Below, piece by piece: positions 1 through 64,000 of a DNA stretch of 64,000 bases. The stretch is taken from positions 62,001-126,000 of the forward strand of contig OZ287702.1 of assembly GCA_965649825.1 (NCBI GenBank). Direction: 5' to 3'. This DNA comes from Penicillus capitatus (lineage: Eukaryota > Plantae > Chlorophyta). Numbering within the stretch: position 1 is the first letter of the stretch; the number at the start of each line of letters is the position of its first letter. The notes beneath the pieces are model-generated. The model saw nothing but the letters and a program-made list of their open reading frames with translations, was not told the DNA's origin and did no database searches. A program made the position numbers and the translations under genes.

Positions 1-488
1 ACGCTGGTTTTAGGGACGGTACCGAAGGGCTCATTCTCGAAGCGCTGTCAAACGCGTTTTGCATTCATAACATCTGCACCGTCTCTCTGAGTCATTCCGA
101 AGCGAACGCCTTCTACGAAGTCTACAGAGATGTTCTATGTCCAGGCAGATCACCAGCGCCGCCGTCTTTCGGCACTCAGCCTTGCTTTGCAGGCGAATGG
201 ACAGAGATGATGACACAGTTATCATCTGGGCGTTTTATTGCGATGCACGTGTCGAGCAAAGATGTGACAGAGGACTCTGTCGAGGCGCTGCGAGAATTGT
301 GTGGTCCGATGGATCCAGAACTCGGCCGACATATCCATCCCGACTCTCTACGCGCTCAATTCGGTGTGGATAAGACACGCAATGCCATGCATTGCACCGA
401 TCTTGAAGAAGATGCACAACTGGAACTGTCCTACATCTTCCAACAAGAGCATCACTCAGTGAAGCCAGGACACTCTCAGAGAAACTGA
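1..488 (+). CDS. NME7: Nucleoside diphosphate kinase 7-like, 3' part (gene starts before the window)
   Basis: Spliced translation gives ...EANAFYEVYRDV / MTQLSSGRFIAM...ALRELCGPMDPELGRHIHPDSLRAQFGVDKTRNAMHCTDLEEDAQLELSYIF. This matches the second NDK domain of NME7, with the NAxHCTD His motif. Confidence 0.85.
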   Translation, partial: AGFRDGTEGLILEALSNAFCIHNICTVSLSHSEANAFYEVYRDVLCPGRSPAPPSFGTQPCFAGEWTEMMTQLSSGRFIAMHVSSKDVTEDSVEALRELCGPMDPELGRHIHPDSLRAQFGVDKTRNAMHCTDLEEDAQLELSYIFQQEHHSVKPGHSQRN

Positions 489-956
489 CACTCACATGGC
501 ATTATAGCAGAAAAGTTGTCATCTATTATATCATGCTACATGTCAAATCAAGCAACAGATTCCAAACACGTCATCCGCCATCAGTGATTGTCCATTGAGC
601 ACTTGAACCACCCGAGCTAAGCGACAAGCAGAATAGAAGATTGCCATTTGGCAAAACTGTTTCGAAATCGTTCATCATTACGCAGATGGTTCCCAGCCAC
701 ATCTTCAATCCGCAGTCCCAAAATGAAAAGAGGCTAGAGAACAGAAACCCAATATGATGACGATATCCCTCCTATCTCTCGAAACGCTCCATGGATACCA
801 TATAACGCAAAGGCAGTATATGTGTTGCGATCCGAGTACAACAATGTCTCTTGGACAAAAAATCAAATCCAGCTTGTTGAGTGAACTGAAGAGAATGCAT
901 GTGCTCTCCGACAAAACCAAGACGCATGTGCTTGTCCTTCGGACGAAAGAGTGATC

Positions 957-1973
957 TCAGTGGATTTTTTTACTTGTCTCTTTGGACGGGGGTTTGCTTT
1001 TCGAGAAAATTGTTCGCCTTGAAGCGTCGACCATTTTATAGAACCAGTAGTAGTTTAGGAGATTTCCTGAAAAACAGAAGCTTAAGAGCAGTCCCTTTTC
1101 CAGCGCTCCTATCTCTTCGGGCAGCCTCTCCCAATCCCATAGATAGACCCTGATGGCCGAAACTGCGCCAAACACATAGCCTGTTGTGGACAGACATCCA
1201 CGAAACGGAAGATGGCGTACGTGTTCCGACGCAAATCCTAAACACGGCGAAGGAGATCAAAGCGGCAACGCCGTTATAGAAATAGAGAGACGTCTTCTCC
1301 AAGCCAATCTTGAAGAGGATCCATCTGGCATGGACAAACGACGTACTCACTTCCCACAGAATCGAAGCGCATCCTGCAATCCGACCACCCTTATATCTCA
1401 CTTATTCTCACACATTTACCGTAGAAGTAAAACCGGTCGGTCATGAGAATGTAAAGCAAGAAAGTGAAACAGAGGACTCCGTGGAGAATGGGCATACCAC
1501 CGTCGATCCGAACATGCCTCAGTGCCTCGGTGATATCCCAGATGAAGAACCCGCAAGTGATGATGATGGTCAATTGGGAAAGCGCCGTTTTGCCAAACAG
1601 CGAATCTTCCCACAATGAACGATCCGCCAAAGATACGAACGTCAAGATCATCTGTACAGCACGTCCACTTCAATTCCCATCATCCGATGCCGGACGTGAC
1701 CTGTGGGATGTTGTGTATGGCACATAAAACACGAAATCGCAGTCCTCTGTGCACAGCCACCTCCTCTTCTTTCTTCACGCCGTGTCCGAGGCTCAAGAAC
1801 GGTTTGGATATCGTTTTCCATATCGAAGGCCGATGCAACATCCAATGCAGTACAAAGAAGGTCACTCCTGTCACATCACCCATTTCCTATGGCTGTCGGG
1901 CTATAGAGTGTCGCCGACCGGCTAAGAGAGTGCCGAGGAGGGTGACATCGCGACGGTCGTTGAGGAGTGACAT
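957..1973 (-). CDS. TLC (TRAM/LAG1/CLN8) domain membrane protein, multi-exon
   Basis: Hydrophobic exons include ITCGFFIWDITEAL...ILHGVLCF, LWEVSTSFVHARWILFKIG...YFYNGVAALISFAVFRI and GNLLNYYWFYKMV, which are typical TLC motifs. Confidence 0.8.
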
Positions 1974-2063
1974 GAAATCGGCAGTTCTTGTTCGGCGAGA
2001 GAATATGACTTGTCGCCAATTTGGCGCACTGGCGATAATCGACGCGACAATACGCGTCGATGA

Positions 2064-3251
2064 ATGATGATGGACCATCAATACCTGCTAGATTCCCGAG
2101 CCGTCTCGAAGAGCTCGCACGATCGATCGATCTCTCATCGGGAGGAGGATACCATGAAAGAGAGCGATTCGTTATCGACGTTCGAAAAGGAACGTCTGGA
2201 GCGCATTGCTCAGAACAAACGACTTTTGGCGGAGCTGCAGATCAACACAGTAAGTACGTTAGACGAGGTCGTCCGGCCGACAAATGCCACTTTGGCTGTT
2301 AGGCCGTAAACGCACTCGAAGAGCATTGCGTTAAGAAAGTCGAGGCGGCGTGTCCTCCAAAAAAGACGCGACGAGCCAAGGTGTCTTCCGCGAAGACAGC
2401 AGGTGTAGCAAAGACGGTTCGTCGATCGAGAAGACTAGAAGGAAAGACACCCGTCTACAATGAACGCATTCTTTCCAAAGAAGCGACACATTCGCACGGC
2501 AAGCCGCGCCAGAAGAAAAGCGTTCGTGTTGGTACGGTTGCTGCTCTGTGACCGGAAGGACGGTTTCTGTCGGGCAGATGTGACCAAGCCTGAGTTCTAT
2601 AGCGAAGAACACATCCGTGTCCTTGGATCGTATGTCAAGAAATGGCAAGGAATCCAGTGATGGTGGAATGAGGTGATCCGCGTGTTCTAGGGAGCTGTTT
2701 GTGAATGGCTATGATAAGGATGGGATGCGCATTCATGATCCAGTTAAGGGCAAAACGTGCCATCAGTGTCGCCAGAAGACGATTGGGAAACACACCAGCT
2801 GCTCCAAGTGTCAAACCCTGAAGGTGCACCGATCGATGCACAGAGGTCTGCTTCTGACGGCGCTCGGGTTGCACCGTAGGGATGTTTCTGCGGAGATTGT
2901 CTGTTTATGCGCTATGGTGAGAATATCGATGAAGTGATGGCGAAGAAGGAATGGATCTGCCCAACCTGTCGCGATATCTGTAACTGTAGCTTCTGTCGTA
3001 TCGCAAAGGTATGTATGCCAAGAGAGTGCTGGACATGCTGGAAAGATGCTTTTGCATGACAGGGCTGGCCTCCTACTGGGCCGATGTATAGAAAAGCGAT
3101 TTCGGAGGGGTACAAGTCCGTTGCGCACTATTTAGTCCTTAAGAATCAGCAGGACAAGGAGAATGTTTCTCCTGGCAGAAGAGAGCGCCTTTATAAGAAG
3201 TCAGGACGCGTCATGACCCGTTCTATGGGTGCTGCGCTGAATGGAAATTGA
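2064..3251 (+). CDS. CDCA7: CDCA7-like protein with zf-4CXXC_R1 zinc finger
   Basis: N-terminal FEKERLERIAQNKRLLAEL, then GKTCHQCRQKT...CSKC...FCGDCLFMRYGENIDEV...WICPTCRDICNCSFCR...GWPPTGPMYRKAISEGYKSVAHYLV. Confidence 0.85.
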
Positions 3252-4805
3252 AAGTACATGCACGTACGTATGCATGCTTTGGACAAAGAGAATCATGCCT
3301 GCAACAGAACCGACCGCTATGTATTCCTAAGTGTCCGGAAGAAATTCAACAGTGAAGATGGGACATCTCGTCTCATCTTGTGTCTTTTTTAGCAATTGAG
3401 CAAAGGGTGGATTGGCCGCCAAGCAGTGCTTAAACACATGACTGACATGCAACAGTGGCGGAATGTTGTCTTCTTGGTTGTTGGGAAAGACACAGATCAA
3501 ATGACATCAGCAATACGCACACACAGAGAAAGTGAAAAAATGCGAAAAGAATCCTCCCTCGGAAGCGAGATCAGCGAGACAGCAAGCAGCAGACGTACAT
3601 AACAAACACATAGCATAGAAACAACAGTCGCAGAAATCATGACTTGATTGCATCGTGATGATCAGGGAGACGAACAAAAGAGCAAAACAAAAACGATGTC
3701 GTTGTTGCTGTAGTGTGGATGCGTAAAATCTTTCTTTGGATTGCAGACGGTCAAATGATCTGATGCTTTAAAAGTTAAGACATGACGTGTCCGGTACAAA
3801 GCGCAAGGAAGACGATGGACCGACCGAACAGGTTGGTTGGACGAAGCCTACTAAACTAAGAGACGAAATTAAATGCACAAGGTGTCATGCATGCATCCCT
3901 TCGAATGCCGTGCATCCCGGTGCATCCACATCTTTATTGTTGACCATGCCCTGAGCCATTGCAAGAAACGACATCGAGAGAGCGCGTATTCTTGTCCAAC
4001 TGCATCATTCCTACGTGTGAGGTGTGGGGAATAACTACTTTATTGCTAAGAGAATAAAAAAGGGTAGGTAGGTACGTGTCCTTCTCCGAGACGACCATGG
4101 ATGGATGTGGAGATGCATACATACATCATCGTCTATCCACACTTCGTTGGAGAGATGAACAGGATAAGAGGATTTGGTTTTAATCACTCTACAGCAGATC
4201 CGTCACCGACATTGATGCCTTTCATGAAAGACCGTGACGTGGATTATGCACTATACAGCAACCAGGCTGTCGGGATGACGAATTGAATAGATCAATTCGC
4301 TTTGGGAGTGGCAGTTAAGCAAAAGAATCAGAAGGGCTGCGTAATTTTCCGAAAAAGAAAAAAGCCCACACACAATAGCTGAGTATCACAGCAGCAAGTT
4401 AGAATTCATGACGAGCAAGCAGTCAACGTAAACAATTGGGAAAGCTAGCCGCGAGAAGATGGCAAAATTAAAAGCTTTATTTGTGTAACGGCATCAGTCC
4501 ATGCATTCCGCATACATCACACACACCTAGTCAAGATTTCGATTTGCTAATGCTCTTCGTTCATAGTTATCCAACCGACATGATATGCTTCTACACTCGT
4601 ACCCTACTCTCTCTGTCAAGCAAAGTCTGTTTTCAGGCATCAATCAGTGAATAACCCAAGTAATCTTGTTGCTTTTCTTGAACAGCGGATTTGCGGTTTT
4701 GATGGAGAATCCCACCGTCAACCCGCTTCTAAACAGTGAGAAAAGCCAAATGTCATACTCCTTAGAAAATAAACTGAACAAACAGTACATAAATGTCCAA
4801 AAAAG

Positions 4806-5918
4806 TCAGCATGTTGCCGTTCTTCTGTGCGTAGCTTTTCGGGTTTTAGGACGTAGGTTCTTTATTTTGCGGTTTCGGCTCTGTTGACGCTCTCTCTTTG
4901 CGTCGCGAGGTGCATCTGTCACCTGATTTTGATCCCGATGCTCTCGCTGCCTGGGGGTCATGAAAGCCTCTTGTCTGTTCTCTTTGTCATCTTCGAGTTC
5001 TTCAAGCTTTTTCTCCATCATCTTTACCAGATTCTCTCTGCGACGACATCGTCCTGCTCCGCTTGCATGAATTGGAGACATCGTTCGAGGTTCTGTACAA
5101 CAAGTATGCATGTATGTATGAGATCTCACTCACTCTTAGGATCATGTATCTCACTCACCACAGCGCTCTGGAATGTCGGCTACGGTTCTTGGGGTTTTGG
5201 ACGGTGTTGGAGATCGCGATCTGAACAGGACACTCCTTCGCAGTTTCGAAAGCGAATCCGCCAAAAGAATTTTCTTTCTAGATTCGGCCGCTTCAGGAAA
5301 GAGCGCTCTGATTCGGATGGATGGATGTGTATCAAAACTCTCATTCTGTGCGTTCGTGTTCGTGTTTGACAATGAGCTTCTTTTTCGTTGTCTCGGTCGG
5401 TTTGGTTCAGCAGCGGCAGACTTTTCAGACTTGCAGTTTATGATGATGCATCCTTTTCCTTCGGGTCGATTCAGATTCGATGAGACACAATTGAAGAATG
5501 GCACGCGTTTGATCTCTTTGAGTTTTCTTCGGATACGTGTCGCAACTGAAACGGGCGTCACCACATTCAACGCGTTGTAGGAGCTAGCGATTTCAGACCG
5601 GGCAGCAGTGTGTGGGATTTTCCCACTAACGTCTGGCGTCGGGGCTGACCTCTCCGGAAACGTGTTCTCGTTCTCTCGTGGCGTTACCCTCTTCAACCGA
5701 CGTGTCGAGGAGCTGCTCCGGTCTCGACATCCTGCCACGTTGACGGGTTTGACGGAAGACGTGCGACGTGTCAAATGTTCCGCAGCGAGACCTTCTCTAG
5801 GAATCTTCTTCTTCGTCTTTGTCTTTTCCACGACGAAGAAATCCCTCGGGCTCATATTCGACCTTGACATCATCTGGCCTACACGCACCATACACGCGTC
5901 TTTACACCTCCCAGGCAA
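4806..5918 (-). CDS. Hypothetical basic, Ser/Arg-rich low-complexity protein
   Basis: A 255-aa ORF (5151-5918) and a 107-aa ORF (4806-5129) are separated by an intron-like gap with a GTGAGT donor. No recognisable domain. Confidence 0.4.
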
Positions 5919-6649
5919 ACGTGTCGTGCAGGCGTAACGAGATGGGTTTAGAAGCTAGCCGGCATGAAAAGAAACCGTCAAGTCAAGTGAACTTCGCATA
6001 GCGTACGCTTCTCGTGTTCGACGTCTTCGCAGGAACAAAACGCGAATCGATGTATTGACGCGTCGCCGAGCAAGACTTACAATCATTCATCGTGTGCATT
6101 TTTATCTCTCGACTACAGCGAGACAAGAGGCGGATAAAATGCGCTGGGAATCTGAAAAACGAGGTGAAAAAGCACGGGTCTTGGTTTCTCAGACGTTATG
6201 GCAGGTTTCGAATTATCGACTGCCTTTCTTGGAATGATGATACAGGTCGGATTCGAGGCACTTATATTTTGGGAACAGACGGCTTAAAGACTGGCCAGGC
6301 AAAGCAGACGTGGATGGACACCTTAACCGGCCTCTTCATCAATCAGAAGACGTCAGGTTGCGCGGTGACGAATCCCTTCGGTTCTCGACTCAATAATATC
6401 TTCAAATCGTATTGCGCTCTGCCACGACAGACACGCGGCAAATACCGACGACCGACAAACCGTTCCATCGACGTCAGACAGGCATACGAGACAGCGCGCC
6501 CGAAGCGGTTTCTGAGGCATCCACGCTCGATAGACTCACAAAATCACAGGTTCACAGCAATGGTGCAATTAGACACCACCCAAGACGCATGGCATCAGAC
6601 AGAAGCCCTAACCATAACGACGGCAAAATATCATGCCCGTGCTGTAGCG

Positions 6650-7259
6650 CTATGTGCTGCCGGGATTTCCTTTTCCTTCGACGGTCGCTCGAATCAGCTC
6701 CACCGCTTCCTCCACATTCGTAATCTTGGCAGATTCTGAGAATTCTCACTCACCGATCACACAATGACCATTTCGACCGTAAACACCTAACCTTCATCGT
6801 TGAGCTGAATCTCGAACTCCTCTTCCAGTGCCATCATCACTTCCACCTGTCACATCAAAGCAACCCACAAGGTCAAGACCTTGATCGATGCCAATATCCA
6901 TCGTTTTTACAATATCGAGTGAATCCTTTGTCATATCGGTGAACATGGTGCCATATTCCACCTAATGCATGACCCTGTAAGGTCGAGTGCGAAGAAATCG
7001 GCGCCAGGATACCTTTTCGACATCTAGTTGGTTCATGATGATGGTCTTGGTACGCTCGAAGACCTCCGCCTTGTCAATCTTCGCCGCCATCATCACGACT
7101 GCTCGTCTCCGCAATACAGAGGTATACTGTCAATCAACATTGCCCTGACGTCGTTGTCGTTTCGCGAGCGTCTGTTACCGCAGGGATCCGTTTTGGCATT
7201 GGGGAGCGAAGGACATGGGCTCGCGTGGCGAAATGCGTTCGGACGCCGAAGGATGCCAT
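6650..7259 (-). CDS. ACP: Plastid acyl carrier protein with transit peptide (missed by the ORF track because of short exons)
   Basis: Exons join to MASFGVRTHFATRAHVLRSP...AAKIDKAEVFERTKTIIMNQLDVEK/VEYGTMFTDMTKDSLDI/VEVMMALEEEFEIQLNDE/ESAKITNVEEAVELIRA. The DSL phosphopantetheine motif is present. Confidence 0.9.
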
Positions 7260-7410
7260 CTCGCAAAACGCTCGTTTCTTTATGGCGCGCACAAACAAAC
7301 TCACCAAGACCGACGATGTAACAGTTTAACCGAGATCTGATGAAGCAGCGCAAAACGCACGCGTGAATAAATGGTTGTTGTCTTGTTCAAAATGAACAAT
7401 GGTAATGCCT

Positions 7411-8529
7411 TCAACTCGGGAGAGTCGTCGTCATCGTTTTGGACGGAATAGACTCTTCTTCGTCCAAAGCTTTCAAAACTTGCATGACCACATCGGGTCC
7501 CCAACTGCCTTCGGCTTCGCGCGTTCCGTCGGATCTAACGACAAAGCGCAATGCAAAGGCGACGGTTGGCAGCTCATCGTCGTCCATCTTTTTGCGACTC
7601 CATAGTCGACTTAGCAATGAGAGGCGCCTTTGCGATGCTTGTCCCTGCATCCACAGGCGAGGCGTGCTCATCTCTAACTGTGCCTCAGATCCCTCGTCGC
7701 CCCAATCTCCACACACTTCCAGTGTTGCAACCCCTCGTCTGCAGCACCATATGGATGCGATATGACAAGTGATGGGACCTTAGGCTCTTGAGTAGATGAA
7801 CGAAGTCACGGTACTCATCGTGAGACAACGAGATGGACCAGTCGGAGCCAGACACAAACGCAGCATAGTCGGAGGTCGATCGGCTTTGGTCCGCCGGACG
7901 CGGATTCACTCCCAATTTCCATCCCTCTCCTTGGAAGACGCAGGCGTCGTCCATCTCTTCAGAGTTCTCCTCCAAGCTTTCCAACATCGTTTCTATCACA
8001 ACACGACGCACACGTAACAAGCTTTCTGCGGAAGGGTAGCCAACCGGAAGTACCGGAAGATGTATTCGATGTCGTGACAGGGACGATCGAACAACCGTTG
8101 ACATCGCACTGTAATCGCACCTTCGCTGTCTCTGCGACAGAATGCCTCTCCTTTGTCCGTGCATCTCGTTGTGCTCCCTACCAACTTTTCGACTTGCTGC
8201 CATCTGTTTTGTACCGCCGCTGATCAGCTGTCCTTTCTCGACAGGCATTCTTTGCGCCTGCGATCGCACTTCATCCATCAATGCATCGGCTTTCTTAAGC
8301 GCTTCGGTTAACGGATCGTCTGCTTGCTAAAGGACAAGGCGCTGGAATGGCGTCGTTTTGAGAAGGAAAAGACGTTTTCTGCAGAGGAAGATGTATCTGC
8401 CGAGCAGCGTGTCGTGATCCGCGACGGTCGTTGTCGTACAGGGACGTTTTCGGTTGTCGTCCATAGCGCTCTTCCCTGTAGCGAGGAGCGCGTGATCGCG
8501 AACATCGACGAGGCATTGGGAAAGGCCAT
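7411..8529 (-). CDS. DUF1818 family protein (cyanobacterial origin), probably plastid-targeted
   Basis: GEGWKLGVNP...YAAFVSGSDWSISLSHDEYRDFVHLLKSL...LWMQGQ...FALRFVVRSDGTREAEGSWGPDVV resembles cyanobacterial DUF1818 (GEGWRLGWDP...GGEDWAIELTEAEFNDF...RRCEGSW). The N-terminus is Ser/Thr/Arg-rich like a transit peptide. Confidence 0.7.
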
Positions 8530-8678
8530 TAGGTAACAACCGCTCGGATCCAACGTGTCCACAGTAGATGTCACGTCCAGATGGCCACGTCAGTCTTATT
8601 CATACGTCCTTTATCCGTGACACACATGAAATGTATCCTCAGATGCTACTGTATGCCAAGGATGGCAGGGGACCTTAT

Positions 8679-9944
8679 TCAGACTCCGTAGCCATCCGCG
8701 TATTTCGGATCGTTGTAACGGCACTGTTCATTATGTCCTGCTTCAAATCCACTATACTGGTATTTCATGGCTTGCATGATCGCGAGAAGTGTCTCCGGCG
8801 GGCAGCACAGTCCTTCCTTCGACAGATAACGGATTGCTGAGAGCGTGCGGATACCGCCAATGGGATAACGCCTCCATGTTTTCTTTGGCATGACATAAAC
8901 GGCATCGGGATGCTCTTCTAACAACCAGCTGGCGTAACTGGCGTACTCTGAGAATCCCATGGGGATGTCGTCTGGAGGCAAGGCGCGTAGAATGGCCTCT
9001 ACCCATGGCGGTTTTCCCACTGCCGTGCTGCCTCGAGGTAAAGAAGAGAGGAACGATAGAAACTCATGCATAAACGGCTTGTATACGACCATCCAGTGCG
9101 TCACGAAGGAGCTTCCATCCGGAGCACGTTTTAGCATCGATCCCGTTAAATTCTTGTAGGAAGCATCGTAGCCTGCATGGTTATGCCCTACTCCACATGT
9201 CACATCTCACACGTGTGAGATGAGCAAAGGGCAAACCTCCAATGTTCATGACGGTTTGTCTCCCATGCTTTTCAGAATGGTAGAAAATGTTGAGATCTCT
9301 CAAGAGTATCATGTCCAGATCCCAGATGAGATAATACTCACTTAAATCTGGAAGATACTCCAATGCTCCCATCTTGAGGAATTGTTGGAAGTACCACCCT
9401 GCATTATCTCTCCCTTTAAAGAAATTCTGATCAAAGGCGCCGCCGTACGTCGTCTTCAAGTATTCACGAATCCCTTCTTTTGTCACTCCGGGAAGCAAAT
9501 TTGCTTCAGAATGACATTGGACATTCGAGGCGAAGCTCCGGAATTTGTGACAGTAGCCGTCCTGTGAAGTGACGACGATGATGCGCTGTGGGGCAAAGAA
9601 GGTATTCAGGGCTAGAATGGCTTTCTTTGTCACACAGGTTGGTTTTACCGCAAAACCTATACAAGAGAGATGACTGAGATCAGTCATCAAATCGCAAACG
9701 GTGGGTGCTCGTTACCGACAACGTCCATTCGTTGGTGCTGTCCGCGTTCGTCGTGAATCACGGTCATCGGAATCTGCCAGTTGGCGGTCACGGTAAAACA
9801 AATCATCAGGTAGAGGAAACAGCAGAAAAGTGAGAGAGTGAGACGGGTGAGTGTTAAACATCTCCACGTAGGACGCCTCGACTTCGACATTCGGCGTTTT
9901 CTGGAAAATAACTGCGGCGAAAACGGTACGGCGACGACGGACAT
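8679..9944 (-). CDS. Type II membrane glycosyltransferase-like protein (DUF6492-like)
   Basis: An N-terminal TM segment is followed by GWYFQQFLKMGAL...YYLIWDLDMILLR (DxD), FVTHWMVV and GFSEYASYASW. Confidence 0.6.
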
Positions 9945-10026
9945 GATGATGATGAGCGAAGCAGATCGATTTAGTCACTCTTCATCTGATTTGTGGTTCA
10001 TCTGCGACGCAGACGTCACATCAACA

Positions 10027-10917
10027 ATGTCCAACGATGCACAGCCGGCACCGATACCACGATTGGAGCTCGTGAAATTCAATGTGGGACATACGCCGTT
10101 TGTCATGAGTCGTGAAACGCTGAATGCCTATCCTGACTCGTTGCTCTGTGCACTGGCAAAGACGCATGAAGATGGTGTGGCCAACCGTGAGTACCTTTTT
10201 GTAGACAGGGACCCCACGTCGTTTCCTTGGATCATTGAGATCTATAGGTGCGGGTTAGGCATCTCGATACGCCTTGGTGGTTGAATCTGTCTTTTCAGGA
10301 ATGGTCGATACAAATCACAGGTTCCTGATATGTGGGCAGAAGAGCTCCAGAAAGATTTGACCTTCTATAAATTGCCATCTCTGTTAGAGTTGGGTATTTC
10401 GAAAGAGGAGCCGATAATGGACCCCATCGAAGCCAACACACCGCCGCTCCCACTTCTTTTTCGCAAAGTGGTCTCAGAACTGACCCATTGTGGTGCCGTT
10501 TATCTGCTTCCAGTGGACGTCATTGTGTACTTCGAATGCAAAGAGGGGGGTGTAGAGGGGATTGGACCCAAGATTCTGATAGCCCCTCTGTCCGAAACAC
10601 GACTCAGACGCCCGACAGTTCAAGAGGATCATCATGAAGGACTCCTGAAGATTCTACGAGATGGATGCGTCAACAAAGATCGTGTGACACTGGAATGGGG
10701 TAAAAAGCTCTGCGCACGTCGTTTGAAGAAAGAGTACTGGATCATCGATTTCTCGGACGACGCCAAACGAGCCATTCTCAATAAAGAAGCCGAGAAATGG
10801 GATATGGAGGTCGTGTTCAAGAGTCGGGCATTTGGGAAGGACGGGAAAGACATGACACTGAACTTACTGGTCGTGCAATACAGAGAGACAAAACTGCCCA
10901 ATCTGCAAAGCACTTGA
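10027..10917 (+). CDS. BTB/POZ (KCTD, T1-type) domain protein, one intron
   Basis: LVKFNVGHTPFVMSRETLNAYPDSLLCALA...LFVDRDPTSFPWIIEIYR/NG...ELQKDLTFYKLP. Confidence 0.8.
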
Positions 10918-11093
10918 TTGAGATGCTCGTCAGAGATCAGCGAAGGCACAAAGGGGATATATATAATTCCTTATTTACATGGCGTTTGCTTTCACATGTG
11001 CCATGAGCAGACAGAAAAAACATACAAAAACGAAACAAAGAAGCGTTCATTGAGAGATTCACAAAATGATAGGCGCACGTTTGAGCGAATTGC

Positions 11094-12365
11094 TTATGCT
11101 AGACGAGATTGCAGAGAAATCGCGAATTCTGCCATTTGAACTCATAATTTCTTCGACGACCAAACAGACGGCCAATCGCGAACTGAGAACTTCCAGTCTG
11201 TAGGCAGGATGTGTCGGCATGCTGAGCATTTCAGGAGATGATCTCTTGTCTCTGGCACGCGACCGCAAAAGCGGCAAAGAATTGAGTCTCCATCGGCGGT
11301 ATTGAGCAAATTAAACCTGTTGAGATAAACACGGGTTGCCAGGTGGCCTGTTAGGAATCTGCAGAGGGCTGTGAACTGTCTTCTGCTGTGTGCTTTCCAC
11401 CATTTCAACCGAGTCATCTTAACCTTGTCAAAGCACGTGGCTTTCAGAGAGCTTGCACGATCCGTCGATTCCCAAGCGATCTTCCCCTTCGAGTCTGCAA
11501 ATGATGAGGCTTCAAAACGCAGTAACTCGAAACCAGCTTGATCGCCGCCATTCATGGATTCTAGAGTGATCTTTTCCCATCTATCCAGTTTTTCTTGCGA
11601 CAGGAACTCTTCGTAACGGTTCCTGATGGGGAACAGCGGTGAGTCATAAGTTCCAGCCAATGCAGGACGAAGATCGTAGAAGGACAAATCTTCCAGTTTG
11701 ACCTTAGCAAGAAGAGAGTGTCGAGTGATTTCATCATCGGGGAGCCTTAGGCCCGCTAGGGCTAATACTGCTGCTGTTGATGTGGTGCGAAGATCCCCAG
11801 TGATGAGGAGGGCACCAGACCGAATGACCGACATCAAGGACTTCCTCTTCTGCGTTAGGGCTCTACTACCGGATGACCAGATCAGGGCTCCGTAGTAGAG
11901 GACTGGTGCAACGCATGCCTGGAACGGTGTACGCAGGACGCCAGGAGTGGCACCCCGTAAACTGTTGCTGATCCGTTTGATGGACTCCAGTCGTCGCTGT
12001 GCTTTCATGCAGACTCCCGAGACGTGAGCGCTGAAGTTTAGCTTGCTGTCCATTTTCAGCCCGAGGTAAGTGAATTGTGGTTCTTCTTGCAATAGGGAGC
12101 CGTCCAGATTCACTTGGATCGATGTGGCCTTTCGGAGTCTTGAGAAGCGTAATAGATGGCTTTTGCTGGCATTAAACTGCATTCCGTTGAGTGTTGCCCA
12201 CTGGACGGCCTTCTTCAAGGAGGACTCGAGATGTGCTTGGCCTTCGCCCCGTGGGCCAATCTGGCAGTATAGCAGACAGTCATCAGCGAATAGACAGCAT
12301 TTCACCTCAGGGGGAACTGAGTTTGCGAGGCTGTTGACAAAGCACAGCACAAAAGGGATGCCAAA
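11094..12365 (-). mobile_element. 5'-truncated non-LTR retrotransposon (LINE): RT C-terminal part plus CCHC finger
   Basis: A 402-aa intronless ORF carries LFADD (YADD-type catalytic motif), FTYLGLKMDSKLNFSAHV, PVLYYGALIW, CRFLTGH and CRFCGRVPETRDHLLKC. The endonuclease, ORF1 and RT N-terminus are absent. Confidence 0.9.
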
Positions 12366-12399
12366 TTACCGGAGAACCCGCAGACAGACTCGTACAGTG

Positions 12400-13356
12400 A
12401 GATCTCAAGATAAGGCATTCTTCACGTCATGTCGCACGAACCCGCGGCGTCTGACCCTCTCCACGTGTCCGTGACTTCGTTGCGTTGCCACAAATCCTGG
12501 AAGCGAGGCGTTATTTGACGCATTCTTGAGCTCTGTAGATGACCCAGAGGTGGAGAAAAAAGCTCTGGAACTGAGACATCGACAAGAGCGAACCCCAATT
12601 TCAGTCTTGCGAACTCTTCGTGTGCTCAAAGAGACATTCTGGCAGGATATTGGTTATTACAAACAACACTATCTTTCCATGCGCATCTTCTCCACGGAGC
12701 TATTTCGTCGAAACGAAGAAGTCCTGAACAAGTGGATTGAATACGTGAAGTCCTTCTCTCAAGAAACAAATCCTACAGTTGGAGCGCTGGGCGATGATGC
12801 TACCTTGTCGCTTATACATTCGAACGAGATGGGACAAATCCGCGAAGCGCTCTCGACAACAAATCAGTTATTGAGTCATGTGACAAAGCAAATGTCGGAG
12901 CCGGCAGTGGCCCCCAATCCAACTGGACAGTGCCCTCTGAACAACAGAACGATATCACCTCGGTGCTCCAAGAAGAGAGGACTTCGCCCGCTCAATGGTC
13001 ACGGTTTCATTCTGCAGTCACTTATCTACGAGTTTGCGTTCTTTCTAGAAATGGAAGTGAAGGATGTCGTACACTTGTGGAGAAGTGAGGTGACGATTGA
13101 AGGCGTTCACTTTGAAGGAGGACTACACGCAGTCAGGGAGTCAGATGCTACGAGACCGGTTAAAGAAAGGATGCTCACGAAGGACCAGAGATCATACGTG
13201 AGAAGAATTCAGATTGTTGCTAACAAGGTGGAAGAGTTCGAATGACACATGACTACTGATGAAGCCGTCAGTCAAGTGGAACGCCTGCGACAACAGGGAG
13301 ACAAGAAGCTCGCGATCTGGGAACTGGCGGAGCAGGTCAGCAAGTCAAACACTTGA
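12400..13356 (+). mobile_element. Crypton-like (tyrosine-recombinase DNA transposon) remnant: end of Ndc10-II-like region plus GCR1_C-like domain
   Basis: VLRTLRVLKETFWQDIGYYKQHYLSMRIFSTELF resembles the Crypton/Ndc10-II motif (FLxLLxxLRxVxLQD...HPIF). VKDVVHLWRSEV...RSYVRRIQIVANKVEEFE*HMTTDEAVSQVERLR resembles GCR1_C and has a premature TGA at 13243-13245. Confidence 0.6.
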
Positions 13357-13614
13357 GGACGCAAGAACAATGTGTTTGCTCAAATGCTCATAAATAGAGC
13401 TCTCTGCGGACCTACTGCTCTTTGGATTTCCAGTTTCTATCATTTAAGCTACCTTGCACAAGATTGCAACGCGCCGACGACATTCTCGGTTTGACACATA
13501 CGTCGTGTATCGCAAAAATGAAAGTCCATGAAGGACACTCACTGCCACGTTGAGGCAAATCGCTCAGAAGACGCGTTATGGTAATTGACAAATAATAAAT
13601 TCGTCGATCAAAAA

Positions 13615-14750
13615 ATCAGGCGGTGCGATAGGAAATGAGAAGCTTATGAAGAAGCACCACGTTGTTGTTCTGTCGCTTTTATCCTTCAGCTTTTCAAAAA
13701 TCCATACAAGCCAAGATTGATTATGATCAAAATTGGTCCCTCGGGGGCGGGAGGGCCTATGGCAGCGTACCTGATGTGGTTCACACATACATTTACTCAA
13801 TGTAAAGTCGAGATTTATGCTGGTGTGTTTGGCTCGTATTTAAGCTTTTGGAAGAATCTTCCATGATTGGGGTTTTGCGGCAGAATTCTAAATCTGCTTT
13901 GGTTACTGGTAGGTGGCGGCCGTCGATATTACGCAGTGAAGTAAGTATCACCTCGTTTGCTTTCTTCCTAATTTATAGGCCGTTCGCACGAGAAAATCCA
14001 TCTTTCTGATGGCGCCGAGTGATCTCTCGTGTAGCAGATCACTGTCGAAAATCCCGAGGTATCAATGCTCTCGATCCATTTCTCTTCATCCGACGGCCGT
14101 CGCAAAATCTTCAATTACTCGGGCTGCATAGTGTATTGCACCTGTGTTATCTGAAAACTTTCTTGCTGTACGTAAGGAACTGTGATGGAGTTCGATAGCA
14201 GACTTGAAAGAATCTACAATCCTGCCTCCTCCAAGGTCGCTTCCGAAGCGATCAACCACCCTGATCGATGCGGCTTTGTTATTCGACTTCTTATGTACGG
14301 CCGGAATGTTTTAAAGAAGTCTCTTTACATCGCAAGTTGGCAGAGCAGTTTCTGACATTCTAGGTTTGTTCGTGGATCTCCAGGGAGCTCCGTGACCACA
14401 ATGCGTTCGTGAATTCATCCGCATTTGCTTCCTGTCCCGGTTCAATCTCCATTTCTGCGAGGATCCCTATGTGTGATGCCTCCACCTCGTTCAGTTTCGC
14501 CCACGGACATAGCACAACGACCAGACACTGCGTTGTTAATGTCTTCCTGCGACGACCACTGCAAATCTGAGAGAGCACAAACAAACAAGAGGGTGATCTC
14601 GCAACTGCAACAGAGCAAAAGGGTAGATGCATTGTGACCGAGCAACGGTCCTGAAGGGATGCATATCTTTCCGCTCGAGTGCTCGCCTCAGGGCGTCTTC
14701 CATGCATGGCTCCGGAAGGACGCGTCCTTACCTCCGCTGTCGAGATTCGT
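13615..14750 (-). pseudogene. Decayed OPR (octotricopeptide-like) repeat / possible RAP-domain gene
   Basis: After splicing it reads ...RKTLTTQCLVVVLCPWAKL...EANADEFTNALWSRSSL, two xxQxLxxxLWxxAKL-like motifs 37 aa apart. Downstream are stops and frameshifts, ending ...EKLKDK...LLHKLLISYRTA*. Confidence 0.45.
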
Positions 14751-15495
14751 CGAGCAGTGCAATGGAATGCACGATGGAAGCGACCATGCGCACAGCAAAT
14801 CGAGCGAGAGTCGCAGAACAGACAAAATCGTCGCAGAACGATGCTCGTCGACGACGCGACGCGATCGCATGGACTCGACGGTTCGACTCCGAAACTTCCG
14901 CTTGGATCCGACAGGGTTTGGGGGTGGCGCAAAACGCCTTCAAAAATTGGATACGTATCCGGAGGTAATTTTGGCGCCGCAGATGCGGGGGTGCGAGAGT
15001 CCTCATGCCGGCGCAGACTCGATCGCTCGTGAGAGCGAGAGGGATCGATGCGCCAGCGAAGCCTCGATCGCGGGCGAGAGTCCTCGATGCCGAAGCAGAA
15101 GCCTCGATCGCCGCAGCGAGAGTCCTCATGCCGGCGCAGACTCGATCGCTCGTGAGAGCGAGAGGGCTCGATGCGCCGGCCGAAGCCTCGATCGCTGGCC
15201 CCGCGTTGACGAACGAAGTCGATCGTCAAGCGGCGCAAAATCTGCACCACGGCCGGACATTTATGTCGGCGAAGCGAACTTCCGCTTGCGTCCGACAGGG
15301 TGTATGTGACTCGTCCGATGTGACAGTCACTTCAGAGTTCGCAGTCCCATCGTCGACGCGACGTTCGCATGCCTGCGCGACCCACACAGATGACGAACTC
15401 GCCGCCGTTCGTTCGGAAAGATGCCGTTCCCGAGAGCGAAGACGGCGACGACGAACCACTGTTCGAATTGGACATTGAGGAGTCCGACGCCGTAA
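14231..15495. repeat. Segmental duplication, copy 1 (about 1.27 kb; partner at 54149-55460)
   Basis: The two copies are colinear, same-orientation and nearly identical (roughly 90% or more by eye), from CCAAG(G/A)TCGC to GAGTCCGACGCCGTAA. Confidence 0.95.
14993..15197. repeat. Degenerate 41-bp minisatellite, 5 units in A-B-C-A-B order (123-bp higher-order repeat)
   Basis: GCGAGAGTCCTC recurs at 14993, 15075 and 15116. GAAGCCTCGATCGC recurs at about 15058, 15099 and 15182. GCGAGAGTCCTCATGCCGGCGCAGACTCGATCGCTCGTGAGAGCGAGAGG is repeated 123 bp apart. Confidence 0.85.
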
Positions 15496-17529
15496 AGACG
15501 AAACTTTCGTCCTCGGACGATCTCCTTCTTCGACCTTTTCGTGGATGGCAGGAAGAAGCCGGGTCCGACGCATCCCAGATGGAAAGCAGCATGGATTCGG
15601 AACCCTTCCAATCCCGCGATGCGGATTCTGAGATCGATCTCGATCTCGAAGCGGATAGACCGGGAGAGATTGGCTTATGTCGTTTCCATTGGAACACTCT
15701 AGCCAGTTACACGGATCATTGCTTTAGTGGCCCAGCAGGCGAAGGTTTTGAGGAGGGAACTGGAGCGGACACGGACATCTGAGGATGAGAGCGAAGATGT
15801 TGCCGAGGACAGTCGTCTGCGATGGGGAAATCGTCGACAGTTCTACGGAACGAACGAACACGAAAAGCAGGCAGCTGTGGATTCCATCTGTGTGTTGTCG
15901 TGACCGCAGAGTTCGATTATTAGGGCGAGGACATGATAGAAGACCTAGAAGAGACGCTCAAGCTTCAGAGAGTCGAACTGGAGCAGCTACGCGATGCAGA
16001 TTTCGACATTCCGACGGCAGATGCAACACAAGATCTGCCGACAGGTATCGATGAGGAAAGGCCAGATGCTGTCTCGGATGGCGCCGATGGATTGACTTCC
16101 CTCTGCAAGGGTCTTAAAGAGAGTCTCGATGAAGTGCGATTCAAAATCGGTCCATTGCTTGCGGAGGTGCGTTTCCATTTACCATCGCTTCTGTCCGTTC
16201 GTTGACTCTGGCGCACAGGCGAAGAAAGGAGGTCTGTGCACAGAGCAAGGACTGAGCTACTCTGAGGCGAAGCACCTGTTGCTCCTGCACTATTGTCAGT
16301 GTCTTGTCTTCTACGTTCTACTGAAGCTGGAAGGCGGATCTGTGAAAGATCATCCGGCAGTGCTCAGACTCGTCGAGATTCGCGCGTACTTGGAGAAGCT
16401 TCGTCCGTTGGAGGCTCGACTGCAGCCTCAAGTCGACAAGCTACTCAGAGCAGTTTCTGTGGCAGCACGAACAACTGAAGGTGCGTCGTCTGTCGAGATG
16501 TCGTTGCCAACATCTGACCGGTGTGTGTCTCTCCCATCCAGACGCAGACGAAGAGGAAGAGAGTCTGGCTCCACGCCCCGGAGAGCTTGTGCCCAGGATT
16601 GGAGATGGGGACGGAGCGTACCGGCCGCCAAAGTTGCATCCGGTGTCCATGGGCGACGAGATGACAAGAAAGAGGCGAAAGAGCAAACGGCAGAAGAAGG
16701 AAGCTGCTGAAGATGCCATGGTTCTGCTTCCGTCCTCACACGAGCATGACGGCGATCTTCTCAGGTTTCGGAAGTGGTCCGCGAGTGGACAGGCGCCCCC
16801 GAAGAGATCTCTTCCAGCATAACAGCGGCAGACCGAATGAAATCGATATTGACAGAGAGGCGCGAGGCGGACTGGGCAGAGCTCGGAGAAGAGGCCTCTC
16901 TCAGTCGGCGCAACGAGAGCAGAGAGACGAAGAAACGAACGGTTTCTCATAAGCGATCTGACAGTGGTGGCATGACGCCTGCTGGCATGTAGGCACAGGG
17001 AAAACCGAGTGCATTTGGTGGCGTCTCTTTCGAGGACTTCGCCGCCGATATGCAGAGCACCATCGACGCCATTCAGGACGCAACGAAAGAGAGTCGCTTT
17101 GGTGTTGATGTCGAGAAGCAGACGGTTCCTTCAGGAGATGGCGACCTTCCTTTTCGCCATCCAAAACAGCGAGACGTCGCTGTCTCGAACGCGATCGTTC
17201 TGGATGCCGACGTCGAGAAGGAGCCGCCGCCGGCGTCGAAGAAGCTAAAGAAGATTTCCGAAAAGCGCACGTCTCATCCACCAAAGCTCGTGAAGAAGAC
17301 AACAGGTCGCCGAGCCATCTCAGACGTCATACAAAAGAATCGAGGCCTGACGCCATTTCGCACGAGAGATCGCAAAAACCCGAGACGACGCCATCGTCTG
17401 CAGTTCGAAGTGAAGGAGAAAAGACGCAAAGGACAGCAGCAGCCATCGTTTTCGAAAGCGCCTGATCACTATGGCGGCGAAACGACGGGCATCAGCAAGC
17501 GTGTGAAGAAGAGTGTCAGATTCGCTTAA
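15263..17529 (+). CDS. SAS10: SAS10/UTP3-family SSU processome protein with NGDN/Lcp5-like central region (start uncertain)
   Basis: Acidic N-terminus, Sas10/Utp3/C1D domain (GLSYSEAKHLLLLHYCQCLVFYVLLKLEGGSVKDHPAVLRLVEI) and Sas10 C-terminal domain (RRAISDVIQKNRGLTP...YGGETTGISKRVKKSVRF). Confidence 0.85.
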
Positions 17530-17620
17530 TTTGCATTTTGCTCTTTCGCCTATCCTGCGTTTTCCCAGCCTCGTTGTTACGTACAGAATTCGAAATCGTT
17601 GACGGGTTCCATTTCTTAAT

Positions 17621-18487
17621 GTGCGACATGTGGCGCTTCTTGTTTTGGTGCGCATGGATGTGCAGCGTTGGCTTTGCGCAGTCGAGGACATTGCGGTCGA
17701 CGGAGATAGGTATCGTCTATCGTATTGGCGTTGCAGCCGATGCGTTTTCGCAGTGGAACAGGAAAATACAGGACATCGACACGAAGAGATTTTTCTGCCG
17801 CTTAGCGTCGTCGAACACGGCACTGTTGAAGGACTCCTTATTGACGATATGGAACCGGAAAAGGGCCCTCTGGTGATCGAAGAGATTATCGACGATACAG
17901 GAATGATCACCAACGTTATCATCGAACGCGCGAGTGACCTCTCTGTCGAAAATCTCGAGAAATCCAAGCGCATGAACCGCAAAATCGGCTTAGTTGATGA
18001 AATGCCGCCGCCATCTGAAAAAGTGATTAAAGGAGACGAGCGGCGCAATCGCAGTTGGCTACTGCTCGTCGTTTTGCTCGTAACTGTGGCATTCAGCATG
18101 GGCTTTGTTTTATCGGTAAGTCTATACGGCACCTTCTCCAAACGACGTCGATGCAATGTGCCTGAAAGCGGATCTTTAGGTTTTCTTTATCAACCATTTG
18201 CCAATGTCCTTTGGTGGCACCGTTGTTACTCGCAAGCAACGCCTTGGCTTAAACAAGAAGCTGTCGATGAGGCCAAAGCCATGGAGAGAAGAAGAACATC
18301 ACCTTTACAGTCCCATCAAAAGCCCAGTGCGCACTCCTTCGCATCGAACGGGGAAGAAAACAGTTCTGTTTCCCGCACTGCACGAGACCGAAATCGAGAG
18401 AAGTGTCTAATTGTCTACCTTGTATCTTGTTTTTTGCACACACCCTTTTGGCACCACATCCCATCTCTCTTTTCCCTTTCGCTATGA
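17621..18487 (+). CDS. Hypothetical single-pass membrane protein, intronless
   Basis: A 288-aa ORF has an acidic region followed by the TM helix SWLLLVVLLVTVAFSMGFVLSVSLYG and basic KRRR. Confidence 0.55.
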   Translation: MRHVALLVLVRMDVQRWLCAVEDIAVDGDRYRLSYWRCSRCVFAVEQENTGHRHEEIFLPLSVVEHGTVEGLLIDDMEPEKGPLVIEEIIDDTGMITNVIIERASDLSVENLEKSKRMNRKIGLVDEMPPPSEKVIKGDERRNRSWLLLVVLLVTVAFSMGFVLSVSLYGTFSKRRRCNVPESGSLGFLYQPFANVLWWHRCYSQATPWLKQEAVDEAKAMERRRTSPLQSHQKPSAHSFASNGEENSSVSRTARDRNREKCLIVYLVSCFLHTPFWHHIPSLFSLSL

Positions 18488-18674
18488 GATTCGAACACGC
18501 GTCGACATCCGACCGTCAACGCATGTCCAGAAATGTCGCTGTCAACCGTAGGTTTTCGCTACGGTCTTTGCCCACATGCGTGGACTTCTGTCTATCATGC
18601 GCTGCCGTGTTTTCTTCTGTGATAATCTTTCAGGAAAAGACGACGCCATCTGGCCTCCTGTCGTTTTGTCGACA

Positions 18675-18735
18675 GCGACGTGTACTCGAACAGCGTTGAC
18701 GCGACGTGTACTCAAACAGCGTTGACGCGACGTGT
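18675..18735. repeat. 26-bp tandem repeat, about 2.3 copies
   Basis: GCGACGTGTACTCGAACAGCGTTGAC, GCGACGTGTACTCAAACAGCGTTGAC, then partial GCGACGTG. Confidence 0.9.
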
Positions 18736-18764
18736 GTATTATCTCTCCCCCGAGTGCCACTGCG

Positions 18765-20514
18765 ATGGGCGTTGATTGGAGTGCGCAGAATCAACAGATG
18801 CTAGACGAAATCGATAGAGACTTTCAAGAAGTGCGTCTCCCATTCCATACGACACTAGATCTTGCAGGGTTGACCGTCCACACTAATTTAGGCCAAATCC
18901 GAGACGATGGCCACGGGGGTTGGAATTCAATTGCTCAAGTTTGGCTACACCGACGCATCTCTGACCAATCTTGACTGGTCGTTCGTTTCGGCAAACGCTC
19001 TTCCCCGTTTCTACGACGCTAACGAGGATTCACCTTCAAAACCGACGACCAATTGGCGACTCGAGATTGAGGCCGGTGATATCGACGCGGAGGTGGCACA
19101 TAGTTTAGAACTGCTTGGAGATAGGCAAGCACAGAGGGTGACATTTCGCTGCGGCGACGCATGGGCTCTCAAATTTCCCAACGCCAAATCTTACATGCAT
19201 TTTTGGAATGACTACAACAACAAGCTCTTCGAAAACATCTACGGCGCAACGAACACTCAAGCCAATCGCGAGGAACACCTTGGACGCGATTTCGCCTCGA
19301 AACTCTTCACAGAAGATGAGAAGGAGGAAGACATGGATTGGCAAGAAGAAGTTATAGAAGATGACGTCAAGCAAGAAGATGCCAGACACGATACAAACGC
19401 AAAAGATCCTCTCGTGGGTGATAAAGACATTTCTCTGATCAAGCTGGGCATCGGTAACAAGAGCTACAGCGTCCGCGGGCAGAACGTTTCCGTACTGCAG
19501 AACATATCGTCTGGTGTGGAAGACACGGGACAGGATTTCACTCTGTGCAAACCAGACGGTACAGTGGTGAAGCCATCGGTCGTGATGCTTGCCGACTGTG
19601 AGCGGAAGATGGGCATGTTGCACGAAGGCGATGCGCATTCTCTGCTTTATGCAGATGTGGAATCTGGAAAAGTGGTGCAGGAATGTCGATTCAAGAAGGA
19701 CGATGTCGACATTCCGATGACAGAGATCGTGGCAGAGACCAAGAGTGCTCCTGCCGAAGATCGATCCACGTTCCTGAGTTACGATCGAAATCGATTGTGT
19801 CGATGGGATATGCGTGATCCAACAGGCATTGTGCAACAGCATGAACCGGCATTGGATTTTATTGGCGGCAAAGACTATGCTCAGTATACAAACTTTACAA
19901 GCATGGCGTCGACGGGAGATGGATCCGTAGTGGTGGGATCTGCCGATGGCAAGATTCGTTTGTACAGCAATAAACTCACGCTGAAACGTGCATCGACGGC
20001 CTTCCCAGGAATTGGGACACCTATTACACATATTGATGTGACGTATGATGGCAAATGGGTCATTGCAACAACCGATCACTTTATTGAGATTATCAAGACG
20101 ACGGCAAAAGATGCCGACGGAAAATCAGTAGAAGGGTATCGTAAATCCCTGGCATCGCTCGCCACTCGGCCGAAGCTTCTCAAACTGAAACCAGAGGACA
20201 CTATACGAACGGGCCATGCCCCTTTGAGGAAAGGCAGATTTACATTTGTGACTGAAGCCAGTCATCAAGAACGGTGGATCGTTGCCACCTGCGGAAGCTA
20301 TTCTGTTCTGTGGAACTTTCGTCAGGTGAAGATGATGACCAACGATCATCGTGCAAGTGGAGGATTGCCAACATGTGTGGCCTATCATTTGGTGTGCAAG
20401 GATGAACCTGTCGTCGATTCTTGTTTCTCGCATGAATCACGTCAATCTGGAAGCCAGTCGGAAGCTGCCTTAGTTGTGGCAACGCAGCACAAAGTGTGGT
20501 CGTTTTATGATTAG
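18765..20514 (+). CDS. VID27: VID27/CYPRO4-like protein (PH-like plus WD40-like domain)
   Basis: NRLCRWDMRDPTGIVQ, TNFTSMASTGDGSVVVGSADGKIRLYS and ASTAFPGIGTPITHIDVTYDGKWVIATTD are diagnostic. Confidence 0.9.
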
Positions 20515-20563
20515 TGCATGACTTTGAGTGAGGACAAGGCAAAATGAGAATGATGGATGATAT

Positions 20564-21036
20564 TTAAGGAGATCCAAAGAGGTCTGGCCTCCAATATCCT
20601 TGCAGACTGTATAGGGTTGTCTTGTGACGTTTGATGGCCCTTTTCGACGGTCGTCCATACGAGTCTCGCAATCTCTGGACACGCTCCAGAATCCTAAGCG
20701 CGTCGAGATTTTTCACCTCCACCTTCTTCACCAAGTTCTTCCCTGAAAGAGACATGTTCACGATGTCTCTGCATGGATGGATGGATGGATAGGCGAGACG
20801 CACGATAGGTTGCCTCCAGCCACGGATGTCCGGCACGCTCTTCTGCGACGATATCAAACTGTGGATTCTGCTGACGAAATTGAGGAAGGTAGTTTCCAAC
20901 AAAGTCCCTGAGCGAGTCGATCAGGAGTGAATCGAGGACATGCATGATGTATGTACCTAGCACCGCGAGAACTGCCGCTCCTGTTAGAGTAAACGACGCG
21001 GAGACGCAGGAGTTGCCATACGCCATAAAGTGACAT
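20564..21036 (-). CDS. MRPL43: Mitochondrial ribosomal protein L43 (L51/S25/CI-B8 domain)
   Basis: MSLYGVWQLLRLRVVYSNRSGSSRGAR/DFV...LPQFRQQNPQ...GHPWLEATY...SLQGYW. Confidence 0.9.
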
Positions 21037-21107
21037 CGTGCGAACAGAATGCAATGCATGAGTGATATCAAAGACGTGACGTCCCTTTGACGATTCCTTT
21101 GACAGCG

Positions 21108-22869
21108 ATGATGGCAGGACGCATGGCTGTACTTTCGTCTTCAGATCTGCAACGCATGCAGAGTCCAGTCGAATGCATTTTTCTTATTATTGTCGTCGCA
21201 CGCAGTCTGTGCATCATCGTAGTTGGAAGAATCAGGCGTCCAGGACTCAAGTAGTAGGAGAAGGGAACTGAAGAGTCTGTGCGATGCACGGGTTTCTCAA
21301 TGGACGAATACTTCTCAAGTGGAGAATTCAATGTTCTGACTATGGCGTCAATTGCTGTTGGTTTCAAAGGTCCTCGGACAAAAAGAAGAAGAAATGAAGA
21401 TTTCAGCAGAGCTTCGAGAGATGCAGCAACTCAAAGAGGTGTCTTCCTGTGAAAAAAGCCGTCATGCACAGGGCCAGATGGAGCACAGGAAGACGAAAAG
21501 GATGCCGCTCAAAGGGAGGAACAGAGATGTGCGACCGTGTGCGCTGCGGCAGAAAGACTGTTCGCTGAAAGCGATCATATTCGATCCATTCGATCGAAGC
21601 TGCTTCTGTGCGATGTTGCGCATCACTGGGAGGCACAGATCCGTCATAAGAATAAAGTGCAGTGTGCGAGAGTCGAAAGAGAGAAACAGGCCGCGGCCGA
21701 TCGACTCAAGAAGACAGAGGTCGCTATTGCAGATGTTCGTGGCCGAGAACTGTAGAATCGGCCATTCTTTAGGAATTGGACGAGAAGGAGCTGTCTAGAT
21801 TTCGAGATCGGCAAAAAGGTTTTGCGAAATTGAAGAGTGAACAAATGCAACAGCTTCAGGAACTGAAACTCCAACTGCAGTCGGAGAGGCCAGCAACACA
21901 TTTTCATCAGTTTCTCTTTCGAGTGAGCGTGTCGTTGGTGTTTAGAGATCAAAAGAAGAAAGACGCCGCAGAGCTGCAACGTCTTCAGGAAGAAGAGGTC
22001 GAAAGAGTCAAAGCAGAAGCACTGACAAAAATGGCCGCTAAGAAACAAAAGTATCGAGAATTCGAGGAGATGAAGGCGCAGCTCGAGCAAGAAAGAAGAG
22101 AAGAGCAGGAAAAGGAAGCACAACTGGAACGAGATGTCAAAGGTATATCTCACACACATGTCGTCCGATATGTGCAGCTTCTGCCTCAGAGTATGCACTT
22201 AAGAAAGAAACGGAGTTAGCAGAGATGAGACGAACGGAGAGGGAGAAGAGGACAGAGAAAGCGCAACGAGCGAGCAAGATGGTCGAACGACTGGAAGACT
22301 ATCTGATCAAGGAACGCGAGAAGAAGGATTCTCAGTTGGAAAAACTGATGTCTGAATCAGCAGAAAGCGTCGATGCCAAAGCTAAAGGCAAGAGAAGCCA
22401 CCAAGAACAGATTCTCCAGAGCTTAAAACAATCGTGGCATCAACAGCTTCAAATGAGAGAAGAAGAGCGAGAACTTCAAAAACGAGAAGAACAGCGAGAA
22501 GTGCAAGTACATCACACGTGTTGGGGGATGCCATATGCTCCCGTCTCTCTCTAGAGAATCTTGGACATCGAGGAAGAATCGCGTAGACGTGAAGAGGAGA
22601 GAGCATCCATCAAGAAATCGAGGAACAAGGCACATCAAGCGTTCCTATTGCATCAGATGGATCAGAAAAACAAAAAGAAGGAACAAGAGATGGCTGAATC
22701 CGTTACAGAGATGTGTGCTATCATGCAATCGATCGAAGAAAATGATCGGCGTGTCGATGACTACATCCAGAACACGCGTTCTCAGCTTCGTCATCTCGGT
22801 ATCCCTACGACAGGCATCATGGACGACAAGGCGCTGACGAGACAAGGAAGATCTCCGACATCACGCTGA
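21108..22869 (+). CDS. Trichohyalin-plectin-homology coiled-coil axonemal protein, CFAP210/CCDC173-like
   Basis: VLSSSDLQRMQ, VSQWTNT and LFAESDHIRSIRSKLLLCDVAHHWEAQIRHK, followed by a long E/K/R/Q coiled coil over several exons. Confidence 0.65.
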
Positions 22870-22877
22870 AACGCTGC

Positions 22878-23708
22878 TTAGAATCGTGGCTTTCTTTTAC
22901 GGGCTGTGAATTTTGTGTCAGCCGGGATCTCTTCATGACCCTTTGATCGTCTCCGTGCCTTTTTGCTGAGCACCCATTCTCGGCGCTTTTCGATTTTCTT
23001 GTTGTGTGACCGCGTCCGGCGATGTGACACATCGACGGTCACTCTTTCAGACATTGCATCCTCGTCATCGCCTTCTGGTAATGGTCCTGTGCCGACCATC
23101 AACACCAGATACGTCTTCCTCGCACGTGTGCTGTTTGGATAGTCCACCACCAATCCTCCAGTAAATCCAGCTTCCATCGCTGCTCTCGTTAGCATTTCGG
23201 ACTGTGCACTGTCTCGAGGATAAAACTGGAGCACGGCACGAGCATCTTTAGCGAGACATCGATAAAGCGTGCGAAAAAAGAGATGCAATCGCTTTCGAGG
23301 GTCGGCAGTCGATGTGTCCGCATTGCAGAGCCATTGAAGAGCAGAAATGCTGATGGCACCGTCAAATACCCCTGCACGAAACGGCACTCCTTCTCCCAGA
23401 TCGGAGAGACACAGGTGCCCCTCAACTTCGCGTTCTAGAGCCACGGAAAGCATCGCCTCGCTGATGTCCAGTCCCATCCAGAGATGGCCTTCCTCCTCCA
23501 AGATCTCTCCACTCAGTCCTGAGCCGCATCCCAAATCTAGCAGGAGCTTTGGAATGCCATCCTCTGGCAGGTGCAGCAATTCGACGGCGCGACGTGTCAG
23601 CTGTGTCTGGACTTCGATGATACGATTGTTGTTTGTATACTTGCGTGCCTCTGTGGCATTGTAAAAGATCTCTGGAGGACCTTGGAGCTCGGGACGATCT
23701 CCTCCCAT
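22878..23708 (-). CDS. BUD23: 18S rRNA (guanine-N7)-methyltransferase
   Basis: RPELQGPPEIFYNATEARKY, LLDLGCGSGLSGEIL, FDGAISISALQWLCNAD, GFTGGLVVDYPNSTRARKTYLVL and a C-terminal DTKFTARKRKPRF. Confidence 0.95.
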   Translation of the reverse strand: MGGDRPELQGPPEIFYNATEARKYTNNNRIIEVQTQLTRRAVELLHLPEDGIPKLLLDLGCGSGLSGEILEEEGHLWMGLDISEAMLSVALEREVEGHLCLSDLGEGVPFRAGVFDGAISISALQWLCNADTSTADPRKRLHLFFRTLYRCLAKDARAVLQFYPRDSAQSEMLTRAAMEAGFTGGLVVDYPNSTRARKTYLVLMVGTGPLPEGDDEDAMSERVTVDVSHRRTRSHNKKIEKRREWVLSKKARRRSKGHEEIPADTKFTARKRKPRF

Positions 23709-24565
23709 CTGCGCTGTATCCGCGTCAGCTACGTAATGTCTACTATTCCCGCCATTCAGCCAACGAGGCGACAGTCACATCACCGTCTGCTCCGCTGGAA
23801 GTTCGCGCCGCTGACGGTATTCCAGTTGGAAATGTGCTTCCCACTACCTTGTTGAACGACATGATGCGTTCGTTCGTTACTTAATCGCACCGACGACGGC
23901 CTTTGTACACCACACCTTACACATGGCTTCGGCACAGAGCTTTCTGCGGGTCACAGTCGACGAGACACATGTTGCCGACAACCGCTGCTCCGTTACGATC
24001 AACAAAGACGCGGACATGTCCGAAACAGAGGCAATATGAAGGACGTCGACTTTCGGAATCGAACCGTTCTTGCGAAGTGACGGTCGACCTCTTTGCATCG
24101 TTGATTCTGACGAAGACGAAAGGACGTTGGTTCTGGGCCAAGAGTGATATTCGCACATCATCGGCACCAGCGAATCAATTCCGCCTTCACATTCGGATAC
24201 TCAGGCGCCGACTGGTTAACCTCCCCGATGTGCTCCGCCGCGTCACGATTTCGTGCATCTGTACATACGGGGCGTTAAATCGTGACGGCGATGCAGCGAC
24301 GGTCGTCGCATAACGAAGGCCGGAACGAGTCGAAGTCGAAGTTGGCTAGCCATACCCACGGCTGCGGGTCTTTTCAAGACGATGGCCTCTCGGCGCCAGG
24401 TGTCCCAAACGAAGCGGATTTTCGGAATGAAGTTCTAGCTTCGGCGAATGTGACAGTGAAATGACGTGTTGTAAGAACATTCCTTCTATCCCGATTCGCG
24501 GTGTTTTCACCTTGCATTTCATTTTGTTCTCCGAGCGCGACATTCGACTGTCAGCGCACTAAATA

Positions 24566-25465
24566 ATGAAGACGATGGAATATGAAAAGAAACAGAGGCG
24601 GAACTTGATTCTCGACCTCGACGGGACGCTCATTGACGCACAGTCCCCTTGCGGAGCGAGTTCGGCTCTCGTGCTGGGTCGTGGTGCGCCCGCACACTGC
24701 TGCGACGCAAAATTCGGTCATTTACGCATCTTTAAGAGACCGGGTTTGGAGACTTTCCTCAGCTGGTGCTTCGAAAACTTCGATAACGTTGGTGAGTAGT
24801 CGCAAGATGGTCGACGTAACGTCGACGCGGCTCGGCGTGTGTTCAGGTATTTGGACGTTGTCATCGCGAGAGTGGCTTGAAGAAGTGCTTGACAATGTCT
24901 TACCGCAGTATCCAAGAGAGAAATGGAGTTTGTTATGGACCAGCGAACGCGCGACGCGGGTTCAGGGGAAACGACGTCTAGAGGCGGTTCCCATGGGAGA
25001 ACACTACGTCTTGAAAGATCTCAAGAAGATTTTCAGGAATAAAGTACGAATCGCCGCAACGAAGCACCGCCGTCACGATGATCGTATGGCGTGCCGTCGT
25101 AGGGTCTGCGTCAGAAAGGCTTCACGCGTTGGAATACACTAATTGTTGAAGATACACCGAGCAACTGCGATAGGAATTATGGCAATGCCATATACGTGAG
25201 TCCTTTTGACATTCTGGCCACGCAACGAGACAATGAGTTGCATCGCCTAAAGACCTATTTCCAGAAAAGACTACCTCTCTGCAGCAACGTCCGCAACATG
25301 GACAAAAGCACATGGCTCAGAGATGTCCTGACGGCGGAGGCAGAAGAAGAAAAAAGGACCATCGATTTGAAGAAATCGGACAAGGTCGCATTTTGGATGA
25401 CCGAAAACTGGAAACACCCTCCCAGTCTCCTCAACATTACATCGGCATGCGCATTCAGAATTTGA
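24566..25465 (+). CDS. FCP1/SCP-like (NIF) HAD phosphatase
   Basis: LILDLDGTLI (DxDxT), KRPGLETFLSWCFENF, LKDLKKIF and NTLIVEDTPSNCDRNYGNAIYV/SPF. Confidence 0.85.
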
Positions 25466-26108
25466 CAGGACAGATACTCGCACTCTGTGTTTTTGAATAT
25501 CATAGCCTAACTTCCTCGGATCAATCCGCAAGTACTACTCATGACATAAGTCGCATAGTATCCGACAAATAAAGTTGAATCTCACAGGATGATAAACTCA
25601 AGCGAGATGCCACAATGGTGCCTCTGTCGCACAGCAGCTTTTTATTCTTTTGGTCATGTATACCGCTACTTTGGTTTGATTGTTACTGTGTAGTCATGCA
25701 TGTTGCGTGTTAGCACTCCATTGTTTCATTTCAGCTGAGGTCGTGTGTTCTGTCGATCGATTAAAGTAATTGATTGATGGGAGACGCTCGACTGTTGTGC
25801 ACACCATTGGCTCCTCCGTTGATGAATATTGAATCCGTTCTCGCTTGAGACGCTGGAACTAAGCATAATGACCAAGGAATTTATCAACACTATTAACAAC
25901 ATGAGACGATGCGGCCAAACATATGGAGTTTTGATGAAAAGATGAACTTTAGATGGTTGTTCTCTTTCCAAGGATTGCCTCTTGCTGGGCAGGACTCTGC
26001 TCCCAATGCTCCAATTGACAGACAGGAATGGGGGCCAGTGCATGAATGTGTCAATTGTCGCATCCGAACCGGTGGGTGACGTTGTTTCGGCCGCAGAAGA
26101 CTTTGTGC

Positions 26109-27128
26109 ATGTATAACACACTGACACTTCGCCCGTCTCTGACGACGACGCGAACACGCGGCACTCGGCGACCACTGCGTGCGGCTCTTTCACCGACGCC
26201 GCTATTACGCCTGGAACGCGACGCATCTGGTGTGGAACGTGTGGCGTATGAGGAATCGGGATGGCATGTGTGGAACTGGCGTGGCATCGACGTTAACTAC
26301 ATCACTTACGGCGCATCCGGACCACCGATTCTCTTGATTCACGGCTTCGGCGCTTCCGCTTACCAATGGCGCTACAACATCCCAAAACTCGCTCAGAATC
26401 ATCGCGTCTACGCCATGGACCTTATCGGCTTTGGTAAGAGTGAGAAACGTGTGATGGATTACTCGGGTGGTCACATCTGGTCGGATCAGATCGCCGATTT
26501 TATTAAGGAATTCGTTGGCGAGGAGGGAGCCTATGTGGCAGGCAACAGTCTGGGCGGCTTCGCTGCTCTGGCAACAGCTGCTCGTCATCCCGAAGTGATC
26601 AAAGGTCTGATTGGACTGAACATCGCCGGGACCTTTTCGCAAGACATCGATCTCATGCCCGATACAAAACCTCCCGAGAGCGATCTCTTTGCCAAGTGGT
26701 CACATCAAATTGGCACGTGGTTTCGTCGCCTCGTTATTATTTATACATTCTACGCCACAAGGAGCCGCATTCGTAAGATTCTTCTCAATGTGTATCACGA
26801 CAAAAACAATGTCGATGATGATTTGGTGCGTTCGATCGAAGCCCCAGCCGAAGACCCAGTTGCGCTAGAAGTGTATTATCGACTGATTCAAGGGACATTG
26901 TCGAAAAGAGCGACCATTGATGAACTGCTGAATCTCATCGACATTCCGTTGCTCCTGTTGTGGGGGATGAAAGATCCGTGGATGACCCCTCAGAAAGCAG
27001 AGCGCATTGTTGCAGCGTATGACCGGGCAGAGCTGATCCCTCTAGAAGCTGGACACTGCGTCCAAGACGAATGCCCAGAGATCGTAAATGAAAATCTGGT
27101 GAATTGGATTCAGCGTTACGAAAACTGA
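26109..27128 (+). CDS. Alpha/beta hydrolase (pheophytinase-like family), probably plastid-targeted, intronless
   Basis: Transit-like N-terminus, PILLIHGFGASAYQWRYNI, AGNSLGG nucleophile elbow, LLLLWGMKDPW and AGHCVQDE. Confidence 0.9.
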   Translation: MYNTLTLRPSLTTTRTRGTRRPLRAALSPTPLLRLERDASGVERVAYEESGWHVWNWRGIDVNYITYGASGPPILLIHGFGASAYQWRYNIPKLAQNHRVYAMDLIGFGKSEKRVMDYSGGHIWSDQIADFIKEFVGEEGAYVAGNSLGGFAALATAARHPEVIKGLIGLNIAGTFSQDIDLMPDTKPPESDLFAKWSHQIGTWFRRLVIIYTFYATRSRIRKILLNVYHDKNNVDDDLVRSIEAPAEDPVALEVYYRLIQGTLSKRATIDELLNLIDIPLLLLWGMKDPWMTPQKAERIVAAYDRAELIPLEAGHCVQDECPEIVNENLVNWIQRYEN

Positions 27129-27173
27129 AAAAACGCTTAAGATTCGGTATTATCATTTTTTGGCGGCCGTGCT

Positions 27174-27875
27174 TTACAGCTTGGTAGCCTGTGACAACGA
27201 TTGTGTAACAAAGTTGACCAGTGTGTTCTTTTTTTCTCCGTCGAGCTTTGGAATGACATGAGAGCCGGAGTGTTCCAAAACGATGGGACTGGCAAAGTAA
27301 TCGACGACTTTGCGACTGTAAGGCGTGACCTCATCTTGCTCTCCCATGATATGCAACGAAGGACAGTAAATGCTATCTCTGTATGCCGCTTGGAGATCGG
27401 GATCTCTGAAAAATACATCCATCCATGTCACAACCAAAGCACAACGGCATTCACACCTTGTTGGAAAGCCGCCAATGATGATGGCAAATTTGAAGGCGGG
27501 TAAATCCTGTAGATGTAGTCCTTGCTGCCGCATACCAGCCAGCAGAACCGCGCAGCATGCGCCTTGGGAGAATCCCAGGATGCCATCGAAAGGCCCTTCT
27601 TCTTTCATGAACTGCTCGACGTGAGTAACCGTTGCCTGCCAACCCCGGTAGTGCATCTTTCCGTCTTCTGCCTTATTTGCCTTCCACCAGGAGTGATAAG
27701 GCCCTTTGAAATAATCAGGCACGCGGTCAGGTCGTTCGACCGTGTGTGGGCCATCGAGTGTCTGTATCTGTACCCTGTCGTTCAGGATTGATCTTAACGT
27801 CGATTTTTCCAGTTGCATATCGAGAAAAGCGGCGTTGGTGCCGAAGCCATGTAAGGCCAATATTTTCGCGGACAT
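27174..27875 (-). CDS. FSH1/OVCA2-family serine hydrolase
   Basis: KILALHGFGTN, PFDGILGFSQGA, SLHIMGEQD and EHSGSHVIP. Confidence 0.9.
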   Translation of the reverse strand: MSAKILALHGFGTNAAFLDMQLEKSTLRSILNDRVQIQTLDGPHTVERPDRVPDYFKGPYHSWWKANKAEDGKMHYRGWQATVTHVEQFMKEEGPFDGILGFSQGACCAVLLAGMRQQGLHLQDLPAFKFAIIIGGFPTRCECRCALVVTWMDVFFRDPDLQAAYRDSIYCPSLHIMGEQDEVTPYSRKVVDYFASPIVLEHSGSHVIPKLDGEKKNTLVNFVTQSLSQATKL

Positions 27876-27895
27876 GATGACTGACGTTCATCTCC

Positions 27896-29665
27896 ATGCT
27901 GCTACAAATTCGACGTCCGTTTCGATGTCCTCACTGTCCCACTCTCCTTCCTTCGCCACCCGTCGGTTCACTCGTGAAGGGACGCCAGTTAGTCCATGAT
28001 CGGTGTGGTGCACATCGGGGTTACCGATCTGTTCGATGCCTGCGTGCGGTCAACGATGATGACGTCGATCTCAAACGACTCCTCGCCGCGTTTACTTTTG
28101 AGGAGCAGCGAGGTTACACAAATGCCGAAGTGCTTCTCACGTCATCCATCGAGGCGCTATGAGACGAAGTGTATTGAACCCAGGGCAGACGTGAAGTGTT
28201 CTCAACATTTGCATCGCGTTCCGTGAAATCGTTGGAAGATATTCCGGCGAAGCTCCGTCGACAGCACCGTCAGATTTCGATTGCTCTCGAACACTATGCA
28301 TCGTTGGATCACAAGACCCGAATGGCGACCGTCCATTCTGGCAGAGATCTGGTGACGGAGCTGGAATCGTGGTCATCCGTCAACCAGATATCTCCCCATG
28401 CCCAGGCCACATTTTCTCAAAGAGGTAATCCGTCTTGAGGCATCGGGATGCTGACTGCGATCGCCTCAGGTGGTGTTCTCTCGTTTAGAGATAACATTCG
28501 ATGGGTAGGTACCCCTCCAGAAAGGTGCGTTCGCTGTTGAAACAGGCATTGGAATGCAGGTATCCTTAGACGAGAGGACGTCGGAAGTGCCAGATAAGGA
28601 GTCAGCTTTGAAGCAACAGTGAGAACTGGACATTCTATACGCAAGCCAAGAAGGAAGGTGTTGTTTTTGGCACAGGGAAGCGTCAAAGCGAGAGATATCA
28701 CGCGCATCTTTTGCCGAGAGCGCATCCAGTAATGTGCAAAATGAAGAGATGAGTGAAGAGGAGCTCGCAGAGATGGAACAGGGATCAGATGCGTGGATGG
28801 CGTTTCGCAAATCTCGCCTCACTGCGAGTTTCGTCTCCAACATCTTGGGAATGTTTGGCAGCAGGAAGCAGTGCATCCGTGATGCCTGGCTCGAGAAGAT
28901 CGGACTGAAGAAGCCTTTTGAAGGTAGCTGATGTGACAGCGACACCCCCATTCAGCAGACTGCCCATCAGGGAATGCTTTGACAAGGTGGGGAAACGCAA
29001 AAGAGAGAACAGCACTGGACATGTATCGAGCGATATCTGGCCATCATGTCGAGAAACATGGGTTTGCTTTGATGGGTCCGCACGCAGCAGAGACATGGAT
29101 AGGTGGATCACCTGACGGGATCATCAAACTCAACGACCCGTCCAGTACAACACAGATGCCATCCACAGAGGCGCAGCATATCCTCACGCCTTGTTCGTCG
29201 ACGGGATTGTTGGAGATTAAGTGCCCAGCGAAAAATGGAAGTGGAGACCCGCAAAATGCCATGCTCTATGATAGTCTGCCTTTCTATTACGTCCCACAGG
29301 TTTCGATGGATGATCGAGTGCGACGGCAATGGTGGTGGTGTCTTCTCTAGGTGCAGTGTTTGATGGAACTGCTGGATCTCGAATGGACACATCTTTATGT
29401 TTGGACAGCCAAGAATGGCTCCAGGATTTTTTTCATGCCGCGTGACAAGCAGTATTTTCTCGCCCTCTATCACTACATGGCCACTTTTTGGTGGAACCAC
29501 GTCATTCCTGCCAAAAGCAGCTTGGAAAACGCAAATGGTGAAGCAGATTACATGCAATATGCGCCGAATGATCTTGACCCCACACATCTGATACAGGAAA
29601 GTCGACAGTTGGCTGCAAAGGCGCCACAGTTAACCTTTGATTCCATGGGCCAATGCATACCATAG
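27896..29665 (+). CDS. Transit peptide plus cyanobacterial RecG-N-like domain plus YqaJ/lambda-exonuclease domain
   Basis: YqaJ motifs: EQGSDAWMAFRKSRLTAS, WGNAKE, IGGSPDGII, LEIKCP and YYVPQV/QCLM. Upstream exons encode DLKRLLAAFTFEEQRGYTNAE/GRREVFSTF...HYASLDHKTRM. All exons can be joined in frame with GT-AG introns. Confidence 0.75.
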
Positions 29666-29692
29666 CTGCTGCCTTTAATAATGAAACTCTCT

Positions 29693-30136
29693 TTAAGAGG
29701 CGAGAGCGTTTATCAATTCTTCATGGTGCTTGTTGACGACGAGATCGACAACGGGATGCAAATCGGGAACGCTCGAGATGTTACCCAGGCTAAACCAACG
29801 ATACTCCACATGTTCATCGTTGAGAATTGGCACGAAATTTTTCTTGTCTTCAGGCGAAATCTCGACGACGAAAACCGTAAAGAGTTTGTCGAGTCTTTTT
29901 CCACGGATCGTTCGGATTTCGCCTTTGACGGTATAGTTGGGCATGTCTTGTCCGAGTTCCTCTCTCGCTTCTCTCAACGCTCCCTCAATGGCTTCCTCAT
30001 TTTCTTCGAGGTTTCCGCCGGGTATTCCCCACGTGAAGGGATTTCCTGAGTCTTCTCCACGCAACAGCAGGAGCACTTCGCCGTCGGAGACAGTGAAGAA
30101 GCCGGCACCTATTTTAGAGTACTGATCCGACGACAT
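29693..30136 (-). CDS. NUDIX hydrolase, intronless
   Basis: Nudix box WGIPGGNLEENEEAIEGALREAREELG, and LNDEHVEYRWF. Confidence 0.9.
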   Translation of the reverse strand: MSSDQYSKIGAGFFTVSDGEVLLLLRGEDSGNPFTWGIPGGNLEENEEAIEGALREAREELGQDMPNYTVKGEIRTIRGKRLDKLFTVFVVEISPEDKKNFVPILNDEHVEYRWFSLGNISSVPDLHPVVDLVVNKHHEELINALAS

Positions 30137-31157
30137 AGCCCAAACCTATGCGAAGCAAATGACAGACGCCAGGTATCAAAGCGCAAACGCTGTACGAGCA
30201 GTGACGAAAAATTTAGAGACAGGGAGATATCTGCAACGACTGAAGATGAGAAAGAATCTCTAGCTAGGTGATGTCTATGGCAGAGGCCAAGAGGCAGAGT
30301 AAGGTCAGCAGCACCATCTGCTCAAACGATGGATAACTAGAGTCGTTTCGGCTGAGAATCTCCATCATGATACTCGCGGTTTTTATGTTGTTGCCAAAAG
30401 AGGGCCTTTCAGCCGTTCATGTCGAGATGCAAGACTGTCGCTCGAAGTATTACAGCATTAGTGATTTCGTGATCACGTCACATCGGCACGAAATCAAGAA
30501 GTGTTTGCAGACAAATTTGGACGGACAGCTGTGGGTAATAGGAAACTCGCCTTTGTACCGAAACGGCTATGATGCTCTACAAGATAGGAGTTCTCAAGAA
30601 GATAAGCGAATTACAGGGTGTCAACAAGGATGCGTTTGCGTAAGGAAATCGCTGCCTGTTCGACAACGTGCGTCGATTAGCCGATTTCTATTGGCGTCAC
30701 CGAAACGCCCAGCTCGATTTGGTTACGAGACTTGTTTCTTTGTTTGCTGTGCCACTGCTGGCGACGTCAACGCGGGGAAAATTGCAGAAAGCGAGTCGCT
30801 GGCCGCCGATCAATGCTCTGTGCAAATGCGCCCAAAACGTGACGTATTCACGCAACACACTGTATTTTCTTCTAGGTCATCGTCAAATAGAGTCTTCTAA
30901 TGCCACGCCCAAACGACGCAAGGAAGTTCTCCGACTGTCCTGCGAGAGATTCGGTTTTCAGGCAATGCCGGGAATCTCCATCAACATACGTGCGTGAAAA
31001 TTCGTTTTCGCAGCTGATCGATCGAACGCGTTTCGATTTGCATCTCTCTCCTTACGTCAGAAACGCATTGCATCGAATTCAACGCCGAGAGTGTATCTTC
31101 TAAGTCGCATCAATGTAGCATCACTTTTTCACGTCGTTTCGGCATTGCATGTCTGAG

Positions 31158-31992
31158 ATGTTGATTCGAGTGCCGTCGATGGCGCGCAAAGCATTCCTCA
31201 CAGGCACGGCACCGCGGCTCTCTCTACGAACTGCAGACGTCAAGATGGTTTATATCGCACACGCTTAGCAACAACGTCTGCGATCTGTAGGCTCGAGTCA
31301 AGAGACTGAATTGGCCAGTACGTGCTCTTCTCGTGCGTCCCTATACAACGCGGAAGGGAGACACGATCAACACCATAGCAAAAAAACGAGGCAAGCACAT
31401 TTCAGGACACGTTATCTCAGTCATCGTCGCTATACAGGCTTCGCTGTCGATGAGCTCATCAGATTGAACCATCAGACCGATGTGACTGTCTTGGAAGAGG
31501 GCACGACGCTTCTCCTTCCAGCAGAGAAGCTCTCGGAGAGGGATCGGGAAATTCTTGACGGAATTGGAAGCAACTACAGAACCTATCCCGTTCGACAAGG
31601 GGAGAGCATTGCAGACATCGTCACCAAACGCGGCATCGCCATGGAGGAGCTTGTGAAGCTCAATCCCGACATCGATTTACGAGATGCTCAAGGTGAGCAC
31701 ATCTTGACTGACAGATCCAACGGTGGTTGACCGTCTCTTGTCAGCAAACACAGTTCTAAAGCTGCCTGTTGGAAAGTACACGACCCGTGAGAAAGAGATG
31801 TTGATCGGCGTTTCGAAAGTTCCAGTCGAGTTCTTCCAAAGCAAGGGCTTCGTTGCTTCCTCCTCTGTCATAGGTGAATCGATCCCTCTCTGCAAATGTA
31901 TCTATCCGTCATCATTGAGATGTTTATTAGGTGTTGCTGTCTTGATGAGTCTATATCTGTGGTGGCGAAGTGGTCGAAACCGAAAGGATTGA
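31158..31992 (+). CDS. Two-LysM-domain protein with N-terminal transit-like peptide and C-terminal TM helix
   Basis: RPYTTRKGDTINTIAKKR/GFAVDELIRLN and RTYPVRQGESIADIVTKRGIAMEELVKLNPDI, ending GVAVLMSLYLWWRSGRNRKD. Confidence 0.8.
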
Positions 31993-32544
31993 TGGTGTCC
32001 ACGAATGACACGAGAAAACGGTTGTTCGACTGTAAGTACTGTATACGTAAACGATTGCCATTTCTTCTGCGATCAATGCCTTTGTGGTTTAACAAACCTC
32101 CCTATTGTGAAAAGACATCTACCTACCGTGGAAGTCTTGGTTGGAGCAGATCGTCAGAGAATGTCTCGGGAAACTCAATGACTGCTGCCTGATGCATACC
32201 CAATTCTGCAGTCCATAATGATAGATGTGAGAGGCATCCGCGAGACAAGTTCGATGGATCTCCGCCGCGAAGCTTTTTTCCATCGCATCTTCTCAGAAGC
32301 GTCGCTCGTCGAGAAAGGATCGATCGTCTTCATTGATGGAGTTCGTGCAACCAACTCATGCACCTTTCGTGTACGAGTTGTTTGCGAGTGTCTGTGTCGA
32401 GTATTCTAGCGGCGTGGATAGGTCAATGTTCGCGTCCCTTTATCTTCAGTTGAACGATGCCGGGATGCGCGGAAAGGTTACGTCAATAGTATACACCAAC
32501 CATCGTGAATTTCCCATTTCCGTCATTTGTCTGTTTCCCCACAG

Positions 32545-33570
32545 ATGCCGTTCGACGAAGACATCGCCTTAGAAATCGACGCTTTGCGTTCGGTCTATGA
32601 TGACCGAGAACTGTACATTAACCAAACGCCCTCGTTGGAGGTCGAATTCATCGCGAATCCCCATATCGCTCTCGGCAACGAAAAATCATTCGTCCAAGCA
32701 ACGTTGCATTTTCGCATCCCCGATGGCTATCCTTCCATTCCACCTAAGATAGAGATACCTTCCACTCGTGGATTGGGAGAAGAACGCAAACAGCGTCTGC
32801 TCAAGTCTCTTTCCGAAAATGCAGCAGAATTCTGTGGAGATACATCTATCCTGACTCTATGCGAAACGGCAAGAGATCTTCTCGATGATATCAACCTTCC
32901 TGAAGGCAAGGGATTCGACCAAGGGTCCTGCAAGGGATCAGCCGTTTCTGTTATGCTTAGGGAACTGTGCTATTTGTCTAGAGAGCTTAATGCCATCAAC
33001 AGAATGCCTTGATGATGTCGTCCTCTGTCCATGTTACCATTCTTTTCACAAGTGCGTCATCATTAGATAGAGATCCAACAGGGGATACCTCTGCAGGTGG
33101 TGCTTTCTTGAGTGGTGGAATGCTGGACAGCTCGATTTGAAAATGGAAGAGCAGGAACGCATTCAGAAGAACGGAACTGGCTGTCTCAAAATGGTAGGCG
33201 ATGCAGTCCATCGAAGCGCACCGATGGTGTTCTTGTTTGACAGCCATTGCCGAAGAAACACAACGGATCTTATGTCCTGCATTGCCCAATCTGTCGGGCG
33301 GAGGTGACCAATGAAGACGAGGCAGTGCTCGATGCCCTTCGCGACTGTCCACACTTGGATGCGTCGCCGTGGCAAGGAACGGGCAACGAATGCTTGGACG
33401 AGATTCTGACGCCGCAAGAGCTCGGATACGTCCGGCGTTTTCAGGAGAGATGGCAGATGCCATTTCGTTCTCAGATGCAACGAGGGGCTTTCTTTCCCGA
33501 CAGTCCTTTTGTGCTTTCGCTTTCCGCACACACAGAAGCGTCTCCAACAGAAAACGAAGAGTTTAGATAA
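32545..33570 (+). CDS. RNF25: RWD plus RING E3 ligase, RNF25-like
   Basis: EIDALRSVY...GYPSIPPKIEI (RWD), then G/NCAICLESL...CPCYHSFH...CF...W...CPICR (RING). Confidence 0.8.
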
Positions 33571-33607
33571 CAAAGGCATTCATGTGCACTTCACTGTAAA
33601 AGAAGAT

Positions 33608-34300
33608 ATGGAGGTGAATAGACGTCGCCCGCTTCTCATTCTGTTGAAGGGTCACCCCTGCTGCGGCAAATCCACCCTCGCGCGGGAACTCTGTCGCTTT
33701 CTGCGGTGCGCCTTGATCGATAAAGACGATGCCAAGAGCGTTTTATGCGATACCCTTGGCGGCGTTGTCGATGAGAGTCGTCTGAACGACGTCTCCTACA
33801 GCATTCTATTTCGAAGTGTCCAGACGCAGCTCGAGGCAGGACTCGATTGCATTGTCGACTCGCCTCTTGCTCGAAGGGCCCATTACGAAAGACTCGTCCA
33901 AATCTGCCACAAGGTTGGCCGCCGCCAACACGCCGATTGCGGTGTATGCGCTCTTCTTAGGTTTCTGGCAAAGTGGCTCTGATTGAGTGCATTGCAAAGG
34001 ACGAGACGATCTGGAAGACGCGCGTGGAAGAGCGTTCGAAGCGACTGGCTGGGACGGCAGATCATCACAAAGCTTTTACATGGACGCAACTGCAGAACTT
34101 GATTGCAGCGTAGGCGACTGTACTAAGAAGAGGCGTGAGAATTGAAGAGGTACTGGTTTAGATATCAAGACTGTTGGAAATGGAGTGAGAACATCATCAA
34201 GCGAGATCTGGCATACCATACGAATGTCGATACCACTTCCATGAGTACAACACTGTATAAAGATATTGGAGGAGAACTACACAAAGTGGCCGAACAATGA
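33608..34300 (+). CDS. P-loop kinase-like protein (AAA_33 type)
   Basis: Walker A LILLKGHPCCGKSTLAREL, LIDKDD and CIVDSPL. Confidence 0.8.
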
Positions 34301-34323
34301 AAAAATTATTGCACAGAAAGGAG

Positions 34324-36055
34324 TCAAAGAAAGTCTGCTGCAGATCTTGCTGTGAGACTCGCTATCCAACTTTTGAATTCCATCGGTTTAAATGTCTTGA
34401 CCTTGTTTCTGAACGGGGAGTTTGGTGAATGACGATGGAAGGCAGAGACGACCTTCTCGAAGATATCGTTGTACTCCATCAGATTATGTAAAACGACGGC
34501 GCACCAGGCAGCCCATTGGAATTCTTCTTCCTTACGACTTCTTGAAAATGTGAGTACTTCCTGCGACCGCACACAGCGCCAATGAGATCGTGGTGTTAGG
34601 GACGTGTGGGATGACTTGACAAAAAACGTCGACTGCGCCAGTGCTGCAGAGCTTCTCTGGTGCCGTTGTTGCCGGTTCGTTAGACAGATTTACAACAGCA
34701 GCCAATGCTTGCTTCCGCGCATCTAGGGAGCTATTGCATTGAATGATAATCATGAGCGATTCCACGGCACCCTCCCGAACCAAGATCGCTCCGACCTGCT
34801 TGTTATCGAAGACCAGATTCCGAACAGCGGTCGCCGCATGTTCGGCATGACGGTTGTTCTTGTACAAAAGCCGAATGAGCTTTGGTGCCATTCCTGTCTC
34901 GATGATCTCCCTCTGCAAACAATACAACCCACCATTGACGTGACATCTTGAGCAGGAGACAGTTGTGATAGACCTTGCCACTGTCGTTAATCGCCAGTCC
35001 ATACAGTACTTTGAGTATAGCGCTCTGCAGTTTGTCATTTGGATGATCCATGAGAGCGACCAGTTTGGGAATGACACCCGTATCGATGACCTTCTGTTTG
35101 ATCTCGACCCTTTCCGCACTGAGTTCGTACAGCGTTTTCGCCACCTCTTTATGAAAATGAAACGGCTCTGTGTAGTGAAGGTCTTGCAGATCTGCATCGA
35201 ACAATCGAGCGACAGCAATGACGCCTCCGTTATGAAAGACAGCAGCCTCGAAACGGTTCACAATAAGATTCTTCGTCATCAGCAGCGCCGAAAACTTCCC
35301 ATTCGATGAAGCGTGATAGAGCATCTTTATCACAGCTGACACGGCGCCAGATCGAACAAATTTCCTGCAGCCATCAGACATCTATCTCTTAGAGAGAGCA
35401 AGCATTCTGTGCGCTGTTCCTACATGAGGTGTTCGGTCTTATTGAGCAAGACATTAAAAAGTGCCGTCAAGACTTTCTCTCTCGTTTCGATACTCAGTGT
35501 GTTGTCGATGAACAACGACACGATGGCCTCCATTCCGTCATCCGACAGGAACTGTGCTTCGTTTGCTTTATTGGATGATAATCTCACGAGTAAATCTGCG
35601 CAGATATCACGAGCAGAGCAGTAGTCCCAAGTCTTAAGCAGTTTTGCCAGTACACGTGGTCCGCCGATTTCGGAGAGCACGAGCTTCACAAAATGTGCGT
35701 TTCGCGAAAGATTCGCCAAATTCACGGCTCCGGCACAGACGCCATCGCGAGTACCATCATGCAACAACTGAACAAATGCTTTGACGGCTCGGTGCTTGAC
35801 GATCTCGTTATGGTTCTCGCGGTCACTGGCGATATTGCATAACGCATGTGCCGCGCCGAAACGCAAAACACCTTGACGGACCGCCACCAACTTCACGAGA
35901 CGTGGCACGCCGCCAGCATTAACGATGCCGCGTCTCCCAGCAGTCGAGCGTGCCACTTCGGTGAGCTTGGCCAAGGCAAGACGCTGTTTCGTTTCGCTGA
36001 CGTCCGATGTGAGTTGCCTTATTAATTGCTCCGGTGTTTCTAAGGAACCTTCCAT
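34324..36055 (-). CDS. Armadillo-repeat protein
   Basis: Repeated ARM helices: IVNAGGVPRLVKLV...AAHALCNIA, VRSGAVSAVIKML, IDTGVIPKLVALM and IETGMAPKLIRLL. Confidence 0.85.
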
Positions 36056-36159
36056 TTCGACACATCTACGGCGGACGAGTGGACGGACGGTAACATCCGT
36101 ATCAGATGTTAAAATGCAGACATCTCTCGATCCTTTCGCATTCGACGGAAGCTCTGCTG

Positions 36160-37610
36160 ATGACGGTCGTCGTTTATGTGGCAAACATTCCACCAGACGT
36201 CACCGACGAGGAGTTTCGGCATTTTTTTGAGGGTCGAGCTGGATGCCTCAGGGCACAAATGGTCAACCGACAAAACGAGTATTCCGGCGGTTTGTGGTTA
36301 AGACACGACAAGACGCGATTGTTTAAGAGTGGCAGGGTTGTTGGAGTACGTGGATCGTCACAGTGCGCTGGACGCGGTGGAGAGACTGCAAGGATGGCAA
36401 GGGTGGGCGCCGAACGGAGGACTGCAACTCGGGCTTTGCGTTCCCGAGATGCCCGAAGGAACGGATGCATCGTACAGTCGATATGCCAAACGACCGCGGT
36501 CAGGTGACGACAATGACAATGTGTAAAAGGACGTACAGGATTCGCACGTGTTGGCTGTAGCGTTTCATCCCACCAACGCTATTCTCCAACAGACATCCTT
36601 TGTCCATGTCGGCGATCATAGACACCCTCTTTTGGAGGTAACGCACTGTATAGAATTCATCATATGCGGCTATTGTGTAATCGAATGTGCGAGACAGAGA
36701 TCTCATGCAGTGGGAAACGATCAGCGTCTGAGATGTGCGACGCCAATCGATCCTCGCCGAGAAATGCCAAGTGAGTGTCGAGACTTGGGCGCGATCGCAG
36801 ACAGAAGGAGTTGAAGGGGTCGTGTTTCCAGGACTGCCTTATACAATGCGAAAACTCAGAAGCGACGACCACGCCGGCCGTTATGCCACGAAATCTGTCG
36901 CACGTACGATTTATGCCTTGGCAGCGAGATGATCATTTTTCGGTGTCAATAGAATGTATCGCTGGAGAAAGGACTTACGGTGGATCATGTCTTCCGTTGT
37001 CCTACCATCCTTTTGAATGCATGGATGACACCGGTGCCCTTCTTAAAGGCACTCCTCATTGCCCATCCGTCAAAGTCGATGCTCAATTTGCTGTTTAGAA
37101 TCCAAATGACTAGTGTTCTGCTCTTGTTTGTAGGATGAACGGGATCTCATCTACAACGAACGTTTGCCGTATCTTCTGAATCCTGCAGAAGCGTTTTATG
37201 ATCTTCCTGCGTTACACACTGTCCAAGTAGCATCTCACGATATTGGATCTTCGGATTCTTCTGTCCATTCACCACCTTCAGTGACGCCGTGCACGACATT
37301 GCATATTGGTGGCCTGCCTCCAGATATTACCCAGCGTGAACTCGCACATGTTTTTCGTCCTTTCGAGGGTTGTCTGGTAAATCACACTTTTACTCGTATC
37401 ATCATCTGAGATTCACTTCAGGAGATCAGACTTTTCGACAATGCTGTCGAAGGCAAGAGACGCGTCAGTGGATTCTGCTGTTTCGAGACCATTGCTCAGG
37501 CGTCCTATGCAATGAAGCATCGACAGGGGTACGCCATGGATCTCACAACGCCCGAAACCATGCATCTGCGCATCTCTTACGCGCGCAAAAAGAACTCAGG
37601 CGCACAGTGA
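36160..37610 (+). CDS. Two-RRM RNA-binding protein (nuclear speckle RBP/RBPMS-like)
   Basis: VYVANIPPDVTDEEFRHFF...GLLEYVDRHSALDAVERLQG and TTLHIGGLPPDITQRELAHVFRPFEG...LRISYAR. Confidence 0.75.
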
Positions 37611-37772
37611 ATCATGATACCACGCTGATGTGACATTCGTGTTAAGTAAGATCCAAGCGAATGCCCGTCGATGATAGGACGATGACATCGATGGTGTTTC
37701 TCAAACCGCATACGCCTCTGCGATACACGCTCCCGCGAACGCGACACGGTCTGCCGCGTAGACAGATTGGCT

Positions 37773-38466
37773 TCATTGAGCGTCTGGCGACGACGGAGGA
37801 ATCAGAAGGGTTCTTAACGGAGGTGCCCAAACCCTATCGCCTCGATGCACTAGCTGAGAACACGGTCCTACAGGTCGGTGTGAAGACGGATGAAGACCCC
37901 GATCTAACATTAACGCGATTCGTTCGAGAAGTCCGAAATACGAACGTGTATACCGAGGTGAATGCCAGAGTGACATCAGAAGTGTGACCTTTCTTGCTTT
38001 CTAAGGTACAGCGTCGGAAACAGTTTGAGAACACACAGGACCGGATGAAACGCAAACGACGCGAACGAGGCATGTCGAGAATGTAAACAGCACAGAAGGC
38101 TGCTCGATTGTGATCTAAGAGTAACGATGCCTTCTGCTGTACCTCAGGGAAGGCGGTTTCAAAACAACGACCTATGGCGACAACGAGATCACGGGATTGG
38201 TCTCCCCACCGTTCCAAGAGGTCTTCGAGGACAGAGGAGAAGAAGAGACAGAGGGTCTGTTTGGAGAAGTACCCCTCCCTACTGATCTTCTCTTGCGTCA
38301 AGCTCACGTCTCGATGTCTGACAGAATGGCTATTTCTCTTCCCTTAACACCGAATCATCTTCTGACGAGTTAGATGACGTCAAGTCCGGTGTAAAGAACG
38401 AGAGTCTGTCATAAAGACAACGAGAGAGATTCTGCTTTATTCGTCTGATACGGAGTCCGTCATCAT
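37773..38466 (-). CDS. Hypothetical protein (model uncertain)
   Basis: A 157-aa protein-like ORF (37834-38307) lies between plausible splice sites. No recognisable family. Confidence 0.3.
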
Positions 38467-38768
38467 TTGTGTGCACATTCTTGGTTCTTTGTTTGTTCTG
38501 AGTGCTCGACAGACAGATATTATTTGAAACTACAGAAACCCATGCGCTTCTAAACGCGTTTCTATAATAAAGAGGGTGGCCATGTTGGCATGTCCCTTCC
38601 TAGCATCATCGCTGATCGGATGTCCGTCACGTCAGACGATCCTCACGGTGAGAATGAGCAATGTGGGTGGATGTATCCGGAAATGCATGCCATCATGATT
38701 CCATTTCGCACTCGAGCGTGATTCGACTGAACGTGACGTTGTAAAAAATTCGTTAAGGCGTCGAAGAA

Positions 38769-41700
38769 ATGGGCGTCCCTGCTTTCTACCGTTGGCTCAG
38801 TTCCAGGTACGTCGAGCGTTACGCCCACTTTTTCCGTCTCTGCGGAATCTACTCATTAAACACGGCCAGCGTCTTGACATGTGACCCCGAGCAGGTATCC
38901 GAAATGTGTCGTCTTGCTAGAGGAACAGGAGCCGGCTGTGGTGGACGGCATCGAAATTCCAATTGACTGCACTCAGGAGAGTCCAAACGGCCATGTGGAC
39001 AATCTCTATCTGGTTTACCTCTATCATCCATCAAAATCTCGCGTTTACGGATGTCTCGTGAGCAGGACATGAATGGCATCATCCATCCATGTTTCCATCC
39101 AGAAGACAAAGTAGAGTGAGAAAGTGTGATGTCGGATGTGATGGTGTGTGTGAGTGAACAGGCGGCGCCATTGACATTTGAACAGTGCTTTAAAGATATC
39201 TTTGCCTATATTGATCGTATCATGGCTATTGTCCGTCCCCGAAAGCTGCTTTTCATGGCGATTGGTATGTTTTCTCTTTCTTTGAGCAACGGATGAGATA
39301 GATGCATATGTAGATGGTGTGGCACCACGCGCCAAGATGAACCAGCAACGCTCCAGGAGATTCAAATCGGCGAAAGATGCACAAGACAAGGTGCTGCTGG
39401 TCTAAATGTAGCGCATCGTGGAGGAACGTTGTTTTGTGTGACAGTTAACAGAGGAGAAGCGTATTCGTGCGGAGCTACAGGCACAGGGAATGAAAGTCCG
39501 CGATGCAAAAGGCATTTCCGAGACATCTGCCCTGGGAGACAGCAATATCATCACCCCAGGCACTGCTTTCATGGCTAAGCTCTCTATTGCACTACAGTAT
39601 TACATCCATCAACGTATCAATACGCAACCTGCATGGAAGCCCCTTACAGTATGTACTGTCGGCATATGTGGTCTGAACACGCGTCATGTGTATCAATCAG
39701 GTAATGCTTTCCGATGCGAATGCTCCTGGAGAAGGGGAACACAAGATCATGGAGTACATTCGTGAGCAGAGGGGTCGTCCAGGATGGCAGCCCAATATGA
39801 CCCATGTGGTTTCTGGCTTGGACGCAGATTTGATTCATTTGGCCCTGGCAACACACGAGCCACATTTTCATATCTTGCGTGAAGTCGTCTTTGGTCCTTC
39901 AGCAGGAGATGCTCCGGAAGGAGGAGCCAAGCCCAAAGTTCCTTATCAGTACCTCAAGATCTCTCTTCTTAGGGATTATCTGGAATTGGAGTTTAATGAC
40001 GTGCGATTGCCTTTTCACTTTGATAAAGAGCGGATCTATGATGATTTCGTTTTCCTGTGTTTCTTTGTGGGAAATGACTTTCTTCCCCACTCACCAACGC
40101 TTGAGATTCGTGAAGGAGGAATTGATTTGCTGATGACGATCTATAAACGTCAGTTACCTTTTTTGGGAGGCTGGCTCTGCGATGGAGCCACAGTACATCT
40201 CAGACGTGTGGAAGTGATCATCCGTGAAGTGGCCAGATGCGAAGAGCGGATATTACAGAAAAGAATGCGTATTATGAAGAATCAAGAGTCCAAAAGGTAC
40301 GAACACACAAGTGTCGATCTCTCTGTTGCTCAATGCTATCTTTCAGAAATTCTGCTGTGAAACGGCCGATGAGTGTGGATACAGTAACACCTCCACCACG
40401 AGTTCCAATCACTACCGATCCAGCCTTAGAGTCTTGCAAAGGCACTCCGAAGAAGCAAAGAACAGAAGAAGAAGAGAGTGCCCGTGGTAATGTCAAATAT
40501 CTGTGTACAGAATCGAACCTCACTCTTCTGCTTTGCTGACAGACAGCTTTCTCGAAATCGATGCGAGCACTGAGCAAGCAACACCTGTCAATCCTCGAAA
40601 AATCTGGGACGATCTGATGTCTGTCAGTCCAGCTGAAAAGGCAGAGAATATCGTAAGTGTTTCCTTCCATCCATTTTGCGGCAAACTGTATGATCTGTTG
40701 GCAGCTGCCCGAGGAGCCCAAGAGTGATTCGGACGAAGAGATCAATGAAATTGAAGTGATGGTTCAGACGCGGTTAAAGAACTCGGCACATGAAAAGGCT
40801 GACATGTTTGACTCTATGGTCCAACATGGAGAAGCTATTGGATATGGAATGCGAGGATGGAAGGAGCGCTATTACCGAATGAAAATCCCAGATGTACCGG
40901 AGAAACAAAGAATAGAAGTGGTGAAAGACATGGTGGAGAAGTTTGTGGAGGGACTGATGTGGGTGATGGCCTATTACTATGAAGGAGTGGCCTCGTGGAC
41001 ATGGTACTATCCCTACCACTATGCTCCATTCGCCTCAGACATGGTCAAAATCGCGCACATTCGACCCAGTTTCCAGCTGGGAGAGCCTTTCCTTCCCGTC
41101 AACCAACTCATGGCCGTTCTCCCAGCTGCCAGTCGATTCTGCCTCCCTCAAGTAATAGACAGAACATGCTGAGGAGACGAGACAAACGCATTGTCTGTAT
41201 GGCAGTGTCTGCAACACTTGTTTGTCGACCATGACTCTCCAATCATCGATTTCTATCCTGAAAACTTCAAGTGTGATATGAACGGAAAGAGATTCTCTTG
41301 GCAGGCCGTTGTCTTGCTGCCCTTCATTGATGAAGAGAGATTGATCAATACAACCAAGTGCGTTGCGTTCATCTGCTTAGCTTCCTTGTAGCTTCTTTGC
41401 TGTGTCAGGAAGTACTTTGGTGAATTTACGGAAGAAGAGAAAGAAAGGAACAAGAGAAAACTGACGCAGTTCTATGTTGGCGAGCAGCATCCACTGACGG
41501 AATATATAAAGAGCGGAGCGTCGTTTGACAATGCTACAAAGGTTGTCAAACTGCAGCTCGATCCAGAGAAAAGCTCTGGACTCAATGGACATCTATGTGT
41601 GACGGAAGATTATTGTCCCGAAACTCTTCCTGCTCCTTTTGACTTAGGAGAAGATATTACACAGAATCGTGTCATTATGGGATCTTTCCTCAATCCTCCT

Positions 41701-42503
41701 CACCAAAAACACCTCAGTCGGCTCATGTCTGGGGCTGAAGAGGAGGTAAGGACGCAATTCTGCAGCCGCGTGTCACAAGTGTGTGTCTTTAGTCGACTGG
41801 ACTGACGATTTACGACATTCCTCCAGAACAGGAGCCGTGGCATGAGCATCCAAGAGCAGGGAACAATCCGCCGTCGCGTCCCTCCCATCCACGACCTCAG
41901 TTTGCCATTGACAGAGATGCTGCCCATCGTTTTGTTGTCCATTCCGTCAGTGGTCCGCGTTTCAAAGATGAAGCTCCTCAACGTTCGACACCGCAAAAAT
42001 TCGCTCTCCGTGCATCTGCTCCTGAGTTTGTGCCAGAGCACGTAACCAGGATGGCGATGCAAATGACAGGGCATCTTGGCAGTACAAGTCCATCGATATG
42101 TCCACCCCCCGTTCCACCAGATGCCGTAACCGCCGCAGCCATTCGATTGAGTGAACGTGCAAGAAGGCAGCCGATGGTTGGGAACCTGCAGCCGATGTTC
42201 CCAATGACACCGCAGCATCAGCATCAGCAGCACAATATCCATCCCCATTACTCGCCTCTCATGATGCCACAGTTTCCTGCTGGATTTCAATCTTTCATGC
42301 CACAGTCTCCTATGCAAGGAGGACAGCAGCCGCACATCCGTGGACCTGCTTTTTTCGAACCGCGTCCGCATGGTTTGGGAAATGTCAGGACACCACCGCC
42401 ACATTCGCAGAGGCCACCGCAAGGACACGTAGGAAATTTTCGCGCATCGCCGCAGAGAGGTGGAGAGGTCAAGAGACCCCAAAGCAACAAAAGAAAGAAG
42501 TGA
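38769..42503 (+). CDS. XRN3: 5'-3' exoribonuclease XRN2/XRN3 (Rat1)-like, multi-exon
   Basis: [76 protein letters not shown] and [19 protein letters not shown], with a Pro/Gln-rich tail. Confidence 0.95.
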
Positions 42504-42701
42504 CCGACCTCTTTCGCTCTCTTGAATTGGGATATGCAAAACACGGTGTGATTGAGATCCATCAATAAAGGAGACCATGCATGAATTGATAAGGTAGCTG
42601 TCGGGATGGATACCGAAGTTGTGTGTTATCCATCTCGTATTCACTGTCACATCATTATCGCGTTTAGTCCCGCGCGTCTTTTCGCGTTTCGCTTATCGCA
42701 C

Positions 42702-44926
42702 ATGTCTGGCGAAGATCATAACTGTGACGGGCGAATGGGGTCAGCGAGTGAGACAGAAGGATTGACGGAGCTCTGTTCCATCTGCTGCGAATCGATCGAT
42801 GTTCCGTCGACGACTGTCTTTTGCGGTGACTAAGGGGAATATTCTTGAAGGCGGTGGCGGTGGGAGCATGTCAACATGCGTTAACTTGTGCCATCTGTAC
42901 GCTACGTCTGAGGATTTGTTACCGAGACAACGGCTGTCCATTTTGCAAGAGACATCTCAAGAGGGTCTATATCACGAACAAACCGTTGGGCAATGGCGCT
43001 GGACTCAATTACGGACAACTTGTTGCTCAGAGGAATCGATTTGAGACAGACAAAAGATGGCCGAGTGGAATCTGGGTGGACAAACAGAGTCTTTGCTCCG
43101 GGCAGCCTCTTGTACAGTATCTGAAATCGAAGATGAAAAGAACGTGTCGTTTGTGTGACCCCTCTGGAACCTGCTCGGAAGAATTTCAATCTTTCAAAGA
43201 CATGAGAGACCATTTCAGAAAACGGCACCACAAATCCACGATCTGCAATGTTTGTTATCAAGTGCGAGCTCTGTTCGTTGAGAGAGCATCCGTTCGATGG
43301 ACGGAGATTTAGGCAAATCGTTACTTTCCACGAGAGCTGGAGATTTTTGAGAACGACGAGAATCTTGCGGCGCATTTGGAATCGCATCCCCAATGCGAAT
43401 ACTGTGGGCATCGTTATTTTGGAAAGGACGAGCTCTTCAGTCACATGCGAAAAAAGCACTGTCTCTGCCAGCTATGCCACAGCCAAGGTCGTCGACATGT
43501 CTACTTTGAGAACACCGAGCACTATAGGCAACACTTGAGGTAGGGATGGAGGTAGATGCCGCTCTCGGGGCCTCCTAATGACAAGGGTGTGTTTGGCAGA
43601 GAAATGCATTTTGCGTGTATGGAGGCGGAATGCCGAGAGAGTTTGATTGCCTTCAATACGGCTGAGGAATTGAACGATCATTTGGCAGAGCATCATGGAA
43701 TACAGCCAGCAGGACGACGCGGGACACGGACACTGCATCCACAGTTCCTTGGCATGGGATCGAGAAATCGAACAGCGCCGTCGCAAGCACACACTCAACG
43801 AAGAGGGTTCGCGGGCAATGAACTGCAGCGACGGTAGAGACATTACCTTCAGTTGTACCCCTCTCCTGAGGTTGCGCTGCATAGAGGCGAAACTGGCTTC
43901 CTTATGATCGATGATGATTTGCCGCCTGTTTATGGTGCTGTTCAGCCTGTTCATCGTAACCGACAACCGATTGTGCCTTCTGCTCAAACGTTGCCCAGCC
44001 AGGAAGAGTTTCCAGCATTGCCAGCCGCTTCTCAGCCTCCGCCAAGGCCAATCCTCAATATTCCGAAGAAGGTTTCGATGAAACGGTCCTGCCCTTGTGG
44101 CCGAAATTCCAAAACCGTTCTCGTACCAGAAGGAACTCAACCAGCGCCTCTCGAGTGTGATGCAGAGTGTGAGAGAGCACAACGCCGTGCACGATTGGCT
44201 GAGGCTTTCAACATCGATACTGCCACTTATGCAGGGGCCTTTGACGTCCAGTTTTCTGCAGACCTGATCACATGGGCACGAAACAGGCCTAACGACGTCG
44301 AGCAAATCGAAGATCGGCTGCAACGGCATGTGCGTTTGAGAGATGTGCAGCGCTTTACTCTGGATGGACTGCCAAGAGATACCAAGAAACTTGTCGTATG
44401 CTTGGCAGAGAGCTACGGCGCCGTTGGTCGTGTGATCCATACCTCGAATGCCGTCGAAGTCCTTCTTACCCCTCGAAGCTGCCTGCCCGCCAAACGATTG
44501 GCGCATGTGGCTGGGAAGATGTCCGAAGAGGACTACAACGATCTCCTTAAGGAATCGCTGAAGCAGACGCTCTTTTTGGAGGACATCCAGAAATCTGTCA
44601 ACATCCGACGGTATCTCATCAGTTGGGATGGAGACTACGAGATGGAGTTTCTCTCGAAGACAGTGGCACGATTGAAATTCAGAACACCTCAAGCATTCAA
44701 ATCTGCCTGTGATGCTCTCGGAGGTGGTGTCCGAGATGCTTTCCGCGTCCGGCAGCCACTCAGCGACATCCAACGCCAGAAAGAGACTGCTGCACTTCCA
44801 GGCGATGATCCGGCTGCCGTGAAGGGACGTTCAGTGAATCCAAAATCGACAGTCCGTTCTGCAAAGGGGAAAGAGGGTGAACAGTTGATCCTGCGGAATC
44901 CTTTTCAAGTGTTGAGTCGATTGTGA
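42702..44926 (+). CDS. ZNF598: ZNF598/Hel2-like RING plus C2H2 E3 ligase with an NFX1/NFXL1-type C-terminal module
   Basis: CSICCESID/AVAVGACQHALTCAICTLRLRICYRDNGCPFCK and HPQCEYCGHRYFGKDELFSHMRKKHCLCQLC. The C-terminus has SCPCGR...LECDAECERAQRRARLAEAFNI. Confidence 0.8.
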
Positions 44927-44976
44927 CATGGTTGGACTGTACGACATCGCATTCTTTTGTTCGGTTTGCATTGCCT

Positions 44977-46288
44977 ATGGACAGACTGCTTCGCGAAATT
45001 TATCGCCGCCATACTAGTATCCAACCGTCAGGTCCAATGGGATCCCATTCGCCCGGCGTGTGTCACATCAGACATCGTAGACGTGAAGCTGTGCGGGTTG
45101 CTTTTTCCATTTAGCTTCGCAGGATGCAAGCACCGTACGTCACTTTCTCAAACGGATCCCGTGATGCATCAAGCATTTCCACGCTTTGTTTAGGGGATAC
45201 TATCCTCCGTCTCAAGGTCCTCGTCCCTCCGCCCTACCACGCACCGAAGACGAAGGAAATGTCGTCCTTTGTATGGTACTTCCAGACTGCCTAATACTAC
45301 CCGTGGTCTCATTGGAGAGAACGGTTGGTTGTATGACTAGGTGGATAACATGATGTATCCCATCACAGAGGACGCCTTGGAGACGGTCGTGAAAGCTTAC
45401 GGAGAAGTTGTCCAACGTGTGATTTACGAGCGTTCTGGTGTCTGGCAAGTCAGTAGACCATCCTGCTGCCGTTTCAAAGATGTAGAGAGATGTGTCCTTA
45501 GGCCGTTGTGCAGTATGCCACAGCAGCCAGCGCGAATTCTGCTAAACAAGCATTGGAGGGGCATGCCATCTATGAGGGAGGTTACAATAAGGTATAGGAG
45601 AGCCCATGACCGAAGGAATTGACAGCAGAGTGGATTGTCTGCAGTTGCGAGTATTCAACTCGACCAAACACGCCTTAGCCTATGCCACAGCGGCAATCGC
45701 GATGCCGGAGTATAAACTCTCAGACCAAGAGGCCGCGAATGTCAGGACTGTTGGTGAGAGATGAAAGAAATTTACCACGCGCGATCATAAGATGGCGATC
45801 ATCTGTCGTAGTGAATGGGGATGACTACGTGCGTGCCCACAGTGACATTGGAAGAGGGACCTTTGCCGCTCTTTCTGGACAGCCTCTTCCACCATCCTAC
45901 GTTCCAACAACGATTCCACCAAGTTCGTTCCGTTGCGTCAGGATGTTTCTCATTGGATGTGTGTGCTATAGTGGGAACCCAGCCGCCAATAGGCACTGTC
46001 CCTGTCGGGGGTCCACAGATGTATGTGCGACCCTCCGATCCTTACATGAACGGACCCCCTCCTCAAGGTCCTTATCCATCACCTGCCTTGTCATCTGGAA
46101 GTTATCATCACATGCAGCAATCCTCGAATTTTCCAAGAATGATAGATGCGCGCAGTACACGTCCGATACCAATGACAACATATCAACAGCACCCGGTGCA
46201 GCATCACATGCAGCCACAAGTTGCGCCCAATCGCAATTCGCACAGTATCCTCCTTCTTTATCAGGAAAGAGAGCGGAAGGGCGATTGA
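44977..46288 (+). CDS. PTB/hnRNP-L-type RRM protein with Pro/Gln-rich tail
   Basis: NMMYPITEDALETVVKAYGEV...ALVQY...AKQALEGHAIYEGGYNK/LRV resembles plant PTB (EGHCIYDGGFCKL). Confidence 0.7.
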
Positions 46289-46547
46289 TGGTGATGTAGG
46301 GTCGGGAATGATGTCTGGAGGTTCGGATCGCTCCAAGCAAGTCTAGCCATGGCGGTCAAACGTTGGCGGATTTGAGGGGCGGGGTCAGTTTCAAGAGCAA
46401 TAAAGTCTTTACTCCGTAGCTTGATTGATCGCTTTTCATTTCGTTCATCAATCAAAGTGACCGAACTTTGCCCATTGCTTTGATTGGCTGTTGTCCTGAA
46501 AATTGTATGAACGGTGCGCGCACCGCGCAATAAAAGAAAGTAAAGGA

Positions 46548-46621
46548 TGCCTCTTCAGAGAGTCGAACTCTGGACCTCTCGCTTACAAGGCGAGCGCTCT
46601 AACCAACTGAGCTAAAAAGGC
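46548..46621 (-). tRNA. tRNA-Thr: tRNA-Thr(UGU), intronless
   Basis: GCCTTTTTAGCTCAGTTGGTTAGAGCGCTCGCCTTGTAAGCGAGAGGTCCAGAGTTCGACTCTCTGAAGAGGCA folds into a full cloverleaf with anticodon TGT and A/B boxes. A T-rich Pol III terminator follows. Confidence 0.97.
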
Positions 46622-46773
46622 ATTCGTCCCATCATTCCATTGATCGCATATCTGTTAGCTCAAAGCAACTGCTCAGGAAATGTGTAACTCACGTTTACAA
46701 GACAATGACGCCGACAAAACAACAACGATCTCCGCGTTCTTTCGAAAAGAAGAAGCATGTAAGGGTTCTCTCT

Positions 46774-47525
<752 letters not shown>

Positions 47526-47626
47526 CTCAGACGTTGACAGCAAACGACAAAGCGCAACGAAAGACTCGATGGACACGAGGCCACGATATGACTGCTGCCA
47601 AAAGGGACAGTGACTGTTCATTTTCG

Positions 47627-48757
47627 ATGGCTTCAAAATTGAGAGCCGTTGCCCAAGTAAAACGATCTCGCAAGTCGTTTGGGATAGAGAAGAGTTCTTC
47701 ATATGGAGGTGGTTCAAGGAAAGAAAACCCTAGAGGGGGCTGGCGTTCGCGTCTGCCGTACGGTACCTCAAAACTCAGCACAACTGGATTGAGGCTAATG
47801 CCTATGTCTAGCTCGGAACGCCCATGCTGCGCACACTGGATCCCTTCTTACTCTTGGATGAGCTGCGTTTACCGGATGACAAAGCCTCTGCCGGATTTCC
47901 GTCTCATCCACATCGCGGATTTGAGACATGTACGATCATGCTGGAGGGGCGTATGGAGCACAAAGATTCCTGTGGAAATCAAGTGCGATAAGCGTGTGGA
48001 GAACAGAGAAGGTGACAAGAGTGCGTGGTTCTAGGGAGTGATTGGGCCAGGTGGTGTGCAATGGATGACAGCAGGACGCGGAATCGTTCATTCAGAAATG
48101 CCTAAGAAATCGGAGACCGGACGATGTTGGGGATTTCAGTTGTGGATCAATCTCCCGAAGAAAGACAAAATGATCAAACCCAGGCACTTTTCAAAAATCA
48201 CATATCGCCAATGGCATTTTGAGCAGTGGACGATTCGTTGTTAGATATCAGGACTATCAAGCAGAGGATATTCCGAGCTGTAACAAGGACGGTGTCACGA
48301 TTCGAGTGATGGCTGGAACGGCAGATAACATTACAGGTCCCATCAAGCTGCGTCATCCTGGGATTCTAATGGACGTCATCATGCCACCGAGTACCACATT
48401 CAAGCAACCTGTGCGTGCAAATGGCCGCTCTCACTCAAGTCCCGTGCGCTTTTGTGTTAGATTCCCGAAGGCTGGAATGCAATGGCCTACATTGCAGATG
48501 GAGATGGGGTCTTCAGTGGTCAAGCTGTTCGGGCTGAACAAGCAATCGTCTTTGCACAAGGAGATCACGTCGCCGTCGTAGCTTCGGCAACACATGCATT
48601 GCGTTTCTTACTGATTGCAGGACAGCCAATTGGCGAGTCTGTGGTGCAACACGGGCCGTTTGTGATGAACAGCCATGAAGAGATTCAGCAAGCGTACGAG
48701 GATTTTCGAAGCGGAAAACTTCAAAATCCGGATGACAATGTCTGGGATATCAGTTAA
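47627..48757 (+). CDS. PIR: Pirin-family cupin
   Basis: [12 protein letters not shown]...[48 protein letters not shown] and GPFVMN. Confidence 0.95.
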
Positions 48758-51135
48758 CGTCTTTTGAACTTCCTCTTGCCTTTGAAGGCGTGTTTTCCTT
48801 TTCCGCCCCTCTTCATCAGATTCTTCTGCTTCTTGCTTATTTTCTTCTGATCGACACGGCCACTCTTTGCCCCTCCGGCGTAGACACGTGACTTCGCTGC
48901 AGCTTCTTCGCGCGAGGATGTGACAGCTGCTGCTTTTCTAGTTGCTTTGGATTTTCGTTGCAGGTGTGATGGATCCTTGAGGAACCCTTCATACTCTTCA
49001 GGATCCTGCTCTCCTTTCTTCCGCTTGGCAGAGGTCACAGCAGCCAAGACTTTCTGGTTGGCAGATCTCGCGCTCGAACCCTGTTCTTCAAAGAGTCGAT
49101 GGAGCCTCTTAGAATTGCGAGCCATTCCTCGAGCAGCTTTGGCTTCTGTCTTGTTCGGATGTTGCTGCAATACCTGTTCTCCTTTTTTCGTTTTCGGTTT
49201 CTTTTTCGTACGCCTGTCGTCAGAAAGCGCCTCAACTGACATCTCTCCTGCAAGGTGTCCTTCGTCTTCCAATCTTGCTAATTTTTGTGTCTCCTTGCGC
49301 TGCTCTTTTGTTTGAAACCATGTTCTTGGCGGACGGGACAGAATCTCCTTCTCGTGTTCAATGACATTCTTTGCACGATCCACTTCCATCTCTGCACGAG
49401 AGAGCTTTTCTTCTGCCGTCTCTTCGTTCTCTATGAGCTTCAGATGGCGCTGGTGCAGTTGCAATTGACGTGAGAAGTAGTCAATAGCTTCAGAAGGAAT
49501 GATACGATGCGTCAGTTTTTGACGGGTGGCGTTCAATACCTCCCTGAGAAGCGCACGATTTGCATCTGTCACGAAAGTCACTGCCTTCCCTTCAGCGCCA
49601 GCCCTGGCTGTTCTGCCGATTCTGTGAAGATAGGTGTCGATGGATGGGGGTGCATCATAGTTGATCACCACCTCGACCCCTACGATATCCAATCCCCTGC
49701 CAGCGACATCCGTTGCCACCAAGTAAGCAAACTCATGATTTCGGAATTTCTCCAGAGAATCCAACCGGGCAGACTGTGACATGTTGGCATGTAATTCACC
49801 TATCAAACCACACTTCCCGTTTTGCACGAGTGCATACACTCAGAAACCTGTGGATGGCAGCTTCAACATGTCAAAGATCAGTTTGATGCGATGGGCTCGA
49901 CGCTTCGTGGAGCAAAAGATAATGACGCGTCCCTTGGCAAATGTTCTGGCACATAGAGCACAGAGAATCGCCTCCTTCTGTTTCCGCATCTCGTCTCCTT
50001 TTATTCGAACGATTTCCTATTAGAACACCTGCCGGTCTAATGCAAGGACCAGTGGCTCTGTGCCTGAATGAGGTTCTTTGGAACACGCCCGCTTGGATCG
50101 GCTGCAATTCTGACAGGCTTATCCAAACTCAACTGCATCAGTTTCTTAACCTCTTCCGTCATTGTCGCCGAGAACAGCATCGTCTGTCGCTTCTTCGGGA
50201 GATAACGCAAGACCTCTTTGATCTGCGAGCACAACGCATGTCATGGATGCGAGGTGTTTGTGTTTTTCATCGTTTGCACCTCGTTGATGAATCCCATCTT
50301 GAGCAACTTGTCGGCCTCGTCCAGTACAACAGCATGAACGTCATCTAGGTCGAAGGATGGGGAATTTCGTAGATGGTCGATCAACCGGCCTATCGGCAAT
50401 TCTCACACATCTGTAAGCACGAACGAAAGTGATGCACCAGGAGTGGCAACGACGATTTCTGGATGGGCGCTGAGCGTTGCAGCTTGGACCTGCAGCGCAA
50501 ATCCGCCGACGATCAATGCCACTTGGATGTTGGTGAATTTGGCCAGTTCTTTAACAACGTTGTGAATCTGGAGAGCCAACTCTCTGGTGGGTGTCACAAT
50601 CAGTACGTAGGTCGTTGCCACTCTTGCCGGACGATAAAGTAGTCTCTCCAGCAAGGGCAGCGCAAACGCCGCTGTTTTACCAGATCCTAGATCAAGGTTT
50701 GAGTACAAAACAGACTCAAACGTAGAGACCAGTGATGGCACTGCCGCAGATGTCCCTTCCTGAGAGGATTAAAGGAATAGCTGCTGCCTGAATCGGTGTC
50801 GCAGCTGTGTAATGTAAAGCACGGCACGCCTTGAGCAATGGTTTAGACAGATTGAGCATCGCGAATTTCGTTGGATCTCCTGTTTGCTCCACCGGCTTCT
50901 CGAAGAATGCATTCCTTTCCAAAACCTCCGTTTGAAGCCTCCTGCTTATACTAGGATCCTCGACATCGAATCTTCCATTGTTGACGCTGTCCTCCTAAGG
51001 AACAGTTCCACTTTGCTTGTGCAGATCTGGCCGGTTCTATTATTGTACGTGGATTGGCGTTTCCCTTACGGAGCGTTGTTTTTTGCCGATTGCCTTCTCT
51101 GCTAGTTCGAAGGCGAACTCGGAATCGAATTTCAT
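48754..51135 (-). CDS. DDX27: DEAD-box RNA helicase DDX27/DRS1-like
   Basis: LNLSKPLLKAC...TPIQAAAIP, GSGKTAAF, TPTRELA, LDEAD, FSATM, ATDVAGRGLDI and HRIGRTARAG, with a Lys-rich tail. Confidence 0.93.
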
Positions 51136-51217
51136 TTGATCGGTCGGCAATCGGTGCGCGTCCCGTTATACAGACGAAGCGCAGTTGCGGTCGCATTATC
51201 GTGCACTTCCAAAGGCG

Positions 51218-53768
51218 ATGCAGGGCTCTTGTGCAGGCTGGTTGACATTCCTTCAGCCCTTCTTCAATTTCACTGCCAACAAATATGTTTTCATCAAAGA
51301 CTGGAGACTGGTTTGTTGGCGATGCGCCTATCCCATCCTAGCAGCGATGTCTCGACTCCGCGTTTTTACGTTTAGGGCGTGATTCTTCGCATCCTTCAAG
51401 TCGGTATTCTCGTCTATGTGCTGACCGACATTATTCTGAAAGCGTCTTACCTTACGACCGAGGTTGGTGCATCGCCGTACTGGATCCTATTCGCAAAGTT
51501 GACGTCATCAGGTGCCGACAGGATTGGTGACGGTCTGGCCGAATGGACAGACTTTCGAAATGAAGCGACATGAATTCGAGAAGCAAAAAGAGGCGAGGCA
51601 GACATAGGCAGATTCTTGAACTGACTTGACAGATGCATAGGATGTTGAGGAGAAGAAACTGGAGTACTGCACACATCCAGAGAAGTATGCATTCAAGTGG
51701 AGTAATATTAGCCACAATGACTTTGAATGCGCATTTCTCGATTCCCCTTCGCTCTTCGCTGACGGCGAATCTCAGGCAAGGAGCACAGCACGAGATCTTC
51801 GATTAAGGATGTATCTATCTTAGGTGTTTCTGACGACGGCCATTCGAGTCGAGAAAATGCATTACTACACGAAAGGCAATGCTAATGCCTGTGTGAAGGA
51901 AGAGGAGTTAGGGAAAGGTTACGCAAAGATGTTTGAATTCGATGAAGTGTGTGTATATTCCGAAACGAAGGGATATTTTCCCATCAATCCTGAGGCCGTG
52001 AACCTCACTCTTTTGCACAGCTATCGCACGTCGTCAGTCGTGGACAAGAGCGGAACGCTGCCGAAAACATTCATCCGGGCTCCGGGTTACAACGGCAAGG
52101 CGGTTGAAAAGCAGAGTAATTCTGGATGGATGTACTGACGATCATCACCTCTTGATGTCTGAATGATGCTTAGAGGACGAACAGTTGGAGCTGAAACTGA
52201 CGGAACTGCTAAGCACCACCGGCATTGACTTGGACGCCCGCCTCGATGAACAGGTTTGTATACAAGAGTGAAAATACAGATGACGTAGTGTCTGTGATAT
52301 ACCAGGCAAATCCTGCGGCCGTCGATAAATCTCAAGCCCGCAAACTCGAAAATGGTACCTGGCAATATCCCTTCGCTCGGCTCTCCGGCCTGACACTCCA
52401 TGCCAGCTTTAACTACTATACGAGACGGTAGTTCCAGATCTGTGTGGCAATGGACAGGCCTGTGCTTTAGGTTGGCACCGGATTCGTATCATAAGGCGGC
52501 AGGAAAGAACGCAGATGACGTTATTTGCTTGCTGGATATCAAGCCAGAGATGAAGTGGTCGTTCATGGGATCTGATATCCGACAGATGATGAACGAGCCT
52601 CAGGATCCATTGTTTATCACTCCACAGATGATCGACGACCTCAAGGGACAGAACAGAACCGGTCCTCAGCTCATTGCTTCACAAACTGATATCCAACGCC
52701 ACGGACTGACGATCATCTTCTCTGTGAGCGGTTCGTCTAGCGAGCACATTTGCTGTTCCGGAATAGCCCGTTGTCTGTAGGGAGTGTGGGCACCTTTGAT
52801 ATCGCTGCTTTGATCAATGCTCTTGTTGCTGGTTCGGTTCTACTGGCAGTCGCCCAGGTCATCACGACATACGTGGCACTCTACGCATTGGGCATCAGTT
52901 CTGAACTCTACAAAGCTTTTATGCGTGAGAATGTAGACTGGAGACAAGAATATGCGCGCTATGCTGCGCAGGCATGTGTGGCTGGATATGCTTTTATGAA
53001 GTGCGTCCACTTGCATGCAAACGGTCTGTGTTCAGGGTGTAAAGCAGGTATGATGAGAATTGCTCCATGAAGCTGGATAGGAAAGAGATTTTCGATACCT
53101 TAAAGAAATTGTTTAAGAAGAAGAAAGACATGAAAGATTGGCAAATGGCAGCCTTAACGGACTTCCTCATGCGCCAGGGCGAGACAAGCACCGAGGTTGA
53201 TAAAGGACGCTTCCGTGCCAACGCTAAATCTGCCGAAAATTTCATTGACATTGAAGAGTGGATTGACATCTTTACTGAAGACAAGGCTAACTGGCCTGCA
53301 CTCAAGCGTCTGATAGAGCATGAGTATCCCGATGAAGAATCTCAGGAAAGAGTCATGGATTTGCTAGAGCTCTCCGTTTCACGTAAACAAGCGCGAAGAC
53401 TCAGAACTCTAAGCAATTTTGGCGGCATCACGGAGGAGGAACGTGAAGACGAAGAGGGTGAAGAAACAGACGGAACGCCTATGAGTGTTAGAAGACCCTC
53501 AGAGGATATCGAAGCCAATATGCGCACCCCTTTCCTCGATGTCTGCCGTCCGTCTTGTCGAGCATCCCCTAATTCTTGTGTGTCTTGTAGCCGACGATGC
53601 GTTCTCGTTCTGCCGATAGTGGCAAGAGTATGGGCAGAGCGAGCTTGTGATGAAGATGCATGTTTTCGTTTTGTTGAGTTTTTGATGTGTAATCTGACAG
53701 TCAATTGTTATGTGTCAATCGTTCTTGATAGCTGTTTTATAAGGGTTCGTCACTCTGTGACAGTATGA
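51218..53768 (+). CDS. P2X: P2X-receptor-family ion channel with C-terminal EF-hand region (3' end approximate)
   Basis: FFNFTANKYVFIKDWRL/GVILRILQVGILVYV (TM1), GLTIIFSVSG/SVGTFDIAALINALVAGSVLL (TM2), ELYKAF and DENCSMKLDRKE. Confidence 0.85.
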
Positions 53769-54148
53769 CGTCTGTTCTGCTTAACCTATTGGGCTGCAAC
53801 AAAATAAAAGACAGCCCAGCAGTACATCTTCTGTGTATACGGTGGCCATTAAGACTATAGCATTCGATAGCATCGATCACAAAACGCGTCGTACAGTTAC
53901 CGGATGCAACAGAGATCTGAGATATTCGATGGATGCAATGTCGCATTCGTCGAACCTCTATCTCTTCCACATCGCAATCGCAACATCTTGTACTTTTTGT
54001 TATTTGAATGGCAGAGTGTGTGAGAGAGAAGTTTGATGTTGTCGACAGTTTGTGGATGCTTGAACATCGGCCGCGAAGCAATCTTACAATTACCCAGAAA
54101 AAGGCACCTTACACTCCTCTAAAGATTCTTTATAATGTTTCTTAGCTG

Positions 54149-55460
54149 CCAAGATCGCGTTTGAAGCGATGAATCATCCTGATCGATGCGGATTTGTTAT
54201 TCGACTTCTTATGTACGCCCGGAATGTTTTAAAGAAGTCTCTTCACATCGCAAGTGGGCAGAGCAGTTTCTGATATTCTAGGTTTGTTCGTGGATCTCCA
54301 GGGAGCTCCATGACCACAATGCGTTCGTGAGTTCATGCGCATTTGCTTCCTGTCTCGGTTCAATCTCCATTTCTCCGAGAATCTCTGTGTTCGATGCCTC
54401 CGCCTCGTCCAGTTTCGCCCACGGCCATAGCACATCGCCCAGACACTGCGCTGTTAATGTCTTCCTGCGACGACCACTGAAAATCTAGATAGCACAAACA
54501 AACAAGGGGGTGATCTCGCAACTGCAACAGAGCAAAAGAGTAGATGCATTGTGACCGGGCAACGGTCCTGAAGGGATGCATATCTTTCCGCTCGAGTGCT
54601 CGTCTCCGGGCGTCTTCCATGCATGGCTCCGGAAGGACGCGTCCTTATCTCGACTGTCGAGATTCGTCGAGCAGTGCAAGGGAATGCACGATGGAAACAA
54701 CCATGCGCACAGCAAATCGAGCGAGAGTCACAGAACCAGATCGGAACTCTGTGCACAGCAAATCGAGAGAGAGTCACAGAACAGGCAAAATCGTCGCAGA
54801 ACGATGCTCGTCGACGACGCGACGCGATCGCATGGACTCGACGGTTCGACTCCGAAACTTCCGCTTGGATCCGACAGGGTTTGGGGGTGGCGCAAAACGC
54901 CTTCAAAAATTGGATACGTATCCGGAGGTAATTTGGCGCCGCAGATGCGGGGGTGCGAGAGTCCTCATGCCGGCGCAGACTCGATCGCTCGTGAGAGCGA
55001 GAGGGATCGATGCGCTAGCGAAGCCTCGATCGCGGGCGAGAGTCCTCGATGCCGAAGCAGAAGCCTCGATCGCCGCAGCGAGAGTCCTCATGCCGGCGCA
55101 GACTCGATCGCTCGTGAGAGCGAGAGGGCTCGATGCGCCGGCCGAAGCCTCGATCGCTGGCCCCGCGTTGACGAACGAAGTCGTTCGTCAAGCGGCGCAA
55201 AATCTGCTCCACGGCCGGACATTTATGTCGGCGAAGCGAACTTCCGCTTGCGTCCGACAGGGTGTATGTGACTCGTCCGATGTGACAGTCACTTCAGATT
55301 TCGCTGTCCCATCGTCGACGCGACGTTCGCACGCCTGCGCGACCCACGCAGATGACGTCGAACTCGCCGCCGTTCGTTCGGAAAGATGCCGTTCCCGAGA
55401 GCGAAGACGGCGATGACGAACCACTTTTGGCATTGGACATTGAGGAGTCCGACGCCGTAA
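54149..55460. repeat. Segmental duplication, copy 2: OPR-like fragment, minisatellite and SAS10 5' end
   Basis: Matches 14231-15495. It has an extra tandem duplication of about 45 bp near 54710-54780 and an in-frame 3-bp insertion (ATGACGTCGAAC vs ATGACGAAC). Confidence 0.95.
54955..55159. repeat. Second copy of the 41-bp minisatellite
   Basis: Same A-B-C-A-B array, with GCGAGAGTCCTCATGCCGG at 54955 and 55078. Confidence 0.85.
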
Positions 55461-55645
55461 CTGGCCGTGCTGTCTCGTGCAGAAGATATACATTTCTTTC
55501 TGAGTGGTCAACACCCTCAGCCGGAGGCGAAACACGGATACCTAGCTCAGTTTTTGTCTTTAGCGACCATCTGCTCACGCGCAACACAGCTGATGGTAAA
55601 CGGATAACATCCGGAACCCCATATGAAGAATCTTCTGTCTATTAG

Positions 55646-56572
55646 GAGATGTTCGCTGTCGCTTTATGACGTCTGTTTGGGAGCTGCACACAAAGGTGTT
55701 TCGCAGTTATCACCTGTGGTGCGAACACGTGAAGCTTCCGTCGCGTCCACGGTCTCAAAGCGAATGGTTTGACACGGCAGATCCTTTCAGCGACGTGGCA
55801 TGCAATCTGATTGTGTCTGAACTGGCGCTGTCCTATCTTATTTGGACAGAAGCGCACAATCTCAGGCATCTGCCTGAGCTGTTGAACTTCCTTTTTTGGG
55901 TCATGCGATTCAGCCCTGTTTTCGAAGACGCTGCCAATCTTTCTTCATCTGCTCTTGGCAACATCCTAAGTGTTCCATGCAGTCCCGAAAGCGTAAGGGA
56001 TAGCACACAACTCTGTATTCTTCACTTGGATGTTTGCAGCCGGTTGAAGATCTGAGACACGCTCGACGGCAACTCCGTCAATTGTTATCGGCTCAAATTG
56101 CGGATTTGCGGGATGGATGGGTCAGAGAAGATGTCGAACCCACATTGCAGCGCATTTGTCAATCGACGCGAGTGGAGGAGAACGAAGCTCGAATACTGGA
56201 AGAGTTGGTTCTGAATGGAGATGGTGGGGAGTTCCTCGATCTCGTCGTACAACCCATCTTCGATTTCTTGGCCACCGAAGTCATCCTTGACCACCCTTAT
56301 TCTTCAGACAGGAAACAGTCCGTCACTTTAGTTGGACGAAAAGGGCGAGAAGCGATCGATTGAGCCAGTTCATCGTATTAACTACGATGACGTTAACGAG
56401 TCCATGGCAAACAAGAAGCTTGGCATTGAAAAGAGCAAAAGGACAGACATCAACGACGCTTACTGTGCGATCAAAGAGCTCCCATTGGACGAGGTGTGTC
56501 CTAAGATCGTCATTCTTCATCCGCGCCTGACACGCATATGAATGTGATTTAAAACGTTAGCCGCTTGTTCTG
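55646..56572 (+). pseudogene. Orphan callose/1,3-beta-glucan synthase N-terminal (FKS1 domain 1) fragment
   Basis: LHTKVFRSYHLWCEHV, LSYLIWTEAHNLRHLPELLNFLFWVM, FLDLVVQPIFDFL and RINYDDVNE match callose synthase motifs (LYxLIWGEAANLRFMPECL; NYDDLNE). There is no catalytic or TM region, and the next gene starts at 56636. Confidence 0.75.
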
Positions 56573-56635
56573 TGGTCAGCTCGAGGCGCCTGAATTCGCT
56601 AAACCCTCCTTATCCATTTAAAGAGAAACGCGGCC

Positions 56636-59600
56636 ATGCGGCGTGGTCTGTTTGAAGTTCTTTCTTTCGACGGCGATCCGACAAAAGAGAAGAACATAAC
56701 GAATGGCGAAGATCTCAAAGACGAAGGCGAGATCCGTCGGCTCACAGTAGAATGGACCTTTAGATCCGTCCACCACATGAAAACGCTATCACAGATTGAC
56801 GAAGACATTCTCGAGCGCGACAAAGTACTGATGTTTCTCAAAGGAGGACATCCCGCGCAGCAGCTATGGGTGATCGACAAGTCGGAGTCGCGACTCGGCT
56901 GCGCGTCGCCAGACGTTTTCGTGCCTGGTAGGTTGCCACACTTAGTCGCAACGTCGAAGAAGTGCGAATACGAACCGATACTGCGGTCCTTGTATGACCA
57001 GTACAAAGACTTCGACGTCGAACTCAAGGTCGTGCACGCTAAGGAACTGTTCTCTGTGGGAACGGGAGTAGCAGACCATACTCGCTGATGTATTGCTGGA
57101 GATCGTGAGGGAGGATGCAATGACGGCCGCCGAAGTGGCGGTCTGGGTGACGCCGATGGTGCTCGACGTGCTGTCCGACACTCAACGACCAGAGGCACTT
57201 CGTGCAGCAACGACCGATGCCATACGGTCGGATTATGTCGCTGTTAGGATCTGGATGTTTGGTGTGAATGCTTGCGCGAGATCTGGCCGCTTCAGAAAAA
57301 CGACGTGTTGGAAACTGTCTTGTCCATTGCGATGCAGAAAGGAGACGTCGAGGAGTCTATTGAATCGCGCGTCATCAGCGCCAAGTTGCTGAGCTGCTTC
57401 ATGGACGTCCCTGTATACCCATGCGCATAATCGTACAACGATTCACGCGGCCGCAGGTACAAGGCTCTGAACACATGGTCATTCAGCACCTGGCGGCGGC
57501 TCTGTGTCAAGATACCGACTATCAAGTTCGACGAAAGACGACGACGACGACGACGTATTGGATCCTTGTTTTGTAGGTCCGTTCTTGTCTCTGCGAGGCG
57601 TTACCTGGACTGATCAAAGCTCTTAACGATGTCTCGGCTCAAGAGCACTTTCTCTCGGAGCTCTTCGAGCTGCTGGCGGATGAGAAAATCACCGTTCGGG
57701 TGAAAGCCATGAAAGCGCTGACAGCCGCGTTGCCATCTCTGAATATCGATACCCTCAGACGAATCGTCATGCCAGTTATACTGAAATACATGCAACCTCG
57801 GGAGCTAGACGCAAACATGCAGCACTGTTTGGGCGGTCTACTGGGAAGGATTGTCGTCGAGGTGAGTGCCTCTGTAGAAGCGCGTCTTTTCTGATGGCGT
57901 TCAGTTATCGCGGTGCTTTCGGACGGACGTCGACGGCCATCCGTTTTTCTCTTGTTATCGATTTCTCGCATCCAGAAAACAGCACGAACTGCGACTCGAC
58001 TGTGCGAGACAGTTTCCAGCTATGCTGTACGTCGCAGGGCATCTCAAGTATCCGGCCTATTTCCATGACACCTTCGTCCAGCTTGCAACGGACACACACG
58101 AAGACGTTCGCGCCGTCATTGCCGCGCAGATCGCCGAAGTGCTTTCCGTTTTGGCGGACCTCTGCGCACAGGAAAGGCTGTGGGGCGAAATGGTTCTAGG
58201 TGACGAAGATACTCAGCGGTGACGTCGCTGCTCGGTACCTCGTCCGCGTCGTTTCGGATCTTGTCGGCGACAAAGCTCACGCCGTCAAGCAACGCATTCT
58301 GCCGAATCTGCGCAAGATCTTTGAACACATGGAATTCCTCGACCGAAATTCCCTCGCCGAGTCTCTCCTACCGATGATCGACAGTAACGGCCGAGAATTG
58401 ACGAGATGGGCGACCATCGAGCCGCGTCGCAGGTCTCTGCGCGACACCGAAGGCCTCGGGTCTGAACTGGAGACTGCACAAAGAGGCGCTCCACTCGATG
58501 ACACAGTATGGTTCTTGCTTCTCGGTCGCATCCGCTTTTCTCTGTGGACATGCTGATGTCTTTGGTGGAAGGCGATGTCGTCTTCGCCAAGATGTTGCCG
58601 GTTTTCTTCGAGTCCCTGACGAATGGAACCGTCGCCGTCTGTCGAGCAGCTGCCAAGGCCGTATCTGCAACACTGCGAGCAAATCTAAGAGAAAAGCAAA
58701 GGACACATATCTATGTCCGACTCATCCGCGATTTCTGGAACAGCACATCCTGTCGACACCGTATGCGATTCGTCGACGTCGCCACATGTATCTTGGAGGA
58801 CTTCAGCTCGCTATTCTTCAAAGTAAGATGCAGCCCGTGCATCAGCTCAGAGGAAAGCGTCGTGTCTGCAGACGTTCTTTATGGAGTTCTTTCTTGAGGT
58901 TTTCTACGATCCTGTGCCGAATGTCCGATTACACGCCTTGGCATTACTGCCGCGTCTCAAACAGACAATCGAACTTCCACAAGATGTTCAACAACTCGTA
59001 ACAGGCAGTTTCGGATTTTTCATCGCGTATAGCGTTTGTGTCGTAGGAGCGTTTGAACAATGCGATGAGCAATCTCGTGATGGATCGAGATGTCGATGTC
59101 AGCCAACAGGCAAGGAGTGTACATTCGGATTTCAGGCAGCTGCCAATAAGAATGGCAGGCGGAGCAGGTGCGACGAAATCGCGTCTAGGGAGAAAAACTC
59201 AGAACTCCATTGGCGGGGTGGCAGGGATGTTGGATATGAATGGCGCCGCAGGCGGTCTCTCGAAATTCGAAGCTCGAGATTCGCAGAAGTTGAGAGAAGA
59301 GGCAGACATAACGATCAACGCAGATGAGGCAGAAACGTCTGGCGATGCCATCTTCTGTGTGGCTGTTTCCTGCAGTTATTGATCGCGTAGGTTGCGAATC
59401 GAATGCGATGGCAACAACGTGCAGCTGCGTCTACGCAACACTCGCATTTCTGACTCGGCGACAAATTTTGCACTTCCGGATCCAACCTCGTCAAGGATGA
59501 CAAGAACCGCCGACCGACGTTCGCTGATCTCATTAAAGAAAACGGCTTCGGGAGAAGGAAAGGTGAGAAGATGGCAGGCACCATCGTCGATAGACCTTTG

Positions 59601-59872
59601 CGCTACAGGCGCTACAGATGCGTAGAAGGAACACCATAAGTCCGTCTTCGAGAGCAGGTTTTCTGCTAAAGACTTGAACAGTCAATATCGTTTGTTCTTT
59701 TGTAGCGACGACGCCGATGACGACGAGAGGGCGCAAGAGCCATGATGGAACGCTTGGAGCGCTTTCCTCGGTAAAGCCCAGGCAGTCTGTGACGCCACAC
59801 GGCAAGAACGCATCGTCCTCATCAACGCATTCAGCTCTCGCCGCGTACTTATCGAAAAACAGACGAAGCTAG
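56636..59872 (+). CDS. PPP4R4: HEAT-repeat protein phosphatase 4 regulatory subunit 4 (CFAP14)-like (3' end approximate)
   Basis: LKDEGEIRRLTV/DEDILERDKVLMFL resembles LKTPEEIERLTVDEDLSDIERAVYLL. It also has ESRVISAKLL, ELLADEKITVRVKAM, TFVQLATDTHEDVRAVIA and YDPVPNVRLHALALLPRLKQ. Confidence 0.8.
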
Positions 59873-60138
59873 ACCGTCTACCAGTCTCGCAGATTTGCGC
59901 CCGAGGGGGAATTCTACCTAGATGGTGACATAGCGAAACGTTCGTTAACGAATCCAGCTAAGTCGGTTCTGCGTTGCTCTGAGTCCCGAGAGCTCAAAAG
60001 GCCGAAATCCAAATCATGGAGACACACCAGGTAGACCGTTCCTAACGGACGAAGATGCATGCGACGTTACGTCGCCTCCGTAAGGGCGATTGATACAAAG
60101 GCCGTCCTCTCACTTGCCTCGTCGATATATGCGTCGCC

Positions 60139-61949
60139 ATGTTATCTCTTCGCCGTTGGCTTGTTGTGCTCTTCCTTCTGAATTGGCACGTTTCCGACGC
60201 TTCTCTCGACGCGAGCTCCGTCCTTCGCCAAATCTCAACCCGTCATGCCAGAGCAACCAGGTCTAGGGAGGCAAAGAATACAAATGGCGCAGGTAACGTT
60301 GTCTTATCGCGGTGTGCTGCTCAGAAGTGTCAACTGCAGTGAAGAACGCGGCAAACGTTGGCGGACCGTGCCGTTGGAATGCGGCGGCAGCGACCTGTGT
60401 CGTCGGTTACGGCCCCATCGCAGACACCTTCGACGCATCGAGCAACGCCTATGCTCAGCTCGTCGCACAATTCGCCGTAGACACATGGCCACTATGAATG
60501 CCCCTTGACCACGTCTGTTCAGAAATGCTTGGCAATCACAGACGCAGAAACCTGCACTTCCGCATCAAACTGCTCTTGGAACACGTTTTCTCTCCACCTC
60601 TCTCGGCACTTTGCTCGAGGGATCTCTCTGTAGGGATTCTTTGACGTGCCATTTCGTAGATTTCTACTCTGGACATGAGGACTCTCCCTGTGCCACCGGG
60701 GCCTCTAGCTTCTTCAAATCGCTGGTGGCGCAGGAAACGTGCACGCTGCACAAGACCCAGCTTTCCTGCTACAGAGATCCTCTTTGCGGATGGTACGCTC
60801 ATTTTTGGGAAGACCGTCTTGGAGGTGCGGATTTCAAGGAACAAAGATCTCAGAGTGTGTGACTTTGACATTCTTGTCTCTTACATCGGTATCTCGATCG
60901 AACAACTGACCACAGTATTCCAAACGGTTACTCCGACCAGCCGAAAGACTTCAGATATCCTTCCTCCCTACATAGGTGGTTCCCTCCAAAGTGAAAGAAC
61001 TGAAGACGCTGTTCCCTTCGTACTACAACACGACAGCCAAGGATTTTAGATGGGAAGATATTCTGGACTGGGAAGTGCCAGCCACTGGCTGTCCTGAATG
61101 GTCCGACCCATTGGTAGACATACTGTGTGCGAAGTGGGTCCGTGATTTTGCTGGTTATAGATATGTACGTACGCAGATGGTGTGCTGTCTTTGGTTGCAC
61201 AGAGCTTCTATTGTGGAGCTCGGTACAGCAGTCCTGGTGACCGACTGCATTGTACATTGGATCCTCTGTGTCACATCGAACTGCAATCCGGACGCTGTGA
61301 GCAACCGGATGCCACATTTCTTCCGGGAGTCTACAAGGGCATCAAGGTTCGACACGACTTCATCCAGTCTCCCCACCTCTATCACTTGTGTTTCAGGATG
61401 TTGTTTCAACATATGTGGAAGGCGCGCTCGACAAGAAGATCTTGCTTCAGCTCCTCGAATGCTCAGAGATACAAACGGAAGGTTTCTGCAAGAGTGAGGG
61501 AATAGGATGCTGGGCTCTTCATCTACACTTATAGGAATTCTGAAGGTCCCTGTGCATGGAACTACGCTGAAGAGGCCGACATTGAGAGCGAAGAATGCGA
61601 CGTGCGTGGAACGTGGATATCCCAGACCATCGCTGACAGTGGCGATGACTCGGATCCTATTTGCAGAATGGTCAGTACATTAGCGAAAACGAATTGCGTT
61701 GACATCACAGATCCAGAAGCGTGTGATGCAGAACCCGACTGCACCTCCTTGTTACCCGGAAGTAACACGCCTACCTCTTCCCATGCTCTCTCCAAAGGGA
61801 GTGTATGTTTAGTCGACTGCTGGGTATCTGTGGACTACCAGGCAAAGGATGCAGCAGAGACGGACAGTCATTTGAAAGCTGCCTACGATGAATTGGAGGC
61901 GACGTGTTCCTCTTACGAAACGGAAGAGGCGTGCCAAGCGGCCGCCTAG
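60139..61949 (+). CDS. Secreted Cys-rich repeat protein, paralog A
   Basis: Signal peptide MLSLRRWLVVLFLLNWHVSDA, then repeated C-x-W/C-D-x-x-x-D-C modules over multiple exons. Confidence 0.7.
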
Positions 61950-62089
61950 AACCATCCTGTGATTGGACTCCAGATGGAATTGCTCTCTGCGACAAGTGAC
62001 GGCCGGCACAGATGTTGTGTCCATTGCGAATCTACTAGAATTAAACACCACGCTTAACCAACAGTCCACGCGGTATCATTGCGAATTCG

Positions 62090-63937
62090 ATGGCGATGTT
62101 TGCTTTGCCTCTGCGTCTGGTTCTCGCTCTGGGGTGCGTCGTCTGCGCGTCGTCTGCCTCCGTGACGGAGAGAACAGCGAACTATGACGTCAGCGCCGTG
62201 CTGCAGGAGATGCCACCCATTCCTCACCGCATCGCGGCAATGACAAGAAGCATCAAGAGCGTGAGCAACTTCCGCCGCCCGCTGCCGACATTCTCAGAAT
62301 GCATACAGTTTCGGCAAGCGACAAAGAGAGTCGTAAACAGCAGGGGAAGCTGTCGTTGGGACACGGCGAAGGACGCTTGTGTCGTCGGTTACAGTGCCGC
62401 CGCCGACGTCTTCGGCAAATCAGGCAACGCTCAAGCACAATTTGTGGCCAACTACGAGGTGAACAGCGTCACTGCCAGCATCCTGGCCGCATCTGGATTC
62501 CGTAGAGATGTCTCGCAGCTGTTGATGCAGAGGAGTGCGCAGCAATCTCCAATTGTGCATGGGACACGTTGATTCGTGCCCCTCCCTTATACCTGGCTCG
62601 ATCGACGTTGTTATAGGGACTCACTGACATGTCACTTTCTGGATTTCTACACGGGTCATGAGAAATCGCCATGCGTTGTGGGAGCGGAAGGTTTCGTTCG
62701 GCAACAAATTGCGAAAGAAACGTGTCGCCTGCACAAGTCCCAGCTCCCATGCATAACAGATCGCTCCTGTGAATGGTGTGTCTATCGCTGTCTCGGAGAA
62801 GGGTTCGAGATGTCGGCCGTTACAGGAATCAAGAAGAGCTGTCGTGTGAGGCCTCTTTGTTTACGTTTTTTATCGGCGTTCCTATCAGCAAAGTGGTCGA
62901 TGCTGCTCACGCGGTCTGCCGTATCTCCTTACCGACGCCTGTTTAGATTGCTTTCTTCAGGTGATCGGTCACAAGTCTACCGAACTGTTGTTTCGTTTCT
63001 ACACTTCCTTTGACCTCTTCGGCGAGAGCTTCGAACCTGCAGACATATTGGACTGGGAAATACCGGAAACGAGCTGCCCCGACTGGTCAGATCAGCTGGT
63101 AGAATAGACGGAGAGGGCAGGCACAGTGCATCACTTGGGATTTGCAGGTCTGCGACTATGCAGATGGCGTACTGTCGACGATGGCACAGTCCTATTACTG
63201 TGGCGCTAAGCACCAGGGTTTTCAGGGATTGCTGGAATGTGCCACAGATCCGCTGTGCGAACTGGATCCGTCTTCCTTTACCTGCAGACAGACAGACGAT
63301 TCCTTTCGTTCGGGAGTCTTCAAAGGAATTAAGGTCCATTTGTTTGCGATCTCGAGATTAGGCAACGTGATAGATGGGTGTCTGTAACAGACCGTTGTCT
63401 CAAAATACGTTCAGCTGCCTGTCGACAAGAAACTCTTGCTTCGATCCTTTGAGTGTGTAGAGATCGAAGAGAAGGAGAAGTGCACAAGTGCGACCCAGAC
63501 ATCGACGGGGATGTGCATTCTTAGGCTTTGTGCAGGTCCATGTGTGTGGGTGGCGGACAAGACAGCGCCGAATGAAACTGGAATCTGCGGGATTCCGAAC
63601 ACATGGAGCTACAATGTGGTTGCCGAGGCTGGAGATGACTCGGATCCTATCTGCAGAATGGCCAGTGCATTAGCGAAAACGAATTGCGTTGACATCACAG
63701 ATCCAGAAGCGTGTGATGCAGAACCCGACTGCACCTCCTTGTTACCCGGAAGTAACGCCTGCCTCTTCCCATGCTCTCTCCAAAGGAAATGTATGTTTTG
63801 TAGATTGCTGGGTATCTGTGGACTACCAGGCAAAAGATGTGGCAGAGACGGACAGCGATTTGAAAGCTGCCTACGATGAATTGGAGGCGGTGTGTTCCTC
63901 TTGCGAAACAGAAGAGGCATGTCATGGAAAGATGTAA
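62090..63937 (+). CDS. Secreted Cys-rich repeat protein, paralog B (tandem duplicate)
   Basis: Signal peptide MAMFALPLRLVLALGCVVCASSA. Exons are colinear with paralog A (CRWDTAKDACVVGY, RDSLTCHFLDFY, TNCVDITDPEACDAEPDC). Confidence 0.7.
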
Positions 63938-63942
63938 GATCG

Positions 63943-64000
63943 ATCAGGCGGTGCGATAGGAAATGAGAAGCTCATGAAGAAGCACCACGTTGTTGTTCTG
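63943..64000 (-). other. 3' end of another copy of the OPR/RAP-like gene (continues beyond the window)
   Basis: 58 nt are nearly identical to 13615-13672. They encode ...NNVVLLHELLISYRTA*, and similarity ends at the stop codon. Confidence 0.7.

Follow-up and report, generated by a model that had tools for sequence, protein, structure and literature searches.

An intron-split gene that probably joins a cyanobacterial RecG-type N-terminal domain to a lambda-type exonuclease, a candidate for organellar DNA end resection in the green lineage

The DNA analysed here (the window, 64,000 nucleotides) carries a forward-strand locus, at 27896-29665, for which comparison with related sequences strongly favours one intron-split gene coding for both a RecG-type domain and a lambda-type exonuclease. 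With a probability of about 0.6, we read it as a single nuclear gene whose product would be an organelle-imported lambda-type nuclease, equipped with a helical adaptor, that resects the ends of organellar DNA. DNA recombination is efficient in plastids and in the mitochondria of plants, and we know of no nuclease that has been firmly identified as resecting organellar DNA ends for RecA loading.

Results

The spliced coding sequence (1461 nt, 486 aa) stays open through seven exons and six GT..AG introns of 45-57 nt (Table 1), in agreement with the original prediction, made from the letters alone, of a single spliceable frame; all sequence features quoted in that prediction, the acidic linker NEEMSEEELAEMEQ among them, were found at their positions. 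The path across 28425-28740, which the prediction had left out, was worked out here. An alternative acceptor at 28729 would also give an open frame, with a 111-nt intron, but the relative has CCAT where the window has CCAG; it was dropped because it is not conserved, and the acceptor at 28675, which is conserved in the relative, was adopted. The relative in question is syntenic, ~85 % identical to the window in DNA and represented by two haplotypes (L001 and L002), in both of which the exon-intron path of the window is open. Indels between the two species measure 2, 2, 2 and 6+1 nt in introns and 3 nt in exons. Some intron positions are also kept further away: a more distant relative, L124, has a 45-nt intron at the codon position of intron 1, and L205 shares the positions of intron 5 (after PF[EQ]G) and intron 6 (after YYxPQ). 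Twelve nucleotides into intron 2 there is an in-frame TGA (28436-28438), and retention of this intron would therefore yield a separate 162-aa protein consisting of the N-terminal domain only. Words resembling poly(A) signals are missing from the junction of the two halves, which is weak evidence, and the window as a whole holds one tRNA and no rRNA.

Table 1. Coordinates of the gene, its exons and introns, and the encoded features, in window positions.
Feature	Position	Strand	Remark
Whole gene, start to stop codon	27896..29665	+	same path open in L001 and L002
Start codon ATG	27896	+	
Presequence, aa 1-52, putative organelle transit peptide	27896..28051	+	ends ...RGYRSVRCLRAV
Exon 1	27896-28129	+	
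Four-helix domain, aa 53-158, cyanobacterial RecG N-terminal type	28052..28423	+	spans intron 1
Intron 1, 54 nt, phase 0	28130-28183	+	GT..AG kept in L001 (52 nt)
Exon 2	28184-28424	+	
Intron 2, 45 nt, phase 1	28425-28469	+	GT..AG kept in L001 (47 nt)
Acidic linker stretch NEEMSEEELAEMEQ	between N-terminal domain and nuclease		variable linker
Exon 3 (linker)	28470-28504	+	open in both species
Intron 3, 55 nt, phase 0	28505-28559	+	exactly missing from L001 and L002; frame kept
Exon 4 (linker, fast evolving)	28560-28618	+	3-nt indel, no stops
Intron 4, 57 nt, phase 2	28619-28675	+	GTGAGA donor and CAG/TAG acceptor kept in L001 (57 nt)
Exon 5	28676-28923	+	
First 24 codons of exon 5, before internal Met215	28676..28748	+	dN/dS 0.05
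YqaJ/lambda-exonuclease domain and family-specific C-terminal extension, aa 215-486	28749..29662	+	spans introns 5 and 6
Intron 5, 47 nt, phase 1	28924-28970	+	kept in L001 (45 nt)
Exon 6	28971-29299	+	
Asp321 codon (SPDG), catalytic metal ligand	29114..29116	+	invariant in alignments A3 and A4; aligns with LHK-Exo SPDG
Glu354-Ile-Lys356 codons (LEIKCP), ExK of PD-(D/E)xK	29213..29221	+	invariant in A3 and A4; aligns with LHK-Exo EIK
Gln382 codon (YYVPQVQ), first Gln of QxQ	29297..29299	+	invariant in A3 and A4
Intron 6, 51 nt, phase 0	29300-29350	+	kept in L001 (56 nt)
Exon 7	29351-29665	+	
Stop codon	29663-29665	+	

Between the window and the relative, dN/dS is 0.25 for the entire coding sequence and 0.30 for the presequence, rising to 0.86 in the linker (aa 159-190), where exons 3 and 4 evolve almost neutrally. 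The 24 codons that precede Met215 are under strong purifying selection, with seven synonymous and two non-synonymous changes (P = 6e-4 for at least seven of nine being synonymous by chance); exon 5 has no in-frame ATG upstream of Met215, and aa 183-213 form a helix in the predicted model. With its relatives, the window supplies clean comparative data for the gene model.

The C-terminal half is the complete YqaJ nuclease that had been predicted: Pfam PF09588 matches it at E 6e-17 (62.8 bits against a gathering score of 22) over profile positions 2-144 of 150, and the catalytic Asp, Glu and Lys are intact. Gln382 and Gln384 are invariant or nearly so across the family and align with their LHK-Exo counterparts. 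The NCBIfam subfamily_domain model TIGR03033 (phage_rel_nuc) gave 61.2 bits, narrowly below its cutoff of 68.05. Profile searches of the PDB returned LHK-Exo (3SYY, 9e-16), mimivirus R354 (1.6e-13) and lambda exonuclease (6e-10), and a Foldseek search with the AF2 model, in which the nuclease region has a pLDDT of ~90 or more, matched 3SYY at E 6e-8 with a TM-score of 0.76 and lambda exonuclease (1AVQ) with TM-scores of 0.61-0.66. Besides the fold (TM 0.61-0.76), the window protein shares with these two enzymes the catalytic Asp and Glu-x-Lys, the QxQ motif and an N-terminal W...R..(L/I)TAS segment. It differs from them in being eukaryotic, nuclear-encoded and intron-split, in adding a presequence, a four-helix domain and, past the Pfam domain, a conserved C-terminal extension (RDxxYW...FWWxHVxPA), and in having no adjacent gene for a Red-beta/RecT-type partner. 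R354 (5YET), a Cas4-like protein of the MIMIVIRE locus, is the best single-sequence match in the PDB and shares the nuclease core at ~20-24 % identity in Foldseek alignments, but it is viral, has other accessory regions and bears no RecG-type domain. By analogy with the characterised enzymes, the window protein would be expected to act as a Mg-dependent 5'-3' exonuclease on double-stranded ends.

The N-terminal domain (DLKRLLAAFTFEEQRGYTNAE / intron 1 / GRREVFSTFASRS...LEHYASLDHKTRMATVHSGRDLV) is predicted by AF2 to fold as four helices (pLDDT 92.7). Its proposed likeness to cyanobacterial RecG was borne out by profile searches: the window protein matches the NCBIfam RecG model NF008170 at positions 7-103 (E 2.7e-8), as do 22 of 25 family members (best E 5.4e-10), and hhalign of the algal domains against cyanobacterial RecG N-termini gave 99.6 % probability and E 2.8e-24 over 95 columns. 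The homology is with the ~95-residue N-terminal domain of a ~820-aa protein. The score of the window protein against NF008170, 32 bits, lies far below the full-length cutoff of 975, and a Pfam scan found no match in it to RecG_wedge, DEAD or Helicase_C; it is not a RecG, having neither wedge domain nor helicase lobes nor RecG domain 3.

Cyanobacterial sequences were gathered by scanning bacterial genomes for a degenerate DNA motif based on the algal proteins. An HMM trained on the algal domains matches residues ~10-100 of the ~820-aa cyanobacterial RecG ORFs with E values of 1e-10 to 1e-22, and 84 cyanobacterial ORFs were matched over its full length; the matches span all 71 positions, well past the 20-residue motif. 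As a control, 32 motif-bearing ORFs gave no HMM match and motif-only finds outside Cyanobacteria fail the HMM, whilst a few other motif-bearing ORFs match only at the motif end, with E ~1e-4 or weaker. The consensus recovered from RecG genes, PDWxRLQKALxVEAERGFxNLQGxQxxFxEFL...YxxLxxxxRQxLV, is essentially the motif that the original prediction had given, and the blocks held in common across the ~95-residue helical domain are AL..E...G(F/Y).N..G....F and F..Y..L....R..LV. The same domain also occurs as an insert in cyanobacterial SF1B helicases and is not specific to RecG. Of the proposal that an endosymbiont-derived RecG domain had been shuffled onto an exonuclease, homology to the RecG N-terminus stands, but the domain may have come from a protein other than RecG, as the SF1B helicases carry it too.

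Pfam has no model that matches this domain, sequence searches of the PDB with it gave no match, and comparisons of its fold with the PDB and with viral models returned only generic helical bundles (E >0.5), so that a link to the N-terminal domain of Thermotoga RecG could not be shown. Since no solved or predicted structure is related to the domain, any binding partner for it is a guess. An N-terminal extension of Aquifex RecG, possibly unrelated to the algal domain, is reported to be dispensable for helicase activity (cited in PMC7889586). Plant organellar RECG1 (Arabidopsis At2g01440; Physcomitrium RECG) is a bacterial-type recombination factor with a long N-terminal extension (PMC4358946); the window protein is likewise of bacterial type and N-terminally extended, but is a nuclease where RECG1 is a helicase.

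An unindexed search brought up the family; word-indexed searches, whether queried with the fused protein or the N-domain alignment, were empty at E <=1e-3. The unindexed search returned 1278 homologues, several of which align across both halves in one stretch; a first search with the N-terminal half had matched nothing but a relative's unspliced exon-1 ORF. Both domains are present in about 40 of the top 150, with members in Picochlorum, Bryopsis, Micromonas, Pseudoscourfieldia and Coleochaete scutata (a Trinity transcript), and in other green algae annotated proteins and Trinity transcripts alike have the fusion. HIRAN, a known reader of DNA ends and forks, takes the N-terminal slot in another family member, and prasinophyte (Mamiellophyceae-like) versions carry an additional uracil-DNA glycosylase domain. 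In a neighbour-joining tree of the nuclease domain the window protein and L124 form a long branch of their own. Land-plant YqaJ proteins (Eleusine, Amborella, Colocasia, Welwitschia, Riccia) belong to the same nuclease family (E 1e-33 to 1e-45, 35-40 % identity), share the C-terminal extension and have N-terminal extensions resembling transit peptides, but unlike the window protein those sampled lack the RecG-type helical domain, having only the nuclease and no match to the helical-domain HMM. At1g67660 and At1g13810, annotated as 'phage-related exonuclease', are putative members of this land-plant group. The fusion is not special to the window genome but belongs to an old green-lineage family present in databases as hypothetical proteins, and the window protein is one further, rather divergent member. 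A literature search for the plant and algal family found no paper on it beyond a proteome listing (PMC10493611).

The transit-like N-terminal segment foreseen in the original prediction, ending in RGYRSVRCLRAV, is present. It contains ten Arg and Lys and one acidic residue, is disordered in the AF2 model (pLDDT <40), and has counterparts in three relatives (L001 and L124 among them), where basic N-terminal extensions of 45-52 aa hold zero to two acidic residues. A 'phage-related exonuclease', listed under At1g67660, was detected in a proteome of tomato chloroplast stroma (PMC10493611). Plastid targeting of the fusion protein is only suggested, by this entry and by the basic, acid-poor extension in three relatives; a mitochondrial or a dual location is equally possible.

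Discussion

On the preferred reading, the host is a eukaryote with compact, intron-rich DNA, probably a green-lineage alga, in which the presequence would import the protein into a DNA-containing organelle, be it plastid, mitochondrion or both. There the nuclease, connected to the four-helix domain by what appears to be a flexible linker, would degrade the 5' strand from double-stranded ends or from nicks, and the 3' single-stranded tails left behind would be available to organellar RecA or to annealing proteins. The helical domain may serve as an adaptor that brings the nuclease to a partner protein or to branched DNA, possibly the same target to which it would bring helicases in cyanobacteria. 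A bolder version, which we hold only tentatively and at well under even odds, is that the four-helix module is a previously unrecognised adaptor docking RecG, the SF1B helicase and the algal exonuclease on one partner or DNA structure, and that the algal fusion is the long-sought resection nuclease. If so, this nuclease would start homologous recombination in chloroplasts, mitochondria or both.

The locus might hold two genes, one for a presequence and helical-domain protein ending at the TGA of intron 2 and one for a YqaJ nuclease starting at ATG 28749 (Met215) or ATG 28448, and several features invite such a split: the position of that stop 12 nt past the donor, a typical YqaJ N-terminus right after Met215, an exon 3 in frame with ATG 28448, and prokaryote-style gene callers that divide the locus. 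The relative, however, has ATA in place of ATG 28448; a 2-nt indel in L001 shifts the supposed C-terminus and stop of the N-domain protein; and L001 lacks intron 3 precisely. A start at Met215 is contradicted by the constrained codons ahead of it, with no ATG of their own in exon 5, and by L205, which has the same layout and a segment similar to these codons but no Met at the equivalent position. In L124 the halves would overlap by 8 nt, yet its single 46-nt intron with a consensus donor (GTAAGT) connects the exons of N-domain and nuclease in frame, and both domains recur in the ~40 homologues counted above, the Coleochaete transcript included. We therefore consider two genes very unlikely. 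That the RecG likeness is a chance match between helical segments of similar composition has a probability close to nil: identity is merely ~20 %, there is no Pfam family or structural match, and the cyanobacterial sequences were collected with a motif taken from the algal family itself, but the NCBIfam RecG result is independent of that scan, the HMM extends over 71 positions against the 20 of the motif and survives the 32-ORF control, and the distal F..Y..L....R..LV block is common to both sides of the hhalign comparison.

The nuclease could be a domesticated viral or transposon gene with a nuclear or cytosolic function, antiviral like that of mimivirus R354 or in transposition, and no part in organelle DNA maintenance. 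Relatives with WLGASPDG and GxLExKCP motifs occur in at least 546 viral contigs, giant-virus MAGs among them, R354 is among the best PDB matches, and some papers mention YqaJ domains alongside eukaryotic transposons. This origin is nevertheless improbable, given that in a relative the gene sits in synteny between abhydrolase/FSH1 and NUDIX genes, that it is under purifying selection with conserved intron positions, that identity to viral copies is 28-34 % as against 33-44 % inside the plant and algal family, that a presequence and a cyanobacterial helicase-associated domain stand at the N-terminus, and that no transposase or repeats lie next to it. An exclusively mitochondrial rather than plastid-targeted fusion protein is somewhat less improbable, if still unlikely. 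Plant RECG is reported from both organelles (PMC4358946). The presequence is Arg-rich and Ser/Thr-poor in the window and L001, a composition no less typical of mitochondrial presequences than of those for green-algal chloroplasts. Against this stand, none of them decisively, the cyanobacterial type of the helical domain, the L124 presequence, which is rich in Ser/Thr, and the tomato stromal entry against At1g67660, a putative member of the land-plant group.

As a conserved, apparently organelle-directed lambda-type exonuclease found from prasinophytes to streptophyte algae, this family would be a concrete candidate for the organellar end-resection nuclease, and one that is testable in algae. 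Its N-terminal module is a conserved domain outside the Pfam models that links cyanobacterial RecG, SF1B helicases and an algal nuclease, and the partner of this module, once found, would explain the extension of cyanobacterial RecG.

Gene structure and genomic context

An explicit splice path through window positions 27896-29665 gave seven exons separated by six introns (54, 45, 55, 57, 47 and 51 nt, GT..AG in 6/6) and a spliced product of 486 aa; the peptides quoted in the original prediction of a RecG-YqaJ fusion were all found in the frames it had assigned. With a G+C content of ~50% and very short introns, the window represents a compact eukaryotic genome. Spacing at 27875-27896 and 29665-29693 is extremely tight, and from these head-to-head and tail-to-tail distances the transcripts of the studied gene and its FSH1 and NUDIX neighbours must overlap. 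If intron 2 were kept in the mRNA, 28425-28438 would add four codons and then a stop, giving a stand-alone 162-aa protein of presequence plus N-terminal domain; alternative splicing at this intron is conceivable.

Exons of the studied gene and other features of the window
Feature	Position	Strand	Remark
Exon 1	27896-28129	+	
Exon 2	28184-28424	+	
Exon 3	28470-28504	+	
Exon 4	28560-28618	+	
Exon 5	28676-28923	+	
Exon 6	28971-29299	+	
Exon 7	29351-29665	+	
FSH1-type serine hydrolase	27174-27875	-	Start codon 20 nt from that of the studied gene, head to head
NUDIX hydrolase	29693-30136	-	Stop 27 nt from that of the studied gene, tail to tail
Reverse-transcriptase fragment	11142-12350	-	
VID27 gene	18907-20514	+	Also adjoins the orthologue of the studied gene in the distant relative L124
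XRN 5'-3' exoribonuclease exon	39686-40360	+	
tRNA-Thr(TGT), one	46545-46622	-	

Evidence for a single gene

Whether the two domains belong to one gene or two was addressed by comparative genomics of relatives. The sole close database match to the N-terminal half, an unspliced exon-1 ORF in a relative, led to two contigs (L001 and L002) with ~85% DNA identity to the window at this locus and the same neighbours (abhydrolase, FSH1, the studied gene, NUDIX). These contigs differ from each other by scattered single bases, e.g. Lys/Glu aligned with window Glu139 (..TELKSW.. vs ..TELESW..), as would fit two haplotypes of one diploid organism in their source metagenome. Every donor and acceptor of introns 1, 2, 4, 5 and 6 is kept in the relative, length differences from the window amount to 2, 2, 2 and 6+1 nt in introns and 3 nt in exons, and the orthologous coding sequence is open for 486 aa (explicit exon coordinates) or 485 aa (via alignment columns). 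Intron 3 (window 28505-28559, 55 nt) is exactly missing from both haplotypes (L001 ~6600-6610) with the frame kept, a clear-cut instance of an intron recently lost or gained between closely related genomes; since presence/absence of this size is the outcome expected when a spliced intron is lost or gained, it supports the 'interdomain' stretch being transcribed and spliced.

A two-gene model places a stop at 28436 and an alternative start at ATG 28448, inside intron 2; in the relative the former is displaced by a 2-nt indel and the latter reads ATA. Linker exons 3-4 evolve near-neutrally (dN/dS 0.86). The 24 codons of exon 5 before the internal Met215 carry seven synonymous and two non-synonymous changes (dN/dS 0.05; neutral chance of at least 7/9 being synonymous, 6e-4) and contain no in-frame ATG, which together argue that the stretch is translated and requires an upstream exon.

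The more distant relatives L124 and L205 give the same picture. In L124, whose nuclease is 44% identical to that of the window, the N-domain exon and a nuclease exon free of introns are joined in frame across one 46-nt intron with a GTAAGT donor, the N-domain intron lies at the same codon position as window intron 1, and the halves taken as separate ORFs would overlap by 8 nt. In L205, a single strand carries the N-domain exons, a linker and the nuclease exons within a span of 1.5 kb. L205 shares with the window the intron positions that follow PF(E/Q)G and YYxPQ, and the segment matching the pre-Met215 region retains recognisable similarity, with Met absent at the Met215 position. Both domains occur together in a Trinity transcript from the streptophyte alga Coleochaete scutata, direct evidence for a single mRNA in that species.

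The nuclease domain

The C-terminal half matched Pfam YqaJ at 62.8 bits, as predicted. The family profile matched LHK-Exo (3SYY; 9e-16), mimivirus R354 (1.6e-13) and lambda exonuclease (6e-10), with the SPDG, ExK and QxQ motifs aligned, and Asp321, Glu354, Lys356 and Gln382 do not vary across the family. The full-length model predicts the nuclease with confidence and has a helix at aa 183-213 leading into it; disorder is predicted for the presequence (aa 1-53) and for a stretch of the linker (aa 147-180). This model matches LHK-Exo (TM 0.76) and lambda exonuclease (TM 0.61-0.68). The label 'phage/virus-type' is apt, since at least 546 relatives with the same signature motifs (28-34% identity) occur on viral contigs, giant-virus MAGs among them; the plant and algal proteins nonetheless constitute a family of their own, in which a C-terminal extension is conserved.

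The N-terminal helical domain

A Pfam scan of the N-domain gave no match. The NCBIfam RecG model NF008170 (826 residues) matched aa 55-149 at model positions 7-103 (E 2.7e-8) and also 22 of 25 family members individually. In order to obtain real RecG sequences, a degenerate DNA motif scan for AL..E...G(F/Y).N..G....F was run on one genome per bacterial or archaeal species, yielding at least 120 loci, overwhelmingly cyanobacterial. Among the 121 motif-bearing ORFs listed, 84 matched the algal HMM over essentially all 71 positions (E 1e-9 to 1e-22), with the domain at residues ~10-100 in ORFs of ~820 aa, and 58 of these 84 listed matches have strict RecG helicase motifs, most others being truncated RecG genes. 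The 32 listed ORFs without any HMM match served as an internal control, together with those matching at the motif end alone, to which any match in the listed non-cyanobacterial ORFs was confined. One HMM-matching ORF carries RecG_wedge, DEAD, Helicase_C and RecG_dom3_C, its first 130 residues being without a Pfam family; an N-terminal extension of cyanobacterial RecG, with no function given for it, has been described (PMC7889586). The consensus recovered, PDWxRLQKALxVEAERGFxNLQGxQxxFxEFL...FxxYxxLxxxxRQxLVAxTRRFL, is essentially the RecG motif given in the original prediction, and profile-profile comparison of the algal and RecG domains bore out the proposed relationship (99.6% probability, E 2.8e-24, 95 columns). 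AlphaFold2, run with the family alignment, confidently predicted a domain of four helices (pLDDT 92.7) that includes a conserved hairpin loop, and for which solved structures and viral models gave no significant match.

The helical domain is also inserted mid-protein in large cyanobacterial AAA_11/AAA_12 (SF1B) helicases of Aetokthonos hydrillicola (L037) and of Okeania, Microcoleaceae (L056, L076), which argues that it is a mobile module not confined to RecG. In another cyanobacterial ORF (L092, containing position 2346) it is followed by pentapeptide repeats.

Family, localisation and proposed role

Queried with the 486-aa protein, an unindexed HMMER search returned 1278 homologues at E <= 1e-3, P0004, P0008, P0044 and P0054 being among those aligned across both halves in a single stretch. 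In ~40 of the 150 top-ranked among these 1278, the N-domain HMM detected the domain ahead of the nuclease. The fusion recurs in other green algae, with both domains in Picochlorum, Bryopsis, Micromonas and Pseudoscourfieldia/Pycnococcus; land-plant members (Riccia, Welwitschia, Amborella, Colocasia, Eleusine) have the nuclease only, after a transit-peptide-like extension. Prasinophyte (Mamiellophyceae-like) members have an extra C-terminal uracil-DNA glycosylase domain, and in another member an N-terminal HIRAN domain replaces the helical domain (P0012, 790 aa, and P0126, 487 aa, were noted for glycosylase/HIRAN architectures). The window gene is one divergent member of an old green-lineage family and no lineage-specific invention.

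In the window protein and its L001 and L124 counterparts, the N-terminal 45-52 residues contain 9-12 basic and 0-2 acidic residues and end (C/V)(L/V)R(A/T)V right before the helical domain. Of the plastid targeting originally proposed, an organellar destination fits this composition, which does not separate plastid from mitochondrion. The At1g67660 product is, we presume, a YqaJ-domain protein of the same nuclease family. In tomato, a proteome of the chloroplast stroma includes a 'phage-related exonuclease' listed against At1g67660 (PMC10493611), and plant RECG is dual-targeted (PMC4358946).

We propose that the protein would be imported into an organelle and there act as a lambda-type 5'-3' exonuclease producing 3' tails for recombination or repair, the helical module perhaps directing it to whichever partner or DNA structure is served by this module in cyanobacterial helicases. 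A role in DNA repair, as a nuclease whose targeting module can be exchanged, would fit two observations: HIRAN fills the same slot in some relatives, and uracil-DNA glycosylase is added in others. A literature search for the plant/algal nuclease family found no paper on it in the library covered, and its members are labelled hypothetical or 'YqaJ domain-containing' in all sources; what is new here is that the two-domain architecture and the common helical module have been recognised.

Follow-up and report, generated by a model that had tools for sequence, protein, structure and literature searches.

A green-algal gene with a ZNF598/Hel2-type RING head and an NFX-type C-terminal tail

Of the ligases by which faulty ribosomes are marked, ZNF598/Hel2 and Fap1 are the two understood best, and the states that they read are thought to differ: collided ribosomes for the former, lone stalled ribosomes for the latter. 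When parts resembling both are found one behind the other in the DNA of a green alga, Penicillus capitatus, a simple question arises: does the locus encode one protein and, if so, is this protein two ligases or one? The preliminary description of this DNA had opted for two fused ligase modules, a ZNF598/Hel2-type front half and an NFX1/Fap1/NFXL1-type back half. The peptide strings that it quoted are all encoded on the + strand where it had placed them, and domain searches with each half led from the head to RING_ZNF598 and from the tail, by profile and without a direct Pfam match, to the NFX family. Here all coordinates are positions, on the + strand, in the window, that is, the whole 64-kb stretch that was analysed. 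The gene runs from the ATG at 42702 to the TGA ending at 44926 (stop codon 44924-44926) and yields a 670-aa product from five exons, with a ZNF598/Hel2-type head (residues 1 to ~370) and a tail (residues ~385-670) homologous to the C-terminal module of NFX1/Fap1/NFXL1. We argue that this predicted protein, judged by its sequence, is one ligase with a borrowed, non-catalytic, RNA-binding tail, and not two ligases.

The head and the tail

The head opens with a C3HC4 RING (C25 to C65; 42774-42946, split by intron 1) of the ZNF598 subtype: in the corrected gene model, it scores 31.5 bits against Pfam RING_ZNF598 (PF25447; cut-off 27), and the family alignment shows no variation in any of its eight zinc ligands (C25, C28, C40, H42, C46, C49, C62 and C65). 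Directly behind the RING lies an array of C2H2-type fingers (residues 132-278; 43145-43696, split by introns 2 and 3), which includes the HPxCxFC signature and is colinear with the accepted ZNF598/Hel2 members; its Cys and His ligands are likewise invariant, apart from C135 and C257, which at least 90% of the sequences retain. Pfam zf-C2H2_13 stays below cut-off in the window protein, and single exons give only weak generic RING or C2H2 matches. In a BLASTP comparison, residues 23-285 match a Cryptococcus ZNF598-type protein (P0186; domains PF25447, PF23230 and PF23202) at E=3e-35 over the RING and all C2H2 fingers, and the family profile matches the same protein at E=3e-69, so the earlier assignment of the front half to the ZNF598/Hel2 type is borne out. 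The fingers give way to a linker modelled at low confidence (43904-44023; pLDDT 50-60) with the motifs MIDDDLPP and EEFPALP (44003-44023), in which P367 and L369 are invariant and D333, D334 and F366 nearly so in the family alignment. FPSL/FPAL motifs are present in a fungal ZNF598-type protein, too, and an FPxL motif after the fingers is, along with the RING subtype and the colinear array containing the HPxCxFC finger, a feature shared with human ZNF598 and yeast Hel2.

The window protein differs from ZNF598/Hel2 in having no PAH_ZNF598 domain (PF23202): no match at E<=1 was obtained in it, in the Bryopsis protein, or in the relative L002, whereas the Cryptococcus protein scores 69 bits. The fungal members retrieved typically have this domain, which may be an accessory and not a defining feature; as the window protein lacks it, we file the protein as a ZNF598 variant and not as a canonical member. 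The position after the fingers, held by the PAH domain in fungal ZNF598, is occupied in the algal family by an NFX-type tail, in which a zinc knuckle and a helix precede an R3H-like and an RRM-like domain; the knuckle and these two domains, which come after the linker, are absent from the fungal ZNF598-type proteins retrieved. We know of no annotated R3H in the ZNF598-like genes of Arabidopsis.

The affinity of the tail, including its RRM-like end, to the NFX1/Fap1/NFXL1 module had been proposed before and is supported by profiles and folds. Pfam gives no match on the tail alone, and the tail as a single sequence finds nothing in the PDB, where the family profile is needed. Profile-profile comparison (hhalign) with the NFX1/Fap1/NFXL1 tail gives a probability of 100% and E=1.8e-41; the family profile matches residues 635-830 of yeast Fap1 in PDB entry 7zw0 (E=1e-17); and the tail is colinear with P0092, a protein with NF-X1, R3H and RRM_NFXL1 domains (E=3e-13). 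In the AlphaFold model of the exon-5 piece, pLDDT exceeds 90 over piece residues 60-290, and the top PDB fold match of the tail model is Fap1 in the Fap1-80S complex (7zw0, E=6.6e-7).

Specifically, the tail starts with an NFX-type zinc knuckle (C393, C395, C415, C419) and an RRARLAEAF helix (44069-44206), a motif common to NFX-type proteins and Fap1; the knuckle region is modelled as a beta-hairpin plus helix with pLDDT about 90, and the terminal pattern CxCG...C[DN]xxC...R..LAxAF is present by pattern search, pairwise alignment, hhalign and Fap1 alignment. Then come a helical lead-in and the R3H-like domain (44258-44485; pLDDT >90), identified by hhalign and by the profile match to Fap1 635-830. 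The R3H-like region of the preliminary description thus stands as a domain homologous by profile and fold, but its signature does not: in the family alignment, the Arg is replaced by Lys and the His by Val in the window protein, the same two residues are changed in L002 and Bryopsis, and Pfam R3H (PF01424) gives no score on the window protein. In view of these substitutions and of the missing score, canonical R3H-type RNA binding may have been lost in the window's branch; Fap1 itself has an Arg at the position of the signature His, so that the R3H signature is not strictly required. The C-terminal RRM-like domain of NFXL1 type (44567-44755) aligns with the RRM_NFXL1 stretch of P0092 and is modelled as a beta-alpha-beta fold with pLDDT >90, its fold matches including tandem-RRM structures; Pfam RRM_NFXL1 (PF24435) gives no direct score on the window protein or its ZNF598-type relatives. 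The protein ends with NPFQVLSRL (44897-44923), a motif kept in L002 and in the sister-species locus L003, which aligns with NPFKVLDQV of the NFXL1-type P0092 (residues ~360-368 of 433, near the end of the alignment). The RRM-like end domain and the N-P-F-x-V-L terminal motif, both aligning with P0092, which itself scores for RRM_NFXL1, are the likeness to NFXL1 and to plant NFXL1-NFXL2, whose similarity ends there: the N-terminal two thirds are unrelated.

With Fap1 of yeast and NFX1 of human, the protein shares a homologous C-terminal module, with the CxCG...CDxxC knuckle, the R..LAEAF helix and, by profile and fold, an R3H-like domain, but the tandem NF-X1 fingers and the RING/PHD finger of these proteins are missing from it, and its catalytic part is of the ZNF598 type. 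In particular, NF-X1 zinc fingers (PF01422) have no Pfam match in the window protein, the finger pattern occurs in no frame of the window, and no NFX-type RING/PHD finger was found in the window protein; of the NFX parts, only the last zinc knuckle, the helix, the R3H-like domain and the RRM-like domain are present. Hence, the protein is not a member of the NFX1/Fap1/NFXL1 family, and, with a single catalytic RING, the notion of two fused ligase modules has to be abandoned. A search of the 64-kb window found no second NFX-type or Hel2-type gene.

A ribosomal or an mRNA-directed tail

The reading that we favor, with a probability of roughly 60%, is that the gene encodes, in green-algal form, the ribosome-associated ubiquitin ligase ZNF598/Hel2, equipped with an NFX-type tail; its ribosomal role we infer from the homologs. 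The RING and the C2H2 array correspond to the part of ZNF598 that is catalytic and recognizes the ribosome. By analogy with ZNF598/Hel2, this head would ubiquitinate 40S proteins on stalled or collided ribosomes; the tail would contribute a contact with single-stranded RNA or with the 40S subunit, similar to the one that its Fap1 counterpart seems to make on the ribosome, and this contact would hold the ligase at the mRNA channel or set its orientation there. The extension of ubiquitin chains on uS3 is common to Hel2 and Fap1, and the latter touches the 40S subunit as well as the mRNA at entry and exit (reviewed in PMC9953336).

A different role of the tail, which we consider possible but rather unlikely, would be that of an mRNA-targeting adaptor without ribosome contact: the R3H-like/RRM-like pair would recognize certain mRNAs or factors associated with poly(A), and the partners would be ubiquitinated or the mRNAs repressed. 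Comparable modes of action are that of ZNF598 together with GIGYF2-4EHP and that of NFX1-123 on mRNAs. An R3H domain combined with an RRM is a general single-stranded RNA-binding pair, exemplified by the poly(A)-specific ribonuclease PARN, where the R3H lies beside the RRM on a catalytic domain; this is an analogy only, the catalytic activity being another and no sequence relation being claimed. Behind Fap1 in rank, the fold matches are ordinary RNA-bound tandem RRMs, and the absence of the fungal PAH domain means that partner binding must differ from that of fungal ZNF598. Furthermore, knock-downs of human NFX1 and NFXL1 left 40S decay unaffected in one assay (PMC12008924), so that the tail family is not tied to ribosome surveillance everywhere. 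Against the adaptor role, however, Fap1 sitting on the 80S ribosome is, among solved structures, the one nearest to the tail in sequence as well as in fold; the head is a conserved ZNF598 module, and the known ZNF598 substrates are 40S proteins; and the degraded R3H signature in the window's branch disfavors sequence-specific reading of RNA.

One reading unit

The first two RING cysteines (CSIC) are encoded in exon 1 (42702-42800, aa 1-33), the remaining RING and the first C2H2 fingers in exon 2 (42851-43261, aa 34-170), the HPQCEYC finger and further fingers in exon 3 (43313-43539), the last C2H2-type finger and the start of the linker in exon 4 (43600-43833), and the linker, the entire NFX-type tail and the stop codon in exon 5 (43885-44926). 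All four introns have GT..AG ends and lengths of 50-60 nt: intron 1 spans 42801-42850 (50 nt), intron 2 43262-43312 (51 nt), intron 3 43540-43599 (60 nt) and intron 4 43834-43884 (51 nt). An in-frame ATG at 42606 is an alternative start, less likely than the one at 42702.

This model, from ATG to stop, is colinear with both L002 and L003. In L002, head and tail lie in a single uninterrupted 660-aa ORF, and the alignment of the spliced 670-aa product with this ORF extends over the full length, at 56% identity and without a gap at any junction. In L003, all four introns have GT..AG ends and the spliced ORF is open (668 aa). The two halves are therefore continuous, as had been claimed. The window and L003 differ by an indel of 1 nt in intron 1 and one of 2 nt in intron 2, the latter a deletion in L003 that would shift the frame if intron 2 were coding, and by an indel of 6 nt in an exon; the identity is 75% in intron 3, whose flanking exons reach 88-92%, and 69% in intron 4, as against 87-92% for the exons next to the two introns taken together. 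The mismatches are distributed over the codon positions as 50/47/138, and both halves are under purifying selection in this comparison. The corrected junction at intron 1 reads CSICCESID followed, across the splice, by AVAVGACQHALTCAIC, in residue-for-residue agreement with L002. A 41-nt intron at 42826-42866 was rejected by comparison with L002: with it, Pfam RING_ZNF598 is missed, and the 50-nt intron restores the spacing of the RING and brings the match above cut-off.

Intron 4, at which the preliminary description had put the join, is real, but the seam is not there: the transition from ZNF598-like to NFX-like sequence lies inside exon 5, at ~44025-44070. An in-frame TAG within this intron (43835-43837) means that the halves are joined by splicing only, and this TAG, along with a public gene call for the same organism that covers only the last exon (P0004, 340 aa), could be taken to indicate two separate genes or transcripts, a ZNF598-like protein ending at the TAG and an R3H protein starting at the Met of MIDDD. 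We consider this very improbable. The intron has regular ends and a length similar to that of the other three; L002 reads through the corresponding junction; at least 20 proteins from other algae contain both halves; intron 4 of L003 has diverged far faster than the exons and has kept its splice ends; and P0004 resembles a plain ORF call made without regard to introns. The two halves thus are, on this comparative evidence, one reading unit of a real gene.

Spread and meaning of the architecture

The spread of the architecture was mapped by an exhaustive protein search with the exon-5 piece and by cluster look-ups. The exon-5 piece alone has 120 relatives; among the long tail relatives, R3H is present in 42 of 45 and RING_ZNF598 in at least 20 of the 45. 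The named carriers (Bryopsis, Caulerpa, Myrmecia, Sanguina, Chlorella, Botryococcus, Auxenochlorella, Picochlorum, Chlamydomonas and Volvox) span Ulvophyceae, Trebouxiophyceae and Chlorophyceae, and marine picoplankton assemblies also hold the architecture, which is accordingly widespread and not unique to this genome; the names that members of the green-algal family bear are automatic only. In a tree built from the 129 columns of the common core, the chlorophyte tails all fall into a single cluster with good support, and the window protein groups with Caulerpa and Bryopsis. The combination of head and tail is old and conserved in Chlorophyta, and the window protein belongs to a branch related to Bryopsidales, with changed residues in the R3H signature. 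A recent chimera peculiar to this genome, which the preliminary description had implied and for which nothing speaks beyond the architecture itself, is hardly conceivable with at least three chlorophyte classes and marine picoplankton sharing the architecture, with all chlorophyte tails in one cluster, and with the same introns in the gene of the sister species (L003).

RING_ZNF598 and R3H also occur together in a second eukaryotic clade (P0003), which is placed near NFX-type and diatom R3H proteins by weakly supported branches, the tree being compatible with one or several origins. No published description of a ZNF598/Hel2 head with an NFX-type tail was found in the literature searched.

The merged RQC/NRD sensor that the preliminary description had suggested would be a tentative reading; in this lineage, the R3H signature residues are substituted. 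A bolder proposal, which we offer as a speculation with the odds well against it, is that a single green-algal E3 merges two modes of recognizing stuck ribosomes, for which yeast has Hel2 and Fap1 as separate enzymes: the interface of collided ribosomes would be read by the ZNF598 head and the mRNA at the 40S entry or exit by the Fap1-type tail, and one enzyme would then mark ribosomes in either state, collided or singly stalled. In that case, the tail would be a portable 40S/mRNA-docking module that became attached to different RING ligases in the course of eukaryote evolution, a possibility hinted at by the P0003 clade.

In practice, the gain is small: at least one public gene set mis-calls the gene, giving its last exon only. 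Green-algal ribosome quality control has been little studied, and Chlamydomonas would allow the question to be put to the test. That a whole algal phylum has a Fap1-type tail on a ZNF598 head suggests that this tail is a self-contained, transferable docking module, and the algal fusion may be seen as a natural experiment in how the recognition of ribosome states is assembled.

The gene and its predicted transcript

The + strand between 42702 and 44926, in which all of the peptide strings quoted in the preliminary description were found, is legible as a short-intron eukaryotic gene: removal of four GT..AG introns joins five exons (42702-42800, 42851-43261, 43313-43539, 43600-43833 and 43885-44926) into a product of 670 aa. 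Comparison with L002, a 2029-nt contig from a JGI sample, shows that the RING reads CSICC-x4-AVAVGACQHALTCAIC, which fixes intron 1 at 42801-42850 (50 nt). The second codon of intron 4 (43834-43884) is an in-frame TAG, so that the two halves are joined only when this intron is spliced out.

Three independent lines agree that both halves are one gene. First, L002 carries a single uninterrupted 660-aa ORF that matches the spliced model from residue 17 through to the C-terminal end (56% identity), with all four junctions free of gaps; because this ORF spans the contig nearly end to end and all four introns are missing, we infer that L002 is a transcript. Second, L003, the orthologous gene in the sister species (from a 4.08-Mb contig), retains GT..AG at all four introns, and its spliced ORF is open over 668 aa. 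Exon mismatches between the two genes number 50, 47 and 138 at codon positions 1, 2 and 3, respectively; identity amounts to 75% in intron 3 and 69% in intron 4, as compared to 87-92% in the surrounding exons; indels in introns are of 1 and 2 nt, the sole exon indel being of 6 nt. Both halves are under purifying selection. Third, the halves occur together in more than 20 predicted proteins of other algae. The single gene presupposed by the original proposal of a ZNF598/NFX1 fusion is thus supported.

An alternative in-frame ATG lies 96 nt 5' of the chosen start and would add 32 hydrophobic, non-conserved-looking residues. Since the respective stretch (42606-42701) is better conserved in L003 (92% identity) than exon 1, an element with a regulatory role in the 5' UTR may lie here. 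Of the public gene calls, that for the present organism, P0004 (340 aa, 6.9-Mb contig), covers the last exon alone (43904-44926 of the window), and that for the sister species, P0185, is likewise confined to it; the exons for the RING and the zinc fingers are absent from both, which leaves the gene truncated in this gene set, and P0004 is taken to be an ORF call blind to introns.

The neighbourhood is ordinary nuclear DNA. Upstream, a coding region rich in Gln and Pro extends to 42503; downstream, another short-intron gene starts near 45341, and since it too (45341-45600, +) has a GT..AG intron, of ~53 nt (gtcagtag...ccttag), introns of ~50 nt look typical of this genome. The long intron-free ORFs for a VID27-like WD40 protein (18907-20511, +) and a Bud23/WBSCR22-type rRNA methyltransferase (22881-23708, -) are ordinary housekeeping genes, and a reverse-transcriptase fragment with a weak RVT_1 match (11145-12350, -) is probably a retroelement remnant; these and the further alpha/beta-hydrolase, helicase and armadillo-repeat genes of the window have no bearing on the finding.

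The ZNF598-type head and the NFX-type tail

With intron 1 placed at 42801-42850, the protein matches the Pfam family RING_ZNF598 at 31.5 bits (cut-off, 27 bits). In BLASTP, residues 23-285 match the Cryptococcus neoformans protein P0186 (RING_ZNF598, zf-C2H2_13, PAH_ZNF598) with E=3e-35, colinearly over the RING and every finger. In a 19-member family alignment, all eight ligands of the RING, together with the Cys and His residues of the C2H2-type fingers, including the HPxCxFC finger, are invariant, and C135 and C257 nearly so. Whereas the fungal protein continues after the fingers into PAH_ZNF598, this domain was found neither in the window protein nor in L002 or Bryopsis. The ZNF598-like part extends to EEFPALP (residues 364-370), which resembles an FPxL motif of P0186, and the NFX-like part starts near residue 377-385, judging from the alignment with P0092, which combines an NF-X1 finger with R3H and RRM_NFXL1. 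Both points lie in exon 5, so that the seam falls inside this exon and not, as initially proposed, at the intron.

The exon-5 translation alone gave no match in a Pfam scan or a single-sequence PDB search; an exhaustive HMMER search, run over 1.84 billion representatives, retrieved 120 relatives. When the 45 of them that exceed 400 aa are scored with Pfam, R3H is detected in 42, RING_ZNF598 in 20, and zf-NF-X1 and RRM_NFXL1 in three each, and the motif CxCG...C[DN]xxC...R..LAxAF is common to ZNF598-type and NF-X1-type proteins. The tail aligns colinearly with P0092 over ~300 residues (E=3e-13), up to an N-P-F-x-V-L motif present in both, at the end of the window protein. Profile-profile comparison of 22 ZNF598-type tails with NF-X1-type tails yields a probability of 100% (E=1.8e-41, 228 columns), and the family profile matches yeast Fap1 (PDB 7zw0, chain sh, residues 635-830) with E=1e-17, other R3H domains being far weaker matches. 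In the AlphaFold model of the tail (pLDDT >90 over residues 60-290 of the piece), a beta-hairpin knuckle and a helix are accompanied by a helical lead-in and two domains, one alpha/beta and R3H-like, the other beta-alpha-beta and RRM-like. Among PDB structures, the fold of the model comes closest to that of Fap1 in the Fap1-80S complex (E=6.6e-7), with tandem RRM proteins ranking next. Hence, with motif, alignments, profiles and fold all tying the tail to NFX1/Fap1/NFXL1, the resemblance originally noted is real homology.

Relatives of both the ZNF598 type and the NFXL1 type repeatedly have an N-x-F-x-x-L motif, here NPFQVLSRL (44897-44923), at their C-terminus or close to it, and acidic residues often follow; the motif is seen at residues ~360-368 of P0092 and at the ends of the database proteins P0003, P0025 and P0030.

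Most family members retain the Arg-x3-His signature of R3H, which reads Lys...Val in the window protein, Lys...Ile in L002 and Lys...Gln in Bryopsis. The signature is thus degraded in this branch, which explains why Pfam R3H is silent on the window protein; function need not have been lost with it, since in Fap1, too, the signature His is replaced, by Arg.

The idea of two combined ligase modules did not hold: neither an NF-X1 finger array nor an NFX-type RING was found in the window protein, which took over the NFX tail only. Its single catalytic RING is of the ZNF598 type, and the protein is one ligase with a borrowed RNA-binding tail.

Distribution among algae

Far from being restricted to one genome, as had been implied, the architecture is conserved across a phylum: it is present in Bryopsis, Caulerpa, Myrmecia, Sanguina, Chlorella, Botryococcus, Auxenochlorella, Picochlorum, Chlamydomonas sp. 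UWO241 and Volvox, as well as in many marine metagenome proteins; Prasinococcus and Symbiochloris are counted here only for having relatives of the tail. In the shared-core tree, the window protein, L002, Caulerpa and Bryopsis form one group with 98% support, which makes kinship of the source organism with the Bryopsidales probable. A second clade, P0003 and its relatives (P0196-P0202; 1100-1350 aa), combines RING_ZNF598, a C2H2 array and R3H without the CxCG zinc knuckle; P0003, an intron-free ORF (L001 3551-6829) on a gene-dense eukaryotic contig, is placed by the core tree, on weakly supported branches, among NF-X1-type and diatom R3H proteins and apart from the green-algal family, which is compatible with one shared joining event as well as with two. 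A further member of this eukaryotic family, P0173 (P0122 cluster), which carries the record name 'MAG: R3H domain-containing nucleic acid-binding protein, partial [bacterium]', probably stems from a eukaryotic contig that was wrongly assigned to a bacterial genome during binning.

Proposed function

Hel2 and ZNF598 act on collided ribosomes, where they mark proteins of the 40S subunit; during 18S non-functional rRNA decay in yeast, K63 chains on uS3 are extended by Hel2, Rsp5 or Fap1, and on lone stalled ribosomes Fap1 binds the 40S subunit and mRNA at both the entry and exit sites (PMC9953336). With the domain anatomy and the homology of each part established, it is very probable that the algal protein is a ZNF598-type ligase with an NFX-type tail; the protein would act as a 40S ubiquitin ligase. 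By analogy with the homologous region of Fap1, the tail might supply an added RNA or 40S contact, a suggestion that we regard as tentative; for the combined statement on protein identity and tail use, we estimate a probability of about 0.6. As the main competing possibility, the tail would bind mRNAs, or factors attached to them, off the ribosome; the unchanged 40S decay upon depletion of human NFX1 or NFXL1 in one assay (PMC12008924) lends this some weight.

A literature search yielded no paper in which ZNF598 or Hel2 is linked to an R3H domain in such a way and no description of the green-algal orthologue; the family proteins have already been deposited publicly, with names assigned automatically ('RING-type E3 ubiquitin transferase', 'E3 ubiquitin-protein ligase ZNF598', 'R3H domain-containing protein'). 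What emerges, of moderate relevance to researchers of ribosome quality control, is a branch of the ZNF598 family in which an NFX-type tail replaces the PAH region.
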